This document shows positions 1 to 42,964 of a stretch of DNA of 42,964 bases, one piece after another. Source of the stretch: Fidelibacterota bacterium (lineage in GTDB: Bacteria; Fidelibacterota; Marinisomatia; Marinisomatales; CAZVFT01). The notes beneath the pieces were generated by a model. It saw only the letters and a program-made list of their open reading frames with translations, was not told the DNA's origin and did no database searches. Within the stretch, counting starts at the first letter, position 1. Each line of letters opens with the position of its first letter. The DNA lies in contig JACNLN010000087.1 of assembly GCA_014381485.1 (NCBI GenBank), forward strand, positions 1 to 42,964, in the 5' to 3' direction. A program made the translations under genes and the position numbers.

Positions 1-109
1 GGAACTTCCGACGAAAGTTTTTGTAGCGAAGATATGAAAATGTTAAATTTTTACGTATGTTTAACATAGACACAATGAATAGATGTCTTTTACACGAGTT
101 AAGGAAATT

Positions 110-180
110 TGGGGAGTCGTCTAATGGTAGGACAGCGGATTCTGGTTCCGTAAGTGAGGGTTCAACTCCTTCCTCCCCAG
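110..180 (+). tRNA. tRNA-Gln (anticodon CTG)
   Basis: Cloverleaf read by eye. Acceptor TGGGGAG/CTCCCCA, with the U1-A72 pair typical of bacterial tRNA-Gln. Anticodon stem GCGGA/TCCGT, loop TTCTGGT. T-arm GAGGG-TTCAACT-CCTTC. CCA is not encoded. Confidence 0.88.
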
Positions 181-272
181 CAGATGCACCCGTAGCTTCC
201 CGATCTATCAGGATATTGAGCAATTCGGTATTTTGATATCAGGAAGGTTATGAGGAAGATGTACAAAAGTTT

Positions 273-344
273 GCCCAGTTAGTTCAATGGATAGAACACG
301 TGGCTACGGACCATGAGATAGGGGTTCGAATCCTCTACTGGGTA
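273..344 (+). tRNA. tRNA-Arg (anticodon ACG)
   Basis: Acceptor GCCCAGT/ACTGGGT (G1-U72 wobble). D-arm GTTC-AATGGATA-GAAC. Anticodon stem CGTGG/CCATG, loop CTACGGA. T-arm AGGGG-TTCGAAT-CCTCT. Confidence 0.88.
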
Positions 345-427
345 CTTGATAGATAATGCATTTGTCCAAGGGTTAGAGCGTCCCGACACGTCGGGATAAC
401 ATGGGCTTTTTTAACATATTGAATTAT

Positions 428-502
428 GGCGCGTTCGTCTAGGGGTTAGGACGTCGGCCTCTCAAGCCGGAAACACGGGTTCGATTCCCGTACGCGCTAC
501 CA
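428..502 (+). tRNA. tRNA-Glu (anticodon CTC), CCA encoded
   Basis: Acceptor GGCGCGT/ACGCGCT. TTCGTCTAGGGG D-region typical of tRNA-Glu. Anticodon stem TCGGC/GCCGG, loop CTCTCAA. T-arm ACGGG-TTCGATT-CCCGT. Discriminator A at 499, then CCA at 500-502. Confidence 0.88.
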
Positions 503-946
503 ATGATATATGCAAAGGCCAACCTACGCTAAAGCTTCGGTAGACAGGCAAAGGCGGAGGAGTCTTAAGGGAAAAGGGGTAACTAATGGTTTATGGGTAT
601 AAGGGTATACGGTATAAGGTATAGGGGTAGCTAGTCCACGGATTTCACCCTTAAGGGTTTTAAAAAGTGACAGATTTATCAACATGCTTCCCTACTTTCT
701 TTAAAAGGCTAAAGCCTAAACTCCGTTATAAATCCCGAAAGGGTCACTAACGAAGGCACGGCTCCCCTGTGCAAGAGCTTCGGGGAGCAAGCGCCCCATT
801 CAAGGATCAGTGACGGTTTACTCTTATATTAAGTCTTTACTTTAGTGTAAAAAATAATTTGTTATTTAAATTTATTTTATTTAAAATTAGAGACTATATT
901 GCTTTATTAAATTTTATACACATTATGTTGATGAAAAAATATTTAT

Positions 947-974
947 TTGAAAATGGATGGTATGTCTCTATTAA
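947..974 (+). promoter_or_regulatory. Candidate sigma70-type promoter for the tRNA(Thr-Tyr-Gly-Thr)-tuf operon
   Basis: TTGAAA (947-952), a 16-nt spacer, then TATTAA (969-974). It follows a very AT-rich tract of about 120 bp (830-946, UP-element-like) and lies about 55 nt upstream of tRNA-Thr. This is a pattern match only. Confidence 0.25.
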
Positions 975-1027
975 CAGGTGAATGTCACTGGGTGGAATTT
1001 CGTGATGCCACCATAGAGTCCCGACAT

Positions 1028-1100
1028 GCCGATATAGCTCAACTGGGAGAGCAGCTGATTTGTAATCAGCAGGTTGGGGGTTCGAGTCCCTCTATCGGCT
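1028..1100 (+). tRNA. tRNA-Thr (anticodon TGT)
   Basis: Acceptor GCCGATA/TATCGGC. D-arm AGCTCAACTGGGAGAGC. Anticodon stem GCTGA/TCAGC, loop TTTGTAA. T-arm GGGGG-TTCGAGT-CCCTC. Confidence 0.92.
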
Positions 1101-1259
1101 CTGATGCATGTCGGGATAATCAGCAGGCTGAGGGTTCTTCCACAGGAACTTCCTTGATCCGCAGGATCTCTCCAAAGGAGTCCTTCGTGACCTTTGGAGG
1201 AGGAGTCTCTCCGGTGGCTCAATGGCCTAGAGGGATAATTTGAATCGATCTGAAAATTT

Positions 1260-1342
1260 GGGGAGGTGGCAGAGCGGTCAAATGCACCAGACTGTAAATC
1301 TGGCGGCGAAAGCCTTCGGTGGTTCAAATCCATCTCTCCCCA
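1260..1342 (+). tRNA. tRNA-Tyr (anticodon GTA), class II with long variable arm
   Basis: Acceptor GGGGAGG/TCTCCCC. Anticodon stem CCAGA/TCTGG, loop CTGTAAA. Variable arm contains GGC-GAAA-GCC. T-arm GGTGG-TTCAAAT-CCATC. Confidence 0.9.
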
Positions 1343-1468
1343 CACAATAATGGAAAAATATAGATATTCTTCTAAGGTTCATGTCTGTTATGATAACAAC
1401 TGTATGGGTGTAACTTCATGAATGGAATAGGGAATAGAACGTCAGTTTTCTCCGCATATCAAGAAAAT

Positions 1469-1541
1469 GCGGTGGTAGCTCAGTTGGTAGAGCATCAGCC
1501 TTCCAAGCTGAGGGTCGCGAGTTCGAACCTCGTCCGCCGCT
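1469..1541 (+). tRNA. tRNA-Gly (anticodon TCC)
   Basis: Acceptor GCGGTGG/CCGCCGC. D-region TAGCTCAGTTGGTAGAGCA. Anticodon stem TCAGC/GCTGA, loop CTTCCAA. T-arm GCGAG-TTCGAAC-CTCGT. Confidence 0.92.
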
Positions 1542-1563
1542 CACAATGGAAATCACCGGGCAG

Positions 1564-1585
1564 TCAAGCTGAGGGTCGAGAGTTC
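1564..1585 (+). pseudogene. Remnant of a tRNA-Gly 3' half (anticodon-stem to T-arm segment)
   Basis: TCAAGCTGAGGGTCGAGAGTTC matches CCAAGCTGAGGGTCGCGAGTTC of the intact tRNA-Gly (1503-1524) at 20 of 22 positions, including a 14-nt identical run. No acceptor or D-arm is present. Confidence 0.6.
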
Positions 1586-1645
1586 CCTGTCAGATAGACA
1601 GGTTACTTGCTCGAATATTTTTATATCAGGCACATTAATTCTTGT

Positions 1646-1718
1646 GCCTACGTAGCTCAGTCGGTAGAGCACGTCCTTGGTAAGGACGGGGTCACCGGTT
1701 CAAGTCCGGTCGTAGGCT
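1646..1718 (+). tRNA. tRNA-Thr (anticodon GGT)
   Basis: Acceptor GCCTACG/CGTAGGC. Anticodon stem CGTCC/GGACG, loop TTGGTAA. T-arm ACCGG-TTCAAGT-CCGGT. Confidence 0.92.
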
Positions 1719-1738
1719 CAATTAACTGATATTAATTA

Positions 1739-2963
1739 GGAGGAACAGCACAATGGCAAAGGAGAAATTTTCGAGGACGAAGCCTCACTTAAATATAGGG
1801 ACGATAGGTCATGTAGATCATGGGAAGACGACATTGACGGCAGCGATGACGTTATATTTAAGCAAGCGTGGTTTAGCAGAGGCTCGGACGTTTGATAGTA
1901 TTGATAGTGCTCCTGAGGAGCGGGAGCGAGGATTAACGATACAGACGGCACATGTGGAGTATGAGACGGATAATCGTCATTATGCACACATAGATTGTCC
2001 GGGACATGCAGATTACATCAAGAATATGATAACGGGAGCGGCACAGATGGATGGATCTGTATTGGTAGTATCGGCGGCAGATGGTCCAATGCCCCAGACA
2101 CGTGAGCATGTATTATTAGCACGTCAGGTAAATGTTCCGGCTATTGTGGTATTTATGAACAAGACGGATCAGGTAGATGATCCGGAGTTACTGGAGTTAG
2201 TGGAGTTGGAGTTGCGTGAGTTATTGGATGAGTACAATTTTCCTGGTGATGAGATACCGATAATACAGGGTAGTGCGTTGGAGGCGTTGAGCAATCCAGA
2301 GGATGAGGAGTTGACTCGGTGTATAGTGGAGTTATTGGATGCGATAGACAGTTACATACCGGAGCCGGAGCGAGATATAGACAGGCCATTTTTGATGCCT
2401 GTGGAGGATGTATTCAGTATTACGGGACGAGGTACGGTAGGTACAGGAAGGATAGAGCGTGGGATAATAAAGGTAGGTGATTCGGTAGAGATAGTGGGAT
2501 TAGGAGAGACGAGTAAGACGGTAGTGACGGGAGTAGAGATGTTTCGTAAGATATTGGATGAGGGTCAGGCTGGAGATAATGCTGGTTTATTGTTGAGGGG
2601 AGTGGATAAGGATGATTTAAAGCGAGGTCAGGTTATATCGGCGGTAGGAAGTATCACGCCCCACACGAAGTTTGAGGCGAAGGTATATGTATTGAAGAAG
2701 GAGGAGGGAGGTCGTCACACGCCCTTTTTTGAGGGATATCGGCCTCAGTTTTATTTTCGAACGACAGATGTGACGGGCGTGGTGAGTTTGCCTGAGGGAG
2801 TAGAGATGGTGATGCCAGGAGATAATGTAAACGTTAAAGTGGAGTTGATAACACCGATAGCGATGGAGAAGGAGTTGAGGTTTGCGATTCGTGAGGGTGG
2901 TCACACCGTTGGAGCTGGAGTCGTGACGGATATTCTTGAGTAAGGAGAATCAAATTGGCTGGA
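1739..2963 (+). repeat. Direct repeat copy 1 (about 1225 bp): SD, tuf, the downstream SD and the first 3 codons of the next gene
   Basis: The sequence from GGAGGAACAGCACAATG through TAAGGAGAATCAAATTGGCTGGA is shared with 17240-18464. Both 396-aa translations are identical. Antisense ORFs in other frames (78 aa and 95 aa) are also identical between the copies. Spot checks of several lines matched exactly. Confidence 0.9.
1753..2943 (+). CDS. tuf: Elongation factor Tu (copy 1)
   Basis: 396-aa ORF with [10 protein letters not shown] (P-loop), DCPGH and NKTD GTPase motifs, and full-length EF-Tu similarity. It sits downstream of the Thr-Tyr-Gly-Thr tRNAs, as tufB does in E. coli. AGGAGG SD lies upstream. 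Confidence 0.99.
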
Positions 2964-3119
2964 AGGAGTAAAAGAACAACGATAACATTGCAAAGTACTG
3001 CTGGTACAGGATATCGATATACTACCACAAAAAATAAGCAAAATCATCCTGAACGTGTGGAGTATAAAAAGTACGATCCTGTTGCCAAAAAGCATGTGAT
3101 TTTTAAGGAAACTCGGTAA
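2955..3119 (+). CDS. rpmG: 50S ribosomal protein L33
   Basis: Hand-translated; too short for the ORF track. TTG start, translation [54 protein letters not shown]. It matches the L33 signature (STAGTG.(F/Y)YTT.KN, K(F/Y)DP). GGAG SD lies upstream. The position between tuf and tRNA-Trp/secE is conserved. Confidence 0.88.
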
Positions 3120-3197
3120 AATAGAGATTTTGGTGGTATTCAGATGAGTAATTCAATTAGTAGAAACTTGGTATCCCCGCTTTCTTTTGGAGGAATT

Positions 3198-3270
3198 AGG
3201 TGAGTAGCTCAATTGGTAGAGCCCCGGTCTCCAAAACCGGTGGTTGCGGGTTCAAGTCCTGCCTCACCTG
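3198..3270 (+). tRNA. tRNA-Trp (anticodon CCA)
   Basis: Acceptor AGGTGAG/CTCACCT. Anticodon stem CCGGT/ACCGG, loop CTCCAAA. T-arm GCGGG-TTCAAGT-CCTGC. It occupies the classic position upstream of secE-nusG. Confidence 0.92.
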
Positions 3271-3288
3271 CAGATCATTTTGAGATAG

Positions 3289-3480
3289 ATGTTTAAGATA
3301 TTTAAAAAAATAAGTCAGTTTTTAAGTAGTGTACAGTTTGAGTTGAAGAAAGTATCCTGGCCTAACTGGGATGAACTTAGAGGATCTACTATTGTGGTAC
3401 TTTCTCTTTCTCTTATGTTATGTATATTTCTATTCTTTATTGATCAGATTCTTTCAAGAATTGTAAATGTGATTTTATAA
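3289..3480 (+). CDS. secE: Preprotein translocase subunit SecE
   Basis: 63-aa ORF with an E.KKV.WP motif followed by a single TM helix. It lies immediately upstream of nusG. Confidence 0.88.
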   Translation: MFKIFKKISQFLSSVQFELKKVSWPNWDELRGSTIVVLSLSLMLCIFLFFIDQILSRIVNVIL

Positions 3481-3481
3481 T

Positions 3482-4009
3482 ATGGATTGGTATTCAGTTA
3501 GAGTTATTTCTGGTAGGGAAAAAAAGATTAGGGAAGCAGTACTTCGCGAGGCCGAACATAATAATCTAACGGATTTTATTGGGGATATACTTGTTCCTTC
3601 TGAGAATGTTATTGAGATGAGAGATGGTAAAAAAAGAGTGAAAGAAAAATTATTTTACCCGGGTTATTTACTGATAAATATGACACTTACAAATGAGACA
3701 AAATATTATATTGAAAATATCGCTGGTGTTATCAATTTTATTGGTTCCAAAGACAATCCTCACCCGTTGAGAGATGAGGAGGTAAAACGTATACTCGGCG
3801 AGGTGGAAAGTTTGGATGGTCGTGAGGTAATTGGGACTAAGTTTAAAACAGGTGATGCTATAAAAGTAATTGATGGACCTTTTATCGATTTTACTGGATT
3901 TGTTCATAATGTGAATGAAGAAAAACAGAAAGTTAAGGTGACCGTCTCAATTTTTGGGCGTCCAACTCCTGTTGAGCTAGATTATCTCCAGGTAGAAAAA
4001 GAAAAGTAA
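3482..4009 (+). CDS. nusG: Transcription termination/antitermination factor NusG
   Basis: 175 aa. WY.V....G.E NGN start and a C-terminal KOW motif (GD.I.V.DGPF..F.G.V). secE-nusG-rplK synteny. Confidence 0.95.
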
Positions 4010-4017
4010 GAATAACG

Positions 4018-4440
4018 ATGGCAAAAAAGATTAGAACAACACTTAAACTTCAAATACGTGCAGGTCAAGCAAATCCTGCACCACCTGTAGGTCCTGCTTT
4101 AGGTCAACACGGTGTGAATATTATGGATTTCTGTAAAACATTTAATGAGCGGACGAAGGAAAACAGAGGGACGATTATTCCTGTAGTGATCACAGTATAT
4201 CAGGATCGTTCCTTTACATTTGTAACCAAGACTCCACCTGCTGCTGTCTTGATTAAGAAAGCTGCAGGAATTAGTAAAGGTTCTGGAGAACCCAATCGAG
4301 AGAAAGTTGGGAAGATATCGGAATCGGATATTCGCTCTATTGCTGAAACGAAGATGCCAGACCTAAATGCAAATTCCGTTGAAACAGCAACAGAAATGAT
4401 TCGAGGAACAGCAAGAAGTATGGGAATTGAGGTCGAATAA
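4018..4440 (+). CDS. rplK: 50S ribosomal protein L11
   Basis: 140 aa. Contains [21 protein letters not shown], the L11 signature. Confidence 0.98.
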
Positions 4441-4455
4441 GAAACTGAATAATTT

Positions 4456-5142
4456 ATGAAGCACGGTAAAAAATATAGAACAGTATTAAATAATCTGGAT
4501 AGACATCATCTATATTCACTGGAAGATGCAGTTGCCTTTGTGAAGGAAAACGCTTCTGCTAAATTTAATGAGACTGTGGAGATATCAGTCAATCTTGGTG
4601 TGGATCCAAGGCATGCAGAGCAGAACATTAGAGTAACCACTTCATTACCTTATGGTACTGGTAAAGAGGTGAAAGTATTGGTATTGGCAAAAGGTTCGGC
4701 AGCCAAAGAGGCAAAGGATAACGGGGCTGATTTTGTTGGTGATGATGATTTTATTCAAAAGCTACAGGGTGGATGGACTGATGCGGATGTTATTATTGCC
4801 TCACCGGATATGATGCCCAAAGTAGGAAGACTTGGTAAAATTCTTGGTCCTAAAGGACTGATGCCAAATCCCAAAAGTGGGACAGTTACACCTCAGGTGG
4901 GTAATGCAGTAAAAGAGATTAAAGCGGGTCGTATTGAACTGCGGGTAGATAAATATGGAGTAATTCATGCTCCTGTTGGGAAATGTTCTTTTGAAAATGA
5001 ACAACTTATTGAAAATATAAAATCAGTGATTAGCATGCTCAGGAGACTAAAACCGTCAGTTGTGAAAGGAACATATTTAAAAAAATTAACCATTTCATCA
5101 ACGATGGGACCCGGTGTAAAGATAAACAAAACGACAGTCTAA
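4456..5142 (+). CDS. rplA: 50S ribosomal protein L1
   Basis: 228 aa with L1-family similarity (FNETVE......LGVDPR, GLMPNPK.GTVT). Lies between rplK and rplJ. Confidence 0.97.
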   Translation: MKHGKKYRTVLNNLDRHHLYSLEDAVAFVKENASAKFNETVEISVNLGVDPRHAEQNIRVTTSLPYGTGKEVKVLVLAKGSAAKEAKDNGADFVGDDDFIQKLQGGWTDADVIIASPDMMPKVGRLGKILGPKGLMPNPKSGTVTPQVGNAVKEIKAGRIELRVDKYGVIHAPVGKCSFENEQLIENIKSVISMLRRLKPSVVKGTYLKKLTISSTMGPGVKINKTTV

Positions 5143-5152
5143 TAGGTAAACT

Positions 5153-5671
5153 ATGCCATCAGAAAATAATATTGAAGTTGTAGCTGCTATGAAAGAGAAG
5201 TTTGAGAATGCCACCGGGGTATATTTTACTGATTTTATGGGGTTAAATGTTTCTGAGGTTACCGATCTTCGAAAGAAGTTTTACAGTGAAGGGGTTGAAT
5301 ATCTTGTTGTAAAAAATACATTGGTGAAACTTGCTTCTAAAGATCTCAAGATAAAAGAGTTAGAAGATATTTTTAGAGGTCCCACAGCTATTGCATTTTC
5401 ATATCAAGATCCAACGACACCAGCCAGAGTTTTAAAAGAATTTAAGAAAGAACACGATTTACCAGAGTTAAAAGCACTTATCTTTGAAGGAGAGTTAATG
5501 GACAAATCTTTGTTTGAGAAGATTTCCAATTTGCCTTCAAGAGAAGTATTGCTGTCAAATCTGGTTGGTGGATTAAATTCACCTATGACAAAGTTTGTAA
5601 CTACGATTAGCAGTCCTATATCGAAACTGTTAAACGTATTGAGCAGCATTAAAGAAACGAAACAAACATAG
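5153..5671 (+). CDS. rplJ: 50S ribosomal protein L10
   Basis: 172 aa with L10-like sequence. Lies immediately upstream of rplL. Confidence 0.93.
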   Translation: MPSENNIEVVAAMKEKFENATGVYFTDFMGLNVSEVTDLRKKFYSEGVEYLVVKNTLVKLASKDLKIKELEDIFRGPTAIAFSYQDPTTPARVLKEFKKEHDLPELKALIFEGELMDKSLFEKISNLPSREVLLSNLVGGLNSPMTKFVTTISSPISKLLNVLSSIKETKQT

Positions 5672-5692
5672 AGTATCAGGAGGAAACTGAAA

Positions 5693-6082
5693 ATGGCGAC
5701 TAAAGTGACACGTGATGACGTTCTTAAGTACTTGGAAAAAGCCAATATGCTTGAGATATCTGAACTTATTTCCGAGATTGAGGAGAAATTTGGAGTTACT
5801 GCTTCAGCCCCAATTGCTGTTGCAGCTGCTGGTTCCGCTACTGCTGGTGAAGCAGAAACTGCCGAGGAGAAAGTTAGCTTTGATGTCATCCTATCGGTAG
5901 TGGGAGATAAGAAGATTCAGGTGATTAAGGTGGTACGAGAAGTTACTGACCTTGGACTAAAAGAAGCTAAGGACCTTGTTGAGGGTGCACCTAAAGCAGT
6001 AAGGGAAGGTATGTTGAAGGAAGAAGCTGAAGGAATTAAGAGTAAGTTGGAAGAAGTTGGAGCGAGCGTCGAACTGAAGTAG
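5693..6082 (+). CDS. rplL: 50S ribosomal protein L7/L12
   Basis: 129 aa. Ala-rich hinge and C-terminal [20 protein letters not shown] motif. Confidence 0.98.
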
Positions 6083-6178
6083 GCAATGAATCAAGTCTCT
6101 TTTTCTTAATAATGGTAACTTTTTGAGTTAAGGAATGCTTTTCTCAGAATGAGATAAAATCAATTTGGAGGATCTGGT

Positions 6179-9100
6179 TTGACACCAAATTCAAAATATA
6201 AATTAAAAAGACAATCGTTTGCTAATATCAAGAGTATTATAGATATGCCAGATCTTCTGGATGTACAGATTAGGTCTTTTAAACAGTTCACCCAAGAAGA
6301 TATAAAAGAAGATGAACGCGAACTTATTGGATTGGAACAGGTTTTTCGTAATGCATTTCCTATTGAGGATAATCATAAAAATTACATTCTTGAATATAAA
6401 AATTACTATTTAGGGCTTCCTAAATATAATCCAGATGAGTGTATAGAACGGGGGGTTACATATTCTGTTCCATTAAAAGTTCGCTTAATTCTCCATCTGA
6501 CCGATGAATATGATAAATCAAAATATGCTCAAAGTATCGAACAGGATGTATATTTTGGTAATCTACCCCATATGACTGAAAGAGGAACATTCATTATAAA
6601 TGGGGCTGAAAGGGTTATAGTTAATCAGTTACAGCGATCTCCGGGTGTGTTTTTTGATGAGCATATTCATCCAAATGGGACAAAGTTGTTTCAAGCTCGT
6701 GTTATACCATCGCGTGGATCATGGGTCGATTTTACCACCGATATTGCTGATTGTATTTTTGTCATTATTGATCGGAGAAGAAAATTTCCTGTTACTACAC
6801 TCCTTAGAGCATTAGGATTTTCCAGTAATGCAGATATTTTTCGTGCCTTTAACCTGATTAAAAAGGTCAATATAAAGTCAAAAGTTGCTGAAAAATTTAT
6901 AGGTGCAAGAGTAGCCAATGATGTTATTAATGTGGAAACAGGAGAAATATTTTGTGAGGATGGGGCTGAAGTTACTGTAGAACTCTTGGAGGAACTTAAA
7001 AAGACCTCGACTAAGACCATTGAGGTAGCTCAAGTTCATGACGAATTAGCAGCGGAAATTTTTGCTAATACGATGAAGAAGGATCCCACGAAAAATATGG
7101 AAGAAGCACTTAGATTAATGTATCAACATATACGTTCTGGTGAACCCCCTAATCTGGAAACAGCTCAGAAATTTATTGAGAGGATGTTTTTCAGTCCCAA
7201 ACGTTATGATCTTGGTAAGGTTGGACGATATCGTATTAATAAGCAGTTTGATTTGAATGTTCCTCTTGATAACACAATCCTGACCACAGATGATCTTACT
7301 ATGATTATTCAATATCTTATTGAAATGCGAATGGGTCAACGAGGACCTGACGATATTGACCATCTGGGTAATCGCAGGATGAAAACGGTTTGTGAGCAAT
7401 TGACCAATCAATTTATGATCGCTATGACTCGTATGATTCGCAACGTACGTGAAAGGATGAATTTACGGGAGGCTGAGAGTTTAACACCTCAAGATCTTAT
7501 TAATTCAAGAGTTGTCACGACGGTAATTAACACATTTTTTGGTACCAGCCAGTTGAGCCAATTTATGGACCAAACAAATCCTTTGGCTGAGATCACTCAC
7601 AAACGGAGAGTTTCTGCTCTTGGTCCTGGGGGATTAACTCGAGAGCGGGCTGGTTTTGAAGTGCGTGATGTTCATTACACACATTATAGTCGTCTCTGTC
7701 CAATTGAAACACCAGAAGGTCCTAATATTGGTCTAATCTCGTCTCTAGCGATGTTTGCAGATGTGAATGATTTGGGATTCATTGAGGCTCCTTATCGAGT
7801 GGTCAAACATCAAAATGACAAAGATGCTTTTGTTACCCAGGAAATAAAATACCTTTCCGCTGAAGATGAGGATAGATCAATCATAGCACAGCCCAATATT
7901 GCAGTTGACGAAAAAGGTAAAATTGTAGAATCACAAGTAAGAGCAAGGATTAAGGGTGATTTTCCAATTGTTAATCCTGAGGAAATCCAGTATATGGATG
8001 TAGTTCCTCAACAGGTTTTAAGTGTAGCTGCTTCCCTTATTCCGTTTTTAGAACATGATGATGCAAATCGTGCTCTGATGGGCTCAAATATGCAACGTCA
8101 GGCTGTACCGTTACTGAATCCGGAAGCGCCCATAGTAGGAACGGGTATGGAAAAGGTAATAGTACATGATTCCAGGGGAACGATCTATTCACCAGTTGAA
8201 GGTGTTGTTGAATCTGTAGATGCAGAGAAGATTGTTATTCGATCTGACAATATTCCTGATGATATTATAATTACACATGAGGATGAGAAAAATTTAATCC
8301 ACATTTCTTTAAAGAAATACCGCCGTTCTAACCAGGATACCTGTATTGATCAAAGACCAGTTGTTAGTGAAGGACAAAAAGTAAAAATTGGCGATCTTTT
8401 GGCTGATGGAACTGCAGTTAGAAGAGGTGAGTTGGCACTGGGGAGGAATCTACTTGTCGCGTTTATGCCGTGGTGGGGTTATAATTTTGAAGATGCTATA
8501 GTCGTCACCGAACGGTTGGTAAAAGACGATATATTCACATCGGTGTCTGTTTCAGAAATAGAGCTTGAGGTTCGAGATACAAAACGGGGTGAAGAGGAAC
8601 TTACCAGTGAAATTCCTAATGTGAGTGAAGAAAACACAAAGGATCTTGATGAAAATGGGGTTATCCGTGTAGGAGCCAGGGTGAAGCCTGGTGATATTAT
8701 TGTTGGAAAGGTGACACCAAAAGGTGAGACAGATCCAACCCCTGAAGAGAAGCTATTAAGGGCTATTTTTGGTGAAAAAGCTGGGGATGTTAAGGATGCA
8801 TCCAAAAAAGCTGAACACGGTATCGATGGTGTAGTAACCAGGACACGACTTTTTGAGAGAAAGAGAAAGGGATCACGTGTACAGGAACATAAAATTATTG
8901 CACAGCTTCAAGAGGATGTTAGAAAAGCTAAAAAACAGCTAAAGATGAGGAGAGACAAACGATTAAAACAGCTAATGGAGAATCAGACTTCAGCTGGATT
9001 AAGAGATAAAGCTACGAGCAAGACCATTATTAAAGCCTCTACGAAACTTACAGAAAAAAGGTTGAGAGATCTCGATTATGAGAGAATTAAACGAGAGAAA

Positions 9101-9967
9101 CCCTGGGTAGTTGATAGAAATGTTTGGGTCCAAATTGAAGGGGTATGGAATTCTTTCAACAGAGAATGGAAGAGGGTTGAGGATAATCTTGAGCGGGAGA
9201 TTTATAAACTTCAGGTAGGTGATGAACTTCAACCTGGCGTTCTGAAACTAGCAAAAGTAAACATTGCGAGTAAACGGAAGCTCCAGGTAGGTGACAAGAT
9301 GGCTGGACGTCATGGAAATAAGGGGGTCGTTTCTGTGGTTGTTCCTGAAGAAGATATGCCATTTTTGGCTGATGGAACTCCAGTGGATATAGTTCTTAAT
9401 CCTCTTGGAGTACCTTCCCGTATGAATCTTGGTCAATTATATGAAACGATGCTTGGCTTGGCTGGTGAAAAACTTGGTGTTTCGTATGAGACGCCAGCAT
9501 TTGATGGAGCAACCCCAATACAGGTTGAAGAGGAATTAAAAAAAGCTAATATTCCCAAAGGATCTAAGGTTGAGCTTCATGATGGAAAAACCGGTGAAAA
9601 GTTCGATTATCCTGTGACAGTAGGTAAGATTTATATGATGAAATTAAACCATATGGTTGTTGATAAAATGCACGCTCGATCTACAGGTCCATACTCACTC
9701 ATCACGCAACAACCGTTAGGGGGTAAAGCCCAATTCGGAGGACAACGTTTTGGGGAGATGGAAGTTTGGGCACTTGAAGCATACGGTGCGTCTAATACCT
9801 TAAGAGAAATACTCACGGTAAAATCTGACGATGTTGAAGGTCGTTCAAAGGTCTATAATGCCATCGTAAGAGGTGAAAATATACCAAGCTTTGGGGTTCC
9901 AGAATCTTTCAACGTATTAGTGAAGGAACTTCAAGGATTGGGTGTTAATGTAGAACTACATCAATAG
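6179..9967 (+). CDS. rpoB: DNA-directed RNA polymerase subunit beta
   Basis: 1262 aa with canonical beta motifs (FFGTSQLSQFMDQTNPL, NMQRQAVP, GDKMAGRHGNKGV, GGQRFGEMEVWALEAYGA). TTG start 6 nt after a GGAGGA SD, so the exact start is somewhat uncertain. Confidence 0.98.
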   Translation: MTPNSKYKLKRQSFANIKSIIDMPDLLDVQIRSFKQFTQEDIKEDERELIGLEQVFRNAFPIEDNHKNYILEYKNYYLGLPKYNPDECIERGVTYSVPLKVRLILHLTDEYDKSKYAQSIEQDVYFGNLPHMTERGTFIINGAERVIVNQLQRSPGVFFDEHIHPNGTKLFQARVIPSRGSWVDFTTDIADCIFVIIDRRRKFPVTTLLRALGFSSNADIFRAFNLIKKVNIKSKVAEKFIGARVANDVINVETGEIFCEDGAEVTVELLEELKKTSTKTIEVAQVHDELAAEIFANTMKKDPTKNMEEALRLMYQHIRSGEPPNLETAQKFIERMFFSPKRYDLGKVGRYRINKQFDLNVPLDNTILTTDDLTMIIQYLIEMRMGQRGPDDIDHLGNRRMKTVCEQLTNQFMIAMTRMIRNVRERMNLREAESLTPQDLINSRVVTTVINTFFGTSQLSQFMDQTNPLAEITHKRRVSALGPGGLTRERAGFEVRDVHYTHYSRLCPIETPEGPNIGLISSLAMFADVNDLGFIEAPYRVVKHQNDKDAFVTQEIKYLSAEDEDRSIIAQPNIAVDEKGKIVESQVRARIKGDFPIVNPEEIQYMDVVPQQVLSVAASLIPFLEHDDANRALMGSNMQRQAVPLLNPEAPIVGTGMEKVIVHDSRGTIYSPVEGVVESVDAEKIVIRSDNIPDDIIITHEDEKNLIHISLKKYRRSNQDTCIDQRPVVSEGQKVKIGDLLADGTAVRRGELALGRNLLVAFMPWWGYNFEDAIVVTERLVKDDIFTSVSVSEIELEVRDTKRGEEELTSEIPNVSEENTKDLDENGVIRVGARVKPGDIIVGKVTPKGETDPTPEEKLLRAIFGEKAGDVKDASKKAEHGIDGVVTRTRLFERKRKGSRVQEHKIIAQLQEDVRKAKKQLKMRRDKRLKQLMENQTSAGLRDKATSKTIIKASTKLTEKRLRDLDYERIKREKPWVVDRNVWVQIEGVWNSFNREWKRVEDNLEREIYKLQVGDELQPGVLKLAKVNIASKRKLQVGDKMAGRHGNKGVVSVVVPEEDMPFLADGTPVDIVLNPLGVPSRMNLGQLYETMLGLAGEKLGVSYETPAFDGATPIQVEEELKKANIPKGSKVELHDGKTGEKFDYPVTVGKIYMMKLNHMVVDKMHARSTGPYSLITQQPLGGKAQFGGQRFGEMEVWALEAYGASNTLREILTVKSDDVEGRSKVYNAIVRGENIPSFGVPESFNVLVKELQGLGVNVELHQ

Positions 9968-9981
9968 GTGGAGGATAATAA

Positions 9982-12900
9982 TTGGTATACATAAAACCAC
10001 CCAAAGTTGATACTAGCCGAGATTTCAAAGCTGTATCTATTGGACTCACTTCTCCTGAGGAGATTCTGAATAGGTCCTATGGCGAAGTGTTGAAGCCTGA
10101 GACTATTAATTACCGATCATATAAGCCAGAGAAAGACGGATTATTCTGTGAAAAGATATTTGGTCCTGTGAAAGATTATGAGTGTCATTGCGGGAAGTAC
10201 AAAGGGATTCGTTACAGAAGCATTATCTGTGACCGTTGTGGTGTAGAAGTAACACGACGGAGAGTACGTAGAGAACGTGTGGGACACATTACCCTCGCTG
10301 TACCGGTAGTACATATTTGGTATTTGAGATCAATTCCCGGGAAAATAAGTCACCTTTTGGGCATTCCTACCCGTGAAATCGAAAAGGTAATTTATTATGA
10401 GGATTATATTATCATTAATCCTGGTGCATCAGAGAAAAAGAAGTTTGACTTGATTAATGAACTTGAATTTTTAGAACTGGAAGCTCAATTTGGAAAAGAT
10501 ACCGTTGGTGAGGAAGACCGTGATGAAGAAAATTATTTTTATGCTGCGATGGGTGGGGAAGCCATTATTGAGGCTTTCAGAACCCTTAATATTTATTCTC
10601 TAATAAAAGAGCTTGAGCATACGATTAAGACCTCGCGATCCCGTCAAAAACGTTCAGATGCTTTAAAGCGCTTAAAAGTAGTTAAAGCATTCTATCCCAG
10701 TCCAGATAAAAGACGGGTTAATCGTCCTGAATGGATGGTTATTAGTGTACTTCCGGTAATACCTCCGGAATTGAGACCTCTTGTACCACTGGAAGGTGGA
10801 CGATTTGCTGCCAGTGATCTCAATGATCTTTACAGGCGAGTAATAATTAGAAACAATCGGTTGAAACAGTTGATGGGGATTCAGGCACCGGATGTCATTC
10901 TCAGGAATGAAAAACGTATGCTTCAAGAAGCCGTAGATACACTTTTGGATAATACCCGCCGTGGAACTGCACTTAGTAGCGGAACCCGAAGACCTCTGAA
11001 AAGCTTAAGCGATATGCTTAGAGGTAAACAGGGTCGATTCCGTCAGAACCTCTTGGGTAAACGAGTGGATTATTCGGGGCGGTCTGTTATTGTGGTGGGT
11101 CCGCGCCTGAAATTGCATGAATGTGGCCTTCCGAAAGATATTGCCATTGAACTCTTCAAACCTCATTTAATCCATGAGTTGATTGTTAGAGGTTATGCAA
11201 AAACCCCAAGGGGCGGAAAACTGTTAGTTGAACAAAAGTCGCCTCAGGTGTATGATGTTCTTGAGTACGTGGTGAGAGATCATCCAGTATTGTTAAATCG
11301 GGCTCCTACTCTCCATCGTTTGGGTATTCAAGCATTCCAACCAGTTCTTGTTGATGGCAAAGCTATCCAGATTCATCCATTAGTCTGTACTGCTTTTAAT
11401 GCTGATTTCGATGGAGACCAGATGGCGGTTCATGTGCCCCTTTCTCCCGAAGCACAACTTGAAGCCAGAATGTTAATGCTTTCATCTCATAATATTCTCC
11501 ATCCAGCTCACGGTAATCCGATCACTATCCCCTCCCAAGATATGGTTCTCGGTTGTTATTACCTGACCAAGAAGAAAAAAGGAGAAAAAGGGGAAGGGAT
11601 GAATTTCTCCAGTATTGATGAGGTAGCTCTTGCATATGAAAATAAGGTCGTCGGTCTCCACGCCATTATTAATCTGAGAATCGGTGATAGATGGTTTAAA
11701 GAGACCAGTGTCGGACGTGCGATATTTAATTCAATTCTTCCTGATGAACTGGATTATATTGATATGCTGATATCGAAAAAGAAAATTGAGAAAATTATAC
11801 ATGAAGCTTATGAAAAAGCAGGAAATCACAGGACGGTTGAATTTTTAGATGACCTTAAAAAGTTTGGGTTTGATTATGCTACAAAAAGTGGGACGTCCAT
11901 ATCTATTGAAGATGTATTGGTGCCAGATGAAAAACAGAATAATATTCAACACGCTACTAAAGAGGTGAGATCAATTCAATCCAAGTATAACAGACGAATA
12001 TTGACTGAGGGTGAGAGGTATAACAAGATTATCGATGTTTGGACTCATACCACAAACAAGGTAGCTGCTGATATGATGTATCATTTAGAATCTGATCAAG
12101 AGGGGTTCAATCCGGTTTTTATGATGGCAGATTCAGGTGCACGTGGTAGTCAGGATCAGATTAGACAGCTGGCTGCCATGCGTGGATTAATGGCGAAACC
12201 TAAAAAAAGTATGACTGGCGGAAGAGGTGAAATTATCGAGAATCCTATCACTTCAAATTTTAAAGAAGGGTTATCGGTATTGGAATATTTCATTTCGACA
12301 CACGGTGCTCGGAAAGGACTTGCTGATACTGCTTTGAAAACAGCTGATGCTGGATATTTAACGCGTCGTCTTGTGGATGTTGCTCAAGATGTTGTGGTAA
12401 CAATCGAAGATTGTGGAACTATTAATGGAGTGTGGATTTCCGATTTGAAGGAAGGTGAAGAAATTATCGAACCACTTCGAGATCGTATTCGTGGACGTGT
12501 TTTACAAGAGGATATCATTCACCGAGGAAAAGTTGTGGTTAAAGAGGCGACGCCAATAGATGATGAAGTAAGCGATACAATTGCTAATCTTGGTTTGAAC
12601 AGAGTATTTATTCGTTCAGTATTAACCTGTGAAGCGAAACATGGCGTTTGTCGTAATTGTTATGGGTTGGATTTGAATACAAAAAAACTTGTGTCGATGG
12701 GCACTGCTGTGGGTATTGTTGCTGCTCAAAGCATTGGTGAACCAGGTACTCAGCTTACATTAAGGACGTTTCATATAGGTGGGACAGCTTCTAGAATTAT
12801 TGAAAAATCCCAGATGGTAACCAGCAAAGAAGGTACAATTCGATTTTCACCCAATCTAAAATGTGCAAAAGTTGTAGATGAGGAGGATATTTCAGAGACA

Positions 12901-14259
12901 AAACGTAAACTCAATCGAGTACTTATTCGGAATGCAATGATTGAGGTTATGGGTGATAATGACAAGGTTCTAACCAGTTATAATGTTCCGTATGGATCGA
13001 TTCTTCTGGTAAAAAATAATCAAAAAGTAGAGGTGGGACAGGTATTATTTACATGGGATCCATACACAGATGTAATTCTTGCACGTCAGAGTGGATATGT
13101 TCGGTTTGTTGACATGATAGAAGGTGAGACTTACCATGTGGAGGCGGTAGAGAGTGGTAAAAAACAAATGGTAATAATTGAATCTAAAGATAGAAACTTA
13201 TCTCCACACATTGAAATAACAGATAAAAATAAAAATATTGTATCAGGAGGGACAATACTACCAGTTGAAGCCATTTTAATGGTTGCAGATGGACAAAAGG
13301 TATCGGCAGGGACTATTCTCGTAAAAATTTCGAGGGGGGTAGGGAAGACGCGGGATATTACAGGAGGATTACCCAGAGTAGCCGAATTATTTGAGGTAAG
13401 AAAGCCAAAAGAACCTGCAGTAGTTACTGAAATAAATGGTGTTGTAAGTTTTGGTAAAACAAAACGAGGCATCCGTGAGATGATCGTTCACGGTACTCAC
13501 GACGAAAAGGGTAAATATAAAATTCCTTATGGCAAACACGTCATTGTGCATGAAGGCGATTGGGTCAGTGCTGGTGATCGTCTTTGTGAAGGGGCTATTT
13601 CACCAAAAGATATTCTCAATATTCTCGGACCAGAGCGTGTTCAAGAATACCTCGTAAATGAGATTCAGGAAGTGTATCGTTTGCAAGGTGTACGGATAAA
13701 CGACAAACATATTGAAGTGATTGTACGTCAGATGATGCAGAAGTTAAAGGTAGAAGATAATGGAGATACAGTTTTCCTCCCAGGTGATAGTGTCAATAGA
13801 GTTCAACTTTTCCAAGAAAATTCCCGAGTTTCAAATATGGCAGTAGTGACAAATCCGGGCGATTCCGAATTCGAGGAGGGGGACCTTATAGACAAATCTG
13901 AGTTAAGGACTATTAATAGGGAATTGAAAGAAGGTAAGAAGAATTCAATAAAGACCCGGAAGGCCAAACAGGCATCTTTCCAACCCCTGTTACTAGGGAT
14001 TACCCGTGCATCTTTAAATACTGAGAGTTTTATATCTGCAGCTTCTTTTCAGGAGACAACCCGTGTTTTAACTGATGCTTCTGCTGAAGGTAAGATAGAT
14101 CACCTCATTGGATTGAAGGAGAATGTCATTATGGGTAAACTTATTCCATCTGGGACTGGCTTTAATCAATTTAAAGATCCTTTAGTTCATGCTCCTGAAG
14201 AGGAATTAGTTGCGGAAGAGGTTCCTGTGGAAATTAAAGAAGAAGTATCTACTAGTTAG
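9982..14259 (+). CDS. rpoC: DNA-directed RNA polymerase subunit beta'
   Basis: 1425 aa. Zn-finger CHCGKY...CDRCGVEV, catalytic [12 protein letters not shown], and a trigger-loop region with an SI3-like insertion. TTG start after a GGTGGAGGA SD. Confidence 0.98.
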
Positions 14260-14286
14260 ATGAATGTTTTTATATGGAGTAGTTGA

Positions 14287-14658
14287 ATGCCGACTATTAA
14301 TCAGTTAGTTCGAAAAGGAAGGAAAAAAGTAATAAAGAAGAAGACAGCCCCAGCTTTAATGGGAAATCCTCAAAAACGAGGTGTATGTACTCGGGTGTAC
14401 ACAACAACACCGAAAAAACCAAATTCTGCCTTACGAAAGGTAGCCAGAATTCGGCTAACTAATGGAATGGAAGTTACTGCTTATATCCCTGGGGAAGGTC
14501 ATAACCTTCAGGAACATTCTATTGTACTAATCGAGGGGGGAAGGGTAAAAGACCTTCCAGGAGTTCGTTACCACATTGTGCGTGGAACTTTAGACACTGC
14601 TGGAGTTGTTGATCGAACAACCAGCCGTTCTCGCTATGGCACAAAAAGACCGAGGTAA
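14287..14658 (+). CDS. rpsL: 30S ribosomal protein S12
   Basis: 123 aa. MPTINQL.RKGR and [11 protein letters not shown] signatures. Confidence 0.99.
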
Positions 14659-14661
14659 GTT

Positions 14662-15129
14662 ATGAGAAGAAGTAGAGCGGAAAGAAGGCAAATTTCTCCA
14701 GATCCCGTATATGGGGACGTAATGGTTCAAAAATTTATCAACAATTTATTACAGCAGGGTAAAAAGGGAACTTCTGAACGGATCTTCTATGGTGCACTGA
14801 ATATTATTGAGGGCAAGACAAAAAGCGATCCTCTTGAATTGTTTCATAAAGCTATGGAGAATGTAAAACCTCTCATAGAAGTGAAATCAAGGCGAATTGG
14901 TGGTGCCACATATCAGATACCGGTTGAAGTAGCAAACCACCGGGCTTTTGCTCTTGGCACGCGATGGATTATTACATACGCAAAAAATCGAAAAGGTAAA
15001 CCGATGGCTGAGAAGCTGGCTTCTGAATTATTAGCTGCTGCAAATAATGATGGTGGAGCCATTAAGAAAAAGGAAGATACACATCGTATGGCTGAAGCAA
15101 ATAAAGCATTTGCTCACTTTGGTAGATAA
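14662..15129 (+). CDS. rpsG: 30S ribosomal protein S7
   Basis: 155 aa with S7-family sequence (KSRR.GGATYQ.PVEV). str operon order. Confidence 0.98.
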
Positions 15130-15131
15130 TC

Positions 15132-17222
15132 ATGAAGAAGTCACCTTTAGAAAGAGTAAGAAACATTGGCATCATGGCTCATATTGATGCGGGTAAGACA
15201 ACAACGACGGAGCGGATTTTGTTCTATACAGGACGTTTACATCGTATGGGCGAGGTACACGAGGGTTCTACAGCAATGGATTGGATGGATCAAGAAAGGG
15301 AACGTGGTATTACCATTACTTCAGCAGCAACCACTACTTTTTGGAATGAACACCGGATTAACATCATTGATACACCGGGTCACATAGACTTTACTGCTGA
15401 AGTCGAACGCTCGTTAAGAGTTCTCGATGGTGGGATTGTAGTATTCTGTGCAGTAGGAGGGGTAGAACCCCAAAGTGAGACAGTCTGGCGTCAAGCAGAC
15501 AGATATAAAGTTCCACGAGTTGCTTTTGTAAATAAAATGGATCGGATGGGAGCTGATTTTTATGAAGTAATTCATATGATGAAACACCGTTTGAATGCAA
15601 AACCTTTGCTTCTTGTTTTACCTATTGGGGCAGGTGATTTATTTACGGGTATTGTGGATTTAATTTCTATGAAAGCAATTGTTTATTATGAGCCCAGTCT
15701 CGGCACTCATTTTGAACTTATTGATATTCCTAGTGATATGGTGGAGGAAGTTGAGGAAGCCCGCCACAAGATGGTGGAGGAAATTGCAGCATACGATGAA
15801 CAGCTTTTTGAGAAATATCTCGCCGGGAAAGATTTGACAACAGAGGAAATTAAAAATGCTATTCGAAAAGGATGTTTAGATAATGCCTTTATTCCAGTAC
15901 TGTGTGGATCTGCTTATAAAAATAAAGGCATTCAGAGATTACTGGATGCAATAGTTGATTATCTACCCTCTCCAATGGATAAACAAGAGATAATTGGTTT
16001 TCCACCTGAGGATAGTGATATAACGTTAAGCAGGAAACCTTCACCAAATGAACCCTTCAGTGCTTTAGCTTTTAAAATCATGTCTGATCCCTATGTAGGC
16101 AGATTGACATTTTTCCGTGTTTATTCAGGTGAAGTCAAAATCAAGGATTCAATTTACAATTCTACGGTTGGTAGGAAAGAAAGAGTATCTCGTTTATTAT
16201 TGATGCACGCCGACAAACGTGAGGAGAGAGAGAAAGTGACTGCGGGTGAAATTGCTGCTGCAGTTGGATTGAAACATACAAAAACGGGACATACACTGTG
16301 TGATCGCAAATATCCCATTATTCTTGAATCAATGGAGTTTCAGAAACCAGTGATTTCTGTGACAATAGAGCCATCAAGTAAGGCAGATCAGAATGTCCTA
16401 TCGGAAGCGTTGGTAAAGCTTTCTGATGAGGACCCTACTTTTAAAGTAGAAAGGGATAGTGAAACAGATCAAACGATAATTTCTGGAATGGGGGAGTTAC
16501 ATTTAGAAATTTTAGTAGATAGGTTGATGCGGGAATTCAATATTCGAGCCAATGTAGGTAGACCTCAAGTTGCTTATCGGGAGACCATAAAAAAGTCTGC
16601 GGAAGCAGAGGGGAAGTTTATTCGCCAATCGGGGGGACGTGGACAATACGGATGTGTTAAGATAAAAGTTGAACCAAATGAGGCCGGCAAAGGATATCAT
16701 TTCGAGACAAAAATAGTGGGTGGAGTTATACCCCGGGACTACATTCCAGCTGTTAATCAAGGAATCCAAGAAGCCCTTAAGAACGGGGTTTTAGCTGGGT
16801 ATCCCCTGGAGGATATTCGGGTGGAGCTTATTGATGGGTCCTATCACGAAGTAGATTCATCGGAAATTGCTTTTAAATTTGCTGGTTCAATGGCTATTCA
16901 GGAGGCTTGTAAAAAAGCAAAGCCCAGTTTGACAGAACCTGTGATGAAGCTCGAAGTTATATTGTCAGAACAGTACATTGGGGATGTAATGGCTGATTTA
17001 AATTCCAGACGAGGCAGGATTATGGGAACCGAACATCGGAAGGATGCAGTTGTTTTGCATTCAAAAGTTCCTTTGAGCGAAATGTTTGGGTACGCTACGG
17101 ATTTGAGATCTATCACACAGGGAAGAGCAGTTTTTACAATGGAATTCGAGGAATATCAAGATGTTCCTACTAGAATTGAAGCCAAGATTATGGAAAAAGC
17201 CCGTGGGGTAATAACAATATAA
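15132..17222 (+). CDS. fusA: Elongation factor G
   Basis: 696 aa. [22 protein letters not shown] and NKMDR motifs. Lies between rpsG and tuf. Confidence 0.99.
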
Positions 17223-17239
17223 GATAAGATCAACATTAG

Positions 17240-18464
17240 GGAGGAACAGCACAATGGCAAAGGAGAAATTTTCGAGGACGAAGCCTCACTTAAATATAGG
17301 GACGATAGGTCATGTAGATCATGGGAAGACGACATTGACGGCAGCGATGACGTTATATTTAAGCAAGCGTGGTTTAGCAGAGGCTCGGACGTTTGATAGT
17401 ATTGATAGTGCTCCTGAGGAGCGGGAGCGAGGATTAACGATACAGACGGCACATGTGGAGTATGAGACGGATAATCGTCATTATGCACACATAGATTGTC
17501 CGGGACATGCAGATTACATCAAGAATATGATAACGGGAGCGGCACAGATGGATGGATCTGTATTGGTAGTATCGGCGGCAGATGGTCCAATGCCCCAGAC
17601 ACGTGAGCATGTATTATTAGCACGTCAGGTAAATGTTCCGGCTATTGTGGTATTTATGAACAAGACGGATCAGGTAGATGATCCGGAGTTACTGGAGTTA
17701 GTGGAGTTGGAGTTGCGTGAGTTATTGGATGAGTACAATTTTCCTGGTGATGAGATACCGATAATACAGGGTAGTGCGTTGGAGGCGTTGAGCAATCCAG
17801 AGGATGAGGAGTTGACTCGGTGTATAGTGGAGTTATTGGATGCGATAGACAGTTACATACCGGAGCCGGAGCGAGATATAGACAGGCCATTTTTGATGCC
17901 TGTGGAGGATGTATTCAGTATTACGGGACGAGGTACGGTAGGTACAGGAAGGATAGAGCGTGGGATAATAAAGGTAGGTGATTCGGTAGAGATAGTGGGA
18001 TTAGGAGAGACGAGTAAGACGGTAGTGACGGGAGTAGAGATGTTTCGTAAGATATTGGATGAGGGTCAGGCTGGAGATAATGCTGGTTTATTGTTGAGGG
18101 GAGTGGATAAGGATGATTTAAAGCGAGGTCAGGTTATATCGGCGGTAGGAAGTATCACGCCCCACACGAAGTTTGAGGCGAAGGTATATGTATTGAAGAA
18201 GGAGGAGGGAGGTCGTCACACGCCCTTTTTTGAGGGATATCGGCCTCAGTTTTATTTTCGAACGACAGATGTGACGGGCGTGGTGAGTTTGCCTGAGGGA
18301 GTAGAGATGGTGATGCCAGGAGATAATGTAAACGTTAAAGTGGAGTTGATAACACCGATAGCGATGGAGAAGGAGTTGAGGTTTGCGATTCGTGAGGGTG
18401 GTCACACCGTTGGAGCTGGAGTCGTGACGGATATTCTTGAGTAAGGAGAATCAAATTGGCTGGA
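17240..18464 (+). repeat. Direct repeat copy 2 (about 1225 bp), identical to 1739-2963
   Basis: See copy 1. The left boundary is a 1-nt indel (ATTAGG-GAGG here against ATTAGGAGG in copy 1). The right boundary is 18464/18465 (GGA|C), against 2963/2964 (GGA|A) in copy 1. Confidence 0.9.
17254..18444 (+). CDS. tuf: Elongation factor Tu (copy 2)
   Basis: 396 aa, identical to copy 1. Canonical tufA position after fusA and upstream of rpsJ. Confidence 0.99.
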
Positions 18465-18764
18465 CAAACGATAAGGATAAAAATAAAGGCATATGATCAT
18501 AACCTTCTGGACAAATCTATGGACAGAATTGTAAAAACTGTCCGATCTACGGGAGCAGTGATTTTAGGTCCTATTCCCTTACCAACTAAACGAACAGTGT
18601 ATACGGTGCTTAGATCGCCTCATGTGAATAAAAAATCGCGTGAACAATTCCAAACGAAAATTCACAAAAGGTTAATTGACATTTTAAATGCTTCACCTAA
18701 AACCATCGATTCTCTGATGAAAGTAGATCTTCCTGCTGGAGTAGATATTGAGATAAAGGCATAA
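18456..18764 (+). CDS. rpsJ: 30S ribosomal protein S10
   Basis: 102 aa. IRIK.KAYDH..LD and S10-family sequence. TTG start lies inside the tuf repeat. Confidence 0.97.
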
Positions 18765-18766
18765 CT

Positions 18767-19387
18767 ATGAACGGATTAATTGGTAAAAAGGTAGGAATGT
18801 CTCGTCTCTTTGATTCCGATGGTGAAAATATTCCTGTTTCTGTTATTCAAGCTGGACCTTGTGTTGTTGTTCAGATTAAAACGAAAAATAATGACGGATA
18901 CAGAGCAGTTCAAGTTGGATATAGTAACAAGAAACAAAAGAAAACGAATAACCCAATGATAGGACATTTCAAAAAAGCTGGAGTTGAACCAAAAAATTAT
19001 TTGATGGAATTCCCATTGAGAAAAGGTCAAAAAATCAAAATTGGACAAGTGATTGCTGTAGACATATTCAAAGAAGGAGATGTAGTTAACATTAGTGGTT
19101 TTTCAAAAGGTAAAGGATTTGCAGGTGTGGTTAAGCGACACGGGTTTCATGGCGGTCCTAAAAGCCATGGTAAGTCTGATCAGTTAAGAGCAGCGGGATC
19201 AATTGGTCAGTCATCGGATCCATCCCGTGTTTGGCCTGGGATGAAAATGCCCGGTCATATGGGGAATAAAAAAGTCCTGATAAAAAATCTCAAAGTCGTT
19301 AGTGTGGATAAAGATAAGCACCACCTCTATATAAAGGGTCCTGTACCTGGACCAAGAAATGGAATTGTTGTTGTTACAAAATCATAG
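18767..19387 (+). CDS. rplC: 50S ribosomal protein L3
   Basis: 206 aa. G..G.K.GM..F and GKGF.G..KRH.F L3 motifs. Confidence 0.98.
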   Translation: MNGLIGKKVGMSRLFDSDGENIPVSVIQAGPCVVVQIKTKNNDGYRAVQVGYSNKKQKKTNNPMIGHFKKAGVEPKNYLMEFPLRKGQKIKIGQVIAVDIFKEGDVVNISGFSKGKGFAGVVKRHGFHGGPKSHGKSDQLRAAGSIGQSSDPSRVWPGMKMPGHMGNKKVLIKNLKVVSVDKDKHHLYIKGPVPGPRNGIVVVTKS

Positions 19388-19396
19388 AACACTTTT

Positions 19397-20029
19397 GTGA
19401 TGCAAATAAAAGTACATAATACACAAGGAGAGGAAATCTCAAGAGTAAAGGTTGACAATTCGGTCTTCAAGATTGAGCCTAATGAAGATGTGGTCCATCG
19501 GGCAATTCTTGCAGAAAGGGTTAATTCAAGACAGGGGAGTCATTCCACTAAGACTCGTTCTGAAGTTCGTGGTGGTGGTCGGAAGCCGTGGAGACAAAAG
19601 GGAAGAGGAGTAGCAAGAGCTGGAACAATCCGTTCACCATTGTGGAGGGGGGGTGGTGTTACTTTTGGTCCGAAACCACATGATTACCACTATAAATTGC
19701 CAAAGAAAATGAAGCGACTTGCCAGACGGAGTGTTCTCTCTCAAAAGATAGTGGATAAAGAAATTTATGTTATGGATAAACTTGAATTAACTAAAGCCAG
19801 TACAAAGTCATTCAGAGAAGTTTTGAGGAATCTTAATATTGCTGATAAGAAGGTCACATTTTGTCCAGCAGAATTGAATAAGAATCTGCGTCTTTCAGCT
19901 CGAAATCTCCCCAATGTAACAGTTGTACCTGCTGTGCAGTTATCGACCTATAATATGATTGATTGTGATATTCTACTTTTTGATAAAGAGGGAATAAAGC
20001 AGTTGAATAAACAATTGGTAATAAACTGA
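19397..20029 (+). CDS. rplD: 50S ribosomal protein L4
   Basis: 210 aa. The GGGRKPWRQKGRG.AR motif is diagnostic of L4. The start is GTG at 19397 or ATG at 19400. Confidence 0.97.
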   Translation: MMQIKVHNTQGEEISRVKVDNSVFKIEPNEDVVHRAILAERVNSRQGSHSTKTRSEVRGGGRKPWRQKGRGVARAGTIRSPLWRGGGVTFGPKPHDYHYKLPKKMKRLARRSVLSQKIVDKEIYVMDKLELTKASTKSFREVLRNLNIADKKVTFCPAELNKNLRLSARNLPNVTVVPAVQLSTYNMIDCDILLFDKEGIKQLNKQLVIN

Positions 20030-20030
20030 A

Positions 20031-20354
20031 ATGGTAAAAGATAGAATTATTCTTGTCCGTCCAATTACAACGGAAAAAATGCACCGTCTTGAGGAATCGC
20101 AGAGGAAATATGCATTTCAGGTAGATCCAAAGGCGAATAAAATCGAGATTAAAGGAGCAGTTGAGAGAAAGTTTGACGTAAAGGTTAAGAAGGTAAGCAC
20201 AATAAATATGAAAGGTAAAAGAAAGGGACTCACCATCCGAAGTGGTGGACGTCCCATCCGGACAGTGGGAAAGAGAGCTGATTGGAAAAAAGCGATTGTG
20301 ACATTAGAACCAGGTTTTTCCATTGATTTATTTGGAGCAGAAGTGACGAGTTAA
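20031..20354 (+). CDS. rplW: 50S ribosomal protein L23
   Basis: 107 aa with L23-family sequence. S10 operon order. Confidence 0.95.
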   Translation: MVKDRIILVRPITTEKMHRLEESQRKYAFQVDPKANKIEIKGAVERKFDVKVKKVSTINMKGKRKGLTIRSGGRPIRTVGKRADWKKAIVTLEPGFSIDLFGAEVTS

Positions 20355-20357
20355 GTT

Positions 20358-21182
20358 ATGCCAGTAAAAATTAAAAAACCGACAACCCCAGGGCAAAGGT
20401 TTATGTCCGTCTCTACTTTTGAGGAAGTGACTCGAACAAAACCAGAAAAGAGTCTATTACGTTCTCTTAAGAAAAAAGGTGGAAGGAATAAGCAGGGTCG
20501 AATTACCGTTCGCCATCGAGGTGGAGGGCATAAGCGGAGGTATCGTGTCATAGATTTTAAGCGGGATAAATTTGATATTCCAGCAAAAGTAGCTACCATT
20601 GAGTACGATCCAAACCGATCTGCTCGAATAGCGTTACTTTTTTATGCTGATGGAGAGAAGCGTTATATTCTTGCACCATACGGATTAAAGGTGGGTGATG
20701 AAGTTATATCAGGGAAAAAGGTGCCAATAAAAATTGGAAACAATTTACCATTAAAAAATATTCCCTCTGGTTTGTCTGTTCATAATGTTGAATTGTCAGT
20801 TGGGAAGGGCGGTCAGCTAATACGTAGTGCAGGAACGGGAGCACAGGTTATGGCAAAAGATGGCGGTATGGTGAGTTTAAAACTTCCATCTGGTGAAATT
20901 CGGTTGTTCCATGAGGATTGTTGTGCTACGATTGGAGATGTTGGTAACAAAAGTCATGAAGCTCTCAACCTCGGAAAAGCCGGTCGAAGTCGCTGGTTAG
21001 GTCGAAGGCCTTCCGTACGTGGAGTTGCTATGAATCCAGTTGATCATCCACTTGGGGGAGGTGAAGGGAAATCCTCAGGAGGTCGTCACCCAGCAACCCC
21101 ATGGGGAAAACCGACTAAAGGGTACAAGACTCGCAAAAAGAACAAGCAATCGGATAAATTCATTGTGAAAAGGAGAAAATAA
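20358..21182 (+). CDS. rplB: 50S ribosomal protein L2
   Basis: 274 aa. GGG.KR.YR..DFKR and VRG.AMNP.DHP.GGGEG motifs. Confidence 0.99.
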
Positions 21183-21185
21183 CGT

Positions 21186-21461
21186 ATGTCTCGATCGGTG
21201 AAAAAAGGTCCGTATATTGATCCCAAACTGTTGAAAAAAATTGAAGCAATGAAGAAGGAAAAAAAGAAAAAGGTTATAAGAACCTGGTCACGGCAAAGCA
21301 TTATTACTCCTGATTTTGTGGGATTTACCTTTGCAGTTCATAATGGAAAGCAGTTCATTCCAGTGTTTATAACTGAGAATATGGTTGGACATAGACTTGG
21401 GGAATTTTCACCTACCAGAACGTTTCGAATCCATTCAGGCGATAGAAAGAAGCAGAGATAA
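21186..21461 (+). CDS. rpsS: 30S ribosomal protein S19
   Basis: 91 aa. MSRS.KKGP and V.NG..F......E.MVGH.LGEF..TR motifs. Confidence 0.98.
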
Positions 21462-21463
21462 CG

Positions 21464-21808
21464 ATGGAATCTAGAGCACAATCTAAGTATATCCGTCAAT
21501 CTGTCCGGAAAATCCGTAAAGTTTTGGATATGGTTTCAGAAAAGAATGTTGGAACAGCTTTGAATCTTTTACACTTTTCTTCATTGAAAGCCTCTGACGT
21601 TATTGAAAAGACTATCCGATCAGCCATTGCTAATTTTCTTCAGACTGATGAGGGGAAAAATGCCGATCCAGAAAATTTAATTATAAAAGAAGCTTTCGTA
21701 AATGAGGGACCTACAATGAAACGTTTTCGACCTGCTGCAATGGGTAGAGCATCCAGAATTCGGAGAAGGATGAGTCATTTAACAATAGTTTTAAGTGATA
21801 GAAAATAA
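21464..21808 (+). CDS. rplV: 50S ribosomal protein L22
   Basis: 114 aa with L22-family sequence. S10 operon order. Confidence 0.95.
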   Translation: MESRAQSKYIRQSVRKIRKVLDMVSEKNVGTALNLLHFSSLKASDVIEKTIRSAIANFLQTDEGKNADPENLIIKEAFVNEGPTMKRFRPAAMGRASRIRRRMSHLTIVLSDRK

Positions 21809-21817
21809 GGATTTAAC

Positions 21818-22444
21818 GTGGGACAAAAAACACATCCGACAGGGTTCAGATTAGGGGTTAATAAACCGTGGGTTTCTAACTGGTATGGTGGAAAGGATTT
21901 TCCTTCCTACATTGCTGGAGATATAACTCTCAGACAGTATATTGAACGTCGTTTACCCAATGCGGGAATTTCAAAAGTTGTCATTAACCGTACGTCTAAG
22001 AAAATCATTGTAACGATTAACACATCACGTCCAGGTATCGTCATCGGGAAAGGTGGGGAAGAGGTAGATCGTCTGCGAGAGGAATTTAAACGTCTTTCTA
22101 ATACTGACGTACAGGTAAATGTATCAGAGATTAAAAGACCGGAATTAGATGCTCGTCTGGTTGGAGTGAGCATAGCTCAACAGATCATCAAGAAAATATC
22201 ATATCGAAGGGCAGTGAAGAAGGCAATTCAAGCAACAATGAGAATGGGAGCAGATGGTATTCGAGTTAGGGTAGCTGGTAGATTAGGTGGTGCTGAGATT
22301 GCAAGATCGGAAAATTTTCATGAAGGTAGTGTTCCACTTCAAACTTTAAGATCTGATATTGATTATGCCATAACAGAAGCACGGACTACCTACGGTATTA
22401 TAGGAGTTAAGGTATGGATTTGTAATGGGGAGATACCCACCTGA
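21818..22444 (+). CDS. rpsC: 30S ribosomal protein S3
   Basis: 208 aa. MGQK.HP.GFRLG start and KH domain. GTG start. Confidence 0.98.
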
Positions 22445-22863
22445 TGTTAGAACCAAGGAAAACAAAATGGCGTAAACAACAACGGGGTCGAAGGAGAGGT
22501 TTAGCTACTCGTGGCAGCCATGTGGTTTTCGGTAGCTACGGTCTCAAGGCGTTGGAACCGGGTTGGGTAACTGCTCGCCAAATAGAGGCAGCTCGGGTTG
22601 CAATTGTAAGGAAGATTCGCAAACATGGTCGGATGTGGATTAGAATTTTTCCAGATAAACCGGTATCAAAAAAACCAGCAGAAGTTCGGATGGGTAAGGG
22701 TAAAGGTGCTCCAGAATACTGGGTAGCTGTGGTTAAACCCGGTCGTATTCTCTTTGAAATAGAAGGAGTAGACAGTGAGTTGGCAGCTGAAGCTTTTCGA
22801 ATCGCTGGGTTTAAATTACCCATAAAAACTAAACTGACAAAACGACGGGAAGTCACTGTTTAG
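22444..22863 (+). CDS. rplP: 50S ribosomal protein L16
   Basis: 139 aa. L.P...K.RK.Q.GR start and RMGKGKG motif. The start overlaps the rpsC stop by 1 nt. Confidence 0.98.
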
Positions 22864-22894
22864 TTGAATTATTTTATGACCAGGATTATAGCTA

Positions 22895-23110
22895 ATGAAG
22901 AAAGAAGAATTAAAAGAGATAACTGTAGCTGAACTTCAAACAAGACTCGAGGACGATTTGGAAGAACTCGAAAATTTGAGGTTTCAAAAAGCACTTCAAC
23001 AATTAGAAAATCCGTTGAGAATTCGTTTTCTTCGTCGGGAAATCGCACAGGTTAAAACGCTATTAAAAGAATATGAATTGGGAATCAGAAAGAAACGATT
23101 TAAGGAATGA
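22895..23110 (+). CDS. rpmC: 50S ribosomal protein L29
   Basis: 71 aa, helical, L29-like (EL..L..EL..LRFQ.A..QL.N). Operon position fits. Confidence 0.93.
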   Translation: MKKEELKEITVAELQTRLEDDLEELENLRFQKALQQLENPLRIRFLRREIAQVKTLLKEYELGIRKKRFKE

Positions 23111-23113
23111 CCA

Positions 23114-23377
23114 ATGAACAATCGAGGTAAAAGACCAACAATGATGGGTATGGTAGTAAGTGATAGAATGGATAAGACTGTTGTTGTTTCGGTTGAACGA
23201 CGGGTTCAACACCCGATTTACAAGAAATATATTACCCGAAAAAAGAAGTACTATGTTCACGACGAGAAGAACGAGTGTTCAATAGGTGACACAGTAAGAA
23301 TTATTTCCTCTAGACCGCTGAGTAAGCTAAAACGGTGGCGGGTAACGGAAATTATTGAAAAGTCAAAAGGTATTTGA
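23114..23377 (+). CDS. rpsQ: 30S ribosomal protein S17
   Basis: 87 aa. G.VVSD.MDKT..V.VER...HP.Y.K motif. Confidence 0.97.
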
Positions 23378-23402
23378 GGACAGAGAGGTTTGAGAGGTTA
23401 TA

Positions 23403-23771
23403 ATGATTCAATCGGAGACAAGATTAAAAGTTGCGGATAATACTGGGGCTCGAGAAGTTCTCTGTTTCAAAGTATTGGGTGGGACCCGCCGACGGTACGC
23501 CAGTGTGGGGGATGTTATTGTTGTTACCGTTAAAAAAGCCCTACCTGAAGGTATGGTAAAGAAAGGAGATAAATCAAGAGCTGTGGTAGTTCGGACAAAG
23601 AAAGAAATCAGGCGTAAAGATGGATCCTATGTCCGGTTTGATGATAATGCTGCTGTTCTTCTTTCAAATGTAGGTGAACCAATAGGAACTCGTATTTTTG
23701 GACCAGTATCAAGGGAGCTTCGTGAAAAAGGGTATATGAAAATTGTCTCTATGGCTCCGGAGGTAATCTAA
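23403..23771 (+). CDS. rplN: 50S ribosomal protein L14
   Basis: 122 aa. MIQ.ET.L.VADN.GA motif. Confidence 0.99.
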
Positions 23772-23772
23772 A

Positions 23773-24081
23773 ATGCACATTAAAAAAGGCGACACAGTCA
23801 CAGTTATTTCAGGAAATGACCAAGGAAAAACGGGGAAGATTCTTTACGTTTTTCCCAAAACAAACCGGGTGATCGTGGAAGGTGTGAATTTCGTTAAGAA
23901 ACACTCGAGACCAAGCCAACAAAATCCTCAGGGAGGTATCATTGAAAAGGAAGCTCCCATTCATATATCCAATGTTATGGTAACCTTTGGGGGTAAGAGA
24001 TCACGTATTGGTCATAGATTTCTCGATACTGGAAGAAAGATTAGGGTGTCACGAAAAACAGGTGAGGATATCGATTCATAG
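23773..24081 (+). CDS. rplX: 50S ribosomal protein L24
   Basis: 102 aa. KKGD.V.VI.G.D.GK.G KOW motif. Confidence 0.97.
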
Positions 24082-24092
24082 GGAGAAGAATT

Positions 24093-24944
24093 TTGACTGG
24101 AGAGAAGGCAGAAAAAAAAGCTGAAGTAGAGCGGGTGAAAAAATCATCTGGTAAAAAAACTGAAGTTACCACTCCCAAGAAAAGTACAGCTAAAACGAAA
24201 GCTTCTACCACAAAGAAGAAGGCTGTTAAGAAGACGGTAAAGAAAAGAACATCTTCCAGTAAAAAAAGACCTCCTGCAAAGGTTAAGCCGCCGGATAAAA
24301 AGAAAACTGCCCCAAAGGCTGAAATTATAAAAAAAGTAGGTGGTGATGAATATAAACCAAATTTATTCAAAAGATATCAAGATGTGGTTATTCCCCATAT
24401 GATTGAAATATTTGGTTACAAAAATGCTCTTCAGGTACCGCAAATCGAGAAAATATCAATGAATATTGGATTAGGTCGGGCAAAGGATGAACCCAGTTCG
24501 TTAGAACATGCATTAGATGATCTGACAACGATCTCAGGACAGCGAGCAGTTGTAACTTATGCGAAGAAAGCAATTTCAAATTTTAAAATTCGTAAAGGTG
24601 ATCCTGTAGGTTGCCGGGTGACTTTACGTCAATGGAAAATGTATGAATTTCTTGAAAGACTTATAAATATTGCTATTCCCCGTGTTCGTGACTTCAATGG
24701 TCTATCTGTAAAGAAGTTTGACGGAAAGGGAAACTTTAATTTTGGGTTGGAAGAACAGATCGTTTTTACAGAAATCGATTACGATAAAATTGATAAAATC
24801 CGGGGATTAGAGATAAACATAGTAACCTCCGCTGAAGATGATGAAATCGGTTATGAATTGTTAAGTACATTAGGTTTCCCGTTCAGACCAACAGATCGTT
24901 TTAAGAAAAAGGGAATTGGGAAACAACTAGAAGAGGGTTCCTGA
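24093..24944 (+). CDS. rplE: 50S ribosomal protein L5 with an N-terminal Lys-rich extension of about 85 aa
   Basis: 283-aa ORF. From about residue 88 ([17 protein letters not shown]...[13 protein letters not shown]) it matches L5 across the usual ~180 aa. Upstream in the same frame is a K/T/A/P-rich tract. That tract has no stop and no in-frame ATG. TTG start at 24093 lies 4-6 nt after a GGGAGAAG SD. Confidence 0.9.
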
Positions 24945-25129
24945 TGGCAAAAAAATCGCTGATTGTAAAAGCACAACGTTCACCAAAGTTTAGTACGAGA
25001 AAATATCATCGTTGTTCGAGATGTGGGCGTCCAAGAAGTTATATGAGAAAATTTGGTCTTTGTAGATTATGTTTTCGTGAACTTGCTCTTAGGGGAGAGA
25101 TTCCAGGTGTTACGAAGGCAAGTTGGTAA
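24944..25129 (+). CDS. rpsN: 30S ribosomal protein S14, short zinc-binding (C+) type
   Basis: 61 aa. C..C...(12)...C..C cysteine pattern (CSRCGR...CRLCFRE). Confidence 0.97.
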
Positions 25130-25145
25130 ACAGGAGGAATAAAAT

Positions 25146-25544
25146 TTGACAATGACAGATCCAATTGCTGATCTTTTAACACGAATCAGAAATGCCCAGC
25201 AGGAGAGAAATCGGTGGGTTGATATCCCCGCATCGACCGTAAAGAAACGAATTGTTTATATCCTGCGAGAGGAGCATTACATCAAGGATTTTATTATCAT
25301 TAAACGGATACCCCAAGATATGATCAGGATATTTCTGAAATATGACCACAACGATGATCCTGTTATTTCCCAGATAGATAGGGTAAGTAAACCTGGAAGG
25401 CGAGTTTATGCAAAAGCCGAGAATATTCCCAAAGTTCTAAATGGAATGGGAATTGCTATATTGACAACGTCTAAAGGGGTTATTTCAGACAAAGTAGCTC
25501 GGAAGTTAAATGTCGGTGGTGAAATCATTTGTAATATCTGGTAA
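25146..25544 (+). CDS. rpsH: 30S ribosomal protein S8
   Basis: 132 aa. DPIADLLTRIRNA motif. The true start may be ATG at 25152 rather than TTG at 25146. Confidence 0.97.
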   Translation: MTMTDPIADLLTRIRNAQQERNRWVDIPASTVKKRIVYILREEHYIKDFIIIKRIPQDMIRIFLKYDHNDDPVISQIDRVSKPGRRVYAKAENIPKVLNGMGIAILTTSKGVISDKVARKLNVGGEIICNIW

Positions 25545-25550
25545 GATGTT

Positions 25551-26087
25551 ATGTCGAGAATAGGGAAAAAACCCATTACGATTCCTGGCAAAGTGCAGGT
25601 TAAAATTGATGGTAATCAAGTAACTTGTTCAGGTCCAAAGGGTACACTTCAATATTCATTTCATCCTGATATATCTTTTATTCAGGAAAATAATCAGATT
25701 GTTGTTACCAGACCTTCTGATACAAAATTGCACAGATCCCTTCATGGGACATCACGTGCCATTTTAGCAAATATGGTACATGGTGTATCCGAGGGATTCA
25801 CCAAAGAACTGGAAATCAGAGGTATGGGTTATTCTGTAAATGTTGAGGGCAAAAGGTTGAAACTTGCTTTAGGTTTTTCTCACGATATCTATTTTGAACC
25901 ACCTGACGAAATTGAAATCAAAGCCAAGAGAAATGCGATTTCTATTTCAGGTATTGACAAACATCTGGTGGGTCAAGTAGCAGCAAAAATTCGGATGTTT
26001 AGACCACCGGAGTCTTACAAGGGAAAAGGGATTCGGTATAAGGATGAATATGTCAAAATCAAGAAAGGGAAAACGGTGGGAGGTTAG
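25551..26087 (+). CDS. rplF: 50S ribosomal protein L6
   Basis: 178 aa. MSRIGKKPI.IP start and PE.YKGKGIRY near the C-terminus. Confidence 0.98.
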   Translation: MSRIGKKPITIPGKVQVKIDGNQVTCSGPKGTLQYSFHPDISFIQENNQIVVTRPSDTKLHRSLHGTSRAILANMVHGVSEGFTKELEIRGMGYSVNVEGKRLKLALGFSHDIYFEPPDEIEIKAKRNAISISGIDKHLVGQVAAKIRMFRPPESYKGKGIRYKDEYVKIKKGKTVGG

Positions 26088-26462
26088 TTGGTGGTGAAAA
26101 AGTTAGAAAAAGTCATTAAGTGTGAGCGGAGAAGAAGGCGTAGCAAAGGGACGGCTATTCGTCATAGAGATCGATATAGGCTCGTTGTGTATCGTAGCCT
26201 GAAGCATATTTACGGCCAGATCATCAATGATTGGGAGGGTAGGACCCTTGTATCAGCTTCAACTCTTGAAAAGGGTCTTCAGGTGGAGTTGGAGAAGGCA
26301 AAATCAAAAGTGGAAAGGAGCGAGATTGTCGGTCGTGAAATTGCGAAAAGAGCGAAAAAGAAAAAAATTACAGAAGTAGTTTTTGACCGAAATGGATTTC
26401 TTTATCATGGAAGGGTAAAAGCATTGGCAGATGGAGCCAGATCAGGAGGATTAAAATTTTGA
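26088..26462 (+). CDS. rplR: 50S ribosomal protein L18
   Basis: 124 aa. L.V.RS.KHIY.Q.I and FDR.G..YHGRVKA.AD.AR..GL.F motifs. TTG start. Confidence 0.96.
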
Positions 26463-26962
26463 GTTACATTGATCCAACAGAATTAGATCTTAATGAAGAA
26501 ACTGTTGTAAAGGTCAGACGTGTGTCTAAGGTAGTGGCTGGTGGACGTCGTTTTCGATTTAGCGCCACTGTAGTGGTGGGTGACGGAAATGGTCACGTAG
26601 GTCTTGGACATGGGAAGTCCAACGAGGTATTATCTTCCATCACCAAAGCAAAGGAAGATGCGAAGAAAAATCTTTTTCGTGTTCCCATTATCAAAGGTAC
26701 GATTCCTCATCAAATTATGGGAAAGTTTGGTGCTTCTAAGGTATTGCTGAAACCTGCTTCTCCCGGTACAGGAATTATTGCTGGAGGACCAATTAGAGCC
26801 CTGATGCAACAAAGTGGGATCACGGATATTCTCACGAAGAGATATGGATCATCCAATGCAAACAGTATTATCAGAGCAGCAGAAAGGGGATTGATATCAT
26901 TACAAGATCCTGTGTCTATTGCTAATAAACGGGGCATTACTATCTCCGAGATTTTTAAGTAG
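26459..26962 (+). CDS. rpsE: 30S ribosomal protein S5
   Basis: 167 aa. V.K..RV.KVV.GGR.FRF.A.VVVGD..G.VG.G.GK motif. TTG start overlaps the rplR stop. Confidence 0.97.
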
Positions 26963-26971
26963 CATATTTCT

Positions 26972-27169
26972 ATGGCGAAAAAAAAGCAAAATTTACTAAA
27001 AATTACACAAGTCAAAAGTGCTATTGGTTACAAACTTAAGGCAAAGAAAACTCTTGCCGCTCTGGGATTAAGACGGATGCATCAAACTGTCGTCAAGCCT
27101 GACACGCCAGTAATACGAGGGATGATTGCTGTTGTTGATTATCTGGTAAATGTAGAAGAAGTATCATGA
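26972..27169 (+). CDS. rpmD: 50S ribosomal protein L30
   Basis: 65 aa. L.ITQ.KS.IG.....K.TL.ALGLRR motif. Confidence 0.95.
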   Translation: MAKKKQNLLKITQVKSAIGYKLKAKKTLAALGLRRMHQTVVKPDTPVIRGMIAVVDYLVNVEEVS

Positions 27170-27606
27170 AATTAGGGAAACTAAAACCAACTCCAAATTC
27201 CACAAAAAACAGGAAACGTGTGGGTAGGGGACCCGGTTCTGGAAAAGGGAAAAGGTCAGGAAGAGGTGACAAAGGATACCACTCACGTTCAGGTAGTAAA
27301 CGTCGTGCCTGGTATGAAGGAGGTCAGATGCCTCTCCAGCGGCGCATACCCAAACGCGGTTTCTCAAACAGTCGGTTCAGGACGACCTATCAAATTGTTA
27401 ATCTTTCCCAGATGGCAAATCTCGACACAGAAAAGGTGGATATTGACACTTTGTATAAAAGTGGTCTGATCAATTCGACTTCTAAACCTGTGAAGGTATT
27501 AGGTAGTGGGGAATTATCAAGTGTAGTCTCTGTTACTGCTCATGCGTTCAGTAAATCTGCAGTTGAAAAAATTGAGAAAGCTGGCGGAAAAGTTACTGTA
27601 TTATGA
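27166..27606 (+). CDS. rplO: 50S ribosomal protein L15
   Basis: 146 aa. Gly/Arg-rich N-terminus (RVGRG.GSGKGK..GRG.KG), FEGGQMPL-like motif and RR.PKRGF. Confidence 0.97.
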   Translation: MKLGKLKPTPNSTKNRKRVGRGPGSGKGKRSGRGDKGYHSRSGSKRRAWYEGGQMPLQRRIPKRGFSNSRFRTTYQIVNLSQMANLDTEKVDIDTLYKSGLINSTSKPVKVLGSGELSSVVSVTAHAFSKSAVEKIEKAGGKVTVL

Positions 27607-28940
27607 TTGAGAAAATTCGAAATATTATCAATATCCCGGAACTTAGAAAGCGGATAACCTTCACCATAGCGTTACTGGTAATTTGTCGTGTGGGGACTCA
27701 TATTCCTACTCCCGGTATTGATGGAGAAGCACTTCGGGCCGCCATTGAAAATCTCAGTAACACATTATTTGGACTGTACGACCTATTTGCCGGTGGAGCT
27801 TTTAAAAAAGCGACCCTGTTTGCTCTGGGAATTATGCCCTACATTTCTGCATCCATTATCATGCAATTGATGGGTGTGGTAGTTCCCTATTTTCAAAGAT
27901 TACAGAAAGAGGGAGAAGAAGGAAGAAAAAAAATTACTCAACTTACTCGATATGGGACAGTATTGATTTCCACACTTCAAGCATATCCACTGGCAATTTT
28001 TCTTGAAACTATGACCGCAAATGTAGGTGGTGCTTCTATTCCCGTGGTACCTGATCCTGGTTTTGCTTTCAGGTTTACCACAATGGTATCACTCGTGACA
28101 GGGGTAATATTTCTTATGTGGCTTGGTGAACAGATCACTGAGCGGGGTATTGGGAATGGTATTTCATTAATTATTATGGTTGGAATCATTTCTCGTTTTC
28201 CCAATGTTATCATCTCGGAAATTATGTTATTGATTGAAGGAGTGCGTGGTCCCCTCACTGCAATTGTGTTAATGGGTCTTATGTTTATTATTGTTGGGTT
28301 TGTTGTATTAATAACTCAGGGAACTCGAAAGATACCTGTACAATACGCTAAGCGTGTTATTGGTAGAAAAGTTTATGGTGGACAGTCCACACATATCCCT
28401 CTACGGGTAAATACGGCTGGAGTCATGCCTATTATCTTTGCCCAGTCTATTATGTTTTTACCCAATACTATTGCTACCTTTTTCAGGGAAAGTGAATTTA
28501 TGCAAGGTGTTATGATAGTATTTTCTTTTAACCACTGGTTCTATTGGACTGTTTTCGGTATTATGATAGTCTTTTTTACATACTTTTATACTGCTATTGC
28601 TTTTAATCCAGTGGAAGTGGCAGACCAGATGAAAAAACATGGTGGATTTATTCCCGGTGTTCGACCAGGAAAGAAAACGTCCGAATTTATCGATAATATT
28701 TTAACACGAGTGACCTTACCCGGATCCGTTTTTCTTGCATTTGTTGCTATCTTTCCCTACATCTTAATGAATATTATGGATGTTGGGTATGATCTGGCTT
28801 CTTTCTTTGGTGGTACCAGTTTACTCATCATTGTAGGCGTGGCATTGGATACTCTCCAGCAGGTGGAATCTCATCTCTTAATGCGTCATTACGATGGCTT
28901 TTTGCAAAAGGGGAAAATAAGGGGACGCCGTAGATTTTGA
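27603..28940 (+). CDS. secY: Preprotein translocase subunit SecY
   Basis: 445 aa, about 10 TM helices, SecY motifs (LGIMPYISASII.QL, GNGISL.I). Lies at the end of the spc operon. Confidence 0.98.
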   Translation: MIEKIRNIINIPELRKRITFTIALLVICRVGTHIPTPGIDGEALRAAIENLSNTLFGLYDLFAGGAFKKATLFALGIMPYISASIIMQLMGVVVPYFQRLQKEGEEGRKKITQLTRYGTVLISTLQAYPLAIFLETMTANVGGASIPVVPDPGFAFRFTTMVSLVTGVIFLMWLGEQITERGIGNGISLIIMVGIISRFPNVIISEIMLLIEGVRGPLTAIVLMGLMFIIVGFVVLITQGTRKIPVQYAKRVIGRKVYGGQSTHIPLRVNTAGVMPIIFAQSIMFLPNTIATFFRESEFMQGVMIVFSFNHWFYWTVFGIMIVFFTYFYTAIAFNPVEVADQMKKHGGFIPGVRPGKKTSEFIDNILTRVTLPGSVFLAFVAIFPYILMNIMDVGYDLASFFGGTSLLIIVGVALDTLQQVESHLLMRHYDGFLQKGKIRGRRRF

Positions 28941-28944
28941 TATT

Positions 28945-29703
28945 ATGGTTAACATTAGAAATAAAAGGGAAATAGACCTGATTCGAGAGAGTAGCCAGAT
29001 CGTGTATGAAACATTAACATTACTTGGTGAGAATATAAAACCGGGGGTAACCGGAGAAGAACTGAATAAAATTGCTGAGGAATATATCCATTCTCGTGGA
29101 GCAACGCCAGCATTCAAAGGATATATGAAATATCCTAAATCTATCTGTATCTCAATAAATGAAGAGGTTGTGCATGGGATTCCAAACCGTCGGAAGTTGA
29201 AGGAGGGAGATATTGTTGCAATTGATTGTGGAGTTTTAAAAGATGGTTACTTTGGGGATAGTGCCTGGACATATACCGTTGGTCAAATTGATGCGGAGGT
29301 GATGAAATTAATGACCATAACTGAGAAGGCACTTTACATTGGAATTGAACAGGCAAAATCAGGAAATCGGTTATCGGATATTGGTCACGTGATTCAATCG
29401 TATGTTGAAAGTCACGGATTCAATGTTGTAAGAGAATTAGTGGGACATGGTATTGGTACGGAATTGCACGAGGACCCTCAAATTCCCAATTATGGTGATC
29501 CCGGTGAGGGAATTTTACTAAAATCTGGGATGTGTCTGGCAATAGAACCAATGGTCAATTTAGGTGGAAAAGAAGTGTACACCCGATCGGATGGGTGGAC
29601 AGTATGTACTCGTGATGGAAAACCATCTGCTCATTTTGAACACACGATTGTTGTGTCGGATAATGGTGGAAAAATTTTAAGTGATGGAACATTAGGTAAA
29701 TGA
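28945..29703 (+). CDS. map: Methionine aminopeptidase, type I
   Basis: 252 aa. Metal-ligand context (VHGIP, D.G...DGY.GD, GHGIG...HE, LAIEPM, H.EHT). Confidence 0.97.
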   Translation: MVNIRNKREIDLIRESSQIVYETLTLLGENIKPGVTGEELNKIAEEYIHSRGATPAFKGYMKYPKSICISINEEVVHGIPNRRKLKEGDIVAIDCGVLKDGYFGDSAWTYTVGQIDAEVMKLMTITEKALYIGIEQAKSGNRLSDIGHVIQSYVESHGFNVVRELVGHGIGTELHEDPQIPNYGDPGEGILLKSGMCLAIEPMVNLGGKEVYTRSDGWTVCTRDGKPSAHFEHTIVVSDNGGKILSDGTLGK

Positions 29704-29757
29704 AAATATTTTATTTATTAAAAATGTTATTATTGCCAACAATTGGGAAAAAATGAG

Positions 29758-29871
29758 ATGAAAGTAAAGACTTCAGTCAGGAAAATTTGTAATAAATGTA
29801 AAATCATCCGACGTAAGGGAGTTGTCAGGGTGATTTGTGAAAATCCCAAACATAAACAAAGACAGGGTTAA
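29758..29871 (+). CDS. rpmJ: 50S ribosomal protein L36
   Basis: Hand-translated; absent from the ORF track. Translation [37 protein letters not shown] is the canonical L36 sequence with the C..C...C....H zinc motif. Lies directly upstream of rpsM. Confidence 0.95.
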
Positions 29872-29873
29872 TT

Positions 29874-30260
29874 ATGGCAAGAATTGCAGGTGTAGATTTA
29901 CCTCGAGATAAAAATATTGAGCATGCTCTGAGATACATTTACGGTATTGGACATACAACTTCAAAACAGATTTTAAAAGAGGTTAATGTCGATTTTAATA
30001 TTCGAGTTCAAGACCTGAGTGAGAAGCAAATTACAGCTATTCGAAAAGCGGTTGGTAAGAATAAGGTAGAAGGTGAACTCAGGACAGAAAACACTATGTC
30101 CCTCAAGCGGTTGTTGGATATTGGTTGTTATCGTGGACTGCGTCATCGACGTGGGTTACCTGTTCACGGGCAGAGGACAAAAACCAATGCTAGAACACGA
30201 AAGGGGAAAAAACGGACGGTTGGTTTGGGTAAGAAAAAAAGTGTAAGTAAGAAAGCTTAA
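29874..30260 (+). CDS. rpsM: 30S ribosomal protein S13
   Basis: 128 aa. [11 protein letters not shown] start and RGLRH..GLPV.GQRT.TNART.KG motif. Confidence 0.98.
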
Positions 30261-30284
30261 TTCACACAATCTGGGAAGGTAGTT

Positions 30285-30677
30285 ATGGCAGAGAAAACAA
30301 AAAGGAAAAGGAAGAAAAAGAAGGTACGAGTGGAGCCCGAAGGGGTTGCCCATATCAAGGCAACTTTTAACAACACGATTATCACTCTTACAGATTTACA
30401 TGGAAATGTAATTTCTTGGGCTAGTTCCGGGACAGTAGGATTCAAAGGTTCACGGAAGAGTACCCCCTTTGCCGCTCAGCAAGCAGCTGAAAAGGCCAGT
30501 AAGGAAGCGATAGATTTGGGACTTCAACAGGTGAACATCAGGGTGAAAGGTCCCGGTTCTGGTAGAGAATCAGCTATCCGTTCTTTAGCTGTAGCCGGAC
30601 TTGATATCTTGACTATCAAGGATGTAACCCCAATTCCGCACAATGGATGTAGGCCCCCAAAGCGACGCAGGGTATAA
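30285..30677 (+). CDS. rpsK: 30S ribosomal protein S11
   Basis: 130 aa. G.AHI.ATFNNTI.T.TD..GN motif and DVTP.PHNGCRP.K.RR. Confidence 0.98.
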
Positions 30678-30693
30678 GGGAGGTTTATAAAGA

Positions 30694-31311
30694 ATGGCTA
30701 AATATACTGGTATGAGAGGAAAAATAGTTCGAAGATTTGGTGATAATATATTTGGAAATCCAAAGTTTGATCGAATATTAGAAAGAAAGAATTATGGTCC
30801 TGGACAGCATGGGCAATCCCGAAGAAGGCGTCCATCAAACTACGGACTTCAATTGATGGAAAAGCAAAAGATGAAATATACATATGGTCTGTTAGAGCGA
30901 CAATTTAGGCGTTTTTATAAAAAAGCAGAGAAGATGAAAGGAGAAACCGGTATTAATCTTGTCCAGTTATTAGAAAGACGTTTAGATAATGTGGTATTTC
31001 GGTTAGGATTTGCAACCACCCGTAACTCAGCTCGGCAGCTTGTAAATCATAAGCATTTTTTGGTAAATGGTAAGCCAGCAAATATTCCATCATACATAGT
31101 TAAACCGAATGATGAGATCAAGGTTCGTGATAAAAGCCGTAAGCTCACAGTAATTCATGATTCACTGAAGCGGATCAAGGGGGATCTGGATTTGCCCTGG
31201 TTAAAACTGGATAAAGCAACTTTGACGGGAACCTTTCTCCAGATTCCAGAGCGTGACCAAATTAAGGAAAAATTCACAGAACAATTGGTTGTTGAACTTT
31301 ACTCAAAATAG
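30694..31311 (+). CDS. rpsD: 30S ribosomal protein S4
   Basis: 205 aa. YG..L.EKQK....YG..E.QF and an S4 RNA-binding domain (LERRLDNVVFRLGFA.TR..ARQLV.H.H..VNG). Confidence 0.98.
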   Translation: MAKYTGMRGKIVRRFGDNIFGNPKFDRILERKNYGPGQHGQSRRRRPSNYGLQLMEKQKMKYTYGLLERQFRRFYKKAEKMKGETGINLVQLLERRLDNVVFRLGFATTRNSARQLVNHKHFLVNGKPANIPSYIVKPNDEIKVRDKSRKLTVIHDSLKRIKGDLDLPWLKLDKATLTGTFLQIPERDQIKEKFTEQLVVELYSK

Positions 31312-31332
31312 AATCATAAGGGTGAATATAAT

Positions 31333-32307
31333 ATGAAAAAAAATAAGGTCTTTAAATTTAAGGTAGATAAAAAATCGTTAACAGACTCGTATGGTTTGTT
31401 TACCCTTGAACCCCTTGAGAGAGGGTATGGAATTACCATTGGAAATGCTTTAAGAAGGGTTCTTCTGACTAGTATGCCAGGCGTGGCTATTATTTCAGTT
31501 AAAATCGATGGAATTCTTCACGAATTTGCCACTATTGAGGGGGTAAAGGAAGATATGGCGGATGTTATTCTTAATCTGAAAAAGATCAGGTTTAAAACCT
31601 CAGAATCAACACTGGATAAGGTTGCATTAGTTTTGAAAGGACCGGGTACTTTTATTGCTGATGATATTGATGAAGCATCTGAACAGTTTGAGGTCTTGAA
31701 TCGGGATCAATACGTTGCAACAATGAATAAAGATGCCAATTTTACCATGGAACTTCAGATTGGTATAGGTAAGGGGTATATTGATGCTGACAATCATCAG
31801 AGAATTGATGAAACCATCGGGACTATCTATATTGATTCTATTTTCAATCCTGTGTTGAAAGTATCTTACGATGTGGTGCCCGGTTCTTCCGCAAAAGATA
31901 GTTTTGAGAAGTTAATTCTTGAAATAAATACTGATGGTGCATCTACACCCATGGATTCGGTCAATTATGGAGCATCGGTTTTGATTGACCACTTTAAACA
32001 TTTTTTAATTCCTGACGCGTTACCGGTGCTTGAAATCACGGAAAAGGTGGATGATGAAGTACTCAGGATCAGGGCTTTACTCAATCAATCTATTGAGGAG
32101 ATGGAACTTTCTGTGAGGAGTCACAACTGTCTTCAAGCCGCTGGGATCAAAGTCATCAGTGATTTAGTGTCAAAAAGTGAAAGTGAAATGTTGAAGTATA
32201 AAAATTTTGGTAGAAAATCTCTCTCTGAGTTGGTAGAAAAATTGGCTGAGATGGGACTTACATTTGGGATGAATGTTGAAAAATATAAATTGGAATCTGA
32301 TAAGTAA
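31333..32307 (+). CDS. rpoA: DNA-directed RNA polymerase subunit alpha
   Basis: 324 aa. GNALRR.LL.S.PG motif and C-terminal domain (ELSVRS.NCL......I.DLV..SE.EML...NFG.KSL.E). Confidence 0.98.
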   Translation: MKKNKVFKFKVDKKSLTDSYGLFTLEPLERGYGITIGNALRRVLLTSMPGVAIISVKIDGILHEFATIEGVKEDMADVILNLKKIRFKTSESTLDKVALVLKGPGTFIADDIDEASEQFEVLNRDQYVATMNKDANFTMELQIGIGKGYIDADNHQRIDETIGTIYIDSIFNPVLKVSYDVVPGSSAKDSFEKLILEINTDGASTPMDSVNYGASVLIDHFKHFLIPDALPVLEITEKVDDEVLRIRALLNQSIEEMELSVRSHNCLQAAGIKVISDLVSKSESEMLKYKNFGRKSLSELVEKLAEMGLTFGMNVEKYKLESDK

Positions 32308-32318
32308 AAGATAAACAG

Positions 32319-32777
32319 ATGCGACATCAAAAAAGAGGTAGAAAACTTGGTCGGACGGCGAGTCACAGGAAGGCACTACTGGCGAACCTTGCTTCGTCAT
32401 TGATTGAACATAAGCGAATTGTGACAACCGATGCAAAAGCGAAAGAAACACGTAAATTTATCGAGCCCATAATTACCAAAGCAAAAAAAGGGGATATTCA
32501 CTCTCGAAGAATGGTATTAAGGAAAATCCCCCGGAAGAATATCGTTAAGATCCTCTTTGAAGAAATTGCTCCAAAATATACCGACAGACCCGGGGGGTAT
32601 ACCAGAATTGTGAAATTGGGCTTTCGTGATAACGATTCTGCTCCTGTTTCTTTACTCGAGCTTGTAGATTTTGAAGTTAAAAGCAGGAAGAGCGAAGAAT
32701 CCAAAAAAACTAAAAAATCAAAGAAAAAGGCAACTAAAGCCGAATCTGTCGAGGATACTCAAACAGTCGAATCTTAA
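32319..32777 (+). CDS. rplQ: 50S ribosomal protein L17 (with a Lys-rich C-terminal tail)
   Basis: 152 aa. MRH.K.GRKLGR...HR.ALL.NL and GGYTRI.K motifs. The last ~35 aa are K/S/E-rich. Confidence 0.97.
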   Translation: MRHQKRGRKLGRTASHRKALLANLASSLIEHKRIVTTDAKAKETRKFIEPIITKAKKGDIHSRRMVLRKIPRKNIVKILFEEIAPKYTDRPGGYTRIVKLGFRDNDSAPVSLLELVDFEVKSRKSEESKKTKKSKKKATKAESVEDTQTVES

Positions 32778-32795
32778 GCTGGAATAAGAACGTAT

Positions 32796-33959
32796 ATGGA
32801 TAGGATTAATAAGGCAGCATATTTCGTTGCCTTTTTTATTATACTTCAACTGCGACTTTTTGCTGGGGAAAATGACCGGCACTTTTCCTTCCGATCTATC
32901 TGGATTGTTCGTTCGTCAATGATTTCGGAAGAAGAAATTGACAAAGCTCTGATATTTGCAAAAAAGAATCAATTTAACCATGTGTTTGTGCAGGTAAGGG
33001 GTCGTGGAGATGCTTTTTACAAAAGTAGTATAGTTCCCAGAACGTACTTAGTTCGTAATCTACTGTTTGATCCACTCTCCTATGCGATTCAAAAGGGCCA
33101 CCAATTAGGTCTTCAAGTGCATGCCTGGATGAATGTGTATTTACTCTGGTCATCAATTCAAAACCCAATCTCACAAAAGCACCTCCTAATTCAGCATCCA
33201 GAATGGGTAGATAAAAGCCTGTTATCAGAATTAAAAACTGAAATAAATCCTGAATATCCTAATAATGGAAATGATTGTAAATATCTGTCTCCCCTGGTTC
33301 CTGAGAGTCAGACATATCTATTGACAGTTTTACAGGAAGTTTTAGAAAATTATAATTGCGATGGTCTTCATCTTGATTATGTACGATTTTGCGATATAGA
33401 ATATGGTTACAACTCTATAGGATGCGGGAAATTTGAGAATGAGCATGGTGTCGATCCTCTTGAATTATTCACAAAGGGAAATCAAACATTATCTGGGACA
33501 AAACTTGATCATTTTCGAAACTTGTGGAACCAATACCGAAGAGATGCTGTGACTGATCTTATAAGGCAATGTGGTAATTTAGTATTGTCTATCAAACCAT
33601 CATGCATATTGTCGGTAGCTGTTAAGCCAGATCTTGAGGAGGCAAAAAAGCGATATTATCAGGAATGGGACCGATGGCTCGCTGAAGGATTGGTTGATTA
33701 TGTGGTACCGATGAACTATGATCCCTCATTGCGGAAGTTTGCCCATAACATTGATATCATTCATGATAATATTCCCTCTAAGTACTTACCCGGAATTGTT
33801 ATGGGAATTGCCACTTATAATCAAGATGCTCTCGATGCTCGGGATAAAGTGAGATATACAAAAGTTACAGGTTTTTCTGGGATATCGGTTTTTTCCTATG
33901 ATTCCCACAAAAATAATCTCGATTTTTTTACTCCTGTTATCATTGATATAAACCAATAA
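32796..33959 (+). CDS. Secreted glycoside-hydrolase-like protein (GHL10 / YngK-like family), putative
   Basis: 387 aa. N-terminal hydrophobic signal-like segment. FRSIWI.....I...EEID, N.VFVQVRGRGDAFY.S, VHAWMNV and DGLHLDY.RF resemble the family-10-like TIM-barrel hydrolases (Pfam GHL10). Recognised by eye and not verified by a profile search. Confidence 0.6.
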   Translation: MDRINKAAYFVAFFIILQLRLFAGENDRHFSFRSIWIVRSSMISEEEIDKALIFAKKNQFNHVFVQVRGRGDAFYKSSIVPRTYLVRNLLFDPLSYAIQKGHQLGLQVHAWMNVYLLWSSIQNPISQKHLLIQHPEWVDKSLLSELKTEINPEYPNNGNDCKYLSPLVPESQTYLLTVLQEVLENYNCDGLHLDYVRFCDIEYGYNSIGCGKFENEHGVDPLELFTKGNQTLSGTKLDHFRNLWNQYRRDAVTDLIRQCGNLVLSIKPSCILSVAVKPDLEEAKKRYYQEWDRWLAEGLVDYVVPMNYDPSLRKFAHNIDIIHDNIPSKYLPGIVMGIATYNQDALDARDKVRYTKVTGFSGISVFSYDSHKNNLDFFTPVIIDINQ

Positions 33960-34100
33960 CTCTTGCAAGATTCTGGATTATGTCCTGTTGTGTAATCAGA
34001 CACAAATTAAATTATTTCTCACACTGAGGAACTACTATAAGTAACTGTTTCATATTGTATAGTTAAAACGAAAATTGTACTTTTGTGAAGGTGTTATTTA

Positions 34101-34928
34101 ATGCCAATGAAGAGTGATATCGCAAAAAGAATAGTTGTTATTATCCTGGGAGTTCCTGGGATTATTCTCCTTTTATGGAAGGGTGGAATCTGGTTTGCAG
34201 CTCTTATTACTCTCGCGATGCTTCTTGCCCTCCGTGAATTTTACCTGATTAGTGCTAAAAAAGGTGCATCCCCATTATTGTGGGTTGGGTGGGTTGTTAC
34301 GCTTCTCGTTGCTTGGATGTATTATGGTGGAGTACCATCGGGTAACTCCTTGATCTTTTATAATATTTTTATTGTTGGATTTATTTTGACGATAGAGCTT
34401 TTTCGTAACAAACCCAATCCAACACGGAATATTTCTATCACCATTTTTGGTATTGTGTACATTTCTCTCTTTTTAGGTTCGTTAATTGCATTACGCAACT
34501 GGGATGATATGACAGGATTCCACCTGACATGGGGCGTCTTTATATCTGTCTGGATATGCGATACCACCGCTTATCTCGCAGGGAAAAAATGGGGTAAGAA
34601 AAAGATGATGGAGCGGGTAAGTCCTAATAAAACCGTTGTTGGATGTGTGGCAGGCATGTTTGGGGCAGCAATAACGTATGTGATAATGTACACTTCCGGA
34701 TTTTTAGGTAACCTCTTTGATTGGGGAGATATAATTGTGTTCGCGGTTATATCTGGAATATTTGGACAAATGGGTGACTTTGTGCAATCTTTGATAAAGC
34801 GAGATATGGAAGTGAAAGATTCAGGGAAGTTCTTATTGGGGCACGGCGGTGTTTTTGATCGTTTTGATTCCCTGTTTTTTGCAGCACCGTTGACCTATAT
34901 TTATCTCCAACTTTTTGTACCGTATTAG
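34101..34928 (+). CDS. cdsA: Phosphatidate cytidylyltransferase (CDP-diglyceride synthase)
   Basis: 275 aa, polytopic. C-terminal CdsA signature (S..KR...VKDSG....GHGG..DR.DS). Confidence 0.9.
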   Translation: MPMKSDIAKRIVVIILGVPGIILLLWKGGIWFAALITLAMLLALREFYLISAKKGASPLLWVGWVVTLLVAWMYYGGVPSGNSLIFYNIFIVGFILTIELFRNKPNPTRNISITIFGIVYISLFLGSLIALRNWDDMTGFHLTWGVFISVWICDTTAYLAGKKWGKKKMMERVSPNKTVVGCVAGMFGAAITYVIMYTSGFLGNLFDWGDIIVFAVISGIFGQMGDFVQSLIKRDMEVKDSGKFLLGHGGVFDRFDSLFFAAPLTYIYLQLFVPY

Positions 34929-34969
34929 TTACATTCAAATAGATGATATTTATTCAATAAAGTAGTTTT

Positions 34970-35404
34970 ATGACCGGGATTGATAATAAAGATAACAAAT
35001 TTTTATGGAAGGCATATCCTGCCCTTGAGCGTAAATTTGCATTTATTTCTACAACACTCGTGATTATCGCTATTTCAATCTTACTTTACATATCCTTTCA
35101 AAGTCTTTTCTGGAGTGTCTTTTCCGTAGTGATTCTAATTATTTCTTTAAACAGATTCTACTTTCCAAGTGTGTATTCCATTGATTCTCAGGAAATCATA
35201 GCTAAATATTTTTTCCGTAAACAGCGATACCTCTGGAAAAATATCCGTAGATTTAATTACACGAAATATGGTGGATATCTATCTGGTAGGAAACAACCTT
35301 CACGGTTGGATGCATTTCGCGGTATGCATATTTTATTTGGCTCTCATCGAGATGATATCATATCTAAAATTCAAACTTACTTAAATAAATCTGATACACA
35401 TTGA
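34970..35404 (+). CDS. Hypothetical small membrane protein (two predicted TM helices plus a basic C-terminal domain)
   Basis: 144-aa ORF. Hydrophobic segments FAFISTTLVIIAISILLYISF and FWSVFSVVILIISL. I recognise no family. Its stop overlaps the next ORF's start by 4 nt. Confidence 0.55.
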   Translation: MTGIDNKDNKFLWKAYPALERKFAFISTTLVIIAISILLYISFQSLFWSVFSVVILIISLNRFYFPSVYSIDSQEIIAKYFFRKQRYLWKNIRRFNYTKYGGYLSGRKQPSRLDAFRGMHILFGSHRDDIISKIQTYLNKSDTH

Positions 35405-35790
35405 GCTGGTTAAAACACGCATTTGCTGTTGATGAAGTTGGTTCAGTACAACCTACTGAGACGCAGAAAGTTGTTGTTGATCGAGTATGTCAAGAAATTG
35501 CGAGAAGACATCTCACGACTCCTGCGCTTCTTTTTCTTGAGACATTTCGTCCCCTGAATTTTATTGGGGCACAAGCGATGCATTTTTTCCATCCGATTGT
35601 TTCAGCTATTCTAAGTGGTGATGGTTACAGGCATTTTGCGGAGTTTCTTGAGAAAAGGGGAAGTGTTGATTATTTCTGTGAAAGAATTGAATACTTTGAA
35701 GAACAATATTCCAAACAGAAATCAACTGGTGGAAGGAGTGATAACAACCCAAAAAACGAAACTTCAGATATTAATGGCCATGTTCTATGA
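35401..35790 (+). CDS. Hypothetical protein
   Basis: 129-aa ORF. TTG start overlaps the upstream stop (ATTGA). I recognise no family. Coding is supported only by ORF length and the coupling geometry. Confidence 0.45.
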   Translation: MSWLKHAFAVDEVGSVQPTETQKVVVDRVCQEIARRHLTTPALLFLETFRPLNFIGAQAMHFFHPIVSAILSGDGYRHFAEFLEKRGSVDYFCERIEYFEEQYSKQKSTGGRSDNNPKNETSDINGHVL

Positions 35791-35819
35791 AACAATTGAA
35801 TAAACACGAAAATCATGTC

Positions 35820-36005
35820 ATAGCCCCGTCCTTTAGGGCGGGGTTGAGAAATGTGAACATATATTATGACGCCGTTTCCGCATGTCCCGACAAGTCGGGA
35901 GCGGACAGGCACGGCGTTATTTACGAAAGAGCTTGTCTAATAAAGGGCGTGAACGCCCTGTCTTGTTATTGCGATTTTATTCCCCGCCCTAAAGGACGGG
36001 GCTAT
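35820..36005. repeat. 186-bp element: perfect 24-bp terminal inverted repeats around a 138-bp hairpin-rich, GC-rich core (MITE-like element or structured RNA)
   Basis: ATAGCCCCGTCCTTTAGGGCGGGG (35820-35843) is the exact reverse complement of CCCCGCCCTAAAGGACGGGGCTAT (35982-36005). Each arm is itself a near-palindrome. The core holds a 51-nt compound hairpin (35868-35918) and AGGGCG-TGAA-CGCCCT (35944-35959). Confidence 0.85.
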
Positions 36006-36109
36006 AGATATATTCAATCAGTCAGAAGCCGGATAGGAACTGATATAAATTGTGATACATCAACGTTAATTTTCCTGATTAATTATTCAGATTCAGAAAT
36101 GAAATAGAA

Positions 36110-39100
36110 ATGTTGAAACGAAGTGTAAATCCCGCAACGGCGGGGAAAATAATCGATCCTGAAAAGATTAATGTTATTCTCGCTACTGATTGTGGAAGTA
36201 CAACCACAAAAGCGATATTAGTACAAAAAATAGATGGTCACTACCGCCAGACTCATCGGGGAGAAGCTCCATCCACAGTAGAGGAGCCTTTTGCTGATGT
36301 TACAGTTGGTGTGATAAATTCGGTGACTGAGGTAACAGAGTTAGCTGGACGAAGACTGATTGATGACAATGGTAAGATTATCCAACCAGCTACAGAGAAT
36401 GAAGGATGTGATCTCTATATTTCCACATCCAGTGCTGGTGGTGGACTTCAGATGATGGTGGCAGGTGTGATTCGAGAGATGACGGCTGCCAGTGCAAAGC
36501 GAGCGGCTCTTGGTGCTGGTGCCATCGTTATGGATATTATTGCCTCCAATGACAGGCGGAAACCGCACGAGCAGATTCAACGAATTCGCGACTTACGTCC
36601 CGATATGATGCTGCTGTCCGGGGGTACCGATGGCGGAACAACTACTCACGTTGTTAAAATCGCAGAACTTGTAGCGCCGGCAAAACCGCAACCAAGATTT
36701 GGTGCACAATATCAACTTCCTATTATTTATGCAGGAAACAGGGATGCCATTCAAAATATCGAAGGACTGTTTCAAAATGAAGAATTTGATCTGTCAATCG
36801 TTGATAATTTGCGACCTGTATTAGAAATGGAAAATCTTAGTCCCGCCCGGGATGCTATTCACGATCTCTTTCTCGAACACGTTATGGCACACGCACCCGG
36901 TTACAATAAATTGATGGATTGGACAGATGCTCCAATTATGCCCACACCGGGAGCGGTTGGAAATATTCTCCAGACTATCGCTGAACAGCAGGGTATTAAC
37001 GTGGTGGGAGTTGACATAGGTGGAGCCACAACAGATATCTTCAGCATCTTCGATGGTACATTTAATCGGACTGTGAGTGCAAATCTTGGGATGAGCTATT
37101 CCATTTCGAACGTTTGTGCTGAGACAACTATGCCAAATATCCTCAGGTGGGTACATCTGGATATGGAAGAGCGGAGCGTTCGGAATCGTGTGAAAAACAA
37201 GATGATACGACCAACAACTATTCCACAGTCAATGGAAGCGTTAATTTTTGAACAGGCAGTAGCCCGCGAAGCACTCCGGTTGGCTTATGAACAGCATAAA
37301 GAATTTGCTACCACCTTGAAAGGTGTCCAGCGCCAGCGATCTGTGGGGGATACTTTCAGTCAGGAGATGGGTGGACTGACGATTGTTGATAATATGAAAC
37401 TGAACCTTCTTGTAGCGTCAGGAGGAGTTCTTTCCCACGCGCCAAGGATGCATCAAACTGCATTGCTTCTCATAGATGCCTTCCAGCCTGAAGGAGTGAC
37501 AACATTGGCAAAGGATAGTATTTTTATGATGCCACATCTTGGTGTGTTGGCACAGGTACATCCTCAGGCTGCTATGGAAGTTTTCGAAAAGGATTGTCTG
37601 ATCTACCTCGGAACAGTTATTGCTCCAGCGGGTCGTACAAAAGCCGGTAAGTTGTGCTTTTCCTATAAAATTAGCGGTGAGACACTGAATGAATCCGGAG
37701 AAATCATATTTGGAGAGATGAAATTATTTCCTCTCGGTTTAGATGAAACAGCTGACATTATTATTGAACCACCTAAATCTTTTGATGTAGGAAATGGGCC
37801 TGGGAAACGATTAAAGAAACAGGTGCGTGGCGGTTTGGTAGGATTGATTCTCGATGGTCGCGGTCGTCCTCTGAATCTTCCCGAAGATCAATCGCAATCT
37901 AAAATCTCTGTCGGTCAATGGGTTGATGATATTGATCTGTATCCTGTTCAACAGGTGGAAGAAAGGGACGCTCCTCCTTCAATTTCTGTCGATACAGAAA
38001 AAACAGGAACAGCAAAAGAAATTGGACCTAAAAAGGCTCACGCTTATACTCCCGGACTCAAAGTTACTCATCGGACAACTATCCAGCGACGACGGGTTCT
38101 TCCTATTCCCGGGAAAGTCGTTGTAAAAGTTGGAGATATGATTGAGGCTCAGCAAGTGGTGGCGGAAACGTTTATGCCCGGTGACGTCATTCCCATAAAC
38201 CTCGCCAATTTACTCTCACTGCCACCGGGAGATGTCCCCGAATGTATGGTAGTCAAAGAAGGAGACAAAGTAGAAGTGGGAGATATCCTTGCCAGAACCA
38301 AAGGGATATTTGGATTTTTTAAGCATGAATTCAGGAGTAAAGATGCTGGCAAAGTTGAAACCATTTCGGAGGTGACGGGACAGGTAATACTCCGTGGTCC
38401 GGAGCATCCTGTTGATGTTCTGGCTTTTTATCCCGGAAAAATTGTAGAAGTGATTGAAAATCAAGGTGTAATCATCGAATCTGAAGTCACGTTTGTTCAG
38501 GGTATTTTCGGAATAGGGGGTGAAACTTTTGGTAAAATCAAGATGGCGTGTGAATCTCCTGATGAACAATTAACTGAGGATCATATCACTCCGGATATGA
38601 AAGGGTGTGTTATCGTTGGTGGTGCCAGAATGACTGCAAAAGCAATTAACAAAGCTGTGGAAGTGAAAGCTGCTGGCATTGTTTCTGGAGGTATTGATGA
38701 TCAGGATTTAAAGACATTTCTGGGATATGACCTGGGAGTGGCTATTACCGGTTCTGAAAATCTTGGAATAACTTTGATTATCACGGAAGGTTTTGGAAAT
38801 ATTGCTATGGCTGAACGAACATTTAATCTTCTCAAATCCAGAGAAGGGGGTGAGGTTTCCATAAATGGTGCGACACAGATTCGAGCAGGTGTCATAAGAC
38901 CTGTTATTGTTATTCCTGTGGATGAAACCGTTCTCCCTGCGGTAGATGAAAAGGATCATATATCCGGTCAATTGGAAATAGGATATCCCGTTCGAATTAT
39001 TCGCGATCCTTTCTTTGGAATTATCGGAAAAGTTCATAGTTTACCACCTGAGCCACAGGTACTTGAATCAGGTTCAAAAGCGCGTGTACTTAAAGTTTCA

Positions 39101-39178
39101 GTTGATTCAGGTTCGCCAATTACGATTCCAAGGGCTAACGTAGAACTCATTGAAGGAGAGGGAAAGAACGAATTGTGA
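36110..39178 (+). CDS. Large fusion protein: N-terminal GlmL/MutL-type ASKHA (actin-fold) ATPase domain plus an unassigned C-terminal region of about 500 aa
   Basis: 1022 aa. The N-terminal ~500 aa carry an ordered motif series: ATDCGSTTTKAILV (phosphate-1), STSSAGGGLQMMV, LLSGGTDGG, VGVDIGGATTDIFS (phosphate-2) and LVASGGVLSHAP. This series is characteristic of the glutamate-mutase accessory GlmL family. The C-terminal part has repeated barrel-sandwich-like V.VGD.I...Q/V.EGDKVEVGDILA motifs and a Gly-rich segment. I recognise no family for it. Confidence 0.8.
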   Translation: MLKRSVNPATAGKIIDPEKINVILATDCGSTTTKAILVQKIDGHYRQTHRGEAPSTVEEPFADVTVGVINSVTEVTELAGRRLIDDNGKIIQPATENEGCDLYISTSSAGGGLQMMVAGVIREMTAASAKRAALGAGAIVMDIIASNDRRKPHEQIQRIRDLRPDMMLLSGGTDGGTTTHVVKIAELVAPAKPQPRFGAQYQLPIIYAGNRDAIQNIEGLFQNEEFDLSIVDNLRPVLEMENLSPARDAIHDLFLEHVMAHAPGYNKLMDWTDAPIMPTPGAVGNILQTIAEQQGINVVGVDIGGATTDIFSIFDGTFNRTVSANLGMSYSISNVCAETTMPNILRWVHLDMEERSVRNRVKNKMIRPTTIPQSMEALIFEQAVAREALRLAYEQHKEFATTLKGVQRQRSVGDTFSQEMGGLTIVDNMKLNLLVASGGVLSHAPRMHQTALLLIDAFQPEGVTTLAKDSIFMMPHLGVLAQVHPQAAMEVFEKDCLIYLGTVIAPAGRTKAGKLCFSYKISGETLNESGEIIFGEMKLFPLGLDETADIIIEPPKSFDVGNGPGKRLKKQVRGGLVGLILDGRGRPLNLPEDQSQSKISVGQWVDDIDLYPVQQVEERDAPPSISVDTEKTGTAKEIGPKKAHAYTPGLKVTHRTTIQRRRVLPIPGKVVVKVGDMIEAQQVVAETFMPGDVIPINLANLLSLPPGDVPECMVVKEGDKVEVGDILARTKGIFGFFKHEFRSKDAGKVETISEVTGQVILRGPEHPVDVLAFYPGKIVEVIENQGVIIESEVTFVQGIFGIGGETFGKIKMACESPDEQLTEDHITPDMKGCVIVGGARMTAKAINKAVEVKAAGIVSGGIDDQDLKTFLGYDLGVAITGSENLGITLIITEGFGNIAMAERTFNLLKSREGGEVSINGATQIRAGVIRPVIVIPVDETVLPAVDEKDHISGQLEIGYPVRIIRDPFFGIIGKVHSLPPEPQVLESGSKARVLKVSVDSGSPITIPRANVELIEGEGKNEL

Positions 39179-40368
39179 GACGTTTTATTACATCTGTTTT
39201 TGTTTTTGGATTGATTATTATTAACAGTGCTTTTGGAGAGATTCCCTCTCCCGAACCTCCAGCTAATCTGATAGCCGAAGATCATCCCTGGGACCACGGA
39301 GATAAAATTGATTTATCCTGGGACTTATCTATTGATGATTCGAAACTTGTGGAATCTTATCGAATTTATTCTTCCACTTCATCTGAAGTTCCTTTTACTG
39401 TCGTTACCAATATCTCTTCCGGTGAAAATTCATTTATTGTTGAGAAGCTGAAACGAAACCAGGAGTACTTTTTCCAGGTGACTGCAGTGGGGTTAGATGG
39501 TCAGGAATCAACCCCTGCCAGAACGGAAATTGCAGTTGTACCCACAAGGCAGTGGTTCGATGGTAACCGATTTTCTCTGGCGATCATCACACTGATTTTT
39601 TGTGGGTCTGTTTTCTACTGGATTAATCACGCTCGAAAGGGACGACCGCTGAAAATTCGAAAGATAGCAGGATTAGAAGCGGTGGATGAAGCGGTGGGTC
39701 GTGCCACAGAGATGGGGCGTTCATGTCTCTTTATCGCTGGTATTCAAGATATGAATGAGATACAAACTATTGCAGGTATTACTGTTTTATCGAGAGTGGC
39801 TAAGACCGCTGCTGAGTTCGATGCCAGGGTGGAAGTTCCTACCAGCCGTTCACTTGTGATGACAGCAGCAAGAGAAACAGTTCAGGCATCCTATCTTGCA
39901 GCAGGCAGACCAGACGCTTATAACGAGGATAATATTTATTATGTTACTGATGAGCAATTTGGATATGTGGCTTATGTTCAGGGAATGATGGTCAGGGAAA
40001 AACCAGCAGCTTGCTTTTATATGGGTGCTTTTTTTGCAGAATCTCTGATTTTAGCTGAAACGGGGAATTCCATTGGTGCCATTCAGGTGGCTGGAACGGC
40101 TATGCCTGCCCAGCTCCCATTCTTTGTGGCTGCCTGCGATTACACATTGATTGGTGAGGAATTCTTTGCTGCATCGGCTTACCTTTCAGGAGAACCTGAT
40201 CAGCTTGGCAGCCTTAAGGGGCAGGATGTCGGAAAAGTTATCGTCATGGCTGGCATCATTATTGGAGTTACGATGTTAACGGTAGGTATGATTGCAGGCA
40301 TTGATACACCGTTTGGCAGCTGGTTAAATGATGCTGTAAGATTTTTACGAAGTGTTATACTAACCTAG
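39175..40368 (+). CDS. Membrane protein: signal peptide, FN3-like ectodomain, TM helix, ~190-aa cytoplasmic domain, C-terminal TM helix
   Basis: 397 aa. GTG start overlaps the upstream stop (GTGA). Signal-like FVFGLIIINSAFG. FN3-like PP.NL.A......I.LSW......V..Y.IY...........V......N.F....L....EYFF.V.AV...G.ES. TM helices FSLAIITLIFCGSVFYWI and VIVMAGIIIGVTMLTVGMIAGI. Confidence 0.75.
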   Translation: MRRFITSVFVFGLIIINSAFGEIPSPEPPANLIAEDHPWDHGDKIDLSWDLSIDDSKLVESYRIYSSTSSEVPFTVVTNISSGENSFIVEKLKRNQEYFFQVTAVGLDGQESTPARTEIAVVPTRQWFDGNRFSLAIITLIFCGSVFYWINHARKGRPLKIRKIAGLEAVDEAVGRATEMGRSCLFIAGIQDMNEIQTIAGITVLSRVAKTAAEFDARVEVPTSRSLVMTAARETVQASYLAAGRPDAYNEDNIYYVTDEQFGYVAYVQGMMVREKPAACFYMGAFFAESLILAETGNSIGAIQVAGTAMPAQLPFFVAACDYTLIGEEFFAASAYLSGEPDQLGSLKGQDVGKVIVMAGIIIGVTMLTVGMIAGIDTPFGSWLNDAVRFLRSVILT

Positions 40369-40381
40369 GAAAGTTATCTGA

Positions 40382-41080
40382 ATGAAACGGACTGTTCCAC
40401 TTATTATTACAGCACTTGGGGGATTTGTCCTTATTGTTGCCTATTTCATCCCTGCAACACAGAACTGGGGTGAAGTTGCAGCGATCTGGTTTGATATCCT
40501 TGCATCCATTGCTTTCGTACTCGGAGGTGGTAATCTCATTAGAATTCATTTAAAGAAGGTTTCTAACAAAGGTGCAGGGTGGGGATACTCCCTCATCACT
40601 ATTGTTGCTTTTCTTGCAACACTGGTTGTGGGATTGGGGAAGATTGGAGTCCATCCAAGTGCGTTATACCCGAATTTTCCTCTTTCGGGGGAATACAGAG
40701 AGCTGGGGAGTCCTTTCTGGTGGCTCTATGAGTATGCGTTCAAACCACTCACGGCGACAATGTTTGCCATGCTTGCATTCTACATAGCCTCAGCTGCTTT
40801 TCGTGCTTTCAGGGCAAAAAATATTGAAGCAATACTCCTTCTTAGTACAGCATTCATCATCCTGTTAGGCAGGACTTTTGCCGGAGTTTTTCTTACTTCC
40901 TGGATGCCCGATTTCTTGAGTGGTCTGCGAATTGAAAATCTAACCATTTACATTATGAGTGTATTTAATACCGCAGGAAATAGAGCAATCATGATCGGCA
41001 TTGCTTTGGGAATAGCATCTACTTCTCTAAAAGTTTTACTGGGAGTTGACAGGTCCTATCTGGGAACTGGAGAAAAGTAA
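40382..41080 (+). CDS. Polytopic membrane protein (about 6 TM), unknown function
   Basis: 232-aa ORF, 13 nt after the upstream stop, with multiple hydrophobic helices. I recognise no family. Confidence 0.7.
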   Translation: MKRTVPLIITALGGFVLIVAYFIPATQNWGEVAAIWFDILASIAFVLGGGNLIRIHLKKVSNKGAGWGYSLITIVAFLATLVVGLGKIGVHPSALYPNFPLSGEYRELGSPFWWLYEYAFKPLTATMFAMLAFYIASAAFRAFRAKNIEAILLLSTAFIILLGRTFAGVFLTSWMPDFLSGLRIENLTIYIMSVFNTAGNRAIMIGIALGIASTSLKVLLGVDRSYLGTGEK

Positions 41081-41083
41081 TTT

Positions 41084-41956
41084 ATGTTTGAATTCTTTAA
41101 AAATCTTGATCGGCGTTGGATTTTCCTGCTCATGTTCATCTCTGTATCTATCCCGATCTATATTGTTGGTAAGACAGGGAAGACCTTCCCCGAAGTACCC
41201 ACGATTCTTTCGGAGGAAACATTTCGAGCTATTGAAGAACTCAATGAAGGGGATCCAGTTCTGTTATCGTTTGACTTTGATCCAGCGAGTGAAGGTGAAC
41301 TTGGACCTATGGCAACAGCTTTTACCTATCACTGTGCCTCGAAAGGGTTAAAATTATATTTTATGGCTCTATGGCCTGTGGGACCGCAAATGATTGACGA
41401 TGTTATCGAAAAGGTCATCAAACCTGATTTCCCTCATATGGAGTATGGTATTGATTATGTGAATATTGGATTCAAACCGGGAAATGAGGGCGTCATCAAA
41501 GTTATCGTCACCGACCTGCGTCAGCTTTACACGACAGATGACAAAGGGACAAACATTGATAAAATCCCAATGATGGCAGACATCCACAGTGTACAGGATT
41601 TTGAACTTGTTATGAATATCAGCGCTGGCTATGCAGGTACAAAGGAGTGGGTCCAATATGCTGTCACCCCATATCCAGATAAGATTAAACTTGTAGCAGG
41701 TTGTACGGGTGTTCAAGCGCCCCTGCTTTATCCGTATATTCCCGATCAGTTACCCGGACTTCTTGGCGCTATCAAAGGAGCGGCTGAGTATGAAAAACTG
41801 GTTGTGGATAAATATGCGGGTGAAACACCGGATCCAAAGTATCTTGAAGGGAGACGGAGAATGGGACCCCAGCTTGTGGCTCATCTATTGATCATCCTAC
41901 TCATAATTTTGGCTAATGTTATTTACTTTGGCGAGAAAAGACGTGAGGTTCGTTGA
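41084..41956 (+). CDS. Bitopic membrane protein: N- and C-terminal TM anchors flanking a ~230-aa soluble domain, unknown function
   Basis: 290-aa ORF, 3 nt after the upstream stop. TM helices WIFLLMFISVSIPIYIV and LVAHLLIILLIILANVIYF. By eye, the soluble domain weakly resembles the cytoplasmic domain of the 39175-40368 product. Confidence 0.7.
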   Translation: MFEFFKNLDRRWIFLLMFISVSIPIYIVGKTGKTFPEVPTILSEETFRAIEELNEGDPVLLSFDFDPASEGELGPMATAFTYHCASKGLKLYFMALWPVGPQMIDDVIEKVIKPDFPHMEYGIDYVNIGFKPGNEGVIKVIVTDLRQLYTTDDKGTNIDKIPMMADIHSVQDFELVMNISAGYAGTKEWVQYAVTPYPDKIKLVAGCTGVQAPLLYPYIPDQLPGLLGAIKGAAEYEKLVVDKYAGETPDPKYLEGRRRMGPQLVAHLLIILLIILANVIYFGEKRREVR

Positions 41957-42894
41957 TGAAGCGTGAGACGGTCATCTGGGTCATTCTGTTGGTGATTGGT
42001 GGTTTATTCCTGATGGGTCGGCTGTTTTTCAGTGACCAGGGAATGGGGAAGGTATACGTTCAGGCTGTTGAAATAAACCCCGATGACCCGGTTCCAGAAC
42101 ACCGATGGATACGATATGAAAATGCTGACCCTAAAGAATACAAACAAGCCATGGATGAAAATCCCAATCAAACTGAATTTCAGTTGAGTATCTCTCGAAC
42201 AATTGGGATTTGGGTAGCGGCATTTTTCACTCTGTTTGTTCTGTCATTTCTCTACCGGGATAATCCTTTCTACAAGATAGCTGAATCAGTAGTTGTTGGT
42301 GTTTCTGCAGGATACTGGATGGTGGTTGGGTTCTGGACAACTATCATTCCAAATCTGCTTGGCAAACTATTTCCTGTGTGGATCAATAGCTGGGCAATGC
42401 CGGGTCTGGAAGCAAGCAGAGAATTGATGTATATCTTTCCTCTAATTCTTGGGATTATGCTTCTTATGCGCCTATCACCAAAAGGTGCCTGGATTAGCCG
42501 ATGGCCCCTGGCTTTTATCATTGGTACTACCGCTGGCATTCGACTCATCGGATTCTTACATGCAGATTTTTTGACCCAGATTCGAAACACAATCATCACA
42601 ATCTGGGCTACAGACCCGAGTGGTGCATTTGACTTCTGGGGTTCATTAAGGTCCCTGGTTCTCATAATCGGAGTACTGGCAGCCATTGTTTATTTCTTCT
42701 TTTCCATTGAGCATAAGGGGATTGTGGGCAAAACCGCTAAATTAGGTATCTGGTTCCTGATGATTACTTTTGGCGCTGCCTTTGGATATACTGTTATGGG
42801 ACGTATTGCCCTTCTTGCCATCCGTATGGAGTTCCTCATGGACGATTGGCTGTGGCTTATTGATCCAGCGTTAAAACGGACTTTTGGAATGTAA
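41953..42894 (+). CDS. Polytopic membrane protein (about 7-8 TM), unknown function
   Basis: 313-aa ORF. The start (TTG 41953 or ATG 41956) overlaps the upstream stop. Highly hydrophobic throughout. I recognise no family. Confidence 0.7.
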   Translation: MMKRETVIWVILLVIGGLFLMGRLFFSDQGMGKVYVQAVEINPDDPVPEHRWIRYENADPKEYKQAMDENPNQTEFQLSISRTIGIWVAAFFTLFVLSFLYRDNPFYKIAESVVVGVSAGYWMVVGFWTTIIPNLLGKLFPVWINSWAMPGLEASRELMYIFPLILGIMLLMRLSPKGAWISRWPLAFIIGTTAGIRLIGFLHADFLTQIRNTIITIWATDPSGAFDFWGSLRSLVLIIGVLAAIVYFFFSIEHKGIVGKTAKLGIWFLMITFGAAFGYTVMGRIALLAIRMEFLMDDWLWLIDPALKRTFGM

Positions 42895-42964
42895 CACAAA
42901 TACCCTCAGTCTTGATTTCAGGATTGATGATATTCAAGCGGCGGTTTTCACATGAAAATCGTCG

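Follow-up and report, generated by a model that had tools for sequence, protein, structure and literature searches.

What is an ATPase of the MutL/GlmL family doing in a cluster of membrane-protein genes? The question is posed by the window analyzed here, a 42,964-nucleotide stretch of a Fidelibacterota genome assembly, in which five ORFs on the + strand (g1, at 36110-39178, and g2 to g5) encode proteins of 1022, 397, 232, 290 and 313 aa. A sequence-only reading had taken them as a five-gene operon, a GlmL-type ATPase fusion with four membrane proteins, that suggests an ATP-driven envelope or transport machine. The features of the locus, as we delimit them, are:

34101..34928, + strand: cdsA (CDP-diglyceride synthase; Pfam CTP_transf_1, E=1.6e-57), context outside the core
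34970..35404, + strand: u1, 144 aa, first gene of the conserved cluster (tblastn homologs, hydropathy)
35401..35790, + strand: u2, 129 aa, travels with the ATPase module (tblastn homologs)
35815..36011, + strand: structured palindromic element between u2 and g1 (inverted arms, RNA fold)
36110..37924, + strand: g1N, ASKHA-fold ATPase, aa 1-605 of the 1022-aa ORF (Pfam MutL, PF13941)
37925..38032, + strand: linker, aa 606-641, made by gene fusion (variable, gap-rich alignment columns)
38033..39178, + strand: g1C, partner of ~375-380 aa, fused here (comparison with unfused homologs)
39175..40368, + strand: g2, first gene of the tetrad, FN3-TM-DUF6754-TM (Pfam fn3 and DUF6754, hydropathy)
40382..41080, + strand: g3, polytopic membrane protein, ~6 TM helices, 232 aa (homologs in related loci)
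41084..41956, + strand: g4, TM helix, Rossmann-like α/β domain, long TM helix (AF2 model)
41953..42894, + strand: g5, polytopic membrane protein, 313 aa (homologs; likely start ATG 41956)

The five ORFs are real, and their coordinates reproduce the same-strand spacing first reported (-4, +13, +3 and -4 nt). At the g1/g2 junction, the GTG start overlaps the TGA stop (GTGA, read directly), the 13-nt gap between g2 and g3 contains a Shine-Dalgarno-like AGGAAAG, and g3 and g4 are 3 nt apart. The g4/g5 junction, CGTTGATGAAG, is a 4-nt overlap if TTG 41953 is the g5 start; ATG 41956, which would overlap g4 by 1 nt (TGATG), is no less likely and is favored. The five are not, however, the complete unit: u1 and u2, upstream of them at 34970-35790, are part of the conserved cluster by tblastn across related loci, and the cluster comprises seven ORFs here and eight gene families. 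The u1 protein has an N-terminal pair of hydrophobic helices by hydropathy; of 81 related loci, 65 have a homolog of it at the equivalent place (tblastn, 23-87% identity). The u2 gene overlaps u1 by 4 nt, and its homolog lies immediately 5' of the ATPase gene in 75 of 81 loci (37-96% identity), overlapping the ATPase start by 4 nt in L001 and L083. Homologs of u2 also occur in distant ATPase-bearing loci (27-38% identity), and none was found in loci without the ATPase. Pfam searches gave no match for either protein. The palindromic element has perfect 24-nt inverted arms (35820-35843 and 35982-36005) and an RNA fold of -102.5 kcal/mol (z=-10.5); it is kept in locus L003 with one compensatory pair change, matches no Rfam family and could be either a structured RNA or an insertion of MITE type. 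On the 5' side, cdsA ends 41 nt before u1, and a CdsA homolog precedes the cluster in 12 Marinimicrobia-type loci (40-96% identity).

The ordered GlmL/MutL motif set described for the first gene was recovered. Residues 23-496 of g1 (nt 36176-37597) match PF13941 end to end (profile 1-450 of 450, E=1.9e-126), and the ASKHA motifs are readable as ATDCGSTTTKA (aa 25-35), SGGTDGG (170-176), DIGGATTD (302-309) and SGGVLSHAP (437-445). Across 24 relatives down to 56% identity, the phosphate-1, phosphate-2 and adenosine motifs are invariant at most residues and nearly so at the others, and the ATPase is thus probably catalytically competent. Membership in Pfam MutL stands, but identity as GlmL does not: g1 falls below all three NCBIfam GlmL-type cut-offs (GlmL, NF040745, 232.8 vs 475; Or-4, 207.4 vs 600; TIGR01319, 170.8 vs 204.05), and judged by these scores g1N is a sister clade inside the Pfam family. 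C-terminal to the Pfam domain is a family-specific extension of ~110 aa, present also in the unfused homologs of ~605 aa that stand alone in Planctomycetota and others. With 73-97% identity among related genome loci, the ATPase is the best-conserved protein of the cluster. The known ATPases of this ASKHA branch act as kinases, carboxylases, hydrolases or reactivating chaperones, and none is known to be a transport motor.

The absence of a mutase partner, also claimed from the window, extends to related loci. Nine loci whose genes were listed for up to 10 kb to either side contain no B12 mutase or B12-binding Pfam family, and none is among the 25 most frequent of the 79 Pfam families represented by the 141 nearest neighbor ORFs of about 55 loci. 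Database names of homologs ('glutamate mutase L' or 'methylaspartate mutase') would fit an accessory protein of glutamate mutase, or of an ornithine pathway, whose mutase genes lie elsewhere in the genome. This explanation is largely refuted by the NCBIfam scores and the mutase-free flanks examined, and of the 53 related genome loci with enough flank, 49 keep the ATPase linked to the partner and tetrad, leaving it extremely improbable. The commonest neighbor families among the 141 ORFs are PlsX (10), CdsA (9) and FabH (9), with YegS/DAGK (3) and FabD (2) ranking lower. The flanks are thus enriched for genes of phospholipid and fatty-acid synthesis in two phyla: Marinimicrobia-type loci have cdsA upstream, whereas Planctomycetota have plsX-fabH downstream. 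The linkage in these two lineages may be synteny by descent. Neighbors differ in other clades (Memo-like, GcvP, LplA-like). PADLOC, plasmid and phage searches gave no matches for the cluster, which is neither mobile nor defensive.

The C-terminal region of about 500 aa to which the ATPase was said to be fused is indeed fused here, but it is not one region; it consists of the extension, a poorly conserved linker of ~35 aa and the partner. Unfused partners begin where residue ~642 of g1 aligns (MAHAYTPGL). Of 72 related loci, 60 encode the partner (~375 aa) in a gene of its own and 12 have it fused to the ATPase, and the fusion is, judging from these homologs, lineage-specific. Because the two genes are adjacent without exception in the loci compared, and fused in those 12, the partnership appears to be obligate. 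The partner is laid out as a β-rich N-terminal part of barrel-sandwich-hybrid (biotinyl/lipoyl-like) type, an α/β middle and a KOW/SH3-like C-terminus, with Pfam matches to Biotin_lipoyl, RnfC_N and KOW in 19, 12 and 4 of 27 members, respectively. Its AF2 model (pLDDT 82) yielded domain-level Foldseek matches only (T. maritima NusG, E=8e-6; Spt5 KOW domains).

These domains bear on the proposal that the ATPase is an enzyme of the small-molecule kinase or carboxylase type, chemically modifying a substrate that the tetrad receives or supplies, as in group translocation or membrane-coupled metabolism. In its favor, g1 has a secondary Hydantoinase_A match (E=2e-5, aa 286-325), and the hydantoinase/oxoprolinase/acetone-carboxylase branch phosphorylates its substrates with ATP (PMC5214803). 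The partner has a biotinyl/lipoyl-like domain in 19 of 27 members, with the hairpin lysine retained in most sequences, and at least four loci have an LplA-like gene after the cluster. However, no HyuB-like catalytic partner was found, metabolic genes are not consistently linked among the neighbor families, and because many members have P, Q, T, R or A instead of the lysine, a swinging-arm cofactor cannot be universal. We regard such an enzyme as decidedly unlikely.

The membrane proteins had been left without a family. Pfam does not place g3, g4 or g5, but g2 belongs to fn3 and DUF6754. It starts with a signal peptide, followed by an FN3 ectodomain (aa 43-116, nt 39301-39522, E=5e-7), a TM helix, DUF6754 and a second TM helix; the DUF6754 match (aa 124-372, nt 39544-40290, E=1.2e-126) includes the TM helix at aa 133-151. 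Because a signal peptide and FN3 domain, then one TM helix, precede it, the soluble part of DUF6754 should be cytoplasmic. Homologs of g2 range from 300 to 974 aa across loci and fall into at least 8000 database clusters, whose names are without exception hypothetical, FN3 or DUF6754; PDB profile matches are confined to the FN3 part. The best-conserved membrane subunit is g3 (44-96% identity in related loci), with the hallmark motif ATMFxxLAFxIASAAFRAFRA(K/R), loop inserts of 0-400 aa and 1952 representatives (E<=1e-3) in a set of 1.84 billion proteins; it has a weak, sub-threshold Pfam match (DUF7521) in 13 of 26 members and no relative in a PDB profile search. In g4 the motifs are DFDPASEGELxPMA and GCTGVQAPLLYPYIP, and its AF2 model (pLDDT 82, pTM 0.84) drew only generic Rossmann matches in Foldseek (E~1e-3, TM 0.2-0.37). 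Its 2476 homolog clusters are 'hypothetical' throughout, and the positive-inside rule gives an ambiguous answer for the membrane side of the domain. The last gene of the tetrad without exception, g5 (40-94% identity in related loci), encodes about 6-7 TM helices by eye and 5 by hydropathy scan, carries the motifs YFFFSxEHKG and TFGAAFGYTVMGR, and has no relative by Pfam and PDB searches. Ectodomains and loops vary widely, whereas the cytoplasmic and membrane parts are conserved, with dense invariant motifs in the DUF6754 and g4 domains, e.g., GAIQxAGT...QxPFF...CDYTLIGEE.

Gene order in related genomes, a comparison that the sequence-only reading had suggested, is conserved. Among the 53 related genome loci with enough flank, all eight units share identical order and strand in 42, and seven do so in 49, which is far beyond chance. 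The order u1-u2-ATPase-partner-DUF6754-g3-g4-g5 is common to genomes labeled as at least six phyla (labels Neomarinimicrobiota, Planctomycetota, Gemmatimonadota, Acidobacteriota, Verrucomicrobia, Desulfobacterales) and to metagenomes from soil, groundwater and sediment. The cluster is under strong constraint, with identities of 73-97% for the ATPase and 44-96% for g3, against no more than 40-55% for CdsA when the same pairs of genomes are compared, leaving aside the near-identical L003. Junctions that overlap or span at most 13 nt, together with the co-ordering of eight units in 42 of 53 loci, suggest a stoichiometric complex. Among more distant relatives, in 83 metagenome loci, the tetrad genes keep together as g2-g3-g4-g5 wherever they were found, while u2-ATPase-partner is present in 27, two or three tandem tetrads in 10, and a tetrad with MutL nowhere in the locus (up to 10 kb on each side) in 10. 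Two tetrads stand behind one ATPase in L088, L128 and L148, and three in L170. The ATPase module and the membrane tetrad are separable, and the tetrad is the evolutionary core, sometimes lacking a neighboring ATPase and sometimes present in several copies. The 10 loci without an adjacent ATPase show that the tetrad may not need ATP, or may depend on an ATPase whose gene lies elsewhere.

This distribution is pertinent to the main rival explanation, that the ATPase and its partner maintain, assemble or activate a self-sufficient membrane enzyme or transporter, namely the tetrad. Such upkeep of B12 enzymes is proposed or established for GlmL, EutA and DdrAB. Kinship with GlmL (PF13941, E=1.9e-126; NF040745, 233 bits) points the same way, as do the invariant motifs of DUF6754 and g4, which resemble ligand or active sites, and tetrads that lack the ATPase in 10 loci or number two to three per ATPase are what an accessory factor predicts. 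On the other hand, an accessory chaperone would not usually be the best-conserved protein of its cluster, neither Pfam nor Foldseek of g4 revealed a cofactor-binding or catalytic family in the tetrad, and the company that u1 and u2 keep with the ATPase suggests a dedicated module of greater size. We consider a chaperone or reactivase the leading alternative, though an unlikely one. An ATPase to tetrad ratio of 1:1-3 is a poor fit for a scaffold, and actin-like ASKHA filaments or oligomers, anchored to the membrane via the tetrad and acting in positioning, shape or division, are very unlikely. The fold, the actin-level conservation (73-97%) and a logic resembling that of MreB-RodZ, FtsA and PilM-PilN would suit such a role, but the ATPase belongs to the GlmL/hydantoinase branch rather than with actin, MreB or ParM, we know of no polymerizing member of that branch, and no cell-division or shape genes are linked among the neighbor families.

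The explanation that we favor, with a likelihood somewhat below an even chance, is a two-module membrane machine in which a cytoplasmic ATPase module drives interchangeable membrane tetrads. Module A, at the cytoplasmic face, would comprise u1 (membrane-anchored), u2, the ASKHA ATPase and its obligate ~375-aa partner, and module B the tetrad in fixed order, that is, FN3-TM-DUF6754-TM, ~6-TM, TM-Rossmann-like-TM and ~6-7-TM proteins. Nucleotide-driven closure of the ATPase domain would be passed through the partner to the cytoplasmic DUF6754 and on to the transmembrane subunits, which would thereby perform mechanical work or translocation at the inner membrane, and one ATPase module would serve several paralogous tetrads as a shared energizing module. 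Counting against this machine are the want of any transporter-like subunit, an ASKHA branch in which no transport motor is known, and the tetrads that lack an adjacent ATPase. More speculatively, the cargo or target might be an envelope component, e.g., a phospholipid or lipid-linked precursor, at which the lipid genes in the flanks hint. The wording 'ATP-driven envelope or transport machine' is what we, too, infer from the sequence; with the amendments above, that overall interpretation is supported, and the profile, gene-order and B12-neighbor results do not contradict it. The cluster, very strongly conserved but unstudied and spread over many bacterial phyla, may well encode a new kind of ATP-driven membrane machine.

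How does such a machine compare with known systems? Pfam, NCBIfam, PADLOC, PDB-sequence and Foldseek searches assigned no part of the cluster to a characterized system, and literature searches returned nothing on it. The PDB profile searches covered the ATPase, partner, DUF6754, g3 and g5 families, and Foldseek the AlphaFold2 models of the partner and g4; these profile and structure searches placed the proteins in no characterized complex, in agreement with the initial impression that they match no described system. No subunit is similar to a transporter fold or family (Pfam and PDB for g3 and g5, Foldseek for g4). With GlmL/MutL (PF13941, NF040745, TIGR01319) the ATPase shares the Pfam family end to end and the ASKHA nucleotide-binding motifs, but it scores below the NCBIfam cut-offs, has the extra ~110-aa C-terminal extension, is never beside glmE/glmS in the loci examined, and is always beside the 375-aa partner and usually beside the DUF6754 tetrad. 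EutA and the diol dehydratase reactivase DdrAB, ASKHA-type ATPases too, act on behalf of another protein complex, reactivating B12 enzymes in an ATP-dependent manner; the accessory-like copy-number pattern of the cluster would fit them, but there is no B12 enzyme here and no Pfam EutA match, and the client would be a membrane complex. The hydantoinase A, oxoprolinase and acetone and acetophenone carboxylase subunits (PF01968; PMC5214803) form an ASKHA branch related to that of g1, but the Pfam match is weak and local (E=2e-5), covering only ~40 residues around the phosphate-2 motif, and the cluster is without a HyuB-type catalytic subunit. The N-terminal part of the partner matches RnfC_N, NQRA_N and Biotin_lipoyl below the gathering scores, its hairpin lysine is not universal, and neither NqrA nor RnfC is among its 50 best Foldseek matches.

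In PilM-PilN-PilO, GspL-GspM, FtsA and MreB-RodZ, ASKHA proteins are docked on membrane platforms. The logic is alike, running from a cytoplasmic actin-fold protein through membrane proteins to periplasmic domains, but there is no sequence or family kinship, the unrelated membrane partners of the cluster include two polytopic proteins, and no pilus, secretion or division genes are linked to it. A shared energizing module is familiar from ECF and ABC transporters. The ATPase fold of the cluster is ASKHA rather than P-loop, and no ABC_tran or ECF family matched g1-g5 (Pfam, NCBIfam) or u1 and u2 (Pfam only), but the cluster resembles these transporters in having a single ATPase module for one to three paralogous membrane modules, some of which are encoded alone elsewhere.

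The five plus-strand ORFs of the sequence-only reading were recovered at exactly the positions it gave, with the same spacings of -4, +13, +3 and -4 nt. Its five-gene extent proved too short: tblastn against related loci shows that the conserved cluster also takes in two small upstream ORFs, u1 and u2, which overlap each other by 4 nt. The cluster spans ~8 kb and comprises eight gene families.

Genes of the cluster in the window
34970-35404, + strand: u1, small ORF, assigned to the cluster by tblastn against related loci
35401-35790, + strand: u2, small ORF, assigned in the same way
36110-39178, + strand: g1, 1022 aa, MutL/GlmL-family ATPase (g1N) fused to a partner of ~375-380 aa (g1C)
39175-40368, + strand: g2, 397 aa, FN3-TM-DUF6754-TM protein
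40382-41080, + strand: g3, 232 aa, polytopic membrane protein
41084-41956, + strand: g4, 290 aa, TM-Rossmann-like-TM protein
41953-42894, + strand: g5, 313 aa, polytopic membrane protein

These genes form a translationally coupled, strictly ordered set. The start and stop codons at the g1/g2 junction overlap in GTGA, and direct reading of the junctions places a Shine-Dalgarno-like GGAG or AGGA ~5-20 nt 5' of every start. For g5, an alternative ATG at 41956, sharing one base with the g4 stop (TGATG), is no worse a candidate start than the TTG at 41953. Between 33900 and 42964 there are fewer sigma-70-like sites than in shuffled sequence (9 versus 20.2) and no enrichment of terminator-like sites (10 versus 7.6), which is compatible with a single transcription unit. 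The G+C content of 36001-42000 (0.43-0.44) lies above that of 33001-36000 (0.37-0.38); the higher value of the cluster could reflect past horizontal transfer or a constrained, Gly/Ala-rich protein composition.

Within the operon, u2 and g1 are separated by a structured palindrome of ~200 nt (35815-36011). Its 24-nt inverted arms are perfect and enclose three hairpins, of which the one at 35944-35959 resembles a terminator; its RNA fold has an energy of -102.5 kcal/mol (z=-10.5), and a comparison with Rfam matched no family. A 97%-identical relative, L003, keeps the element, with one base pair changed in a compensatory way and one hairpin removed by a 33-nt deletion. In other genomes there is a 4-nt overlap between u2 and the ATPase start, and it is in the window and L003 that the palindrome has been inserted between the two. 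Either a MITE-like insertion or an RNA with a regulatory or processing role is possible.

Residues 23-496 of g1 match the full Pfam MutL model (PF13941, profile 1-450/450) with 422.9 bits (E=1.9e-126) against a gathering cut-off of 27 bits. Scores fall under the cut-offs of the NCBIfam equivalog GlmL (NF040745; 232.8 bits, cut-off 475), of Or-4, a GlmL-related family of ornithine degradation (NF040744; 207.4 bits, cut-off 600), and of the subfamily model TIGR01319, glmL_fam (170.8 bits, cut-off 204.05). Thus, g1 is inside the Pfam MutL family yet is no GlmL equivalog; some JGI records tag homologues as 'TIGR01319 family'. The motif set places g1N, as a putative ATPase, in the ASKHA superfamily, with DxGxTxxK, DxGGxTxD and a GG-containing adenosine motif in that order: phosphate-1 ATDCGSTTTKA (25-35), phosphate-2 DIGGATTD (302-309) and adenosine SGGVLSHAP (437-445). 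A further ASKHA motif, SGGTDGG, is also present. In an alignment of 24 relatives reaching down to 56% identity, most motif residues are invariant and the remainder nearly so. A profile search of PDB sequences with the ATPase family returned no relative.

The subunits of B12 mutase are GlmE and GlmS, and at the loci examined the ATPase gene is not located with glmE and glmS, as a GlmL gene would be. Pfam B12 mutase and B12-binding families gave no match in nine loci, up to 10 kb on each side, and neither kind occurs among the 25 families listed as commonest in 141 neighbouring ORFs. The earlier remark that no B12 mutase partner is in sight is borne out by the gene lists of all nine loci. In the flanks examined the cluster has no mutase link, and that its ATPase should be a true mutase accessory is scarcely credible. 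The analysis shows that 'glutamate mutase L' database entries in these phyla are mostly mis-named.

Gene maps of a Phycisphaerales chromosome and other long contigs give the same layout each time: two small ORFs, MutL (~605 aa), a 375-aa protein, the DUF6754 protein, and then proteins of 232, ~290-310 and ~250-360 aa. When the window proteins were compared by tblastn with 82 loci from species-representative genomes, one-strand order was found with all eight units in 42 of the 53 loci that had enough flank, and with seven units in 49 of the 53. The record titles of carriers name Neomarinimicrobiota, Phycisphaerales and other Planctomycetota, Gemmatimonadota, Acidobacteriota, Verrucomicrobia and Desulfobacterales MAGs; a search for named cultured hosts returned MAG labels only.

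Identity of cluster proteins in related loci to the window protein
ATPase (g1N): 73-97%, median 76%
Partner (g1C): 44-94%, median 60%
g2: 24-94%, median 58%
g3: 44-96%, median 67%
g4: 43-98%, median 60%
g5: 40-94%, median 56%

As an internal control, 11 genomes with an upstream CdsA were compared, in which CdsA is 40-55% identical and the ATPase 77-83%. This contrast indicates that the cluster is under unusually strong constraint. Purifying selection is very strong, and cross-phylum transfer probably contributes too. Wider searches returned at least 8000 clusters for DUF6754, 2476 clusters for g4 and 1952 representatives for g3 (50% clustering, E<=1e-3). Carriers of the cluster include uncultured lineages that are abundant in the sea (SAR406/Marinimicrobia, marine Planctomycetota) as well as bacteria of soil, groundwater and sediment. 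All source names are 'hypothetical', 'FN3 domain-containing', 'DUF6754' or, for the ATPase, 'glutamate mutase L'. No plasmid or phage copies of the cluster were found, and seven proteins had 0 hits in PADLOC-DB. On one JGI contig (L090; 5675-6968 and 8921-9987) the MutL and DUF6754 genes are split into several short ORFs, which could be a decaying copy or assembly frameshift errors.

The ATPase fusion noted earlier is present in the window, but it is the minority arrangement: ATPase and 375-aa partner are separate genes in 60 of 72 loci and fused in 12. The two form an obligate pair. Homologues of g1 come in two sizes, ~1000 aa, mostly Marinimicrobia-type, and ~605 aa, chiefly from Planctomycetota and Phycisphaerales, and the shorter ones share 77-86% identity with the first 59% of g1; residues 606-641 of the window protein are a poorly conserved linker. 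In an AlphaFold2 model of the partner (pLDDT 82), a beta-rich N-terminal part is followed by an alpha/beta middle and, at the C-terminus, a small beta domain. Foldseek matches in the PDB were at domain level only, to T. maritima NusG (E=8e-6 but TM 0.15) and to Spt5 and ribosomal KOW domains, and the Pfam matches over 27 family members agree with this result (Biotin_lipoyl 19, RnfC_N 12 at E<=0.01, KOW 4). A profile search of PDB sequences with the partner family found no relative. A role as an NqrA/RnfC-like respiratory subunit was considered and rejected: the window partner scores below threshold against RnfC_N (20.7 bits, cut-off 25.6) and NqrA_N (15.2 bits, cut-off 25), and neither NqrA nor RnfC is among the 50 Foldseek matches listed. 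The likeness to RnfC_N and NqrA_N is at fold level only.

Biotinyl and lipoyl carriers typically have a hairpin lysine. A lysine occupies the hairpin tip in the window partner (ARTKG) and in most members, and P, Q, T, R or A stands there in many others. A few loci have LplA-like and GcvP genes beside the cluster, which are of interest because the partner has a lipoyl/biotinyl-like domain in which the hairpin lysine is usually kept. BPL_LplA_LipB-like genes lie at or near the cluster in L088/L089 (15481-16287), L148 (12087-12830), L162 (12101-12823), L100 (57-512) and L001 (2320-3099), and GcvP genes lie upstream in L084/L085, L088/L089, L146 and L148.

Among the membrane proteins, g2 matches Pfam DUF6754 (PF20539), a family without known function, over residues 124-372 (421.6 bits, E=1.2e-126, cut-off 27) and fn3 (PF00041) over residues 43-116 (30.3 bits, cut-off 25); its family profile finds FN3 only among PDB sequences (titin FN3 domains). 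By hydropathy, g2 starts with a signal-like helix and has TM segments at 133-151 and 355-373. With an exported FN3 domain followed by a single TM helix, the DUF6754 domain is expected on the cytoplasmic side. The g2 ectodomain opens with D-x-P-x-D-x-G (consensus DTPNDxG; residues 36-42, window ~39280-39300); of 65 diverse g2 proteins, at least 92% keep this motif although the remaining ectodomain is highly variable, and it may bind a metal or ligand. Neither Pfam nor NCBIfam gave a family for g3, g4 or g5, g3 having sub-threshold matches to DUF7521 only, and PDB sequence profile searches with the g3 and g5 families gave no relative. The AlphaFold2 model of g4 (pLDDT 82, pTM 0.84) shows a Rossmann-like domain flanked by two long helices. 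A glutamine-amidotransferase-like identity, raised by a C-x-G-x-Q motif, was rejected, since Foldseek returned generic Rossmann matches only (E~1e-3, TM 0.2-0.37) and the cysteine is unconserved in distant members. Comparisons by hhalign of g2 with g4, g3 with g5 and other pairs, with shallow or deep alignments, revealed no paralogy between subunits.

Ectodomains and loops of these proteins are highly variable, and the membrane and cytoplasmic parts hold dense invariant motifs. Proteins of the g2 family are 300-974 aa long and have FN3/Ig-like repeats; in g3, inserts of 0-400 aa sit in the TM3-TM4 loop. In some Planctomycetota this loop has a charged, helical, repeat-like insert of ~390 aa (L002 14580-16487; L019 14305-16155; L059 15126-16979), a pattern shared by many g3 representatives of 500-670 aa. 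The inserts are helical loop expansions with no Hint or splicing signature, and an intein was rejected.

Distant loci, fetched via distant g3 representatives and by scanning metagenomes with a diverse g3 alignment, suggest how the cluster is built. (i) Wherever these genes occur in the 83 distinct loci, which come from soils, groundwater, sediments and hypersaline sites, the order g2-g3-g4-g5 is constant. (ii) The u2-ATPase-partner genes precede this tetrad in 27 of the 83, with an ATPase of 56-65% identity. (iii) Two or three tetrads stand in tandem in 10 of the 83: two tetrads follow one ATPase module in L088, L128 and L148, and three adjoin a divergently oriented ATPase and partner in L170. 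(iv) MutL is absent from the whole locus in 10 of the 83, each with at least 8 kb upstream available. A substitute cytoplasmic partner was sought in these ATPase-less loci and rejected, since what lies upstream is a varied set of unrelated housekeeping genes (M23 peptidase, aconitase, PmbA/TldD, ribosomal S1, photolyase). This pattern argues for two separable modules. The tetrad is the evolutionary unit, separable and duplicable, and u1, u2, ATPase and partner are a separable module that several tetrads can share.

All functional readings of this architecture are inferred from sequence, gene context and two predicted structures. In a tentative mechanism, which we regard as quite possible though short of probable, ATPase and partner would dock on the cytoplasmic DUF6754 domain, nucleotide-driven closure of the ASKHA domains would do work on the TM subunits, a single motor would serve several tetrads, and the target would be the envelope, possibly lipid. 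The chief rival follows the GlmL paradigm, with the ATPase as an ATP-dependent chaperone or activator of an otherwise autonomous membrane enzyme; ATPase-less tetrads favour it, and we rate it as rather unlikely. Somewhat more doubtful still is that the cluster is the founding example of a primary membrane machine powered by an ASKHA protein, which would add a new class of translocase to the known ATP-driven membrane pumps and transporters such as ABC and P-type ATPases. Here a shared GlmL-like motor module of ATPase, KOW/barrel-sandwich partner and two small proteins would plug into interchangeable DUF6754 tetrads and move envelope lipids or their precursors in many diderm phyla. A vectorial kinase or carboxylase-type enzyme seems improbable to us, and a membrane-tethered actin-like scaffold very improbable.

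The neighbourhood bears on the envelope target of the docking mechanism. When the 141 nearest neighbour ORFs of ~55 loci were scanned singly against Pfam, the commonest families were PlsX (10), CdsA (9) and FabH (9), with YegS/DAGK (3) and FabD (2) lower. In Marinimicrobia-type loci cdsA lies upstream (window copy 34101-34928), and in Planctomycetota loci plsX-fabH lies downstream, with rpmF before plsX in L001. Two independent lineages thus put the cluster beside phospholipid or fatty-acid genes, a lead rather than proof.

Other neighbours were also recorded. A Memo-like gene (~415-430 aa) directly follows g5 on the same strand in ~14 distant ATPase-bearing loci (L093, L094, L098, L102, L104, L110, L111, L112, L118, L122, L123, L130, L155 and L165; the L094 protein matches PF01875 with E=5e-39), and its product may be a ninth, clade-specific component. 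A GHL10-family (glycosyl hydrolase-like 10) protein of 387 aa (32796-33959), whose gene is common to the window and L003 only among related loci, lies between cdsA and a long plus-strand ORF run (1-32777). By ORF sizes and order this run looks like a ribosomal-protein/rpoB-rpoC/secY/rpoA region, and duplicate tuf genes could account for its two 396-aa ORFs (1753-2943 and 17254-18444).

The cluster is among the most conserved features of these genomes and is represented by thousands of sequence clusters. Apart from FN3, its components have no known function and no sequence-detectable relative of solved structure (ATPase, partner, g2, g3 and g5 families searched), and literature searches turned up nothing about them. 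We know of no such membrane complex powered by an ASKHA ATPase fold; together with the modular membrane unit, this fold suggests an unrecognised coupling of ATP to the envelope. The translocase reading, if true, would for the first time give real access to the function of the GlmL/MutL family, which has long gone unexplained.

The cluster ATPase shares its Pfam family with GlmL, and the cluster shares its general logic with PilM/FtsA/MreB-type platforms and with ECF/ABC systems that use a common ATPase. ABC/ECF transporters are defined by a P-loop ABC ATPase and a known permease family, and the cluster differs in both: ABC_tran and permease families match neither g1-g5 (Pfam, NCBIfam) nor u1 and u2 (Pfam). 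It likewise differs from Type IV pilus and T2SS platforms (PilMNO, GspLM), with no match to the PilM/GspL or PilN/PilO/GspM Pfam families and no pilus or secretin genes in the flanks examined. The cluster does not fit the definition of GlmL, PilM/FtsA/MreB-type or ECF/ABC systems, and in our view it belongs to no known kind of system.
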